Source: Malacoraja senta
Lineage: Eukaryota
Length of the DNA stretch: 64,000 nt
Assembly: GCA_038087875.1 (NCBI GenBank)
Contig: CM075996.1
Span: forward strand, 3,722,001 to 3,786,000
Direction: 5' to 3'
Shown here: in pieces, positions 1 through 64,000 of the stretch
How positions within the stretch are numbered: position 1 is the first letter of the stretch
Layout: each line of letters starts with the position of its first letter
Position numbers and translations under genes: made by a program
The notes under the pieces: model-generated
Seen by the model: only the letters and a program-made list of their open reading frames with translations
The model's database searches: none
Told to the model about the DNA's origin: nothing

Positions 1-441
1 GGACTTACCAGCAAGAGCGGGGTCCCTCGCCGGGGAGCTCCGACCGCCAGCCCTGCAGGCTGCGGTGCTTCCGGCTGCCGCGTGGCGGGGACTTTAAATC
101 TTCGACTGCGGCCTGCGGCCTACACCAACCTGAAGCCGCGGTCTCCGGTGGGGAGGCACCGATTCAGGACTTACCTGGACTTTTTACCTGGTCTACTCAT
201 CTGGACGCCTGCAGCGGCGGCTGCGGAGGGTTGGGGTCCCCGACCACGGGGGAAAATGGAGGAGGACTGGCCAAATGTTGTGCCTTCCACCACAGTGATG
301 AATGCTGTGGTGGATGTTGGTGTTCAAATTTGATTGTGTTTTTGTGTGTTCTTTCTCATTGTACCGCCGCTGGCAAATTCATTTCACTTGCACTTTATGT
401 GCAGTGTGATGAATAAAACTGATTGATTGATTGATTGATTG
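1..441 (+). mobile_element. GC-rich SINE-like retroposon with shared hairpin core (related: 23205-23391, 30796-31095, 36773-37290 on -)
   Basis: Shared ggactgg..tgtgccttcc..cacagtg..tgtg..ggatg segment; ends aataaa + (GATT)n. Confidence 0.6.
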
Positions 442-1102
442 CACCTTTGTGCGTTCCTGCGTGTTGGAATTGCCGTACCTGGCCACGAGTCTAGCTCAGT
501 CAGGGTGCTTTCTGCAGCGCATCTGTAAGTGTTAGCGTATATATTTGGCAAGAGACAGCGCTTCAAATTTACAGAAAGCATGATGATGGGGGAGGGGGAC
601 TTCAATCACTCAGCCAACTCTACATCCCGAGAGGGCAGCTGTCTACAGACCCTGCTCCTTGTAATTCTCTTGATTGCACTCACGCAGCCTCTCGCAATGC
701 ACCTCTGGTTTAACACAGAAACGCAGATCTAACTCTTGGCACTCATTGCTAAGTGGGGCACCGATTTTAAGTCCCAGTCGCTGATGCAATTGTTCCGTTT
801 ATATCTTGTGCTCTTCAATTATTTTTTATCGTTTGATCCTGATTCTCAGCACCAGAGCCAGCTTGCTGCCCAAGAAACTCATCAACAAGTTTATGTAACT
901 CTCAGTCTGAAGAAGGGTCTCGACCTGAAACGTCACCCAGTCCTTCTCTCCAGAGATGCTGCCTGTCCCGCTGAGATACTCCAGCACTTTTGTGTCTATC
1001 TTTGGTGTAAATCAGCATCTGCACTTCCTTCCTACGCAATGTACAGTTTATTTGGGGGGGGAGGCAAAAAAAAGCACATTATTGCATATTGTGCATCATG
1101 TC

Positions 1103-1636
1103 TGAGGAAGGACATTATAGCCATAGAGGGAGTGCAGAGAAGGTTCACCAGACTGAGTCCTGGGATGTCAGGACTTTCATATGAAGAAAGACTGGATAGA
1201 CTTGGCTTATACTCGCTAGAATTTAGGAGGTTGAGAGGGGATCTTATAGAAACGTACAAAATTCTTGTGGGGTTGGACAGGCTAGATGCAGGAAGATTGT
1301 TCCCGATGTTGGGGAAGTCCAGGACAAGGGGTCACAGCTTAAGGATAAGGGGGAAATGCTTTAAGACCGAGATGAGGAAAAACTTTTTCACACAGAGAGT
1401 GGTGAATCTCTGGAACTCTCTGCCACAGAGGGTAGTCGAGGCCAGTTCATTGGCTATATTTAAGAGGGAGTTAGATGTGGCCCTTGTGGCTAAGGGGATC
1501 AGGGGGTATGGAGAGAAGGCAGGTACGGGATACTGAGTTGGATGATCAGCCATGATCATATTGAATGGCGGTGCAGGCTCGAAGGGCCGAATGGCCTACT
1601 CCTGCACCTATTTTCTATGTATCTATGTATCTATGT
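1103..1636 (+). mobile_element. CR1/HER1-type LINE 3' fragment
   Basis: YEERLDRLGLYSLEFRRLRGDLIETYKIL...RTRGHSL...VVNLWNSLP, CR1 3' UTR and (CTATGTAT)n tail. Confidence 0.92.
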
Positions 1637-3779
1637 CTGTGCTTACCTATAATAAAGGAAAATATTCGCACCACCGCAATACATTATTGTAGCGAAGATA
1701 GACACAAGGTGCGAGAGTAACTCAGTGGGACAGGCAGCATCTCTGGTGAGATGAATGGGTGACGTTTCAGGTCGAGACCTTCAGCAATGGAATAGACTTA
1801 ATTTTAGCAACTCATCACACAATAGAGCAACTCACTGAGGTTGTACCTTACACCAAGGCAATATACTGCCATTGTAAAGGCAGTGTGCTATTACAATGTC
1901 TGCTATTATAATACTAGATACTGCAGCCATAGGGGCCATCGAGACAATGGTCACCGTGCTAAAGGAATATATTGAGCCTATGCAACAAATGGAGTACTAT
2001 AAGGGAAGCTACTAAGGTTGCATGTTATGTACAAGTAACATTATTGCAATAGTTGGTTTGGGGCATCGTAAGAGCAAGTTCAGGTTATAATGAATCAAAG
2101 TCTGAAAGAGACACACAGGCACTGTAGTAAAGGGAGGTACTGAGGCATTGCACAAGACATTACTGGAGTAATGCACCAAGTGGAGGGCACACCGTGCAAT
2201 ATAGCCATACATCAGCAGAATGAGTATGTACACATTAGGGAGTGATTTAGCGATCCAATGTGACACTTTGAACATTTCTTGAGTGCCCTGGGCACGACAC
2301 TTATCAAAGAATGGAAACTGGTTTGATGACAATAAATTGGCGTATGAAGGAATCGTCTGGGAATATAAGAGTATCAGCCGAAGAAATTGCAAGAGTTAAA
2401 ACAATTATATTCAGATGTCTCCAGAATAACCTGAATCCTCCGATTCTTCAACCTCACTACTGTCATTGCCTTGAGCACAAATCCACTTGCTTCCACTCAC
2501 ATCTATCCCCCCAATTTTGAATGTCCAGTTATCCCCAAGACCCTAATTCCCTAATCTCTCACCCATGTCCCAGTTCAAGCACTTACTCTCCCTAAATAAC
2601 AGTTTCCCAGTGTTATTTCAGTGCCCTGTCACTTTAATTTCATGTTTCATGTATTTTATGACGGTTGGCAGATCAATTTCCCTCATGGGATAGAGTTCTA
2701 TCGTATCGTTTCGTAATTGCCACTTCAAGACTCGTTCTCAGGAGCATTTCCCTCATCAGCCTGCATTCCCCGAATATCCTTGACCCAAATTCTCCATTTG
2801 CCCACATTCCACCAGCCTCAGTTCCACTTGTGCCACTTCAACTCTCTCCCAACCCCATGGTCCCTTCCTCACCGCAACTGCTCACGTAACTCCTGCCCTG
2901 ACTGCCAACTCCACTCAAACTCGCTCCCCATTCTTCACTCACCCCCCTCCCATATCCCGTTCCCCATCTCTCCTCCCCATCCCCAATCTGTATTTGATCT
3001 CTTTCACCATCGCTCCCAATCTCCCAACCTTGTCCCCCACGTGCCCCCACATGCTGAGGATATATTCCTGATGTCCCAATCTATCTTGATCCAGCCTTTG
3101 CACTTCTTTTCTACCTGCACATTCTCTGTAGTTGTAACACTGTATTCTGCACTCTATTTACTTTCTCTTTTGCTCTACCTCATGTATTCATGTATCATCT
3201 TATAATCTACATGCAATGTTGTATGGACAGCATGCAAAACAAAGTTTCTCACTATGTCTCAGTACGCATGACGATCATTAACCAACACCACTCCACTCTC
3301 CAGATATTAACACATTTCCTCAATTACCCTCTCCTCATTCCCAAACCAACTCCTGCACAGAACCCATTGTTACAATTCTCTGGTCATCATCTTCATAAGT
3401 CATGGGATCAGAGTTTGGCCATTTGCCCCATCAAGCCCACTCCCCCATTCAATCATAGCTTGTTCAAGAAAGAACTGCAGATGCTGGAGAATCGAAGTTA
3501 GACAAAATTGCAGGAGAAACTCAGCATCCATGGAGCGAAGGAAATAGGCAATGTTTCGGGCCGAAACCCTTCTTCATAGCTGATCTACCTTTGCCTCTCA
3601 ACCCCATTCCCCTGCCTTCTCCCCATAACCGCTGACAACCTCTCTAATCAAGGCCAACCCCAGCCCTCTCTCTCTCTCTTTTTTTTTTTTTTTTTTTTCT
3701 TTTTCAAAAACTTTATTCAACACACTCAATAATACATCACATCAATACATAAACAAAAGAATCATTATATCAAACCACA

Positions 3780-6700
3780 TCATTCTAGTACAACATTACA
3801 TTCATTATTTATTATACTCTCAACCCCACGCGGTGACCATCGCCCACGGAAGGCCTCCAGAGTCCCCGTGGACACCGCATATTCCCGCTCCAGGGACACC
3901 CGTGCACGGACGTACGCCCGGAAGAGGGGCAGGCAGCCAACTCTCGCCTCACCATCGACCGCCCGCTGCCTGGACCCACAAATGGCCATCTTAACCAGGC
4001 CCAGGAGCAAACCGACAGGGAGGTCCCAACCCCCCACTTGACTCTCCCCACACCCTACTTTATGCCCACACACTAGAATCGTGGGACTAAAATGCAACCA
4101 AAACTTAAGGAACAACCCCTTCAGATATTGGTACAGGGGCAGTAACCTCTCACACTCCATGTATACGTGGAACACAGTTTCTTCCTCGCCACAGAAAATA
4201 CACGCGGCGGACGAACCCGTGAACCGACTCAAAAGTTTATTACAAACCACCGCTCCATGCAACAGTCTCCACCCCAGGTCCCCAATGTAAAGGGGGACAA
4301 CTCCCGTATAGAAGGACCCCCACCAGGGACCCCCCCCACCATCAGGTGTGTCAGGACGGGAAACAAAGGCAAGGAGGTGCAGAATGTGCAGGAACATCCT
4401 ATACAATGTGCGTCTCTTCGCATCACGAAACGGTATGCTGATCATCTCAGAAAGGCGGCTCAGGTTGTGTGGAGCCGGTTCCCGAGATATATCCCAGAGC
4501 CTTGGCCCGATGAGCAGATCTGATGGAGCAATTGAAAGCTCAGCCAGAACCACTCTAGGCACTCGCCTCTCCTCGACACCCGCCATGACTGGGCGAGGAC
4601 CGGCCACTCCCGCAGCCGCACCATCCCCCTCCCCTCGTAGAACAACACGCTGACTAAAAACAACCAAATTCCTCACTCTGATCACATCCCGGTAGAAAAC
4701 AGGCAAACCCCTTAGGGCGGGTCTACTGATGCCCGCCACCGGGAGCCGCGAGACCCCCCCTAGGCAACGACCACGACGAAAAAAATACGTGGCCAGAGCG
4801 TGCCATCTGGGGGGATTCTCTACATACATATACCTCCGCAGAGTCCTGAGACGGAGAGCCGCCACCTGGGTACGCACGCATAGCAAGGACTGGCCGCCCT
4901 CCTCTAACGGGAGACTCAGGACCGCTGCAGAGACCCAGTGCTTCCTATTCCCCCAGAAGAAATCTACCAGCTTCTTCTGAAGAGCATTTACAAATATGGA
5001 AGGTGGGACAAGAGTAGCCAGCTGGTACCATAACATAGAGGCCACCAGCTGGTTTATGACCAGCACCCTCCCCCGGAAAGAAAGAACTCCAAGCAGGCCC
5101 GACCAGCGCCCCAGCCGGGCAACCACCTTCGTCTCCAACTCCTGCCAGTTCGCCGGCCAAGCATCCTCAGTGAGACTCAGGTAAACCCCCAGATAGAGGA
5201 GATGTGTAGTGCTCCACACATACCTTGCCATCTCCTCCGGCAGGGAATCCACCTGCCACTGACCCACTAAAAGACCAGAACACTTACTCCAGTTAATCCT
5301 TGCAGAAGATGCAGCTGAGAAAATCTCCTGGCAGTCACGCATCCTCCGCAGGTCACCAGGATCAGTGAACGTAAGGAGAACATCATCTGCATACGCTGAA
5401 AGAACCACCTCCAACCCCGGCCCAGGTAGGGCCAGGCCTGTCAACCTCCTCCGAAGAAGACACAGGAACGGCTCCACACAGACCGAGTACAACTGACCCG
5501 ACATGGGGCACCCCTGACGGACCCCCCTCCCAAACTGAAAGGGAGCCAACAACGCACCATTAACCTTCACCAGGCACTCCGCTGCAGCGTACAAAAGCCG
5601 GACCCGGGCCACAAAATGCGGTCCAAATCCAAACGCTTGCAACGTCCCGAATAGGTAATCATGCTCTACCCTATCAAAAGCCTTCTCCTGATCAAGAGAC
5701 AGAAAAGCAGCTGACTGACCAGTACCCTGAACTATATGAATCAGGTCCCTAACCAGGTGGATGTTATCCTGAATGGACCTGCCAGGGACTGTATAGGACT
5801 GGTCAGGATGAATCATTTGAGACAGCACAGGGCCCAGGCGATTTGCCATTGCCCATGCAAATACTTTATACTCTGTACATAGGAGAGATACCGGCCTCCA
5901 GTTCTTCAACACGCGGAGTTCGCCCTTCTTGGGCAGCAAGACAACAACTGCCCTACGCCACGATAGGGGCATCGCCCCGGCCGCCAAACTCTCCCCCAGC
6001 ACCAACATGTAATCACCCCCCAGGATCTCCCAGAAAGCTCTGACAAACTCCACCGTCAACCCATCCACCCCGGTGGACTTACCCTTCCTGAGCTGAAACA
6101 ATGCACAAGTCACCTCCTCCAAAGATAAGGGGCCATCAAGAAGATCGGCCACCTCCCTATCAATAGTCGGTAGACCCTCCCACAATTCCTTCTGAGCCTC
6201 CCCGTTATACCCCCCTGCGGAGAACAGGGACCCATAAAAGGACCTGACCTCGTCACTGATCCTCTCCGGATCAGTGACTGAGGATCCATCATCTGCGAGC
6301 AGCTCTACGAGCTGCTTGCAGGCTCCCCTCCCTTTCTCCAGCGAGAAAAAGAAAGGCGAAGCTCGGTCCAGATCTTGCATCATCTGGACCCGCGCCCTCA
6401 CGAAAGCGCCTCGGGACCGCTCAAGCAGCAGATTCCTCAAGGCTTCCTTCTTCTCCTGAAACTCTCCCCCATTCACAGGAGTCCTCACCATCCCGACCCA
6501 GGCGAGACTCTGCACCCAGTAGCTCCCTCTCAAGCCTCGCGACCGCTGAGTCCCTCCGTCCTGTCGACCCCCACGTATACTCCTTACAAAATAGACGAAT
6601 GTGAGCCTTCCCCACATCCCACCACTGCCTAAGGGAAGAGAAGCACCTCCGCCCCTCTCTCCACTTCCCCCCAAAACCTACTGAATGACTCCCGGAAACA

Positions 6701-7470
6701 CCGATCCTCCAGCAACCGGTTGTTAAAGTGCCAGTACGCGGACCCAGCCCTAGCGCGCGCCGGATTAAAGTCCACACGCACCAGACAGTGATCCGAGCAT
6801 GGCACCACCCGCATTGAAGCCTCTGAGACACGGGCAACAAACGCTCGGGAAATATATATTCTGTCAATACGGGAACCACCACCCTCATACCTCCGCGAAA
6901 AAGCATTGGAATCCGGATGGAGGTTCCGCCACGCATCAACCAACTCAAAGGATTCAATCATCCCTCTCAACTTCTTCGCTACAGCAGGGGCACACTGAGT
7001 ACCAGAACGATCTCCCGCCTCAAGTGTGCAATTAAAGTCCCCACCAAGGAAAACACACTCTCCCCTATCAATAGTGCTCAACAGAGCAGTCACCTCCTGA
7101 ATTAGGCCAGCCTGCATCGTACCGGAGCTAGGGGCATACACGTTAATGAAATGCAACGGCATGCCATCCAAGCTCACTGCCAGATGGAGCAAACGTCCTG
7201 GCACAACTTCATTCACTTTTAAAATCGTTGGCAGAAAATTCTGGGCCAACAGAAAGGCCACCCCACTCGAATTTGAGCTGAGATGGCTCATGTAAACCCC
7301 CCCTTCCCACTCCAGTCTCCAGGTAGGTTCATCACTAACAACTGTGTGCGTCTCCTGCAGAAAACACACTGCAAATCTCCCCCTCTTTAAGGCCTGATAA
7401 AAGCTGAAATCTACGAAAACTCGATCTACTCCCGTTTAAGTTTAATGTTGCGACGGTGAATGTAAAGGCC
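3780..7470 (-). pseudogene. Tx1 ORF2: AP endonuclease + reverse transcriptase + C-terminal Cys/His motif, interrupted by frameshifts near 6450-6670
   Basis: EN motifs TVATLNLNG, FLQETH, GGDFN, SRIDRIY, SDH (6629-7470); RT motifs KNWRPVSLL, SLDQEKAFDRV, GVRQGCPMS, YADD, YLGV and CIFCGEEETVFHVYMEC (3780-6674). Confidence 0.92.
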
Positions 7471-7499
7471 CACTTTATTAAACCCCCTCAGTCCCCATA

Positions 7500-9900
7500 G
7501 ACACAACAAATTTCTCTCTGAGTAACACCAAAAAGTCCCCAAACTGCCCCACCTCTAAGTCAGTAAGATCACTCTCCTGCTGCCAAGAATATCCTCGAGA
7601 GTCGGAATCAAACCAGGCAGATCATCCCACCGCCTACTAGCAGCATCCAATCTTGTTCTTGCGGAGCGGCTTGTTCTGAGAAACTCTCGAACCACCTTTA
7701 TCTCACAATCAAGAGCCTCGGCCTTGGAGTCTGGGCACTCGGCCAACGCACTTGCACCTGCACCATCAGACTCCACATCACAAACGTTCAAGGGCTCTTT
7801 CTGTAACTGAACGCCCAGAGCTCTCCAAAAGCTCTCCACCCCCCACTACCCAAACTTTCCGATTCACCCTCCCCCTCTTCCTGCAAGACACCACCCCCCA
7901 GGATCACTGCCAGGTAAGGGCCCCGAAACCCCCACACTGCAACAAGCATCCCCCTGACTGGCTTGGCCCCTGCACGCTACCCTCACCCTCCACGCCTTGG
8001 CCTGGGGAAGCAAAAACACTAGGCTCCCCCAGGGCCTGGGATACACTGACACCCCCTTGAAACTAAAGGGACATCACCACCCAAACTATCCCCGACCTCC
8101 ACAACACCTCTAGCATCCCCACCACTAGCAACACCCAGAGGCTCGCCTCTTTCTTTTAGCCTCTCCCCTTCCACCTCATCCGGCGATGCAGCACACCCCC
8201 CATTACCACCACTGGCACTGATGTGCAGCATAGACTGGAACACCACAGCCCCCGAACCACCCCCCTCAGGCTGACTCTGCTCATCCTCCATCTCAGGGGC
8301 CCCCCTACCAGGGGCACATACCCCATCCTCTGGCGTTCCATCACCCTCAAGAGGCCTCTGAAACGAGGGGACCCTCCTCCGACCCAGAGGACACCCCCCC
8401 AGGGGAGCTCACCTCACCACCCCGATGAGATAACTCCATCGGAGGACGCCTGAAATGAAGGGACAGCCACCCGCTCAGAGGACACAACTCCAGCGGAATC
8501 AACCCCCTCACCTGCCCTAATTTTCGCCTCACGCCCTTCCTCTTCCTCGCCAGGCCTATTCCTTTTCACCCCCACTAGCATGCGGCAGTACGGTGACCTC
8601 CATAAAGGAAGGGTCTTCCACCCCCTCCCTACCCCCATCCACTATACCCCCCCGCACCCTTTACCAACCCTTCCCCCGTCTGAGCGATCTCATCGCCTTG
8701 CTGGGCCACATCAAGCACACTCTGGACCTCACTAGAACTAACACGCATATGTTTACTCTCCGGATGGCCCTTTCCCCTTCTTCTTCCTCCCCTTCTTCAC
8801 TCCCACTTCCCCCTCCCCGTCTTCATCCTCCCCCTCTCCACCCTCTCCCTCCCCCCTCACCATTAGCCACCACCACCTCCACAGTCTCAGGACGCAGGGG
8901 CCTGAGGCCTTCCCCGCCCCGGGTCCCCAAGGCAGAACTTTCAGACCCAGATGGCCTATCACTTCCGCCCCGGATCCCCGAGGTAGAGCTAGCCGCCCTA
9001 GCCAGGTCAGCAGTGCCGCCCCGCGCCACCGAGGCATGATGTACCACCCCGGATGGCCAGCATTGCAATCCTGGGCCACTACGCTAGAACTTCTAGCAAT
9101 GCCCCTGCGAGAAAGACACTCGTTACGGAAATGTCCATATGCTCCACACTCATGACACCGTGCCTTCCCCCAACTCCAATACACGGTTCTATAGAGACCC
9201 CTGACAATCCACCTCAAAGCTCCCCCTCCTCGCCTTCACCCTCACCCACCTTCATGAACACCCTCCTCTTAAAACTCAAGATCCCTCTTTCCTCCGGGTC
9301 CCCCCCCGAGGTGCCTGAGCCTAAAGCACTTAGACCTCACCTCCCCAATCGTAGACAGGTGTGGCATAAGTGCAGCATCCCCGAAATAAATGTGGGGCAA
9401 CTCCGCAGGAGAACCGGTCTCACCCTCGATAACCACGGATCCACCTGTAATTGGATCCCCCCCACTGATATCCCCCTCTCCAACGCCATTTTCACACCCT
9501 CCTCGGTCTTCAAAATCATCTCCACCTTGCCTCTTACAAGCTCGGAAGAGACAACAGCCCGCCCCCCAATAAGGTCATTCACGGCCTTGGTAATTGCACC
9601 CCTAGACATCTGGGGCCCAGTTTGGACCGAGATACCAAACTTGCCCCAATTCAAGTTCACATAAGGCTCATGCTCCACTGTCCTCGCATCCGTCTCTGAT
9701 GCCGCCACTGCGTAGCTCCCGGTTCTTCGGCCTCGCCCCAGCCTTCCGCCATCCTGACAGAGGCACAACCAGCTCCAATCGCCCCGGCAGCTCAGCTCCA
9801 CGTTAACCTCCTGCAAACAGTCACAGTCAACAAGTAGCAGAACTCTGAAGCCTCCAGCTACAGCCAGAAAATCCCCAAAGACGTCCACAGCCGACAGCAG
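7500..9900 (-). pseudogene. Tx1 ORF1 (gag-like), fragmented
   Basis: Frames 9337-9888 and 8753-9217; zinc knuckle CHECGAYGHFRNEC; low-complexity G/E/R-rich linker; lies upstream of ORF2. Boundaries approximate. Confidence 0.7.
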
Positions 9901-10236
9901 CTTTTGGGAAGCTCTAGCCCATTCTTTCCGGACTCAACAGTACCATCTTCACATTAAACCCGGCATCCGCCGGAGCAAAATGCCTTTTTTTTCCGTTCCC
10001 TCTAACACCATCCACTCTTGGCAGTCCCGCCAACGACAACCGCACCCTCGACAATGGAAAAATATCTCCGGAATGTCCGCACTTGTGGAGAATTCCTAGA
10101 GCAGAGAAAAGTTTCACCAGTCCAACAATAAGTTAGACCATGAAGCCCCTCTGCCTCTGTTCCTTCCCCATCGACAACGTCCTTGAAAAGCTGTTTGAAT
10201 CCTTCTCAACTGCAGAGCTGAAAAAAACACAGCCAG

Positions 10237-10237
<1 letters not shown>

Positions 10238-10324
<87 letters not shown>
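10238..10324. repeat. (TC)n microsatellite
   Basis: Direct observation. Confidence 0.98.
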
Positions 10325-10326
<2 letters not shown>

Positions 10327-12387
10327 ATCAACCACAGTGAGCTCTCTCTCAACCCCATTCCTTAGTCACCCTTTCTCACCGTACCCTCGTGAGCCCCAGT
10401 TCTGGGGTTCTTCCCGAGTTATGAGCCTGACTCTTCCTCATCGCTGCTCCTCTCAATACATGACTCCTTAATCCAGCAGCAGAACACTAGCAACTGGCCA
10501 CATATCCTCTCCTGCAACCACTGGGGATTCACCAGATTTGTCTTGAGACACATTCAGTGTGGTACATTCTTGCCTGCAGCAGCATCACAGGCACTGTACA
10601 CTCAGACAAGCTCACACAAAAATAATTGTACATCAATTCTGCAAGACAGTAAAACGACTGTAATAAAACAAGAAATGAGTGCAAAATCACAATTGGAAGC
10701 AACAAAACTAGTCCAAGGACTACGATGAAGATCGACACAAAGTGCTGGAGTAACTTGGCGGGTCAGGCAGCATCTCTGGAGTAAAGGAATAGGTGACGTT
10801 ACGGGTCGAGACTCTTCTTCATACTGGAGTCAGGCCATGGAGTACAACACTTCCTCCTTTACATCTTCATTCCCATATTCTTGATCTTCTAAGAACTTCC
10901 AACTTCCTTGTGCTGTTCACTTCACTTTCGCCACTGTCTTTGGAATACAGTTCCAAATGACCTTGAGAGAAAAATATATCGTCTCACCTCTGTCTCTTCC
11001 CCATGCTGCCTTCGGCTGCTGCATATTATCGCTGTGCCTGGTGTGACTAGCAAGTAAATTAGGGCCTGACACCTTCCCAGCAGAGTTTTATGACCGGCTC
11101 CCATGTGTCCACGGTCAGGCAGAACTACAAGAGAGGAACTCTTGGGCACAGAGCTCCTTTAATAATCTTCCAAAAAGTTGATTTTTCAGAATCTGTCTTC
11201 ACCAGTATTTGTTGGTGAGATTGTGACTTGCTGGGCCATTTTGATGCCAATCACCCTGGTTGATCGAGGGTCATGTGAAGGCTGTGTTGGATAAGGACTG
11301 CAGCTTGCTTCACTGAAGAATTCAGGCGTTTGACTTCGATACTAATGACTGCTTAGCATTCCAGGCTATTTATCTTGATTTGAATTCCACAGCTGCCGTT
11401 ATGGGATTTGAACTCAGATATCAATGCAGGACCTCTTGATCACTAAACCTCAGAGCCTCACGAATTAAACGACGTTCCTTTAGGAAGGAGATGAGGAGGA
11501 ATTTCTTTAGTCAGAGGGTGGTGAATCTATGGAATTCATTGCCACAGAAGGCTGTGGAGGCCACGTCAATGGGTGTGTTTAAGACAGGGATAGATAGATT
11601 TTTGATTTGTACGGGAGTCAGGGGTTACGGGGAGAAGGCAGGAGAATGGGGTTAGGAGGGAGAGATGGATCAGCCATGATTGAATGGCAGAGTAGACATG
11701 ATGGGCCGAATGGCCTAATTCTGCTCCTGTCACTTATGAACATAAACTCAACCACTGTCCTACCTCAAGAACACCTGATGTGAGGTTATGATGCAAGTGT
11801 ACCCGGGTGCAGGTTGCACCTCCCAGGAGGTTGAAGAAGGGGTTTTAATCGCAGAGTACAGGAGATAGTTCCACAACACATATCTTCATCAAGCACACCA
11901 TCGTTCATTTTTATGCATAAGGTGCGTTTGCTTGAGTTGATGCAGTTTAATACAATTATATTAAACATGCCCTTCCAAATCAGTCACCGGAACTGAACCA
12001 TTTAGGCCTTTAGTTCAATATCCTGCCGTCTTTGTTGGCTATGTACCAAGATGTCTTTCCATTTCATTCGATGACATTGGAAAACCATTCACAGAATCCA
12101 CCTATTCATTCCTGGATCTGTATTTATTCTCTTTTTCCCTCCGTAACAGTGCCAACATCAATATCTTAATTGCATCAAAGAGTCTAATTCCATTTTTTTG
12201 TGGCATAACGATGCCTGGATTTGATTCATGTGGAACATTATCTCATTCAGCTAAAGCGCACGGCAAACTCACCCTCTAGAAACCGATGTTACCATCTGCA
12301 CTGGTTATTAAAATAAAGGCAGCAAGGTTAACGTCTTGGTAAATTGCCAGTTGAATTTCAACAGAAGAGCTCTTCGAAAGAATTTAC

Positions 12388-13384
12388 ATAGATACATAGA
12401 AAATAGGTGCAGGAATAGGCCATTTGGCCCTTTGAGCCAGCACCGCCATTCAATGTGATCATGGCTGATCATCCCCAATCAGTACCCCTTTCCTGCCTTC
12501 TCCCCATATCCCTTGATTCCGCTGGCACTAAGAGCTCTATCTAACTCTCTTTTGAATGCATCCAGTGAATCGGCCTCCACTGCCTTTTGAGGCAGAGAAT
12601 TCCACAAATTCACAACTCACTGGGTGAAAACGTTTTTCCTCATCTCAGTTCTAAATGGCCTACCCCTTATTCTTAAACTGGTCCCTGGTTCTGGACTCCC
12701 CCAACATCGGAAACATGTTTCCTGCATCTAGCGTGTCCAATCCCTTATTAATTTAATATGTTTCTATAAGATCCCTCTAATCCTTCTAAATTCCAGTGAA
12801 TACAAGCCCTGTCGTTCCATTGTTTCATTATATGTCAGTCCCGCCATCCCGGGAATTAACCAGGTGAACCTACGCTGCACTCCCTCAATAGCAAGAATTC
12901 CTCAAATTACGAGAACAAAACTGCACACAATACTCCAGGTGTGGTCTCACCAGGACCCTGTCCAACTGCAGAAGGACCTCTTTGCTCCTATACTCAAATC
13001 TTCTCGTTATGAAGGCCAACATGCCATTAGCTTTCTTCACTGCCTGCTGTACCTGCATGCTTACTTTCAGTGATTACCAAGGACACCCAGGTCTCGTTGC
13101 TCTTCCCCTTTTGAGATGAGGAACCAAGATGAGGGAAAACTTTTTCACCCCGATAGTTGTGAGTCTGTGGAATTCTCTGCCACAGAAGGCAGTGGAGGTC
13201 AATTCACTGGATGTTTTCAAGAGAGAGTTAGATTTAGCTCTTAGGGCTAACGGAATCAAGGGATATGGGGAGAAAGCAGGAACGGGGTACTGATTTTGAA
13301 TGATCAGCCATGATCATATCGAATGGCGGTGCTGGCTCGAAGGGCCGAATGGCCTACTCCTGCGCCTATTTTCTATGTTTCTAT
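12388..13384. mobile_element. Two CR1 3' fragments joined head-to-head (- 12388-13110, + 13112-13384)
   Basis: Minus-strand tail atagatacatagaaaataggtgcagg at left, plus-strand tail ctattttctatgtttcta at right. Confidence 0.85.
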
Positions 13385-28060: not shown

Positions 28061-28305
28061 TGGGGTGGGGTGGGGTGGGGTGAGGTGGGGTGGGGGGGTG
28101 GGGTGAGGTGGGGTAGGGTGGGGAGGGGTGGGGTGGGTGGGGTGGGGAGGCGTGGGGTGGGGTGGGGTGGGGTGAGGAGGGGTGGGGTAGGGTGGGGTCG
28201 GGAGGGGTGGGGTGGGGTGGGGTGGGGTGGGGTGGGGTGAGATGGGGTGGGTAGGGCTGGGAAGGGGTGGGATGGAGTGGAGTTGGGTGGGGTGGGGTGG
28301 AGAGG
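28061..28305 (+). repeat. (GGGGT)n G-rich simple repeat
   Basis: Dozens of GGG/GGGG runs with 1-2 nt spacers. Confidence 0.95.
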
Positions 28306-29284
28306 TGGTAGAGAGTGCGGATGAAAGGTTAGAGATTAATTTCAGAGATTTCCTTGTCAAATGATCCTGGCATTTAATCTTTTTTTTTGCATCTTATAGA
28401 AGATCATATGGCTCTGAGTGTGGTGAAGATTATTTGTATGTTGTGATGGACAAGACACCACAATTGTGTGGAACAGAAAGAATATATTGGGAGTTCCTTT
28501 CCTCTCTGAAGTGGTTTTTGTAAAGTTCCTACAGCCAGGACATCCATCATCAGGGTAAATTGTTCCCCTGAGGTACAATACAGCCTCTGGATGTGTCCAG
28601 TGTTTAGTGACGTATGGCTGTAGATTGGGAATATCCATTGAATGTACATCTTTTAAAACTAATTAAAGTTCTGAATGACCATTTGGATTGCAAATTCCCA
28701 TGTTCAGTGTCAGTTGTAAATATGGTTAAGTATGTTGGCAAATGACATGACAAAATGACAATTATCCTTGCAGGAAGGTTTTGTATTTTCCCAGAAAGAA
28801 GCGGGCGTCTGGAAAAGGCCGTTGGTTGATACAGTGGATTCAAATCTCCAGGTGAGATCTGAACAAGTTTCTGGCTGAGACTGAGGTCACCTCTCTCCCT
28901 CTCCCCCTCTCCCCCTCACCTCTCTCAAGGGTAGGTTATCCAAGCAAATTAGTGCCAGACCGTGATGGGTCCCGTCATCAGGTAGTAGACGGGGAGGGTT
29001 TAGGGAGAAAATTCCCACGTTTCTCTTTGCCCGATTTCAGTTTTTCATCTGCTGATTGTCGGGTTTTGAGTGAGATAGAGAGCGTATATATTGAACTGCA
29101 CAAAGGGTTGCAGCAAAATGATCAGAGGGTCTTTCATGTGTATTAGTGAATCTATGTTGGCAAGATATACCTCATTATAGTTACTGAATATAGTATCTTT
29201 ACTACAATGCACCCCATGGCCTGTATGTTTATTTACCCACATGGTGTGTTTTTATGGTGCAACCCATAGCTATTTGCCAAGTTT

Positions 29285-29385
29285 TATATATATATAAAAC
29301 TTGTATATATATATATATAATACTGTATATGTATATAGACACATATAGATATGTATATAGACATATATATATATATATAAAACAG

Positions 29386-29437
<52 letters not shown>

Positions 29438-29452
29438 CTGTATATGTATATA
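29285..29452. repeat. (TA)n-rich microsatellite region
   Basis: Direct observation. Confidence 0.95.
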
Positions 29453-29597
29453 GATACAAAATACTGGAGTAACTCAGCGGGACAGTCAGCATCTCTGGAG
29501 AGAAGGAATGGGTGACATTTTGGGTTGAGACCCTTCTTCAGACGAGCCAAAACGTCACCTATTCTTCTCCAGAGATGCTGCTGGTCCTGCTGAGTTA

Positions 29598-29788
29598 AGG
29601 GCCTGTCCCACTTGGGCGTCATTTGTGCATCACGCAGGTGGCGCGCGAGGATTTTGAGAATCCCTAAATCCTGGGGCGCCGCACATCACTGCCTACGCGA
29701 CTACAGCTCACCATGCGCACGTAATGCATGCGTCGTGCGTCATGACACGTAAATGATGCGCAAGTGACGCCCAAGTGGGACAGGCCCT
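29598..29788. mobile_element. PIF/Harbinger-type MITE, family B (also 51107-51279, 61670-61821)
   Basis: TIR AGGGCCTGTCCCACTTGGGCGTCA; exact TTA TSD (29595-29597/29789-29791) splitting tgagtta|ctccagc of a pLTR. Confidence 0.9.
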
Positions 29789-31529
29789 TTACTCCAGCTT
29801 TTTGCCTCTATATCTTTGGTGTAAACCAGCATCTGCAGTTCCTTCCCCCACACACACACACATACGTACATACATATAATATATTGATATGATATATATG
29901 AATAATATTAGGTAGTATAAGGTATTAAATTATATATATAACACGGCATGCATGTTATAGGATTTAATATGTTTATTTACTTCAGAAGCTGTTGACACGG
30001 TGCACATTTCTGAATCACTACTTTTATTTCCTTTAGTAATTTATCGCTGTGATACTTACTAAGATTAAATATGACACTCTACTGAAATGATGTGTTGCCA
30101 TCATGTACTCTGTAACTTCATTTTGTTTATTTATTGGAGTAACGTGTAGCTATCGTGTAGTCTTTAACTGAGGATGGTTCCCATTGACTAAATATGGTTT
30201 AGGATTATAGTAACATGTCTCAATCTTGTATGTTTTAATCTGATGGTCCATAGACTTCCTTTTTTTGGAAAAGCCTGTGATATGAACGATTTCTAAACTC
30301 CCTCATGGATTGGATATTCTCACCTCACACTGGTGTCACAGAAAATTGCCAATCCTATCTCAGGGCGCAGCGGTAGAGTTGCTGCCTTACAGCGCCAGAG
30401 ACCCGGGTTCCATCCTGACTATGTGTGCTATCTGTACAGTGTTTGTATGTTCTCCGGAAACTCCGGTTTCCTCCCACACTCCAAACACGTACAGGTTTGT
30501 AGGTTAATTGGCTTTGGTAAAAATTGTAAAATGTCCCTGGTGCGTGTGTAGGATAGTGTTAAAGCCCTGTCCCACTGTACGAGTTCATTCAAGAGTTCTC
30601 TCCGAGTTTGCCCTGATTCGAACTCGGAGAATTATGGTAATAGCCACTCGTAGGTACTCGGGGCTCTCGTGGACATTTTTCAACATGTTGAAAAATCTTC
30701 ACGAGTCTTCCCGAGCTTACTGCGTTCCCCGAGTACCTTCCGTTAGCGTTACGAGCCGCTAAGAGACGTCCCCGAGCTCTGATGTACCCGCTACATGGTA
30801 AACATTGTGGGGGGATGATTTTGTGTGTAATGTGTAGTGTCTATGTTAGTCTATGTCCAAGATGGCGGTCGGAGGGGAGAGTGGACGCTGGCGCGCTTTA
30901 GCAGCCGCTGCTCTCTCTTCCATATTGTGTTTTTGATTTTTGTTTTTGGATTTAATTCTATCTTTAATTTGTGTACTGGTGATGTCTTTGCTATTTATTT
31001 CATTCCGCTTACATGTTTCTTGTTAACTTTGTAAGGTGTCCTTGAGACTTTTGAAAGGCGCCCATAAATAAAATTTATTATTATTATTATTATTACGTAC
31101 ATTCTACGTGCTTACCATGTGTTTGATTTTTTTTTTTTACTCGGGAGAGCTCTTGAATGAACTCATACAGTGGGACAGGGCTTATGGTGTACATGTAGTA
31201 GGATTGCTGGTTGGTGCGGACTCGGTGGGCCGAAGGGCCTGTTTCCGCACTGTATCTCTAAACTCAAAGAATCAATAAATGACACATATCAATGTGATAG
31301 TTATTTCTGCAGGCATGTTTCAGGTTTCTCAGAAAGCACTGGACAATTGGGTGTTGGGCTGCATTCACTGAATTATTGCAAGCGTACTGGAGTTGGAACT
31401 AAAGAACAATCACTTTGCACAACTGGGTAGATTTCACAATGGACAAGGGCAAACTGGACAACTGTCCTGACATTTATCATGATCAGTGGAGGGAAGCAGA
31501 AATGTGGGAGGCATCCCATATTTTCTAAG

Positions 31530-31995
31530 AAGTTCATAAGTTATAAGAGCAAAATTAAGCCAATCGATCCATCAAGTCTTCTCTGCCATTCAATCATGGC
31601 TGATCTATCTCTCCCTCTCAGCCCCATTCTCCTGCCTTCTCCCCATAACCCCCGACACCCATACTAATCAAGAATCTGTCAATCTCCGCCTTAAAATTAT
31701 CCAATGACTTATCTTCCACAGCCTTCTGTGGCAATGAAATCCACAGATTTACCACTCTCAGACTACAGAAATTCCTCCTCATCTCCTTCTTAAAGAAGCG
31801 TCCTTTAATTCTGAAGCTGTGACTTCTGGTCCTACTCTCCCACTGATAGAAACATCGTCTATCCAGGCCTTTCACCATTCGGTAAGTTTCAATGAGGTCC
31901 TCCCTCATCCTCATCCTTCTAAACTTCAGCGAGTACAGGCCCAGCGTCGTCAAACGCTCATCCTATGTTAACCCAATCATTCCTGGGATAATTCT
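31530..31995 (-). mobile_element. CR1 LINE 3' fragment (others at 11452-11743, 17617-17842, 19686-19862, 20125-20445, 24990-25220, 36505-36707, 38133-38338, 49190-49832, 52582-52870, 56903-57230)
   Basis: ORF 31618-31953 LGLYSLKFRRMR..DLIETY..RVVNLW.SLP and CR1 3' UTR. Confidence 0.85.
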
Positions 31996-32065
31996 CACCC
32001 CAAAATTATCTTGGTTCCCAGCTGTTTCCTACCTGGAGATCAAATGGTTTCCTGTTCCGGTTTAG

Positions 32066-32643
32066 GTCAGCGCCTCTACTTCCTGAGAAGATTACGGAGA
32101 GTCGGTTTGTCAAGGAGGACTCTCTCTGACTTCTACAGATGCACAGTGGAGAGCATGCTGACCGGTTGCATCATGGCTTGGTTCGGCAACTTGAGCGCCC
32201 TGGAGAGGAAAAGACTACAAAAAGTAGTAAACACTGCCCAGTCCATCATCGGCTCTGACCTCCCTTCCATCGAGGGGATCTATCACAGTCGCTGCCTCAA
32301 AAAGGCTGGCAGTATCATCAAGGACCCACACCATCCTGGCCACACACTCATCTCCCCACTGCCTTCAAGTAGAAGGTACAGGAGCCTGAAGACTGCAACG
32401 ACCAGGTTCAGGAATAGCTACTTCCCCACAGCCATCAGGCTATTAAACCTGGCTCGGACAAAACACTGAACCTTATTAGCCAATACTGTTATTTGCACTT
32501 TATCAGTATATTGATTCATGTGTGTATATATTTATAGAATGCCTTGTAGTCAATGCCTACTATGTTCTGTTGTGCTGAAGCAAAGCAAGAATTTCATTGT
32601 CCTATCAGGGACACATGACAATAAACTCACTTGACTTGACTTG
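32066..32643 (+). mobile_element. Rex1/Babar-type LINE 3' fragment
   Basis: QRLYFLRRLR...FYRCTVESMLTGCIMAWFG...IIKDPHHPGH...RFRNSYFPTAIRLLN; tail aataaa + (CTTGA)n. Confidence 0.88.
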
Positions 32644-35600
32644 AGGTCTATTATTGTCACGTGTACTGAGGTACAGTGAAAAGCTTTGTTTTGCGTGCTA
32701 TCCGATACAATCAGATAATACTATGCATAAATGCAATCGTCAAACTCAAGTACCGTAGGTAGGACAATTGAAAAGATACAGAGTGCAGAATATAGCTCTC
32801 AGAATTGCAGCACAGTGCCAGAGACCTGTGCGGAACAAATTACAGGGTTTTATGTTCATAAGACATAGGTGCAGAATTAGGCCACTTTAATAGAATAGTC
32901 TATATACTTTGTTGTAAACGTTTGTGAAATCATGGGGTCATGAATGAAGGAATGAATACTTTGTTGTAACATATGATGAGTCACAGTGAAATTATTTGTT
33001 TAGCCTACCCAAGGTATGCAAAGAGTCGCTACATAAAGGTCGTCAACAAAGTTACAAAATGTCCCACACCAGGTCCTCCTTTGTCCCCGTCCCCCCCCCC
33101 CCCCCCCCGCAGACGGGTCCCCCACAACGGGTTCTCCTTCAACTACCATTTAAGAGCAATTTATTGTAATTATCGATTGTTATGTATTTATCTGTGGATC
33201 ATTGCATTAGCAGGCCTGTTAGGTCGCAGCAAGTGAGAATTTAATTGTTCTGTTGCAAGTACATAGGACAATTAAAGACTCTTGAGGTTGTGCATTCTCA
33301 TGTGACACGTGATACAAATATTATCACTCATGGCGGTAGCGGCTTGTATCAAAATGCCAATCATCTTTGCAGAAGCGTTATATATCTTCTTCAAGAAGAG
33401 GCCTTTGGTTTATGCGATGGATGCAATCCGCACTCAATATCACTGAATGGAGCAGAACTCATCCCTTACAAACAGTAAGTATATCAAAGAATTCAGATTG
33501 TTGCACTGGATTGGTTAGTATTCATATAGGTTCATTATTGTCACATGGACTGGGATACAGTGAACATCTTTGATCAGCTAGATGTGGGAGGGAGTGGGGC
33601 TGCAGGGACAGAGAGGAGTTATCCAGCTGGTTTCATCCCATATCTGGTTTGTGTTTCTTGTCTCTACTCAGTAGATGCCTGGTTTTGGGATAGGATAGAG
33701 ATTGTGCATACTGGTGCGGAATAGGTTATTGCCAATGTACAGAGCAGCCTGGATGGTCCAGAGGACTTTCCCCAGCATTGTGTGTTCAAATGCATGTTCA
33801 AATTTATGTTGGGGCAGCACGGTGTTGCAGCGGTGGAGTTCTGCCTTACAACACTTACAGCGCCACACACCTGGGTTCGATCCCAACTACGGGTGCTGTC
33901 TGTACGGAGTTTGTACGTTCTCCCCGTGACCCGCGTGGGTTTTCTTCGAGAACTTCGGTTTCCTCCCACATTTCAAGGACATACAGGTTTGTAGGTTAAT
34001 TGGCTTGGCATAAATGTAACTTGTCCCGAGGGTAGGATAGTGTTAGTGTGTGGGGATCGCTGGTCGGTGCGGACTCGGTGGGCCGAAGGGCCTGTTTCCG
34101 TGCTGTATCTCGACACGGGAGGGGTTACACTTGGTGGGTCAGAGGAGTATTGTTGAATTATTATTATTACGTGACCTCTGTTGCCAAATGGATAATGTGG
34201 CAAAGCTCTGGAACCAAGCGCTTTCAGCAACAGAGACCCGGGTTCGATCCCGACCACGGGTGCTGTCTGTACGGTGTTTGTACGTTCTCCCCGTGACCGC
34301 GTGGGGTTTTTTTCCGAGGTCTTCGGCTTCCTCCCACACTCCAAAGGCGTGCAGGTTTGCAGGTTAATTAGCCCTGTATTCTAAAAAAATGTAATTGTTC
34401 CTAGTATGTGTAGGGTAGTGTTGATATGCGGGGATCGCTGGTTGGCCTGGACTCTGTGGACTGACGGGCCCGTTTCTGCACTGTATCTCTAAACTAAATT
34501 AAACGAAATTAAACCGAAGATATTAACATCACAACAAGAGGTTTAAACGTCGCAATTTATTAATTCATCTCAGTCGCATTAACATACTGCCATTACAGGC
34601 TCAGTATGCTGTTTTCCTGTTCTATGTTGGCCCAACACTTAGCGTACGTTTGTTCTGAAGAAAGGTCCCAACCCGCAACGTCCTCCACCCCTTCTCTCCA
34701 GAGATGCTGCCTGTCCTGCTGAGTTACTCCAGCATTTTGTGCCTTATCTTCGGTTTAAACCAGCATCTGCAGTTCCTTCCGACATATTTCTTCTGATACA
34801 GTTTGCAACATTGCCATGCAGCACCCATTGACTTCAGCATGTTCCTTTCACTTCTGAAGTCTTGAAAGACAAGTCTTGCTCTCCAATGGATTTCGTAAGG
34901 AACCCAGAATAGCTTTTCCATTCCCAAAATGGCTAGCATTTGGAACAATTACAATGAAGAGTTGAGGTGAAAAGCGGGTATATAATTAAGGGCAAGCTAG
35001 GGCAATTAAGGTCAAGTTAAAGAAAGGGAGATCGAGGCAATTGAGGGATGTGGGATGGAAGAGCGGGCCACTTGATGTGCATGGGTGCCGCAAATATTGC
35101 GTTAATTTAATATACTATGTACCCAAGATGCATTCTGTAACCTCGGTATTCTTCCCATAGTAACTTCTCACTACATTGCCAAGCATGTTATAAAGCCAAT
35201 ATGTTTCTTCCTCGTAATAAGGTGTGTCAGCAAATCCAGTAGGTTCAGCATGGTCCCGACTCGAAACCTCGTCCGTCCCTTCCCTCCAGAGATGCTGCCT
35301 GTCCCACTGAGTTACTCCAGCTTTTTCTGTCCATCTTTGGTTTAAACCAGCATCTGCACTTCCATCCTACGCAGCTTCAGCCTATTTTCTTATTGGGATA
35401 ACGAGTGCCTTTTAGGCCTCTTCTTTCTTTAATATATGTTAATATGCTGCAAGAATTCACTTTATAGCCTCATTATGCTCAATTATTCAATTAATATGTT
35501 GATGTGATACAGTTTCTGGCTTCAATATATCTATTTGTAGTGGTATCGTGGACCTGTGATGCTTGCTCATTCCTTCTTATTGTAATAATGCATCCGATAA

Positions 35601-35867
35601 CACCAGTGTGATTATTTCTTTACCCTGGGCTGCCACATAACTCAGTATTACCTCAGTGTGATCCTGTGCATTTGTTGTATATTGCCACAATGTACCCAAT
35701 AACTTTGCAATGTCTTTTTTTCTACATTTTAGTTCAGTTCATTAGTTTGCTGTCAGATGTAGCGAGGTACAGTGAAAAGCTTTTTGTTGCGTGCTAACCA
35801 GTCAGCGGAAAGACAATACATGGATACAATCGAGCCGTTTACAGTGTATAGTTATGTGAGACGGGAA

Positions 35868-36372
35868 TAATAATAATAATAATAGATTTTATTTATATAG
35901 CGCTTTTCAGGACTCAAAGTCGCTTTACATTGAGAGTCAAGAATAAACAAAACAAAATAGAGCAGTAAGACAGAGATGCAAAGGGGAGGGGAACATGGGA
36001 CTAAGGGTATGCAGAGGTGAAGAGATGGGTCTTGAGGCGGGACTGGAAGATGGTGAGGGACTCAGAATTTCGGACCAGTTGTGGGAGGGAATTCCAGAGC
36101 CTGGGAGCTGCCCTGGAGAAGGCTCTGCCTCCAAAAGTGCAGAGGTTTGATTTCGGAGTGGAGAGGAGACCAGCTGATGTGGATCTGAGGGACCGTGAGG
36201 GTTGGTAGGGGGAGAGGAGGTCAGTGAGATAAGGGGGGGGGGGCAAGTTGTTGAGGGCTTTGTAGGTGAGGACCAGGATTTTGTAGGTGATCCGGTGGGA
36301 AATGGGAAGCCAGTGAAGTTCTTTGAGAACTGGGGTGATGTGGTGCCAGGATTTGGTGTGGGTAATGAGTCG
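35868..36372 (-). mobile_element. L2-clade LINE 3' fragment, near-identical to 24436-24934 in opposite orientation
   Basis: ORF 36001-36246 (-) gives the same peptide; (TAA)n tail at 35868-35884. Confidence 0.9.
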
Positions 36373-39300
36373 GGCGGCTGCATTTTGGGTGAATGGCTGA
36401 ATAGCATTTAGTGCAAGGTAAAGCCAATGAAGGATGGTCCGATTGTCGCCAAAGTGGTAGATAGTAGTTCAGGGTTGTGGTAGGATGATTCAGTTGCCTG
36501 ATAACAGAACTCTCTGCCACAGAAAGTAGTTGAGGCCAGTTCATTGGCTATATTTAAGAGGGAGTTAGATGTGGCCCTTGTGGCTAAAGGAATCAGGGGG
36601 TATGGAGAGAAGGCAGGTACAGGATACTGAGTTGGATGATCAGCTGTGATCATATTGAATGGCGGTGCAGGCTCGAAGGGCCGAATGTTTCTATGTTTCT
36701 ATGTTTCTAACAGCTGGGAAGAAACTGTCCCCGAATCTGGAGGTGTGGAGGCTATTTTACATTGTACCAAACATAATAATAATAATAATGGATTTTATTT
36801 ACGGGCGCCTTATACCGAGGTCTCAAGGACACCATACAGAGATTTATAGAAAACATATAATCAGAATTTAAAAAAAATAGGTTATAAAGACCAATACATA
36901 AATCAGGGACAGAATTCCTTCCAAAAACACAAAAAAAAGAAAATCAGAAGCACAACTTGAGGAGAGAGCAGCGGCAATTTAACGCCAGCGTCCACTCCCC
37001 CCTCCGACTGCCATCTTGAACACAGACTAACAAATACAATTACAAACAATTACATACAAAAATCATCCCCCCACAATGATTTCCACTGTGGGGGAAGGCA
37101 CAATGTCCAGTCCCCAGCCCCAGTTCACCCAAAAAAGTCAGGCCAAATGAGGCCTCCACTATTGCCTCTACGGAGGCCCGATGATCCTGGCCGTTCTCGC
37201 CGGGTGATGTAGCCCTGGCGTCGGGAGAGTCCTCCAGCAGCTGGGCCACCTGGAACGGCCGCATCCCTCACCGGAGGCCGTTCCGTACCGGAAACATAGT
37301 ACCACAATGCTCATTGTGACCTTGCTGTGTGTACTGATTAAAGAAGTGTGTTGCTCTTGTACGTGCATTGACCTAAGGCCCCAGTGAGTTTACTAATTGA
37401 AGTCACATTGACAGATCCACAGTCTATGTCTGTTCATTTAGGTGATGTGTTTCCCTGGAATGGTCTATAGATACGGTGTATTCTTCAACTGGAGTGATGT
37501 CTTGCTGAAAGATTTCCCAAACTGGTTTATTATGCACAGTGCAAACATGTTGCCATGACTAACCCAAGATTTATTTGTCCGAGTGAATGTATTTTGGGCT
37601 GCTGTGACCTTTTTCTCTCATTTTCAATGCCTTCTTGTGTCTTTATGGGCATGCATTCATTCTGCACACACACACACCATCCCTTTGAAGGTCCATTGTT
37701 CAACAGTTTTGCTGACAGGTTATGCTTCTAAATTACCTGCACCAAATCCCTTTACAAATCACTCTCCCAGTCACACAATTTGACATTTGATTGAACCTCG
37801 TTTCTTTCTGTAACTCTTCTAAACTTGATGTAGTAATCTCTATTCCCTAAATGCTGCCCAGTTCAAACAGACTCTCTTTCCCCCAGACCACCCCTTTCCT
37901 TCCTCATTGGCTGTTCTAGGAGCAAAATTAGGCCATTCGGCCCGTCAAGTCTACTCCACCACGCAATCATGGCTGACCTATCTTTCCCTCTCAACCCCAT
38001 TCTACTGCCCTCTCCCCATAACCCCTGGACACCCATACTAATCAAGAATGCTGAAGGCAAATTAGTTTGTTTTAGTTTAGAAAAACAGTGTGGAAACAGG
38101 CCCTTCAGCCCACAGAGTCCGTGCCGACCAACCAGAGAGTTGTGGAATTCTCTGCCACTGAAGGCAGTGGAGGCCAATTCACTGGATATTTTCAAGAGAG
38201 AATTAGATATAGCTCTTAGGGCTAACGGAATCAAGGGATATGGGGAGAAAGCAGGAACGGGGTACTGATTTAGGATGATCAGTCATGATCATATTGAATG
38301 GCTCGAAGGGCTGAATGACTATTTTCTATGTTTTCTATGACCTGCGATCCCCACACACTTACACCATCGTACACACACGAGGGACACTTTACAGTTATAC
38401 CAAGCCAATTAACCTACATACCTGTACGTCTGTGGAATGTGGGAGGAAACCGGAGATCACAGAGAGAATGCACCCGGGTCACGGGGAGAACGTACAAACT
38501 CCGCACAGACAAGCACCCTTAGTCAGGATCGAACCCGGGTCTCCGGCGCTGTGAGGCAGCAACTCTACCGCTGCGCCACCGTGCAACCAGCCAATGGTCC
38601 AGTAAGTGTGTAGGAATGAACTGCAGATGCTGGTTTAAACCGAAGATAGACACAAAAAGCTGGAGTAACTCAGCGGGACAGGCAGCATCTCTGGAGGGAA
38701 GGAATGGGTGACGTTTCAGGTCGAGTGCATGAGTCTGAAGAAGGGTCCCGACCCGAAACGTCATCCCATTCCTTCTCTCCAGAGATGCTGCCTGTCCCGC
38801 TGAGTTACTCCAGCTTTTTGTGTCTATCAAGGGTTTCAAGGGATATGGGCAGAAGGCAGGAGAATGGGGTTAGGATGGAAAGATAGATCAGCCATGATTG
38901 AATAGAGTAGACTCGATGGGCCGAATGACCTACTTCTGCTCCTATGAACCTTGGGGTCATCTCTAGCGACCTCTGTTGTTTAGGGGAGGCCGGCAGATTC
39001 AGCTGAAGACAAAATGGCCAAACGTGACCTGACACGGATTCAGGATGCTCTTAAATGTAATGCCATGGATCATGTAGAAAGGAATGATCAGCAGTGATGT
39101 TCAGCAGGCCTGGTGGCCTTGGAGAAGATGGCTAATTCTGTTCCCATCACTTAAAACCTTCTGAACATCCTTTTAGTGTCTATCAATGGTCCAGGAAGAT
39201 TCTATTCCTGAAGATTTTAGGAATTCCTCTCCCATTTATCCCTGACATGGTTACCATTGCAGGACGTATCCAATAAACAAAGGCTTCATTCTTGCACCTG

Positions 39301-40819
39301 CCTGTATTTTACTGTAATGTTCCCCCTTCATCTGTTCCTCACCATCAGATGGTTTGCAGAAGTGAAATCATCGCTCTATTTTTGCTTAATCTGATTTAGC
39401 AGAATCTGCCTTTAATCCTTCAACTCAGTCATTCCTATCCAGTACTGTACCAGCTTACTTGCTCAAAGCTCTCACTTCTCCACCAATCTATTTGTCTTCT
39501 GTACCTTTCCAACATATCTCGATCCCAAGAATATTATTCTTTGCTTCCCACCTGTGTCTGCTGCCAGCTGTCTGTCACTGCTGCCATATCATTGTCTCTT
39601 GTGACCACCTGTACCAGCAGTTCATCAACTTTAACAAACCGTCTATCATACCTTTGCACTCACAGACTCACAAATCAAACAGTTTAATTGCCTCTACTTC
39701 TCAAGTGCAGAAGCTATTTGTCTCTTCTATTTGTCTGTGCACCTCATTTCATCCTAGTGTCCGACACCCCCCCTCCCCCCCCCCCCCCACCTCCCACAAG
39801 CGGGATTTGAGTGGACTTCATTGTCACGGACGTCTGTGGAGGCCAAGACAATGGATTTTTTAAAAGCGGAGATTGACAGATTCTTGATTAGTGCGGGTGT
39901 CTGTGGTTGTGGGGAGAAGGCAGGAGAATGGGGTTGAGAGGGAGAGATAGATCAGCCATGATTGAATGGCGGAGTAGACTTAGAGTGATACAGTGTGGAA
40001 ACAGGCCCTTCGGCCCAACTTGCCCACACCGGCCAACATGTCCCATCTACACTAGTCCCACCTGCCTGCGTTTGGTCCACATCCCCCCAAACCTGTCCTA
40101 TCCATGTACTTGATGGACCGAATGGCCTAATTCTGCTCCAGGAACTTATGAACATATGAAGCAAATCTGTTTAATATTCAGCTTTGTCAAATTTTAACCT
40201 GTTCACCTTGAATCAGCTCCAGTCTGCTCCAGGATCAGTCCCAGTGATCCAGGGATATAAAGTCCTCCCCCACTACCATCTCTGCATCGGGATATTTGTC
40301 TGTTTTATCCCACTGCTCTATCCAGTATGTTAATCTGTGTGATCCTGCTATTTGTCCAGCTGTGTGATAATCTGCCTTATTTTACTGTTTAATTCAGCCG
40401 TGTATTAATCAACTTTTATCCCATTGTTTCACCCATTCCTCTTGTTCTACTCTTTCACCCCGCTATGTGTTAATCTGCTTTTATCCCACTGCTTCGTTCA
40501 TCCTGCTGTTTTATCCAGCTGTGCCTTAATGCTTTAGCTGACTGTTTTAACCAGATGTGCAACAATCCCTCTTATCCCACTGTTCTATCCAGCTGTGCGT
40601 TAACCCGTTTTATCCTAGTTTCAGATACTCACAAAATGCTGGGGTAACTCAGCGGGACAGGCGGCATCTCTGGAGGGAAGGAATGGGTGACGTTTCAGGT
40701 CGAGACCCTTCTTCAGACTGAGGCATCTGCCTCTCTTGTTCCATGTTTCCAAGATGAGAACTAATCCGTTTTATCCCACTGTTGTGCATTAATGTGCTTT
40801 ATCCTGGCGTTCCTTAACT

Positions 40820-41085
40820 CTACAAGATGTTATCAGGCAACTGAATCATCCTATCTCAACCAGAGAGCAGTGCTGAACTACTATCTGCCTCTTTGGTGAC
40901 CCTCGGACTATCCTTGATCGGACTTTGCTGGCTTTACCTTGCATTAAACGTTATTCCCTTATCACGTATCTATACACTGTAAATAGCTCGATTATAATCA
41001 TGTATTGTCTTTCTGCTGACTGGATAGCACGCAACAAAAGCTTTTGACTGTACCTCGGTACACGTGACATTAAACTGAACTGAAT
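40820..41085 (+). mobile_element. Abundant short repeat with Rex-like 3' tail (copies near 21215-21450, 35730-35868, 43280-43650, 52115-52200, 55850-56075, 62490-62615)
   Basis: Recurrent ...gactggttagcacgcaacaaaagcttttcactgtacctcggtacacgtgacaataaact. Confidence 0.7.
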
Positions 41086-41894
41086 GACTACTGCCTTTGA
41101 GGCACTGCATTTAACCCGTTTTAGCCCACTACAACCTTCTTCACACCTGTTTATTGACTCTGAATGTGGCTACATCTTTTGAGCCCCTTCTCCCCACAAA
41201 ATGCTCTTCATTCTTTCATTGATGTTATTTTCCCTTGTCCGGTAGAGGGAGTGTTTCACGTTTGGGCCGATAGGGAGAATTGTTGGCGATCCCAGCTGTG
41301 GCAGTCAATGCATCCTATTGCCTCAGTGTGTTGCTGCGAAATATTGCCTCATCGGATAACATCATTCCTGCGGATTTTCTTGCAAAGATAAACACTGCTA
41401 GTTTCAGGCCCATATCCTTCCGAACCTGTTTTATCCATGTACCCATCCAAATGGGTCTTAAATGTTGCGATAGTCCCAGCCGCAACTACCTCCTCCGGCA
41501 ACTGTTCCATGCACCTAACCACCCTCTGTGTGAAAAAGCTACCCCTCAGGTTCCTATTAAACCTTTTCCCCTCACCTTAAACCTATATCCTCTGATTCCC
41601 CTACTCTGGGCAACAGACTCTATTCCTCTCATGATTTTGTTCATTACATTTTGTTCAATTTACTTTCCCAACCACTTCCTTCAGGTTAACATTGTTACTC
41701 TGCCTTACTGCCTTTGAGGCACCACATTTAACCCCTTTTAGTACATGGGTTTAGTACTCAGTCTGAAGAAGGGTCTCGACCTGAAACATCACCCATTCCT
41801 TCTATCCAGAAATGCTGCCTATCCCGCTGAGTTACTCCAGCATTTTGCGTCTATCTTCAGTGTAAACCAGCATCTGCAGTTCCTTCCTGCTCTA

Positions 41895-42846
41895 GGTAAT
41901 TCATTCTTCAGGGAACGGGGGTTCCCCTCCTCCACCATAGATGAGGCTCGCACCAGGGTCTCTGCCATACCCCGCAACACTGCTCTCTCTCCCCATCCCC
42001 CCACTCACAACAAGGGCCGAGTCCCCCTAGTCCTCACCTTTCACCCCACCAGCCGTCACATACAACAAGTGATCCTCCGTCAGTTTCGCCTCCTCCAACG
42101 TGACCCCACCACTCGCCACATCTTCCCATCTCCCCCCCATGTCTGCCTTCCGCAAAGACCGCTCCCTCCGTAACTCCCTTGTCAATTCTTCCCTTCCCTC
42201 CCATACCACCCCCTCCCCTGGTACTTTCCCTTGCAACCGCAAGAGATGCAACACTTGTCCCTTCACCTCCCCCCTCGACTCCATTCAAGGACCCAAGCAG
42301 TCGTTCCAGGTGCGACAGAGGTTCACCTGCATCTCCTCTAACCTCATCTATTATATCCGCTGCTCTAGATGCCAGCTGATCTACATCGGTGAGACCAAGC
42401 GGAGGCTTGGCGATCGTTTCGCCGAACACCTCCGGTCGGTCCGCAATAACCAACCTGACCTCCCGGTGGCTCAGCACTTCAACTCCCCCTCCCATTCCAT
42501 ATCTGACCTCTCTGTCCTGGGTCTCCTCCATGGCCACAGCGAGCAACACCGGAAATTGGAGGAAATGCACCTCATATTCCGCTTGGGCAGTCTACATCCT
42601 GGGGGCTTGAACATTGAATTCTCCCAATTCTGCTAGCCCTTGCTGTCCCCTCCCCTTCACCAACCCTCTGGTTGTCTCCTCCCCTCCCCCAGCCCTCGGG
42701 CTCCTCCTCCGCCTTTTTCCTTTTTTCCTTTTTTCTCCCCACCCCCTATCAGTCTGAAGAAGGGTTTCGGCCCGAAACGTTGCCTATTTCCTTCGCTCCA
42801 TAGATGCTGCTGCACCCGCTGAGTTTCTCCAGCATTTTTGTGTACC
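41895..42846 (+). mobile_element. 5'-truncated Penelope-like element (GIY-YIG endonuclease + pLTR)
   Basis: ORF 42100-42636: CNRKRCNTC linker, NLIYYIRC..C..IYIGETKRRL..RF.EH, LGSLHPGGLN; followed by pyrimidine tract and pLTR with CTGAAGA..GAAAC core. Confidence 0.9.
42751..42785 (+). ncRNA. Minimal type I hammerhead-ribozyme-like motif in Penelope pLTR (representative of ~40 copies/fragments)
   Basis: CUGAAGA-A, stem II GGGU-UUCG-GCCC, GAAA, palindromic ACGU stem III, then U; stem I only about 2 bp by eye. Confidence 0.6.
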
Positions 42847-43436
42847 CTAGGTAATTCTATGTTTGTTGTTTGCTCAGTCAAGGGGATGTACAAACCTAAT
42901 GATTTTTTTCCCGCGTTTGACTAGATCACAGAATACAAATTGTCCAGTGCATGTATCATAACTCATTTGCTGGTGGGTTTGGCTGCTGTTTGTAACTCCG
43001 TCATGACTGAAATCTTCCCTTCACTTTACCTTCTATTGCACTGCCAACCAAATGTTCCCTTCACACAAGTCAAAACAACTCATTAATTATCAATTGTTAC
43101 CTTTAAGCCTCAGTGTGAGTTGCCAATGTTGGTGGATTCCCATGGCTGGAGTCACACTAAATGGTTATGCATGCAATCAAGACTTACTGGTCCATCCAAA
43201 TACTGCAAAAGTGAGTCTTATTCTGCTTGGGTAACTTACAACCCAATGGTATGAACATTGAATTCTCCTGTTTTAGATCACTAACCTACCTCATTGGTGA
43301 CCCTCGGACTATCTTTGATCTGACTTTTCTGGCTTTATCTTGCACCAAACGTTATTCCCTCATCATGTATCTGTACACTGTGAATGGCTCGATTGTAATC
43401 ATGTATTGTCTTTCCGCTGACTGGTTAGCACGCAAC

Positions 43437-43579
43437 CTCTTCTTCTTCTTGCGTATGGCGTGCACAGCCTAAAGTTGTACGACAACTTGTTCTATTTGAT
43501 CTTATTTGATTGTGCACGCCAGGTTGATTGCATTCGTCGAAACAGGGCGGACCAGGTGAAGGTTGCAATCTCCCACCCC
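43437..43579 (-). mobile_element. Ribozyme-headed short retroposon, copy A
   Basis: TSD cacgcaac (43429-43436 / 43582-43589), splitting another repeat (…ttagcacgcaac|aaaagcttttcactg…); (GAA)n tail; same 5' end as copy B. Confidence 0.85.
43526..43579 (-). ncRNA. HDV-like ribozyme, copy A (L3 variant UUCACCU)
   Basis: P1 GGGGUGG/CCGCCCU, P2 GAUUGCA/UGCAAUC, P3 ACC/GGU, J1/4 GU, J4/2 CGAA; the L3 G is replaced by C. Confidence 0.75.
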
Positions 43580-43834
43580 AACACGCAACAAAAGCTTTTC
43601 ACTGTAAACACTGTAAACAATAATAGAAAAGCTTTTCACGTGACAATAATAGAAAGATAGAAACGTAGAAAAATAGGTGCAGGCCCATATCCTTCCGATA
43701 TCCGATATCCATTCAGCCCTTTGAGCCAGCACCGCCATTCAATCTATGGTCATGGCTAATTATCTAAAATCATCACCTGTTCCTGTTTTTCCCCCATATC
43801 CCTTGATTCCGTTAGCCCTAAGAGCTAAATCTAA

Positions 43835-44244
43835 AGGGACGGTCCCACGAGCCTGCGACTGCATGCGGCGAGCGCGACCAAACCGGAAGCGGGGGCCGCG
43901 CGGAGATCGAGTGAGTGACGTGAAGTTCGAGCGAAGTCCGCGGGAAGTTCGCGCGTGACATACGGCGTCAAGACGCTGCGTACGGCGTCGAGACGCTGCG
44001 CACGCCTGTCGAGGCGGTGCGCACGGCGTCGAAGCGGCTGCGGGGCGACAGGCCGTTGCCACGCGGAAATATTGAAACAGTGTCAGTTTTTCGGAGCCCC
44101 GCACGATGTCGGGACCAGCTCCGCACAACTCCATATACGGCTCTGGCGATCGAAGTGGGACCGGCCCCGCGAGGCCGTGCGGCTCAAGCGACCACGTCAG
44201 GTCGCGCTTGCCGCATACAGTCGCATGCTCGTGGGACAGGCCCT
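43835..44244. mobile_element. PIF/Harbinger-type MITE, family C, CpG-rich (also 60279-60766 in opposite orientation)
   Basis: TIR AGGGCCTGTCCCACGAGCATGCGAC (left copy partly mutated); TAA TSD 43832-43834/44245-44247 inside a CR1 fragment. Confidence 0.88.
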
Positions 44245-45555
44245 TAACTCTCTCGTGAAAATATCCCGTGAATTGGCCTCCACTGCCTTCTGTGGCAGAG
44301 AATTCCACAGATTCACAACTCTCTGGGTGAAGAAGCTTTTCCTCGTCTCAGTCTCAATCAAAACTAAACTAAAACTAATCTACAAACATTGAGGTGTTTA
44401 TTTTGCTGGAGTTTCCAGCATCTGCATATCTTGTGTCTACATAATCATTTCATATGGGTTGTAGATCTCTGGGGAAATGGCATCAAAACTTCATCACTTG
44501 CTGAAAATGCTGAAACAATGTGAGCAGCAGTACATTCATCTTTAAAGTTAAGTTTAGTTTTGCGATTTACCAGCAATCCCTGCACACTAACACTATCCTA
44601 CACACACTAGAGACGATTTACACTTATGCAGGGCCAATTAATAGACAATAGACAATAGACAATAGGTGCAGGAGTAGGCCATTCGGCCCTTCGAGCCAGC
44701 ACCGCCATTCAATGTGATCATGGCTGATCATCCCCAATCAGTACCGCAACTAATTAACCTACTAACCTGTGCGGCTTTGGAGTGTGGGAGGAAACCGGAG
44801 CCCCTGGAGAAAACCCACGCTGTTACATGGAGAACGTGCAAGAACGTGCAGCTGTAGTCAGGATCGAACCCGGGTCTCTGGCGCTCCGAAGCAGCACCGC
44901 TGTGCCACCGAGCTGCCTCGGGTCATCATCATTGTGGCAACGACCCAGAGGATGGGTCTTGATCCAAAAACGTTACCTGTCCATCTCGCTCCAAAGATGC
45001 TGCCTGACCCAACGAGTCCTCCGGCACTTTGATTCTTGCTGCAGATTCCAGCATCTACAGTCTCTTGTACCTGTCAACAGTCTCAGGATGTTAACTTATG
45101 TTTGAAACTCGTGGCGAAGATCCACCCCCATGGCTTCGCTAATTTTTATTTCTGAGATAATGTGTTCATTGTAATGTTGCCTAGTATGAGTACTGTCACC
45201 TGTAATAATGTTTTTGCTAGAATGTAAAATATAGCCTCAGCATGCTGAGTAGGCCTCTACAGTGTGCCATGATAATACATTTGCCCGATTATGATCTAAT
45301 CTTATAGCAGTGGGTTGCCATCATGAACATAGTGGTCTCAGTCGATTACCACAAGACTAATAGTGAGTTGTCATGCACAGGAACTTCCCGTTGTATTATC
45401 ACGAAAAGGAATTGTCTCGCCATTTATATCGTAGTTTAACAATCCCAAGGCTGTCCCAGACATTTACAGCCAACAAGATTCCTCTGAAGTGCAAACCCAC
45501 ACAGGTCACGGTGAGAACGTGCAGACAAGCGCCCGTAGTCAGGATCGAACCCGGG

Positions 45556-46018
45556 TCATATGAAGAAAGACTGGATAGACTTGGCTTATACTCGCTAGAA
45601 TTTAGGAGATTGAGAGGGGATCTTATAGAAACGTACAAAATTCTTATGGGGTTGGACAGGCTAGATGCAGGAAGATTGTTCCCGATGTTGGGGAAGTCCA
45701 GGACAAGGGGTCACAGCTTAAGGATAAGGGGGAAATCCTTTAAGACCGAGATGAGAAAAAACGTTTTCACACAGAGAGTGGTGAATCTCTGGAACTCTCT
45801 GCCACAGAGGGTAGTTGAGGCCAGTTCATTGGCTATATTTAAGAGGGAGTTTGATGTGGCCCTTGTGGCTAAAGGGATCAGGGGGTATGGAGAGAAGGCA
45901 GGTACGGGATACTGAGTTGGATGATCAGCCATGATCATATTGAATGGCGGTGCAGGCTCGAAGGGCCGAATGGCCTACTCCTGCACCTATTTTCTATGTA
46001 TCTATCTATGTACCTATG
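45556..46018 (+). mobile_element. CR1 LINE 3' fragment, nearly identical to 1177-1636, inserted in an HE1 SINE
   Basis: Same peptide and tail; flanked by two halves of a minus-strand SINE (45494-45557, 46020-46058). Confidence 0.9.
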
Positions 46019-46559
46019 TCCCTGGCGCTGTGAGGAAGTAGCACTACCACTGCGCCCCTTGGTACAATATCAAATCCCAGTACTTCAATCACGTGTTAGC
46101 ATGGTGCAGCTGACAGAATTGGTGCACGTATTTTATATTATTGCCTGCACTGATACATGCTGTGGCCTCATTGTGTTATCATGAGGTGGTCCTCTGTTGT
46201 CATTGTACACCCTGCACCATTATGAGCTTTACATGCTGTATTAACGTGTATAACAGTTTACCACCACCACGGCATCTTTAGCTGCACTGGGAGTGTGTTG
46301 ATACACACTGTGATCTCACTATATATATACTCTCTGATAATGTGTTACTTCGATGTGCCACTGCCTCAGTATCGTTGCTTACTGCAGTATTGTGTTTCCA
46401 TGTTGGGAGTCCACGGTATTTATCACTTCTTCCTCTTGCGTTTGAGGCAGCAGAAGTCCGCAGCAGGGTGATGCCCATCTGGTTTGACATCCGTAGGTGC
46501 CCGCCCTAGAAAGGGCGCATGCTCCGGGCTTGCGCCAAGCTGCGGTTCCGTATACATTT

Positions 46560-46965
46560 CAAGACCCTCTTCTATGTCTACAAAGCCCTCAATGGGCTTG
46601 CACCCACCTACATTAAAAGTCTTCTCACCCACCACACCACCTCCAGGTCCCTCGGGGTTGCTGAATATCCCGCGGTCTAGGCAGAAGCTCAGGGGCGACC
46701 GCGCCTTTGCGGTTGCAGCCCCTAGACTGTGGAACAGCATCCCCCGTCCCATCAGAACTGCCCCCTCCATCGACTCCTTTAAGCCAAGACTAAAAACTTA
46801 TCTATACTCCCAAGCCTTTCTTGACGTCCTCTGAGCGAGGGCTACATGTACATATGTATGTAGTTCGTTTGTTTATACTATTCTTATAACAAATGTAAAG
46901 CACTTTGGTTAACGAGAGTTGTTTTTTACATGTGCTATATAAATAAATGTGACTTGACTTGACTT
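46560..46965 (+). mobile_element. L2-clade LINE 3' fragment (different subfamily)
   Basis: RGDRAFAVAAPRLWNSIP...FKPRLKTYLYSQAF; tail aataaa + (GACTT)n. Confidence 0.85.
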
Positions 46966-48674
46966 GTTTGTTACCATTCGCTTGAGTGAGGTCAGGTGAC
47001 GGGGTTCACCACGGGAAGGTTCGACAACATGGCCCCCGTATTTATGACTGTACTTCACCATCTCCATCCTCAACACTGAAGAGTCACCATCCACTTCCAG
47101 TCTCACCACGTTTACCCTCACTAATACCCTATGTGATATCTTCCTACCTTGTATGTCACGGTGGCGCAGCGGTAGAGTTGCTGCCTTACAGCAGAATGTC
47201 AGCGCCGGAGACCCGGGTTCGATCCCGACCTCGGGCGCTTGTCTGTACGGAGTTTGTACGTTCTCCCCGTGACCCGCGTGGGTTTTCTCCGAGATCTTCG
47301 GTTTCCTTCCACATTCCAAAGACGCACAGTTTTGTAGATTAATTAATTGGCTTGGTGCGAATGTAAAAATCGTCCAGAATAAAATTGACCAACTTCCAGT
47401 ACAGTCCCTGGTGGACTCTTCGGAAGGTACAAGGTATGAGGCACGGTGGCGCAGCGGTAGAGTTGCTGCCTCACAGCGCCAGAAACCCGGTTCGATCCTG
47501 ACTACGGGTGCTGTCGGTATGGAGTTTGTACGTTTCCCCGTGGCCTGCGTGGGTTTTCTCCAGGTGCTCCGGTTTCCTCCTACACGTGCAGGTTTGTAGG
47601 TTAGAATAATTGTAAATTGTCCAGTGTGTGTGTGTGTGTAGGATTGCAATAATGTGCGGGGGTCTCCGGTCGGCGTGGACCCGGTGGGCCGCAGGCCCTG
47701 TTTCCGCGCTCTATCTCTAAGCTAAGCTAAATATCGTCCAGAGTTGCAATTGGCGCCCTCTCTGTAATTAATGAGTGCAGAACAGTGCAGCACAAGAACA
47801 GGCCCTTCGGCCCACAATGTCAGTGCCGAACATGATACCATGAAGACCAACCCTTATCTGCTTGCACATAATCCATATCCCTCCACTCCCTGTATATCCC
47901 TACACCTATTCAAAAGTCTCATAAATGCCACTATCGTAGCTTATGGGAAGGTGTTGCTTTGAGGCAACTTGGAATTTCCATGATTCTGTGCTAAAATGTT
48001 ACTGCGATATTCTGTGTGGTCTGAGTATCTTTACCTGCTCCATGAATCGGTTGTGTCGGAAGGAACTGCAGATGCTGCTTTACACCGAAGACACAAAATG
48101 CTGGAGTAACTCAGCGGGACAGCCAACATCCCTGGAGAGAAGGAATGGGTGACGTTTCGGGTCGAGACTGAAGAAGGCTCCGAAGAGGGGTCACAACCTG
48201 AAACGTTCACCCATTCCTTCTCTCCAGAGATGCTGCCTGTCCCAGCTGAATTAATCCAGCATTTTGTGTCTATCTTCCATGAATCAGTTGCCTTGTAAGG
48301 TCAGTACTTCGAGTGAGCTCTGTGGCGCAAGTTCAACACATCACAGAGAACAGAGGCTGCAGGGTACAGTATTGAGGGTGCTCATTTATTGCAGTAACAG
48401 GGGGTAGTAAGCGTAGACTCTGAAGAAAGGTTCTGAACCGAAACGTCACCTATTCCTTTTCTCCAGATACTGCCTGACCCGCTGAGTTACACCAGCATTT
48501 TGTGTCTATCAAAGCTGGAGAAAGTGGTGGGTATTGCCTTTCCATCACAGATGCTGACCTCCTGAAGGGATTAACAGCAAGGGCGGCCTCAAGAAGGCAG
48601 CCAATATCACCAAAGACCTTGGGTATGCAAGCAAATAATTTGACTGTGACTTGTCACATGTGACAATAAAGCAT

Positions 48675-48752
48675 TCATTCATTCATTTATTCATTCATTC
48701 ATTCATTTATTCATTCTTTCATACATTCATTTATTCATTCATTCATTCATTC
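48675..48752. repeat. (ATTC)n microsatellite tail
   Basis: Follows gtgacaataaag; direct observation. Confidence 0.9.
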
Positions 48753-50168
48753 AGCTATCCTCTACTGGGGCTGATAGTTTGATCTTGTTCTATCTACATT
48801 AGATCAGCCTTACAGCTGATTTTTCTATTCCCTTTACCCTGACGTACTTGGCATTTCCCTTCAAAATACCTGAAAGTCATTGACAATTAAACCACTCTCA
48901 ATGTAAATTATCCATATTTTCTTATTGATAACGTTGCTTCCTCTACCCATGGCTCATCATCACAACACAAAGTGCTGGTGTAACTCAGTGGGTCAGGCAG
49001 CATCTATGGAGGGAGAGGATAGGCGACGCTTTGGGTCGAGACCCTTCTTCAGACGCCATACCTTTGGTGTTTTGCTCAATATTTTAGTGTCTGCGTTTCT
49101 GTTTCACCCTGTGTCGCCATAGTGTACCCTCGCACCTCTTCACTTTAAGTTTTAGTTCTGGAGATGCAGCGCGGAAACACGCCCTTCGGTCATAGCCTCA
49201 GAATTAAAGAATGTTCTTTCAAGAATGAAATGAGGAGGAATTTCTTTCGGCAGAGGGTGGTGAATCTACGGGATTCTTTGCCACAGAAGGCTGTGGAGGC
49301 CAAGTAAATAGATATTTTTAAGGCAGAGATAGATAGATTATTTTTTTTTAAATTTTTGTAATTAAAAGCATGTGTACCAATGATAATAAACGACAGACTG
49401 GTTACAGAGTTCTTACATAGCTTCAATTTTTAAAGTTTTTTTTTAAAAGAAAAGAAATATAGAAAGAAAGAAATAAAAGAAACTATAAGCTAATAGAAAG
49501 GAGAAAGGAAAAAAAAAGCAAGAAGGAAAGGAGATTACAAATATAAAGATTGTGGAGATAGATCCGGGAGATGTTGAGTATAGTTGTTCATCCAACCCTA
49601 AACTCAACTTGTGACTTTAATTTTGTGTTAAACCAGTTTACTTTTTTAAAAATTCAATAAATGGAGACCATATTTTCGAGAGATAGATAGATTCTTGATT
49701 AGAACAGGTTATGGGGAGAAGGCAGGATAGTGGGGTTAAGAGGGAAGGATAGATCAGCCATGATTGAATGGCAGAGTAGACTTGATGGGCCAAATGGCCT
49801 ACTTCTTCTCCTATCACTTATGTACTTATGAACTCATTCTTCAGGCTGTCTTACTTTCCAACTTCTAATTGTTGCTAATGTTTCAGCAGCAGTGAGTTAA
49901 GGTCAACGATTCTTCAACTACTTTCTGACAATCAGACCTAGTTTTTAAGTAGGCCAGCCACACATCATCGCCGTTAAAGTGTGGCACTGGGGCTAGCTAT
50001 AAAAAAGGCGGCTAAAATTAACCAAGAATATTTTAATGTCATTTCACACAGCAGTAGAAAATAATTGGCAGAGTTAGGTCCATGCATTTCTTCACAGACC
50101 GTTCTTGAAAGAAGTTTAGTTGAGTTCAGTATAGTTTAGAGACACAGTGAGGATACAACTGTCGCGTT

Positions 50169-50735
50169 ACCTCCCCCCTCGACTCCATTCAAGGACCCAA
50201 GCAGTCATTCCAGGTGCGACAGAGGTTCACCTGCACCTCCTCCAACCTCATCCATTGCATCCGCTGCTCTAGATGTCAGCTGATCTACATCGGTGAGACC
50301 AAGCGTAGGCTTGGCGATCGTTTCGCCGAACACCTCCGCTCGGTCTGCATTAACCAACCTGATCTCCCGGTGGCTCAGCACTTCAACTCCCCCTCCCATT
50401 CCGAATCCGATCTTTCTGTCCTGGGCCTCCTCCATTGCCAGAGTGAGGACCACCGGAAATTGGAGGAGCAGCACCTCATATTCCGCTTGGGCAGTCTGCA
50501 CCCCAGCGGCATAAACATTGACTTCTCCAATTTCCGGTAGCCCTTGCTGTCTCCTCCCCTTCCCAGCTCTCCCTCAGCCCTCGGGCTCCTCCTCTTCCTT
50601 TCTTCTTTCCCGCCCCCCCCCCCCCCCACCCTGCATCAGTCTGAAGAAGGGTTTCGGCCCGAAAAACGTTGCCTATTTCCTTCGCTTCATAGATGCTGCC
50701 GCACCCGCTGAGTTTCTCCAGCATTCTTGTCTACC
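50169..50735 (+). mobile_element. Penelope-like element 3' fragment (GIY-YIG + pLTR)
   Basis: ORF 50214-50540 FTCTSSNLIHCIRCSRCQLIYIGETKRRL; pLTR core at 50641. Confidence 0.88.
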
Positions 50736-53300
50736 TAGGATACAATTCAGCCCATTGAGTCCACACCGACCAGCGATCCCTGCACACTAACACTATCCTA
50801 CACACACTCAAGATAATTTACAATTACACCAAACTAATTAACCTACAAACCTGTACGTCTTTGGAGTGTGGGAGGAAACGGAAGATCTCGGTGAAAGCCC
50901 ACGCAGGTCACGGGAGAACGTACAAACCCCGTACAGGCAGCGCCCGTAGTCGGGATCGAACCCGGGTCTCTGGCGCCGTGAGGCAGCAACTCTGCCGCTG
51001 CGCCATCGTGCTGTCCCTGACAAAAAAATTCCAAACGAAAGAAGGTGTTCTGTGGGAAGCATCAGGCATCGACTACAGGACTCAGTGTACTGCAAAGTGA
51101 GAGTTAAGGGCCTGTCCCACTTGGGCGTCATTTACGCATCATGCGCGTGTATGGTGAGACGTGGTCGGCGTAGGCAGTGATGCGCGGTCGCGCGCGGCAC
51201 CCCAGGAATTATGGGATTCACAAAATCTTCGTGCGCCACCTGCGTGACGCGCAAATGACGCCCAAGTGGGTCAGGCCCTTTAAGGCAAAGGAAGAGATGG
51301 TGGTGAGATACCCATTTCAATGGACAAGGGAAAGGGCAACAGAGAAACCCATTGTCATCAGTCCTGGGATGGCAGGCACTGTTAATACGAGGACTGGACT
51401 TTGCACTTTGGACTGTTTGTGTTTTCTGTTGGTTTTTTCAGTTTTAGTTTTTAGTTTTAGCGATACAGGCCCTTCGACACACCGAGTCCGCGCCGACCAG
51501 CGATCCCCCGCACATTAACACTCTCCTGCGCACGCTACAGACAATTTACACTTATACAAAGCCAATGTATTTACACCTACAAACGTCTTTTTGGAGTGCG
51601 GGAGGAAACCGAAGATCTCTGAGAAACCCGCGCAGGTCACGGGGGGAACGTGCAAACTCCGTACAGACAGCGCCCGTAGTCGGGATCGAACTTTTCCTTT
51701 CTTTGTGTTTTGTTAAACGTCACCAAAATTGTGGCGACTGCATGTTGTGGGTTGTGCTAAAGAATTTCATACGTGGCAGTAAAGAACCGTCGAACCATTG
51801 ACCCATTGAAGTCTTGACCTTTAAAGTCTGCTTGTTGTTCCCTCCAATCTAGTCTGTTTTGTGTTAATGACGGAAGACTTAATCCCGCCCTGTAACATAC
51901 AATCCGAATGTGTAACAATGTTCCCCCCAGAGTGGAGACACAAGAAACTGCAGATGCTGGAATCCTGAGCAAAAAAAACCAAAGTACTGGAGGAACTCAG
52001 CGGGTCAGGCAGCTTCTGTGGGGGGGGGAATGGACAGACGTTTTGGGTCAGAATAAAGAAGGGTCCAGACCCGAAACATCGCCTGTTCATGTCGCCTCTA
52101 CAGATGCTGCCTGAACTGAGTTTAGTTTATTGTCGCGTGTACCGAGGTACAGTGAAAAGCCTTTGTCGTGTGCTAACCAGTCAGCGGAAAGACCATACAC
52201 GATGACGATGTTCCTTCATTACTTGGTCTTTTTCCCAACCTTCCCAAAAGTCTTGAATTTTAATGCCTTTTCATTAAGCCTTCTGCTGTGATTGGATGGA
52301 TAAAGCAAGGCGTGACGTCAGTTGGGTGGCTCTCTCGATCTCTTTCACTCTGTGTGGGGCATGTTTGCTTCGTGTGCCCAGGGATCTGGTGATTCTGGGT
52401 GGGGGCAACCTCTCCTGAGGATGGGGCATGCGCTGCTGAGTAACCGGGCTGGTTCCTCCAGCAACCGACAGATTCTGGATAGAGGGGAGGTAAAGGGCCT
52501 GTCCCACTGTACGAGGTAATTCAAGAGTTCTCCCGAGTTTTCCCCTGATTCGAACTCGGAGAATGTCCGTAGTGGGTCCGTAGACAATAGACAATAGACA
52601 ATAGGTGCAGGAGTAGGCCATTCGGCCCTTCGAGCCAGCCATGATCACACACTAATCATGGCTGATCATCCCCAATCAGTACCCCGTTCCTGCCTTCTCC
52701 CCATATCCCCTGACTCCGCTATTTTTAAGAGCCCTATCTAGCTCTCTCTTGAAAGCATCCAGAGAACCTGCCTCCACCGCCCTCTGAGGCAGAGAATTCC
52801 ACAGACTCACCACTCTCTGTGAGAAAAAGTGTTTCCTCGTCTCCGTTCTAAACGGCTTACTCCTTATTTTTAATTAGGAGTTCGTGGATGTCTCGTAGCG
52901 GTACTCGGGAAATCCAGTAAACGCGTGACGTTTTTTCAACACCGCAAAAAATGTCCACGAGTAAAAAAATACTTGTGATGAAAACTTTTTTTACTCGTAC
53001 GAGCCGCTACGAGACATCCACGAACTCCTACGGACCCGCTACGGACATCGTCCGAGTTGGAATCAGGGGAAAACTCAGGAGAACTCTTGAATTACCTCGT
53101 ACAGTGGGACAGGGACTTTAGTGTTGCAACTTCAGGCTTTGCGAGAGGCGTGGAGATCTGAGGCAGTCCAGGGATACACCCGTAGATCGCTGGGCTGCAA
53201 CCTTTGTGACAAACAGGAGTGGAAATGGATGTTGAGTCTGGTGCTGCGTACACAGTACGTGACCTCCTTGAGGCATTGCCAATGTATGAGGATGATATAT

Positions 53301-53852
53301 GGCTCTGTCTCACGGTGTTGCGGTCATCGGCAGTGAAGCGCGGCGTCGCCGGTAGAGGGGACCGCACGGCAACAGCGAGAGCGCCGAGCCTATGCCGCGG
53401 GAGCGCTGCGCGGGGGCCGAGTGATTTAAGTACGGCTGGTCCCACGAGCTTGCGGTAAATTTAAAAAAAGGGCGGGCCGACTGCGATGACGTCATTTCGT
53501 AGCTGCGGGGCTGTGGCGGCGGCAGTGCTGATCGCGGCGCTGTGGCGGCGGCCGTGCGGCACACGTGACTCACTAGCGGTGGCTGTGGAGGCGGCTGTGG
53601 TGGCGGTCATGCCTCACTGGCGGCGGCTGTGGCGGTGACCGTGCCGCACTCGTGCCTCACTGGCGGCGGCTGTGCGGTAGGAACATATTTTTGAACAGTG
53701 TTGGTTTTATTTTAGCACCGTGCGGTGTTGGGAACAACGCCGCACGGCCCCGGCGGCGGGCGTTTGACCGAGCCCGCGGTCTCTGGCGGCCCAGGAGCGG
53801 TAGATTGTTCCTGTTTTGCCGCCAATGACCGCAGACTCGTGAGACAGGCCTT
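53301..53852. mobile_element. GC-rich Harbinger-type MITE, family D, with a second internal left-TIR-like sequence
   Basis: ggctctgtctcacggtgttgcggtcatcggc at 53301 vs gccaatgaccgcagactcgtgagacaggcc at 53821-53850; internal ggctggtcccacgagcttgcggt at 53434. Confidence 0.6.
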
Positions 53853-54126
53853 TAAAGCAGGTGGAAGATAAAAGATCTGCAACATTGTAATATTTTGCAC
53901 CTCCTTCCCACAGATCGACAGAAGCCCGAGGAGTCGAGGGTTGCAGAGAACACTGAGGTGGTGCTTCACCATGGAGGAGAGCGTGGGAGGACCAGGGAGA
54001 AGCAGGATGGTGGGGCAGTGTGCTCTTGGAGGGGCAGGGAGAGGGCAAGCCGAGCCCAGTCCTCTGTGCTAGACCATGCTGTATATATCGAGAGTGCTGA
54101 CACTGGGGGAAAGGCTTCTGTGCAGT

Positions 54127-54271
54127 CTTCTTCTTCTTCTTCTTTCGTGTGGCGTGCACAGCCTAAAGTTGTTGGACAACTTGTTCTATTTGATCTTCCG
54201 TTTGTGCACGTCGAGTTGATTGCATTAGTCGAAACAGGGCGGACCACGTGAAGGTTGCAATCTTCCACCCC
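54127..54271 (-). mobile_element. Ribozyme-headed short retroposon (HDV-like ribozyme + hairpin + (GAA)n tail), copy B
   Basis: TSD ttctgtgca (54116-54124 / 54272-54280); (TTC)n at 54127-54143 is a (GAA)n tail on the - strand; homologous to 43437-43579 with the same 5' end. Confidence 0.85.
54218..54271 (-). ncRNA. Minimal HDV-like (CPEB3-type) self-cleaving ribozyme, 54 nt
   Basis: Minus strand: P1 GGGGUGG/CCGCCCU (G1-U wobble), J1/2 AA, P2 GAUUGCA/UGCAAUC, P3 ACC/GGU, L3 UUCACGU, J1/4 GU, vestigial P4 UUCGA, J4/2 CUAA (putative catalytic C at 54228). Confidence 0.85.
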
Positions 54272-55589
54272 TTCTGTGCAATGAACATCACCCACTCACC
54301 CAGCCTCAGCAGAGCCCCCTGTCCATCCCACTCAGCCCGTCTGGCTCTGCCAGGAATAGACAGACCCTCCACCCACTGGCACCCACCCACGCCGTTGCTT
54401 CAAGTTCAAGGCCAGGGTAACGGGCTTTTGCAATTCAAGTCCGTCCTGCCAGAGGGTGGTGAATCTGTGGAATTCATTGCAACAGGCGGTGGTTGAGGCC
54501 AAGCCCTTGGGTATTTTTAAAGCTGAGATGGATAGGTTCGTGATTAGACAAAAGTGCTGGAGAAACTCAGCGGGTGCAGCAGCATCTATGGAGCGAAGGA
54601 GATAGGCGACGTTTCGGGCCGAAACCCTTCTTCAGACTCTTCTTCAGGTTCGTGATTAGTAGGGGCATCAATGGTCATGGGGAGAAGGTAGGAGAACTGG
54701 GCTGACTCACGCAGAAAACCCTCAACAGCGATGCTTTCTCTTGATTAAACTCTTCTCGCTGTTTGGGTTTATCTCACATCCTTAAGGGGCCTGTCCCACT
54801 GTAGGAGGTAATTCAAGAGTTCTCCCGGGTTTCCCTGATTCGAACTCGGAGAATTACGGTAATAGCCGCTCGTAGGTACTCGGGGCTCTCGTGGACATTT
54901 TTCAACATGTTGAAAAATCTTCACGAGTCTTCCCGAGCTTACCGCGTTTCCCCGGGTACCTGCCGTTAGCGTTACAGGCCGCTAAGAGACGTCCCCGAGC
55001 TCCTACGTACCCGCTACGTACATTCTACGTGCTTACCACGAGTTTTTTTTTAAAACTCGGGAGAGCTCTTGAATTACCTCGTACAGTGGGACAGGGCCTT
55101 TAGTGGAAAGATGGCCGGGTGTTGGAAAGGATGCACAGGAGGTTTATTTGGACTGGACAATCGTACATGCCAAACTGCTAATTTACAAAGATGAGAGGGG
55201 GCAATCGGAGAATTATGGTCAGTTATCCGAACTACTTCTGCTGGATGTGTGCGAGACCTCATAACTATGGGTAGAATGAGGTAACCCTAACCCAGCAGAT
55301 CAGAGAACGGCAGCGAATTTGTATGGAGCAGTCAGGCCTGACCAACCTGATTGAATTTTCTGATGAGATAATTACAACAGTGAAAAGGGATTTGTCTGTG
55401 GATGTTATTTATTGTCTTCCAAAAGGTATTTGATAAAGTCCCTCAGGAGAGACTGATAGCAGACCGTCCAAATCAAATAATGTGGACTGTAAATAGTGGA
55501 CCCTGGACTTGACTCGGGATGGAGTTAGTCATTAGAAACTGATTTTGGGCTCGTTGGCTATTTTCAGTTTCAGTTTAGTTTATTGTCAG

Positions 55590-55850
55590 GAGATACACAA
55601 AAATGCTGGAGAAACTCAGCGGGTGCAGCAGCATCTATGGAGCGAAGGAAATAGGCAACGTTTCGGGCCGAAACCCTTCTTCAGACTGACAGGGGGTGGG
55701 GAGAAAAAAGGAAAAAAGGCGGAGGAGGAGCCCGAGGGCTGGGGGATGGGAGGAGACAACCAGAGGGCTGATGAAGGGGAGGGGACAGCAAGGGCTAGCA
55801 GAATTGGGAGAATTCAATGTTCATGCCCCCAGGATGTAGACTGCCCAAGC
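55590..55850 (-). mobile_element. Penelope-like element extreme 3' fragment
   Basis: Reverse-complement match to 42580-42846. Confidence 0.8.
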
Positions 55851-56121
55851 GTTTATTGTCACGTGTACCGAGGTACAGTGAAAAGCTTTTTGTTGCGTGT
55901 TATTCGGTCTGCAGAAAGACGATACATGATTACAATCGAGCCATTTACAGTGTATAGATATCGTGATAAGGGAATAATGTTTAATGCAAGGTAGGTAGAG
56001 CCAGCAAAGTCTGATCAAGGATAGTCCGAGGGTCACCAAAGAGGTAGATAGTAGTTCAGCACTGTTCTCTGGTTCATGATTTATGGATGTTTGAGGTGGT
56101 GGAAGGTACAACTACAGCTTT

Positions 56122-56703
56122 ATGCCCCTGTCCCACTTAGGAAACCTGAACGGAAACCTCTGGAGACTTTGCGCCCCACCCAAGGTTTCTGTGCAGTTCC
56201 CGGAGGTTTTTGTCCGTCTCCCTAATGGTCGAAAGTGGTTTCCGCTTCTTCTATGTTCCGGCGATTATTTCAAAAAATTCAAAACCGGCCGTGACTAAAA
56301 ATAGGGTTGTCGTTTTAAAAATCGGTAATTTTTTAGTCGAAGCCGGTTGCGATGCTAGTTGAAGGTGGTTGCTGGAGGTTGCAGGTAGTGGAAGGTAAGA
56401 CCTTTTTTTCACCCAGTTTTATTCCACCAGGGAGGTCTTACCTTCCACTACCTGCAACCTCCGGCAACCACCTTCAACTAGTATCGTAACCGGCTTCAAC
56501 TAAAAAATTACCGATTTTTAAAACGGCAACCTATTTTTAGTCGCGGCCGGTTTTGAATTTTTTGAAATAATCGCCGGAACATAGAAGAAGCGGAAACCAC
56601 TTTCGACCATTAGGGAGACGGACAAAAACCTCCGGGAACTGCACGGAAACCTTGGGTGGGGCGCAAAGTCTCCAGAGGTTTCCGTTCAGGTTTCCTAAGT
56701 GGG
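56122..56703. mobile_element. Foldback MITE, family E (two ~270-bp arms, ~30-bp loop)
   Basis: 56132-56403 is the near-perfect reverse complement of 56433-56703; left end cccctgtcccac. Confidence 0.85.
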
Positions 56704-58361
56704 TGCCAGAGACAGGAGGAAGGCTGCAGCCCTAAATCCTTCCCCACCCCTCCTGCCCTCCCCCCTCCCACAATGCAGCCTTCATGTGTCCCCACTGCTC
56801 CGGCATGTATGGCTCATGCATCGGACGCGACAACCACACTCGATCCCATAAGACATTAGACTGCACAACCATGCTATCTTCATCTACAACGGTCCACCAC
56901 CATAGAAACATAGAAAAATTGTTGCAGGAGTAGGCCATTCGGTCCTTCGAGCCAGCACCGCCATTCAATATGATCATGGCTGATCATCCAAAAATTACCA
57001 GCCCGCTCCTGCTTTCTCCCCATATCCCTTGATTCCATTAGTCCATTAGCCCTAAGAGCTAAATCGAACTCTTTTGAAAACATCCAGTGAATTGGCCTCC
57101 ACTGCCTTCCAGTGAATATAAGCCTAATCGATCCATTCTTTCATCATATGTCAGTCCAGCCATCCCGGGAATTAACCTGGTAAACCTGCACTGCACTCCC
57201 TCAATAGCAAGAATGTCCTTCCACAAATTGAGGACTAAAACTAACAACATTTGGAAGCCATTTGAACAGGTACGTGGATAGATGGAGGTTATGGGGAGAA
57301 GGCAGGAGAATGGGGTTAGGAGGGAGAGATAGATCAGCCATGGTTGAATGGCGGAGTAGACGATGGACCGAATGGCCTAATCTGCTCCTATCACTTATGA
57401 CCTTAATAGCTTCCATGTCAATGTAATCCCCTAACTAGTACATTATCCTGATATTCAGTGTATCCATCACCGGCACACCCTAACTACTGTGTATCCATCC
57501 TTAATCAGAAGTGTAGTTACTGTATAAAAGCTGTAGTTACTGTATAAAAGCTAAAAAATGTTAACTCTTGTTTCTCTCTCCGCAGATGCCGCCTGCCTTG
57601 TGGAGTGTTTCCAGCAGGTCTTGCTTGTTATTTCAGATTTACTGCACCCTCAACATCCCCCGTGGAATGGATGCAATTGCTGGCGTTAGTTGAATAAGCT
57701 AATGGCTGGCGGAGGTTTGGCGGTACAGGTCTCCATTCTCCCCTGTTACTGTGGGAGTGAGACGTCACTTGCTGAATCAGTGGTGGTGTTTGTGCCACAA
57801 TAATGCTGGGTAACTGGAACCGTGGTCACACTAAGAGTTTCAGTGTGACCCTTGACCGGAGCGGCTCACCCTTGCCACCACTAGGCACCCCCGGTTTGTG
57901 CTAAAACCTATTGTGTTGAACTGCGCTTGCTGAGGATGTGCAAACTGACCCATCCACCTACAGGTGGGTGTGAAATATAAAAAACTTAGGGCATGGATCT
58001 AAAACAAATGTACCAATCTGTCACATGCTCTCGTAGACTGAGAGGTAACCAATGTGTGTAGATAATCTGCAAATGCACTCATGAAACGGAAGCAATAGTT
58101 GCGTGGGAATCTGAGATTGTACCTTATGCTCATACCAATATAAATTTCGAACTTGGCAATTAATGTTTCAGAGCCTGTGAGTCTGAGGGTGTAACAACGT
58201 GGCCGAACAGATCTGAGTGCATTAGTCTGATCGTACAAAACCCATGGTGTGGGATCTGGAGCAGTTACAATAAGTGTGACGATCTAGGAGGTTGCTAGTA
58301 TACATGTATAGGTACATGTGTATGTGTACAATAATAGGTTCTAGCGGTAATAATTTGAGCA

Positions 58362-58458
58362 CAACAGCCTGAGAGTGCATCAGTGCGAGTGTGTAAGAGA
58401 GACAATGCACCAACAGCCTGAGAGTGCACTAGTGCGAGTGTGTAAGAGAGACAATGCA
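58362..58458 (+). repeat. 49-bp tandem duplication (2 units)
   Basis: caacagcctgagagtgca..agtgcgagtgtgtaagagagacaatgca at 58362 and 58411. Confidence 0.9.
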
Positions 58459-58815
58459 TCGATTTGAAGTGCACCAATATGAGAAACTGCAATATATCCC
58501 GTCTGATTGCAATAAGCCAAATGTAACCATCTCGACAACTACGTTCTAAGAGCCAAACAAACGAGAGTGCAATAATCTGCGGTGATATTCGGTAGTACCA
58601 GTGAGAGCACAGAATATGAGCTCAGCAAACTGAAAATGGGCCAGTTCCGAGAATCTAATCATAACCAGTTAAACAACAGCCGTTTTTCACGCAAATGAAT
58701 GCAAAATCGAAAAAGCTCTCAATGAAAGTACATCAGTGTTAAGGTGTACCAAACTGAGCCACACAATGAGAATCATCTAGCCTTGTAATCAGGAAATGTT
58801 CCAATAATGTTTTTA

Positions 58816-59049
58816 AGAAGGAACTGCAGATGCTGGAAAATCGAAGGTACACTAAAATGCTGGAGAAACTCAGCGGGTGAAGCAGCATCTATGGAGCGAA
58901 GGAAATAGGCAACGGTTCGGGCCGAAACCCTTCTTCAGACTGAATCAATCAATCTGAAGAAGGGTTTCGACCCGAAACGTTGCCTATTTCCTTCGCTCCA
59001 TAGATGCTGCTGCACCTGCTGAGTTTCTCCAGCATTTCTGTGTACCTTC
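58816..59049. repeat. Inverted pair of Penelope pLTR pieces (palindrome); similar pairs at 13965-14240, 22015-22228, 29451-29845, 38607-38828, 48055-48277, 51938-52114
   Basis: Left arm ...gtttcgggccgaaacccttcttcagac mirrored by ctgaagaagggtttcgacccgaaacgttgcc...ccagcatt. Confidence 0.85.
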
Positions 59050-59207
59050 AATGGTCCAATAATGGTTGACTTCTCTCGTGCTTGGTGTAACTGTTCAATA
59101 AGGGCAGCCAGCAACTAGTCAATGTATCAAAGCGTGTTTTATTGTGTCCCAAAACGAAACAGACCTATGAGTAAGTACCTAAAGGAACGAGGTAAATTGA
59201 GTGTAAC

Positions 59208-59407
59208 NNNNNNNNNNNNNNNNNNNNNNNNNNNNNNNNNNNNNNNNNNNNNNNNNNNNNNNNNNNNNNNNNNNNNNNNNNNNNNNNNNNNNNNNNNNNN
59301 NNNNNNNNNNNNNNNNNNNNNNNNNNNNNNNNNNNNNNNNNNNNNNNNNNNNNNNNNNNNNNNNNNNNNNNNNNNNNNNNNNNNNNNNNNNNNNNNNNNN
59401 NNNNNNN
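59208..59407. other. Assembly gap (200 N)
   Basis: Run of 200 n. Confidence 1.
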
Positions 59408-59899
59408 AATTTCAGTGGCAAAAGGCAGAACACAAACTGGTTTGTAAGATGTCCACAGATTAATTGAAGCTAATGAGCCTTATTTTACCAGGGCTGCTGT
59501 TTTGCTGGTTCAGTAAAGACAGACTTTTAAGTAATTATCTGCTTCAAGTGATGATATTAATCTCTGTCGGAGCAGAATTCCCAAGGGAATAACATTTACC
59601 GCGTAGAGCAGCCTCGCAGGCAAATATTTGGCCAACTGGAGCGTCACCATGATATATGTGGCTGTAGGTGATGCCAAGTACTGGATGACAGGGAATAGAA
59701 TGGTTTAGTTAGAATACTTATTTATTTTAGAAATATTATTGTTCATCATATTTTCTTTGCTTGAAAGTGGAAATTGTATAGTAAAATTCTTTCCTGTTTG
59801 AAATTCAAGGGTTTTGCTAGTTGCTTGCAAATCCCTATTATGAAAATATCTAAGAAATACTAATAAAGATTCAATGACTGCTGAAGAGTAGAAGCCTTA

Positions 59900-60230
59900 G
59901 GGCAGCACAGTGGCGCAGCATTAGAGTTGCTGCCTACAGTGCTTACAGCTCCAGAGACCCGGGTTCAATCCTGGCTACGGGTGCTTGCCTGTACGGAGTT
60001 TGTACGTTCTCCCCATGACCTGCGTGGGTTTTTCTCCGAGAACTTCGGTTTCCTCCCACACCCCAAAGACGTACAGGTTTGCGGGTGAATTGGCTCGGTA
60101 TAAATGTAAAAATTGTCCCTGGTGTGTGTAGGGTAGTGTTAATGTGCGGGGATCGCTGGTCGGTGCGTATTCGATGGGCCAAAGGGCCTGTTTTCGCGCT
60201 GTATCTCTAAACTAAACTTAATTAAACTAA
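59900..60230 (+). mobile_element. HE1-type V-SINE (tRNA-derived head, V-domain, CR1-like tail); others at 16595-16885(-), 18537-18797(-), 22717-22866, 30360-31263, 33811-34110, 34220-34510, 38340-38585(-), 44550-44920(-), 47155-47375, 47440-47730, 50750-51012(-), 51445-51690(-), 63590-63780(-), 63900-64000(-)
   Basis: A-box-like gtggcgcagc, B-box-like ggttcaatcc, V-domain ggagtttgtacgttctcccc..cgtgggtttt..ggtttcctcccaca, tail gggcctgttt..gctgtatctctaaactaaact. Confidence 0.88.
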
Positions 60231-61587
60231 AGAGCAACCAGGCCATGTAACGCTGCAATGAATCAGGTTCAGACCTTAAGGGCCTGTCCCACGAGCATGC
60301 GACTGCATGCGGCAAGTGCGACCAAACCGGAAGCGAGGGCTGTGCGGGGGCCGCGCGGAGGTCCCGGAGCCGGTCCCACTTCGATCGCCGGAGCCGTATG
60401 GAGTTGTGCGGAGCTGGTCCCGACATCGCGCGGGGCTCCGAAAAACTGACACTGTTCAAAAATTCCACGCGGCAACAGCCTGCCGCCCCGCAGCCGCCTC
60501 GACGGCCGTACGCAGCCGCATCGAGGCCGTGCTTACCGCCTCAACGCCGTAAGCAGCGTCTTGACGCCATACGTCACGCGCGAACTTCCCGCGTCACTCA
60601 CTCGACCTCCGCGCGGCCCCCGCTTCTAGTTTAGTCACGCTTGCCGCATGCAGCCGCATGCTGGTGGGACCGGCCCTGTACGGGGATCACTCGACCTCCG
60701 CGCGGCCCCCGCTTCCGGTTAGGTCGCGCTTGCCGCATGGAGTCGCATGCCCGTGGGACAGGCCCTTTATGCTGCATCTCAACAATTATTGCGTAGGTCA
60801 GGATGTGTCTACTCCAGAAAAGTACGCTTGCATAATGTAGACTTGAACTGTGTATTCCACACAATGTATACCTGTATCGTACACCACACTATATTTGCAC
60901 TGTGATCTACATGCGTACAATGTACACATACAATTGCCAGCAGTTTTACAATACGCTGTAAGAGATATTTATATCCACCACAGTATAATTTGTGCAGTTT
61001 AGATCTTTGACGCAGTGCAAATGATGAACAGCTAGGCAGCGCCCTAATGTCCTGCTGCAATTTTCAATTGTCATTTCGAAAATTAAAACTCAATGGCTTT
61101 ATCAATGAAATGGGCAGTATTGATGAATGCAATTTTCTCAATGTGAATGGAGGTGCAATTTAGATCAGTCACCTTAAATGAGGCTGACTCACAGGACTCT
61201 GCCCACAGCTATTTTTGAGCTCTTGACTTCTGACAGAAAGCCTGTGGGCTTTTCCTATTTTCCCAGGTTGGTAATAGTGGTGTATTAGTGGTAACAGAGC
61301 CGACAATTCCCACCTTGGCTCCACCTGGCTCTCCACTTCCTTCTCCTTTATTCCCCTTCCTTGCAGCCCATCACTTTGACCAGACGCTACCTCGGTATCC
61401 AATCTGAAGAAGGGTCCCGAAACCGATCCTTCTCTCCAGAGATGCTGCCTGACCCGCTGAGTTGCTCCAGCTTTTTGTGTCTATCTTGATATCCTCTCCT
61501 TTGGTGCAATGCCCAGTTTGGCATCTGAGTAAAGCTAGGACCATCACCCGTCTGCCAACATCGTGGGGCAGACCTTAAACAATGATG

Positions 61588-62345
61588 TGTGTAGGAAGGA
61601 CCTGCAGATGCCGGATTAAACCGAAGATAGACACTAAGTGCTGGAGTAACTCAGCGGGTCAGACACTAAAGGGGCTGTCCCACTTGGGCGTCATTTGCGC
61701 GTCATCGTTTACGCATTACGCGCGCATGGTGCGTGGTGATGTAGGCAGTGATGCGCGGTCGTGCGCGGTGCCCCAGGATTTTGGGATGTACAAAATCTTC
61801 GCGCCAAGTGGGACAGGCCCTTAAGTGCTGGAGTAACTCAGCGGGTCAGACAGCATCTCTGAAGAAAAGGAATAGGTGACGTTTTAATACAGAGAGTCAG
61901 GGGAAAGGGAAACAAGAAATATAGACGGTGTTGTGGAGAGACGGAGAACAAATAAATGAAAGATATGCAAAAAAGTAACGATGATAAAGGAGACAGGCCA
62001 TTGTTTGTGGTGGCCTAGGTGAAAACGAGTTACAGACAACAAGACTCAACAAGAAGACTTTGCAGCTGGTACAACGACTTGGGTGGGGGAGGGATGAGAG
62101 AGATGGAAAGCAAGGTTACTTGAAGTTAGAGAAATCAACATTCATACTGGGTTGTAAACTTGCTGGGGGTGTGAGCTGCCCAAGTGAAATATGAGGTGCT
62201 GTTCCTCCAATTTGCGCTGGGCCTCATTCTGACAATGGAGGAGGCCCAGGACAGAAAGGTCAGTGTGGGAATGGGAAGAGGAATTAATGTGTTTGGCAAC
62301 CGGGAGATCAGGTAGGCCCGGGCGGACTGAGCAAAAGGTGTTCAA
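61588..62345 (-). mobile_element. Penelope-like fragment of a second subfamily, interrupted by a MITE
   Basis: ORF 62142-62345 (-) PDLPVAKHINSSSHSHTDLSVLGLLHCQNEAQRKLEEQHLIF; pLTR sequence 61590-61885. Confidence 0.75.
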
Positions 62346-62878
62346 TGGGGTAAAGGAAGGAGATAGCGAGCTGAGTATTATGGTTTCAAGACAATGACGT
62401 CTCCCTCAATGGCAGCAAAATGAAAGATGTGCTCATCAGCTTCAGGATGAGGGCTGGGTCTGCATCCCGGTTCGCTGGCTTTACCAGATCACGTATCTGC
62501 ACACACTGCAAATGGCTCGATTGTAACCACGTATCTATTGTCTTACCGCTGACTGCGTAGCGCGCAAACGGAAGCTTTTCACTGTACCTCGATACACGTG
62601 GCAATAAACCAAACTGTATAAAATTCGACCTTGCGGGTTTAAGAAAAGGGACGTGAGATTGCTGAGTGCAATCAGTGCACGAGAATAGCGCTGCGCACAG
62701 TGGGGGAGTCCACGCATGTTGAGGTTTGAACTATAATGAGTTCAACCCACAGGCTCTTGTGCACTCGGTTCGTTCTGAGCTTTTGACACCCGTGCTTTGT
62801 TAAATAATCAGAAATAAGCATGAGCTCCAGGTACTCACTCCAGGTACTCACTGATCGCTTTTCCTCCTGTCTTTGCAG

Positions 62879-62993
62879 ATACCTTATGAATGTAAGCTTT
62901 GAGGGAAGGAACCTCTCCTTCAGTGAAGACGGGTACCAGATGCACCCCAAATTAGTAATCATCCTACTGAACAAAGAACGGCTATGGGAAAAG
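62879..62993 (+). CDS. grin2b: Internal coding exon of NMDA receptor subunit GluN2B (end of amino-terminal domain)
   Basis: Pyrimidine tract + acceptor ttcctcctgtctttgcag|A at 62879 and donor AAG|gtaagg after 62993; 115 bp. Translates (R)[38 protein letters not shown], which I recognise as nearly identical to vertebrate GluN2B ([39 protein letters not shown]) and less like GluN2A. Confidence 0.95.
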
Positions 62994-64000
62994 GTAAGGG
63001 GCTTTAGTGGGGTTTGTATGGCAACGAAGATCATAGATATTCATGCTGCAAGCCATTTCGCCCATCGTTCCATGATGGAAGCAACCAACGATATTTCATT
63101 GTCCTATCTGGGACACATGACAATAAACTCTCTTGACTCTTGAATCTTGAGTCTCATATACAAACAAAGACACAGAGTGCTGGAGTAACTCAGCGGGACA
63201 GGCAGCATCTCCGGGGGAAAAGGACCAGTGACGTTTCGGGTCGGGACCCTTCTTCAGACATCTTCAGTCTTCTAGCTGAAGAAGGGTTGCAACCTGAAGT
63301 AGACAACTATTTGCGGGTGTCAGGGGTTACGGGGAGAAGGCAGGAGAATGGGGTTGAGAGGGAAAGATAGATCAGCCATGACTGAATGGCGGAGTAGACC
63401 GGATGGCCTAATTCTGCTCCTATCACTGATGAACTTATGAGCTCATCCTTTCAAACCTGCACCACATTTAAGTCAGTGTGATTATCTGACACTGCCCCAG
63501 GTCTCGTGTCCTCTATGCTATATCAGTTCCCCATAACGTTCAATTATCGTAGTTGTGATGTTCTACATCCTTTGGTTTCCCTGCTTGTGGGTTTAGTTTA
63601 GTATAGAGATACAGCACGGAAACAGGCCCTTCGGCCCGACCAGCGATCCCCGCACACTAACACTACCCCACACACACTAGGGACAATTTTTACATTTAAA
63701 CCAAACCAATTAACCTACAAACCTGTACGTCTTTGGAGTGTGGGAGGATACCGGAGATCTCGGAGAAAATCCACGCAGGTTTATAGCATCATGGTTCGAC
63801 CCTGACATTGTGGGCCGAAGGGCCTGTTATTGTGTTGTACTGCGCTATGTTCTATAATGGTTCAATGCAGAGAGGGCATGAATTGCAACTCCGAACCATA
63901 TTTAGTTTAATTTAGAGATGCAGTGCGGAAACAGGCCCTTCGGCCCACCGAGTCCGTGCCAACCGGCAATCTCCGCACACGAACACCATCCTACACACAC

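Follow-up and report, generated by a model that had tools for sequence, protein, structure and literature searches.

A 140-nt LINE-derived element with a predicted HDV-type ribozyme head, and a copy of it with a G25C change, in a grin2b intron of Malacoraja senta

RESULTS

Two antisense copies of a short element lie in a grin2b intron

The window analyzed here is a 64,000-nt stretch of the Malacoraja senta genome (assembly GCA_038087875.1, contig CM075996.1, positions 3,722,001 to 3,786,000, forward strand). A coding exon of grin2b lies on its plus strand at 62877..62996 (ends approximate), and its match to GluN2B chains (E=8e-20) sets the orientation of the gene. Further grin2b coding exons were placed near C20:3637 kb, 3680 kb, and 3785-3809 kb by searching 464 kb with motifs expected of the gene. 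Given these placements, the window up to the exon near 62.9 kb falls within one grin2b intron of ~104 kb, between the second and third coding exons. This intron holds two copies of a short element, copy A (43437-43579) and copy B (54125..54271), both on the minus strand. Since grin2b runs on the plus strand, both are antisense to it, as the first-pass annotation had stated, and the ribozyme strand of copy A would be absent from grin2b pre-mRNA, so that the gene would be unaffected by whether this ribozyme is active. The window also contains a long LINE of another type (3780-9933, minus strand), in which reverse transcriptase (RT) and zf-RVT share a 965-aa frame and an endonuclease occupies another, as well as two GIY-YIG fragments (42073-42636 and 50151-50540, plus strand; Pfam E=2e-4 for the first) that we take to be Penelope-like, and an assembly gap of 200 N at ~59200-59400.

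Copy A reads from 43579 to 43437 and is a single 140-nt element with G25C in L3. Its nt 1-54 (43526..43579, minus strand) form a predicted minimal HDV/CPEB3-type ribozyme with G1 at 43579, an assignment that draws on the sequence, on pair counts, and on a weak RF02682 alignment of a sister copy. Alignment to LINE 5' ends, together with the fold, places nt 55-81 (43499..43525, minus strand) as the remainder of a LINE 5' end, of which nt 59-69 have a predicted pairing partner in nt 113-123. A short linker that aligns to neither LINE end follows (43486..43498, minus strand, boundaries approximate), after which nt 95-129 (43451..43485, minus strand) align to the LINE 3' end, comprising the last codons of the partner open reading frame (ORF), the stop, and the 3' UTR, and including a C100G change. 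The element closes with an (AAG)n tail (43437..43450, minus strand). Copy A interrupts a host interspersed repeat (43286..43606; other copies at 40885-41052, 55874-56047, and 21259-21429), and its target is present once in the empty sites of this repeat within the window. The annotation was thus right that copy A has its own target site duplication (TSD) inside another repeat; the TSD is 10 bp with one mismatch, not 8 bp (43427..43436 on the tail side, 43580..43589 with the mismatch on the head side), and it directly adjoins G1, where the 8-bp reading had left a 2-nt gap.

Copy B carries the marks of a second subfamily, an intact G25, and a 9-bp TSD (54116-54124 and 54272-54280), and given this separate TSD and the different subfamily, A and B are independent insertions. 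The two are 89% identical, and both do start at the same nucleotide, with GGGGTGG at G1 (43579 and 54271), as had been claimed. The further claim that their ribozyme differences fall only in unpaired positions was borne out: within nt 1-54 there are exactly three, at nt 8 (G in A, A in B; J1/2), 25 (C/G; L3), and 45 (G/T; J4/2), and the P1, P2, and P3 sequences are identical. A third grin2b intronic copy, at C20:3681130-3681261, shows C25 as well and, after it, has lost 10 nt in P1/P3. The second rare change of copy A, C100G at window position 43480, lies in the loop of a 7-bp hairpin; it is common to 12 close G25 copies, and the loop (nt 98-102) is variable in all four public runs.

The head is predicted to fold as a P4-less HDV-type ribozyme

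The first 54 nt can be folded into a nested double pseudoknot with a G1-U wobble at the predicted cut, the arrangement of HDV-like ribozymes. In the predicted fold, P1 joins nt 1-7 to 30-36 (with G1-U36), P2 joins 10-16 to 48-54, P3 joins 17-19 to 27-29, L3 spans 20-26, and P1.1 is C22-G37; there is no proper P4, and the predicted catalytic C44 is at 43536. A C44 followed by (G/U)AA in J4/2 is present in both A and B, and C44 was found in 138 of 146 aligned copies. Regarding the U20-G25 reverse wobble, G25 is kept in 4,645 of 5,236 core matches across the family; copy A has lost the G of this pair, with C at 43555 (minus strand), as read from the sequence and the genome counts.

Across six close sequences, 100 of 101 cells in P1, P2, P3, and P1.1 were paired compared to 19-42% in slid controls. 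Given that the structure was read from the same sequences and that no two-sided change was found among the six, these counts indicate consistency, not proof. An Rfam search of the window gave 0 hits and one of copy A gave no ribozyme match. RF02682 could be aligned over its full length with nt 1-54 of a G25 copy (L003) at E=1.7, and its 14.4 bits are far below the gathering score of 44 bits. Pseudoknot-free folding gave z values of -1.1 to +0.9, and in the folding model a competing G37-C44 hairpin could trap C44. Taken as modeled, the head is a predicted ribozyme of the HDV type, and source transcripts are likely cut by it at G1.

The loss of G25 in copy A would be expected to matter. In a nematode HDV-like ribozyme, G25A showed no visible cleavage at 60 s, and G25 O6S in an HDV-like ribozyme was 1000-fold slower, according to the accessible part of PMC13635239; the U20-G25 pair is described as intolerant of single changes in the available portion of PMC3386971. 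Neither text, as far as it was accessible, gives a rate for G25C (PMC13635239, PMC3386971). Since these sources speak to G25A and to the U20-G25 pair and not to G25C itself, the earlier suggestion that copy A is slowed or dead is by analogy likely, with G25C slowing or killing its predicted ribozyme.

Thousands of copies share the G1 start

A 22-mer core pattern with G25 had 4,645 exact matches in the genome compared to 0 for a reversed control; genome-wide, the same core with C25 matched 163 times and with A or T at this position 428 times. Together with other one-off patterns, this puts the family at no fewer than 5,866 copies, a few of which are LINE heads. A TSD (median, 11 bp) was found in 115 of 165 aligned copies chosen by their head, compared to 2 of 80 in a shuffled control. 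In 49 of these 115 copies the TSD stopped right at G1; in 29 it reached +1 to +3, for the most part through G microhomology, and in 2 it reached +5 or +6. The remaining 35 had a TSD end further upstream, chiefly owing to terminal mismatches. When copies were instead chosen by their 3' part (the first 30 of 2,747 matches, all on C1), 28 of the 30 aligned from nt 1-3, one was split by an insertion, and one had no nt 1-19. The G1 start is therefore a trait of the family, and the survey of genomic 5' ends that had been proposed as a check came out uniform.

The first-pass annotation had taken identical 5' ends as a sign of self-cleavage. The shared start does hold genome-wide, but the fixed start of an internal promoter fits it equally well: a uniform 5' end is also expected from an internal promoter plus a short template, and L1Tc has both, as described in the accessible part of PMC3383444. 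One could hence argue that the head is no working ribozyme, that an internal Pol II promoter sets the 5' end, and that the fold is a relic or a shield for the RNA end. The lack of P4, the single-pair P1.1, and the weak Rfam score would fit this, as would the report that the fold itself raises insertion efficiency in R2 templates (PMC11331408). Against it, the point at which the elements start is precisely G1 of a full double pseudoknot in which U20, G25, and C44 are present, and P4-less minimal HDV-like ribozymes cleave in vitro, per the available text of PMC10879173; we regard a head devoid of ribozyme function as very unlikely.

Four subfamilies can be distinguished by diagnostic positions defined in this analysis, with copy A in the main one. 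Subfamily-level changes in nt 1-54 are limited to three: position 8 in J1/2, position 32, where a U-A pair of P1 becomes U-G, and position 45, just 3' of the catalytic C. As judged from sequence, these are unpaired or pair-keeping changes, as one would expect were the fold required in source elements.

Both ends of the element derive from one Vingi-like LINE

With a search pattern that excluded the middle of the short element, we obtained 58 matches, most of which were ORF ends with a zinc-knuckle-like motif and WMSTLDLQL-stop that then continue into the 3' UTR and (AAG)n tail of the short element. Walking 5' from these LINE 3' ends led to an element of ~3.1 kb (L211) with apurinic-type endonuclease (APE) and RT pieces, whose head is nt 1-81 of the short element. 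The short element thus consists of the first ~81 nt of the LINE joined to its last ~45 nt, with the middle missing. The ribozyme head was present at 10 of 29 LINE loci (one duplicate removed), and at two of them, L203 and L210, head and tail both lie within one TSD. All LINE copies examined appear broken or truncated. An intact relative of 1019 aa (P0001), on a 3.3-kb public contig, is 72% identical to the partner LINE, and the next best hits reach at most 46% identity over the full query. No labeled Vingi, Ingi, or RTE reference was among the 120 hits listed, nor was one found in PDB. Pfam searches of the L211 pieces and P0001 identified an endonuclease, RVT_1, and a weak zf-RVT, and no RNase H. 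Vingi elements are defined by a compact single ORF with APE and RT and without RNase H (PMC13708176, accessible part), a definition that the partner LINE fits, the clade being suggested by domain content.

Several side observations concern this LINE. At L210:1424-3022, a 1.6-kb internally deleted LINE with head and 3' half within one TSD represents a larger bipartite form. An inverted part was seen in 9 of 29 LINE copies (L185, L198, L208, L216, L218, and L220, also L181, L200, and L222), and in 6 of the 9 the inverted piece is the ribozyme head (first 70-230 nt) beside a truncated body; these head inversions resemble twin priming at the RNA 5' end. In copy A, the predicted nt 59-69/113-123 stem (11 bp, window 43457-43521) pairs the LINE 5' end with the 3' UTR, and since it joins both LINE ends, the two ends of a full LINE RNA could pair with each other as well. 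A SINE with a tRNA, 5S, or 7SL head was considered and rejected, given that the head aligns to the LINE 5' end and that no small-RNA-gene match was found in Rfam.

G25C is in excess over its strand mirror

C24-G25 is the center of a palindrome, ACGT, so the mirror of G25C on the other strand is C24G. Genome-wide, G25C occurred 163 times and C24G 24 times, an approximately sevenfold difference (p=1e-26) that persisted after removal of duplicated loci (162 versus 21). The other changes at this CpG were symmetric (428 G25A/T versus 437 C24T/A), and among the 100 matches listed for each there were 85 A and 15 T at G25 versus 86 T and 14 A at C24. The asymmetry between G25C and C24G rules out plain CpG decay as the full cause. 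A general G>C strand bias is likewise ruled out by the parity of neighboring sites, with 12 G27C among the 100 matches listed (of 108) versus 13 of 58 for C22G; six other CpGs gave 13 G>C versus 5 C>G in 141 copies. Template switching was also rejected: a tract copied from the 5' G-run or an ACCTTC direct repeat would alter further positions, whereas a second change at nt 26-28 occurred in 3 of 166 G25C matches, and the hairpin that a switch could use is weak (-1.9 kcal/mol).

The G25C copies do not form a single subfamily. From 70 of the 163 sampled, three duplicates were dropped, and the remaining 67 spread over all four subfamilies (49, 7, 7, and 4), the share of the main one being 49 of 67 compared to 21 of 30 for G25 copies (p=0.81); no second change common to the 67 was found. 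This bears on the reading that G25C came from G25C source elements or arose while the folded ribozyme was being reverse transcribed, in which case the catalytic G would be dispensable for retrotransposition or mis-copied during it. A strand- and site-specific excess flanked by symmetric neighbors fits such an origin, and G25C copies do begin at G1 with TSDs. However, C25 occurs on at least 6 haplotype backgrounds with no second change in common, G25C copies are not younger than the others (private divergence of 3.7%, compared to 3.8-3.9% in other L3 mutants), their TSDs were found less often (44/74 versus 71/91, p=0.011), and the crowding at chromosome ends described below is not expected of a copying error. 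We consider this origin unlikely. A bolder version, in which the ribozyme itself makes G25 a mutational hotspot, either by the LINE RT mis-copying the metal-site G or by G25C sources jumping uncleaved, appears somewhat less likely still; if true, thousands of genomic copies would record ribozyme chemistry and, the Vingi head having the same register as CPEB3, this family would offer a living model of the mobile element from which the CPEB3 ribozyme descended.

On C1-C6, 32 of 60 G25C copies lay less than 6 Mb from a chromosome end, compared to 3 of 25 control G/C transversions (p=0.0005). In the chromosome interior, G25C still outnumbered C24G by 28 to 10. Mid-C2 (85.8-91.8 Mb) holds a cluster of six G25C copies and in this respect behaves like a chromosome end. 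Changes to C numbered 46 in 64 G25C copies versus 5 in 29. In contigs of four public runs, compared without the C24 mirror control, G25C made up 2.7, 2.0, 0.8, and 0.6% of depth, so that two runs repeat the excess and the other two are near a 0.5% baseline; the difference among runs may reflect species or platform, and one of them may come from the very sample that was assembled.

The crowding at ends, the variation among runs (where G25C moves with two other changes to C), and a GGC motif directly before the site on the opposite strand would all suit an error of sequencing or polishing that depends on sequence context and affects GC-rich regions of low coverage, possibly extending to the C25 of copy A. 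GGC is an error-prone sequencing context. Yet in the contigs of two runs G25C is the only G>C above 1% besides the reference's own variant (a point tempered by one of these runs possibly being the assembly's own sample), C25 is found in both members of a 99.4%-identical duplicate, head-side TSD copies have no excess of C, and G25C also occurs in copies without GGC. Error is therefore a possibility that we rate as well short of likely. The likeliest of the readings, held tentatively, is that the G25C excess reflects a site-specific, recombination-linked change after insertion at chromosome ends.

Strand proxies give no support for purging from introns

The first-pass annotation had proposed that sense-strand cleavers are purged from introns. 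All four copies within the grin2b coding span are antisense (p=0.125), and a fifth, beyond the last grin2b exon seen, has the same orientation. Two weak genome-wide proxies were without signal: neighbors 5-100 kb apart shared a strand in 19 of 34 pairs (125 copies, first 40 Mb of C1), and the AT skew of unmasked flanks on the element strand was 0.002+/-0.006 at 156 loci, flank skew being a proxy for gene strand with a noisy calibration on the grin2b region. Among G25C loci, flank skew was +0.05 in the 12 from the first search and 0 in the other 51. The purging claim was accordingly not supported; these annotation-free proxies leave room for a moderate bias, yet they offer no support for purging.

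A wider form of the same idea is that host selection removes cleaving sense-strand intronic copies or favors dead ones. The four antisense grin2b copies agree with it, as does the enrichment of G25C on small chromosomes (C1 holds 10 of 163, versus 93 of 428 for G25A/T). The local p of 0.125 speaks against reading much into the former, the strand concordance of 19 of 34 would have P=0.057 were 70% expected, the flank skew is null, and the inactivating G25A shows no excess over its mirror. Host selection as the explanation is thus quite unlikely.

DISCUSSION

Copy A is an ordinary decayed, passive copy. In our assessment it is quite probable that it belongs to a LINE-derived, 140-nt non-autonomous element whose predicted ribozyme head likely cuts at G1, and that its G25C, likely a change after insertion, is likely crippling. 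In the proposed life cycle, source copies would be transcribed by read-through or from an internal promoter, their transcripts would cleave 5' of G1, and the LINE protein would copy the RNA by target-primed reverse transcription from the (AAG)n end, after which inserted copies would decay.

The element belongs to a known class, the bipartite non-autonomous LINEs, which includes Vingi derivatives: it has TSDs and a simple-repeat tail, is dispersed and multicopy, and both of its ends come from one LINE with the middle deleted. The closest parallels are NARTc/L1Tc and RIME/Ingi of trypanosomes, in which a short non-autonomous element joins ~77 nt of the 5' end to a short 3' end of its LINE and an HDV-like ribozyme cuts at +1 (PMC3383444, available part); here the cut is predicted from sequence. 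Unlike those elements, the one described here is 140 nt long with a 54-nt P4-less head and an (AAG)n tail, and it has a partner without RNase H, a vertebrate host, and thousands of copies. It also resembles non-autonomous Vingi derivatives (Vingi-1_EE; Kojima 2011, cited via PMC5786205), internal deletions of a compact single-ORF APE+RT LINE without RNase H, and Vingi is absent from the list of ribozyme-bearing clades in the accessible text of PMC5786205. Like the Drosophila R2 SIDEs, it combines a ribozyme head with a LINE 3' end, whereas the SIDEs are rDNA specific and rare, with a full P4 and a long J1/2, and the Malacoraja senta element is dispersed; a hybrid R2 SIDE with two L3 differences still cleaved, at 54% compared to 85-89% (PMC3414825, part available).

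The head matches the register of the CPEB3 ribozyme at G1-U36, U20, U21, C22, A23, G25, U26, G37, and U38, and as in CPEB3, P1.1 is one G-C plus U-U; CPEB3 differs in having a P4, in being single copy, and in lying sense in its intron (PMC4836649, accessible portion). The lack of P4 is shared with minimal HDV-like ribozymes, of which the theta forms are almost confined to phages according to the available part of PMC10879173. Our search of the main texts of the literature found no earlier description of the 140-nt element.

The G25C excess points either to a site-specific mutational process, as yet unexplained, or to an error in the assembly that deserves to be known. The family as a whole offers a large natural set for testing the intronic purging of self-cleaving insertions. 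Confirmation of cleavage would mean that thousands of dispersed retroelements in a vertebrate are headed by an HDV-like ribozyme without P4, a type known mostly from phages, and that Vingi joins the ribozyme-bearing LINE clades.

What the first reader, a model, noticed from the sequence alone, without database searches (positions are those of the whole stretch)
54127..54271. Ribozyme-headed SINE: a ~145-bp retroposon whose 5' end is a complete minimal HDV-like ribozyme
Seen: on the - strand the first 54 nt fold as the HDV double pseudoknot: P1 GGGGUGG/CCGCCCU with a G1-U wobble, P2 GAUUGCA/UGCAAUC (7/7 Watson-Crick), P3 ACC/GGU, L3 UUCACGU, J1/4 GU, a stub P4 (UUCGA) and J4/2 C-UAA. A hairpin and a (GAA)n tail follow, and a 9-bp TSD (ttctgtgca) flanks the unit. 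There is no tRNA, 5S or 7SL head. Established: HDV-like ribozymes cleave just 5' of G1 and form the 5' ends of R2, L1Tc and several RTE retrotransposons; short internally deleted R2 derivatives (SIDEs) keep the ribozyme; (GAA)n-type tails occur in RTE-clade LINEs. Inference: this is a promoter-less non-autonomous element that cuts itself out of host read-through transcripts and is retroposed in trans by an RTE-like LINE. I know of no description of such a family in cartilaginous fish, but could not check databases.
Basis: partly seen in the sequence, partly recalled or inferred. Interest (0 to 1): 0.92.

Follow-up and report, generated by a model that had tools for sequence, protein, structure and literature searches.

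The report
Ribozyme-headed short retroposon family
A 145-base jumping-DNA family with about two thousand copies starts with a tiny hepatitis-delta-type self-cutting RNA that apparently trims its own front end before a partner LINE copies it back into the genome, a new vertebrate-style example of a trick known from insect and trypanosome elements.

Summary
On the - strand, 54271..54125 is one copy of a young, dispersed non-LTR retroposon. It is flanked by a 9-bp target-site duplication and ends in (GAA)n.

Its first 54 nt fit the HDV/CPEB3 nested double pseudoknot with almost no P4. The exact 5' 20-mer occurs 1979 times in the 1.94-Gb genome. Of 31 copies picked by their 3' end alone, 27 reach G1.

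Of 4227 Rfam families, only the three HDV-type ones match, in register but below their gathering scores.

A candidate partner was found: a ~3.2-kb RTE-like LINE whose stop codon runs straight into (GAA)n. Its precise 5' end carries a homologous ribozyme core with a long P4. Seven of 11 tested pairs, including P1.1, change on both sides between LINE and SINE.

In two single-cell RNA runs, a template-switch adapter is joined directly to G1 in most reads that reach it, so RNAs starting at G1 exist in vivo.

Still unshown: catalysis in vitro, and an intact partner copy in this genome. Bulk RNA-seq reads mostly run through G1.

This is a new member of a known kind (R2 SIDEs, NARTc), with a minimal CPEB3-like ribozyme. 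It is not a SINE in the strict pol III sense.

The parts
54272..54280 (-). 5' copy of the target-site duplication (tgcacagaa)
   Evidence: Read; same 9-mer at 54116-54124.
54218..54271 (-). 54-nt minimal HDV-like (CPEB3-like) ribozyme; predicted cleavage just 5' of G54271
   Evidence: Sequence. Rfam CPEB3_ribozyme 25.7 bits, E 2e-5, in register, plus HDV-F-prausnitzii and HDV_ribozyme. Covariation with the LINE ribozyme. Template-switch adapter joined at 54271.
54265..54271 (-). P1 5' strand GGGGUGG (idx 1-7)
   Evidence: Pairs with 54236-54242. Six of its 7 pairs change on both sides relative to the LINE.
54256..54262 (-). P2 5' strand GAUUGCA (idx 10-16)
   Evidence: 7/7 Watson-Crick with 54218-54224. 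U12-A52 is C-G in the LINE.
54243..54255 (-). P3 ACC/GGU with L3 UUCACGU (idx 17-29)
   Evidence: L3 is identical to the Rfam CPEB3 consensus. C22 pairs with G37 (P1.1); the LINE has G22-C37.
54234..54242 (-). P1 3' strand CCGCCCU and J1/4 GU (idx 30-38)
54225..54233 (-). Stub in place of P4 (UUCGA), then J4/2 C-UAA; putative catalytic C at 54228
   Evidence: No variant reaching 10% of RNA reads is listed at 54228 (table 3). The older subfamily has C-GAA, as in the HDV and CPEB3 consensus.
54218..54224 (-). P2 3' strand UGCAAUC (idx 48-54)
54147..54217 (-). Body: long hairpin (idx 62-69 with 112-119, inner stem idx 90-96 with 100-106), with no similarity to the LINE
   Evidence: Fold. blastn against the LINE copies matches only the tail.
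54125..54146 (-). (GAA)n tail, GAAAGAAGAAGAAGAAGAAGA plus one C
   Evidence: Tail length varies between copies.
54116..54124 (-). 3' copy of the target-site duplication
43437..43579 (-). Second, older copy of the same family (89% identical), with TSD gttgcgtg(t/c)t at 43580-43589 and 43427-43436

Best explanation
This is one copy of a promoter-less, non-autonomous non-LTR retroposon family of about 145 nt. It has roughly 2000 copies and was recently active. Its 5' end is a minimal, nearly P4-less 54-nt HDV-like self-cleaving ribozyme.

Proposed mechanism:
1. A copy lying inside any transcription unit is co-transcribed. Bulk reads running through G1 into many different flanks show this.
2. The ribozyme folds and cuts just 5' of G1, which releases an RNA that starts with the intact ribozyme. 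This step is inferred, and is consistent with RNAs starting at G1.
3. The (GAA)n 3' tail is used by the reverse transcriptase of an RTE-like LINE family that itself ends in (GAA)n and begins with a homologous HDV-like ribozyme. The partner is inferred.
4. Target-primed reverse transcription runs to the RNA's end. This gives 9-15-bp TSDs and copies that begin exactly at G1, which is observed.
For: Family and ends:
- 40 of 40 scored genome matches (of 1412 first-look candidates) are 99-100% identical and start at query base 1.
- 30 of 30 fetched loci begin GGGGTGG behind unrelated flanks. A flanking direct repeat of at least 10 nt was found in 25 of 30 rows.
- The exact 5' 20-mer occurs at 1979 places and the exact 3' 20-mer at 769.
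- On C1:1-100.2 Mb, 27 of 31 copies chosen by the 3' seed alone reach G1. Four are truncated, from three events.
- By contrast, the LINE gave 2118 first-look candidates for its C-terminal part and 176 for its N-terminal part.

Fold:
- Only 3 of 4227 Rfam families match 54205-54285 at E<=10, and all three are HDV-type. Each puts G1, P1 and P3 in register. CPEB3_ribozyme scores 25.7 bits, E 2e-5, with L3 UUCACGU and CCCUGU identical to its consensus.
- The L3 U...G pair described as highly conserved (PMC3774820, passage) is present.

Partner:
- An RTE-like LINE has an APE, RVT_1 and DUF6451 ORF.
- 14 of 30 loci end ...GGGCTTAA(GAA)n, and 6 more end in small variants of this.
- 11 of 13 5' regions start at the same base, CCTCTCC.
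- One full-length copy of about 3.19 kb carries the TSD TGTTTGAGGAT.
- The LINE's first 38 nt align without gaps to the SINE's, sharing the core GAYTGCAACCTTSACGTGG. Across 3 SINE and 10 LINE rows, 88.8% of cells pair, against 44.6-61.5% when the partners are slid. Seven of 11 pairs change on both sides: 6 of 7 in P1, plus P1.1 C22-G37 becoming G22-C37.
- P2 is GGACUGC/GCAGUCC and follows C-GAA.
- Intact relatives of 1036 and 1003 aa (81% and 80% identity) lie on 3.4- and 3.1-kb public contigs.

RNA:
- In single-cell runs X21 and X22, 802 and 696 reads carry loose ends beyond 54271. Their consensus (agreement 0.72 and 0.64) is the reverse complement of a published template-switch oligo ending GGG.
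- The adapter is joined to all four Gs of the element. That argues for a true RNA 5' end at G1 and against simple strand invasion.
Against: - No cleavage assay has been done.
- All Rfam scores are below gathering (25.7 against 35, 16 against 44, 13.6 against 50). The 4.5-kb scan found nothing.
- In bulk oligo-dT RNA-seq, 601 reads (X23) and 411 reads (X24) run on past G1 into mixed flanks, and no pile-up of molecule starts was reported. Those libraries are unstranded, so some of these reads may be antisense.
- Adapter-joined short cDNAs are favoured by PCR, so their share is not a cleavage efficiency.
- The SINE's 3' end shares only the repeat with the LINE.
- None of the 96 and 150 scored LINE matches in this genome has an open frame above 613 aa, and most carry stops. 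The LINE copies compared are 86-94% alike, while the SINE copies are 99-100% alike.
- The LINE ribozyme is less canonical. It has C1-G36 instead of G.U, a P3 of 2 bp plus A.A (19 of 30 cells paired), and no Rfam hit.
- The covariation rests on two lineages only.
Confidence: 0.8

Rival explanations
1. The uniform G1 end comes from transcription that starts at G1, driven by an internal promoter (as Pr77 does in L1Tc) or by an unrecognised pol III promoter. On this reading the ribozyme-like fold is vestigial or has another role, such as protein binding or translation.
For: A template-switch junction shows a 5' end but not its chemistry. L1Tc's first 77 nt act as both promoter and ribozyme (abstract of PMC3383444, listing). 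Bulk reads mostly run through G1. TTCGA in the P4 stub resembles the core of a B box (recalled consensus).
Against: No tRNA was found and no 5S, 7SL or other small-RNA family matched. The TTCGA lies at idx 39-43 with no A box before it. P1, P1.1 and P2 keep their complementarity across SINE and LINE although nearly every base differs, which implies selection on the RNA fold. The LINE starts at the matching base of its own P1.
Confidence: 0.1
2. The element is a ribozyme-headed retroposon, but it is mobilised by another LINE, or by an RTE subfamily not sampled here, rather than by the (GAA)n RTE-like family found.
For: No intact copy of the found family turned up among the scored matches in this genome. 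The SINE copies are much younger than the LINE copies compared. There is no shared 3' sequence apart from the repeat. SINE P1 differs entirely from LINE P1, and no LINE with the SINE-type P1 exists: the 3 pattern hits are all SINE variants.
Against: The found family is the only LINE seen here with a (GAA)n tail. The window's L1-like element ends in poly(A), and a second RTE-like family ends in (GTAA)n. It shares the ribozyme core (20 of 22 nt) and a similar TSD length. Intact 1003- and 1036-aa relatives exist in public runs. Only a small part of the first-look candidates was scored.
Confidence: 0.2
3. The HDV-like fold is a chance match in an ordinary short retroposon of unknown head.
For: A loose descriptor finds about 3.7 chance matches per 64 kb, and the strict one 0.1. 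That means thousands genome-wide. Rfam scores are below gathering.
Against: The match sits exactly at the family's 5' end, is in register in three HDV-type Rfam models, and recurs with compensatory changes at the exact 5' end of the LINE.
Confidence: 0.03

Closest known systems
R2 SIDEs (short internally deleted elements) of Drosophila (Eickbush and Eickbush 2012, PMC3414825; passages read)
   Same: These are non-autonomous and not transcribed by pol III. They depend on co-transcription, and an HDV-like ribozyme at the 5' end makes the precise end. Their ribozyme differs from the parent LINE's mainly by compensatory changes.
   Different: SIDEs sit in 28S rDNA and keep the R2 (or R1) 3' UTR. 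They are few in number and have full-size ribozymes with a P4. The family here is dispersed at about 2000 places with TSDs of 9-15 bp. It shares only the tail repeat with its candidate LINE, has an unrelated body, and has nearly lost P4.
L1Tc/NARTc and other Pr77-bearing elements of trypanosomatids (abstracts of PMC3383444 and PMC4035085, listing)
   Same: A dispersed LINE and its short non-autonomous partner both start with an HDV-like ribozyme.
   Different: NARTc is a truncated L1Tc, and its 77 nt also act as a promoter. It has poly(A)-type ends and belongs to the ingi/L1Tc clade in a protist host.
HDV-like ribozymes at the 5' ends of RTE and baggins LINEs (Ruminski et al. 2011; not held, known here only through the review PMC6765202)
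   Same: The candidate partner is an RTE-like LINE that begins with an HDV-like fold and appears to lack its own promoter.
   Different: The examples I recall are from insects. I could not check whether that paper lists vertebrate RTEs or short derivatives. The LINE fold here has C1-G36 and a P4 region of about 100 nt.
Mammalian CPEB3 ribozyme (Rfam RF00622)
   Same: This is the best Rfam match (25.7 bits). L3 UUCACGU, P1 3' end CCCU and J1/4 GU are identical to the consensus. G1.U is present, and the older subfamily has C-GAA-U in J4/2.
   Different: It scores below the gathering threshold (35). P4 is a 5-nt stub here against 18 consensus positions. P2 and most of P1 differ. CPEB3 is a single conserved intronic locus, not a repeat.
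Minimal P4-less HDV-like ribozymes (drz-Mtgn, theta ribozymes; PMC10879173, passage)
   Same: The double pseudoknot lacks a P4 domain and is about 50-60 nt long.
   Different: Those come from metagenomes and gut phages, next to tRNAs. That paper says the origin and function of the minimal forms were open. Here a minimal form heads a eukaryotic retroposon.
Hammerhead-bearing SINE-like elements of Schistosoma (review PMC6765202)
   Same: A short retroposon processed by an embedded self-cleaving ribozyme.
   Different: It uses a different ribozyme class, is transcribed by pol III, and acts on tandem multimers.

Membership tests
HDV-like self-cleaving ribozymes | Nested double-pseudoknot topology: P1, P1.1, P2, P3 (P4 dispensable) | tested here: met
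   All helices can be drawn. 88.8% of cells pair across SINE and LINE rows for P1, P3 and P1.1, and 7 of 11 pairs change on both sides. P2 is complementary in both elements.
HDV-like self-cleaving ribozymes | Cleavage site immediately 5' of the first P1 nucleotide, with a G1.U wobble | tested here: inconclusive
   G1.U36 is present in the SINE. Genomic copies and adapter-joined RNAs begin at G1. The chemistry of that end is unknown. The LINE has C1-G36.
HDV-like self-cleaving ribozymes | Catalytic C in J4/2 followed by N-A-A; L3 with the conserved U...G pair | tested here: met
   C44-UAA in the young subfamily, C-GAA in the old SINE and the LINE. L3 is U20...G25.
HDV-like self-cleaving ribozymes | Divalent-ion-dependent self-scission in vitro | not testable with these tools
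   Needs transcription and cleavage assays.
HDV-like self-cleaving ribozymes | Rfam gathering score of an HDV-type family | tested here: not met
   25.7 against 35 (CPEB3), 16 against 44, 13.6 against 50. The shortfall fits the missing P4.
SINE in the strict sense | Head derived from tRNA, 7SL or 5S with an internal pol III promoter | tested here: not met
   ARAGORN found none and Rfam found no such family.
SINE in the strict sense | Non-autonomous, short, retroposed by a LINE, with TSDs | tested here: met
   145 nt with no ORF; TSDs in 25 of 30 rows.
SIDE (internally deleted LINE derivative) | Both ends identical or homologous to the parent LINE | tested here: not met
   The 5' core is homologous (20 of 22 nt) but P1 differs. 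The 3' end shares only (GAA)n.
RTE clade (for the partner LINE) | Single ORF of about 1000 aa with APE and RT, element about 3.2 kb, almost no 3' UTR, short-repeat tail (features recalled from Malik and Eickbush 1998) | tested here: met
   APE, RVT_1 and DUF6451. About 3.19 kb between TSDs. The stop codon TAA abuts (GAA)n. Relatives of about 1000 aa lie on 3.1-3.5-kb contigs.
RTE clade (for the partner LINE) | Placement inside RTE in an RT phylogeny with reference elements | not tested
   No named reference RTE sequences were at hand. Source names are uninformative.

The most novel reading that the evidence does not exclude
A lineage of minimal HDV-like ribozymes rides on a still-mobile, promoter-less retroposon family in a vertebrate genome. 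This RTE-associated lineage, whose L3 and J1/4 are identical to the CPEB3 consensus, would be the kind of element whose insertion into a CPEB3 intron gave rise to the mammalian CPEB3 ribozyme. It would also be the first eukaryotic home for P4-less 'minimal' HDV-like ribozymes.
Probability: 0.1. Interest if true: 0.85.

Novelty: new member of a known kind. Interest (0 to 1): 0.58.

Why it matters
It shows that the 'cut yourself out of a host transcript' strategy is not confined to rDNA-specific R2 derivatives or trypanosome elements. Here it drives a high-copy, dispersed, recently active family.

It offers a natural 54-nt HDV-like ribozyme for study, and public RNA data already show molecules that start at its predicted cut site.

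Every sense-oriented copy inside a gene is a potential co-transcriptional RNA-cleavage site, so about 2000 copies could affect host transcripts.

The near-identity of its catalytic core to the CPEB3 ribozyme makes the retroposon-origin idea for that ribozyme testable by comparative genomics.

Tried and rejected
- The Rfam scan of 52000-56500 at E<=10 gave no HDV-type hit. Only the 81-nt scan did.
- Plain MFE folding gave no signal (z = 0.48), as expected for a pseudoknot.
- Earlier notes of this scan, looked up by words, place and sequence, held nothing on this genome or sequence.
- I searched for a LINE sharing the SINE's exact ends, using patterns with negated neighbouring bases. The ribozyme end plus BBD gave 1 hit, an old SINE. 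The 3' 20-mer with idx 93-95 negated gave 9 of 769, all SINE variants or truncations. The last 19 nt with upstream bases negated gave 2 hits: L042 is a SINE, and L041 is unrelated with no LINE ORF. P3-P1 plus VVD gave 3 hits, all SINE indel variants.
- The window's own LINE (3780-7435, - strand) has a poly(A) tail and is not the partner.
- A second RTE-like family (44% aa identity) ends in (GTAA)n and is not the partner.
- MAFFT of the whole SINE and LINE ribozymes misaligned the 3' halves (A1). I used the gap-free first 38 nt instead (A2).
- Rfam on the LINE 5' end gave no HDV hit.
- No RNA holder was listed by the look-up of sequencing runs.
- The bulk runs X23 and X24 showed no place where many molecules begin.
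- Literature: no paper combined HDV-like, ribozyme, shark and retrotransposon except an R2 survey (PMC5035012, listing only). No paper combining ribozyme with SINE or RTE and an elasmobranch, skate or chondrichthyan term appeared among the 15 listed of 853.
- Ruminski 2011, Webb 2009 and Webb and Luptak 2011 are not held. They may already list such elements. Dfam and Repbase could not be consulted.

Full report
**Anatomy**

On the - strand the element runs from G54271 to 54125. It is flanked by tgcacagaa at 54280-54272 and 54124-54116.

Using idx = 54272 minus the window position, the parts are:
- P1: idx 1-7 GGGGUGG with idx 30-36 CCGCCCU (G1.U36, U5.G32)
- J1/2: AA
- P2: idx 10-16 GAUUGCA with idx 48-54 UGCAAUC
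- P3: ACC/GGU
- L3: UUCACGU
- J1/4: GU
- a 5-nt stub, UUCGA, where P4 would be
- C44 (54228), then UAA

C22 in L3 can pair with G37 to form P1.1. A long hairpin follows (idx 62-69 with 112-119), then GAAA(GAA)n (TRF). The element ends two bases beyond the stated start.

**It is a family with a fixed 5' end**

The window lies in a 1.94-Gb assembly. A DNA search scored 40 of 1412 first-look candidates. All 40 were 99-100% identical and all started at query base 1.

In the 30 fetched loci every copy begins GGGGTGG behind unrelated sequence. A flanking direct repeat of at least 10 nt was found in 25 of 30 rows. L005/L006 and L025-L027 are duplicated loci. L003 and L028 failed my matching rule.

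The exact 5' 20-mer occurs at 1979 places and the exact 3' 20-mer at 769.

For a sample not biased towards full length, I took all 31 places on C1:1-100.2 Mb that hold the 3' 20-mer:
- 23 have the exact 5' 20-mer 104-107 nt upstream.
- Of the other 8, 4 are full length with point changes or internal deletions (L032, L094, L097, L099).
- The remaining 4 are 5'-truncated: L095 and L096 (one event, duplicated), L098 and L100.

So 27 of 31 reach G1.

A second, older copy (89% identical) lies in the window at 43579-43437 with its own TSD.

**Is the fold more than chance?**

My own loose descriptor is not specific: 10 window hits against a mean of 3.7 in 40 shuffles. A strict one finds only the two copies, against 0.1 in shuffles. 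That still allows thousands of chance matches genome-wide.

Three other lines of evidence carry the case.

*Rfam.* Scanning 54205-54285 returns just three of 4227 families at E<=10: CPEB3_ribozyme (25.7 bits, E 2e-5), HDV-F-prausnitzii (16 bits) and HDV_ribozyme (13.6 bits). All three place G54271 at the model's first P1 base. All are below gathering, which fits the missing P4. L3 and CCCUGU equal the CPEB3 consensus.

*The partner LINE.* Beside the SINE in L012 lies the 3' end of a LINE. Its ORF ends ...GKRKRGRPRNSWRR...EEQRA and its TAA stop runs straight into (GAA)5.
- This family gave 2118 first-look candidates for the C-terminal part and 176 for the N-terminal part.
- 14 of 30 loci end ...GGGCTTAA(GAA)n, and 6 more show small variants.
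- The ORFs carry Exo_endo_phos, RVT_1 and DUF6451.
- Eleven of 13 5' regions start at the same base. The other two are one duplicated truncated copy.
- The copy in L074 is flanked by TGTTTGAGGAT and is about 3.19 kb long.
- Its start reads CCUCUCC UG GACUGCA ACC UUGACGU GGA GGAGAGG CU, then about 95 nt, then A-C-GAA GCAGUCC. This is the same architecture as the SINE, with a long P4 region.

The first 38 nt align to the SINE without gaps (A2). On 3 SINE and 10 LINE rows:
- 88.8% of cells pair, against 44.6-61.5% for slid partners.
- 0 of 500 shuffles reach the covariation score.
- 7 of 11 pairs change on both sides: six in P1, and P1.1 (C22-G37 in the SINE, G22-C37 in the LINE).

P2 keeps 66 of 70 cells paired in the LINE copies, and U12-A52 becomes C-G. 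The caveat is that this compares two lineages, so each pair records a single event. LINE P3 is only CC/GG plus A.A (19 of 30 cells paired).

*RNA.* Twenty runs from 11 studies and 8 organism codes hold the element's words. I laid four raw RNA runs of one organism code on 54060-54340. Depth is confined to the element.

In the two single-cell runs:
- 802 and 696 reads continue beyond 54271 by a median of 31 nt.
- Their consensus (agreement 0.72 and 0.64) is the reverse complement of AAGCAGTGGTATCAACGCAGAGTGAATGGG. A methods section gives this sequence as a template-switch oligo.
- The adapter's GGG precedes all four Gs of the element. That is what a switch at a true RNA 5' end gives. Invasion at the G run would give fewer Gs.
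- At the other end, reads turn into poly(A) right after ...CACGAAA. This fits oligo-dT priming on the GAA repeat.

So short RNAs spanning G1 to the tail exist.

In the two bulk oligo-dT runs, 601 and 411 reads run through G1 into mixed flanks and no pile-up of starts was reported. Many transcripts are therefore uncut or antisense (the libraries are unstranded), and cleavage efficiency cannot be read from these data.

Variants seen in RNA are benign or compensating: U5.G32 to U5-A32, and U45 to G, which gives C-GAA. The exception is about 10% G27U in the bulk runs. No variant reaching 10% is listed at C44.

**What is not settled**

- The SINE shares with the LINE only the ribozyme core and the tail repeat. 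Searches for any LINE carrying the SINE's exact ends found only SINE variants, and blastn of the body against LINE copies matched only the tail. Recognition may rest on (GAA)n alone, or on a stem placed about 10 nt before it in both elements. That is inference.
- None of the scored LINE matches in this genome is intact. The longest open frame is 613 aa, and it belongs to a different family with 44% identity.
- The LINE copies compared are 86-94% alike, so they are older than the youngest SINE copies.
- Intact relatives of 1036 and 1003 aa (81% and 80% identity) do lie on 3.4- and 3.1-kb public contigs. Only a small part of the candidates was scored.
- The taxon was not determined.

**Comparison with what is known**

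The review PMC6765202 (passages) states that RTEs and baggins elements carry HDV-like ribozymes. [quoted passage not shown]

R2 SIDEs (PMC3414825, passages) are the closest analogue, down to the compensatory differences from the parent ribozyme. They are rDNA-specific deletion derivatives.

NARTc is a truncated L1Tc (abstracts).

P4-less minimal HDV-like ribozymes were known from metagenomes and phages (PMC10879173, passage).

I found no description of this family. The key primary papers and Dfam/Repbase were out of reach.

**Verdict**

This is a real and well-supported ribozyme-headed, SIDE-like retroposon with a candidate RTE-like partner. It is a new member of a known kind with notable features: a minimal CPEB3-like core, a dispersed and young family, and in vivo 5' ends at G1.

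Noticed in passing
window 56361-56475 (both strands): A near-perfect ~110-nt palindromic hairpin hits many unrelated miRNA models, all below gathering (best is mir-197, 54 bits against 74). It looks like an inverted-repeat element rather than a miRNA gene.
   Followed up: no
window 3680-7435 (- strand): An L1-like LINE with a 965-aa open frame (RVT_1, zf-RVT) and an upstream 268-aa frame with an APE domain. It ends in poly(A) at about 3679-3704 and may be a young copy.
   Followed up: partly
L012 1-1460 (G000:C11): The RTE-like LINE 3' part is itself split by a CR1/L2-like fragment on the opposite strand (ORF with ...LVRPLLEYASCAWDP...). The SINE inserted 28 nt behind the LINE's tail.
   Followed up: partly
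L093 (G000:C1:16058350-16062250, - strand): A second RTE-like family (44% aa identity to the first) whose ORF end runs into a (GTAA)n tail. The copy is 5'-truncated.
   Followed up: partly
L003 (G000:C1527), 5' junction of the SINE: Eight extra Gs lie between the apparent TSD (agcaggaac) and G1. They may be untemplated additions at the 5' junction.
   Followed up: no
window 53534-53674 and 28061-28300: A GC-rich 43-bp tandem repeat (3.3 copies) lies about 450 bp from the element, and there is a (TGGGG)48 array. Neither was examined further.
   Followed up: no
window 25873-26493 (- strand): A 206-aa open frame matches Pfam ALKBH8_N (E 5e-14). It could be a repeat-borne or exon fragment; not examined.
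   Followed up: no
L037 (G000:C17): A SINE copy is interrupted by about 190 nt of another repeat (...AAAGAAGGAACTGCAGATGCTGGAAAATCGAAGG...). The same repeat turns up in several other flanks (L016, L035, L043).
   Followed up: no
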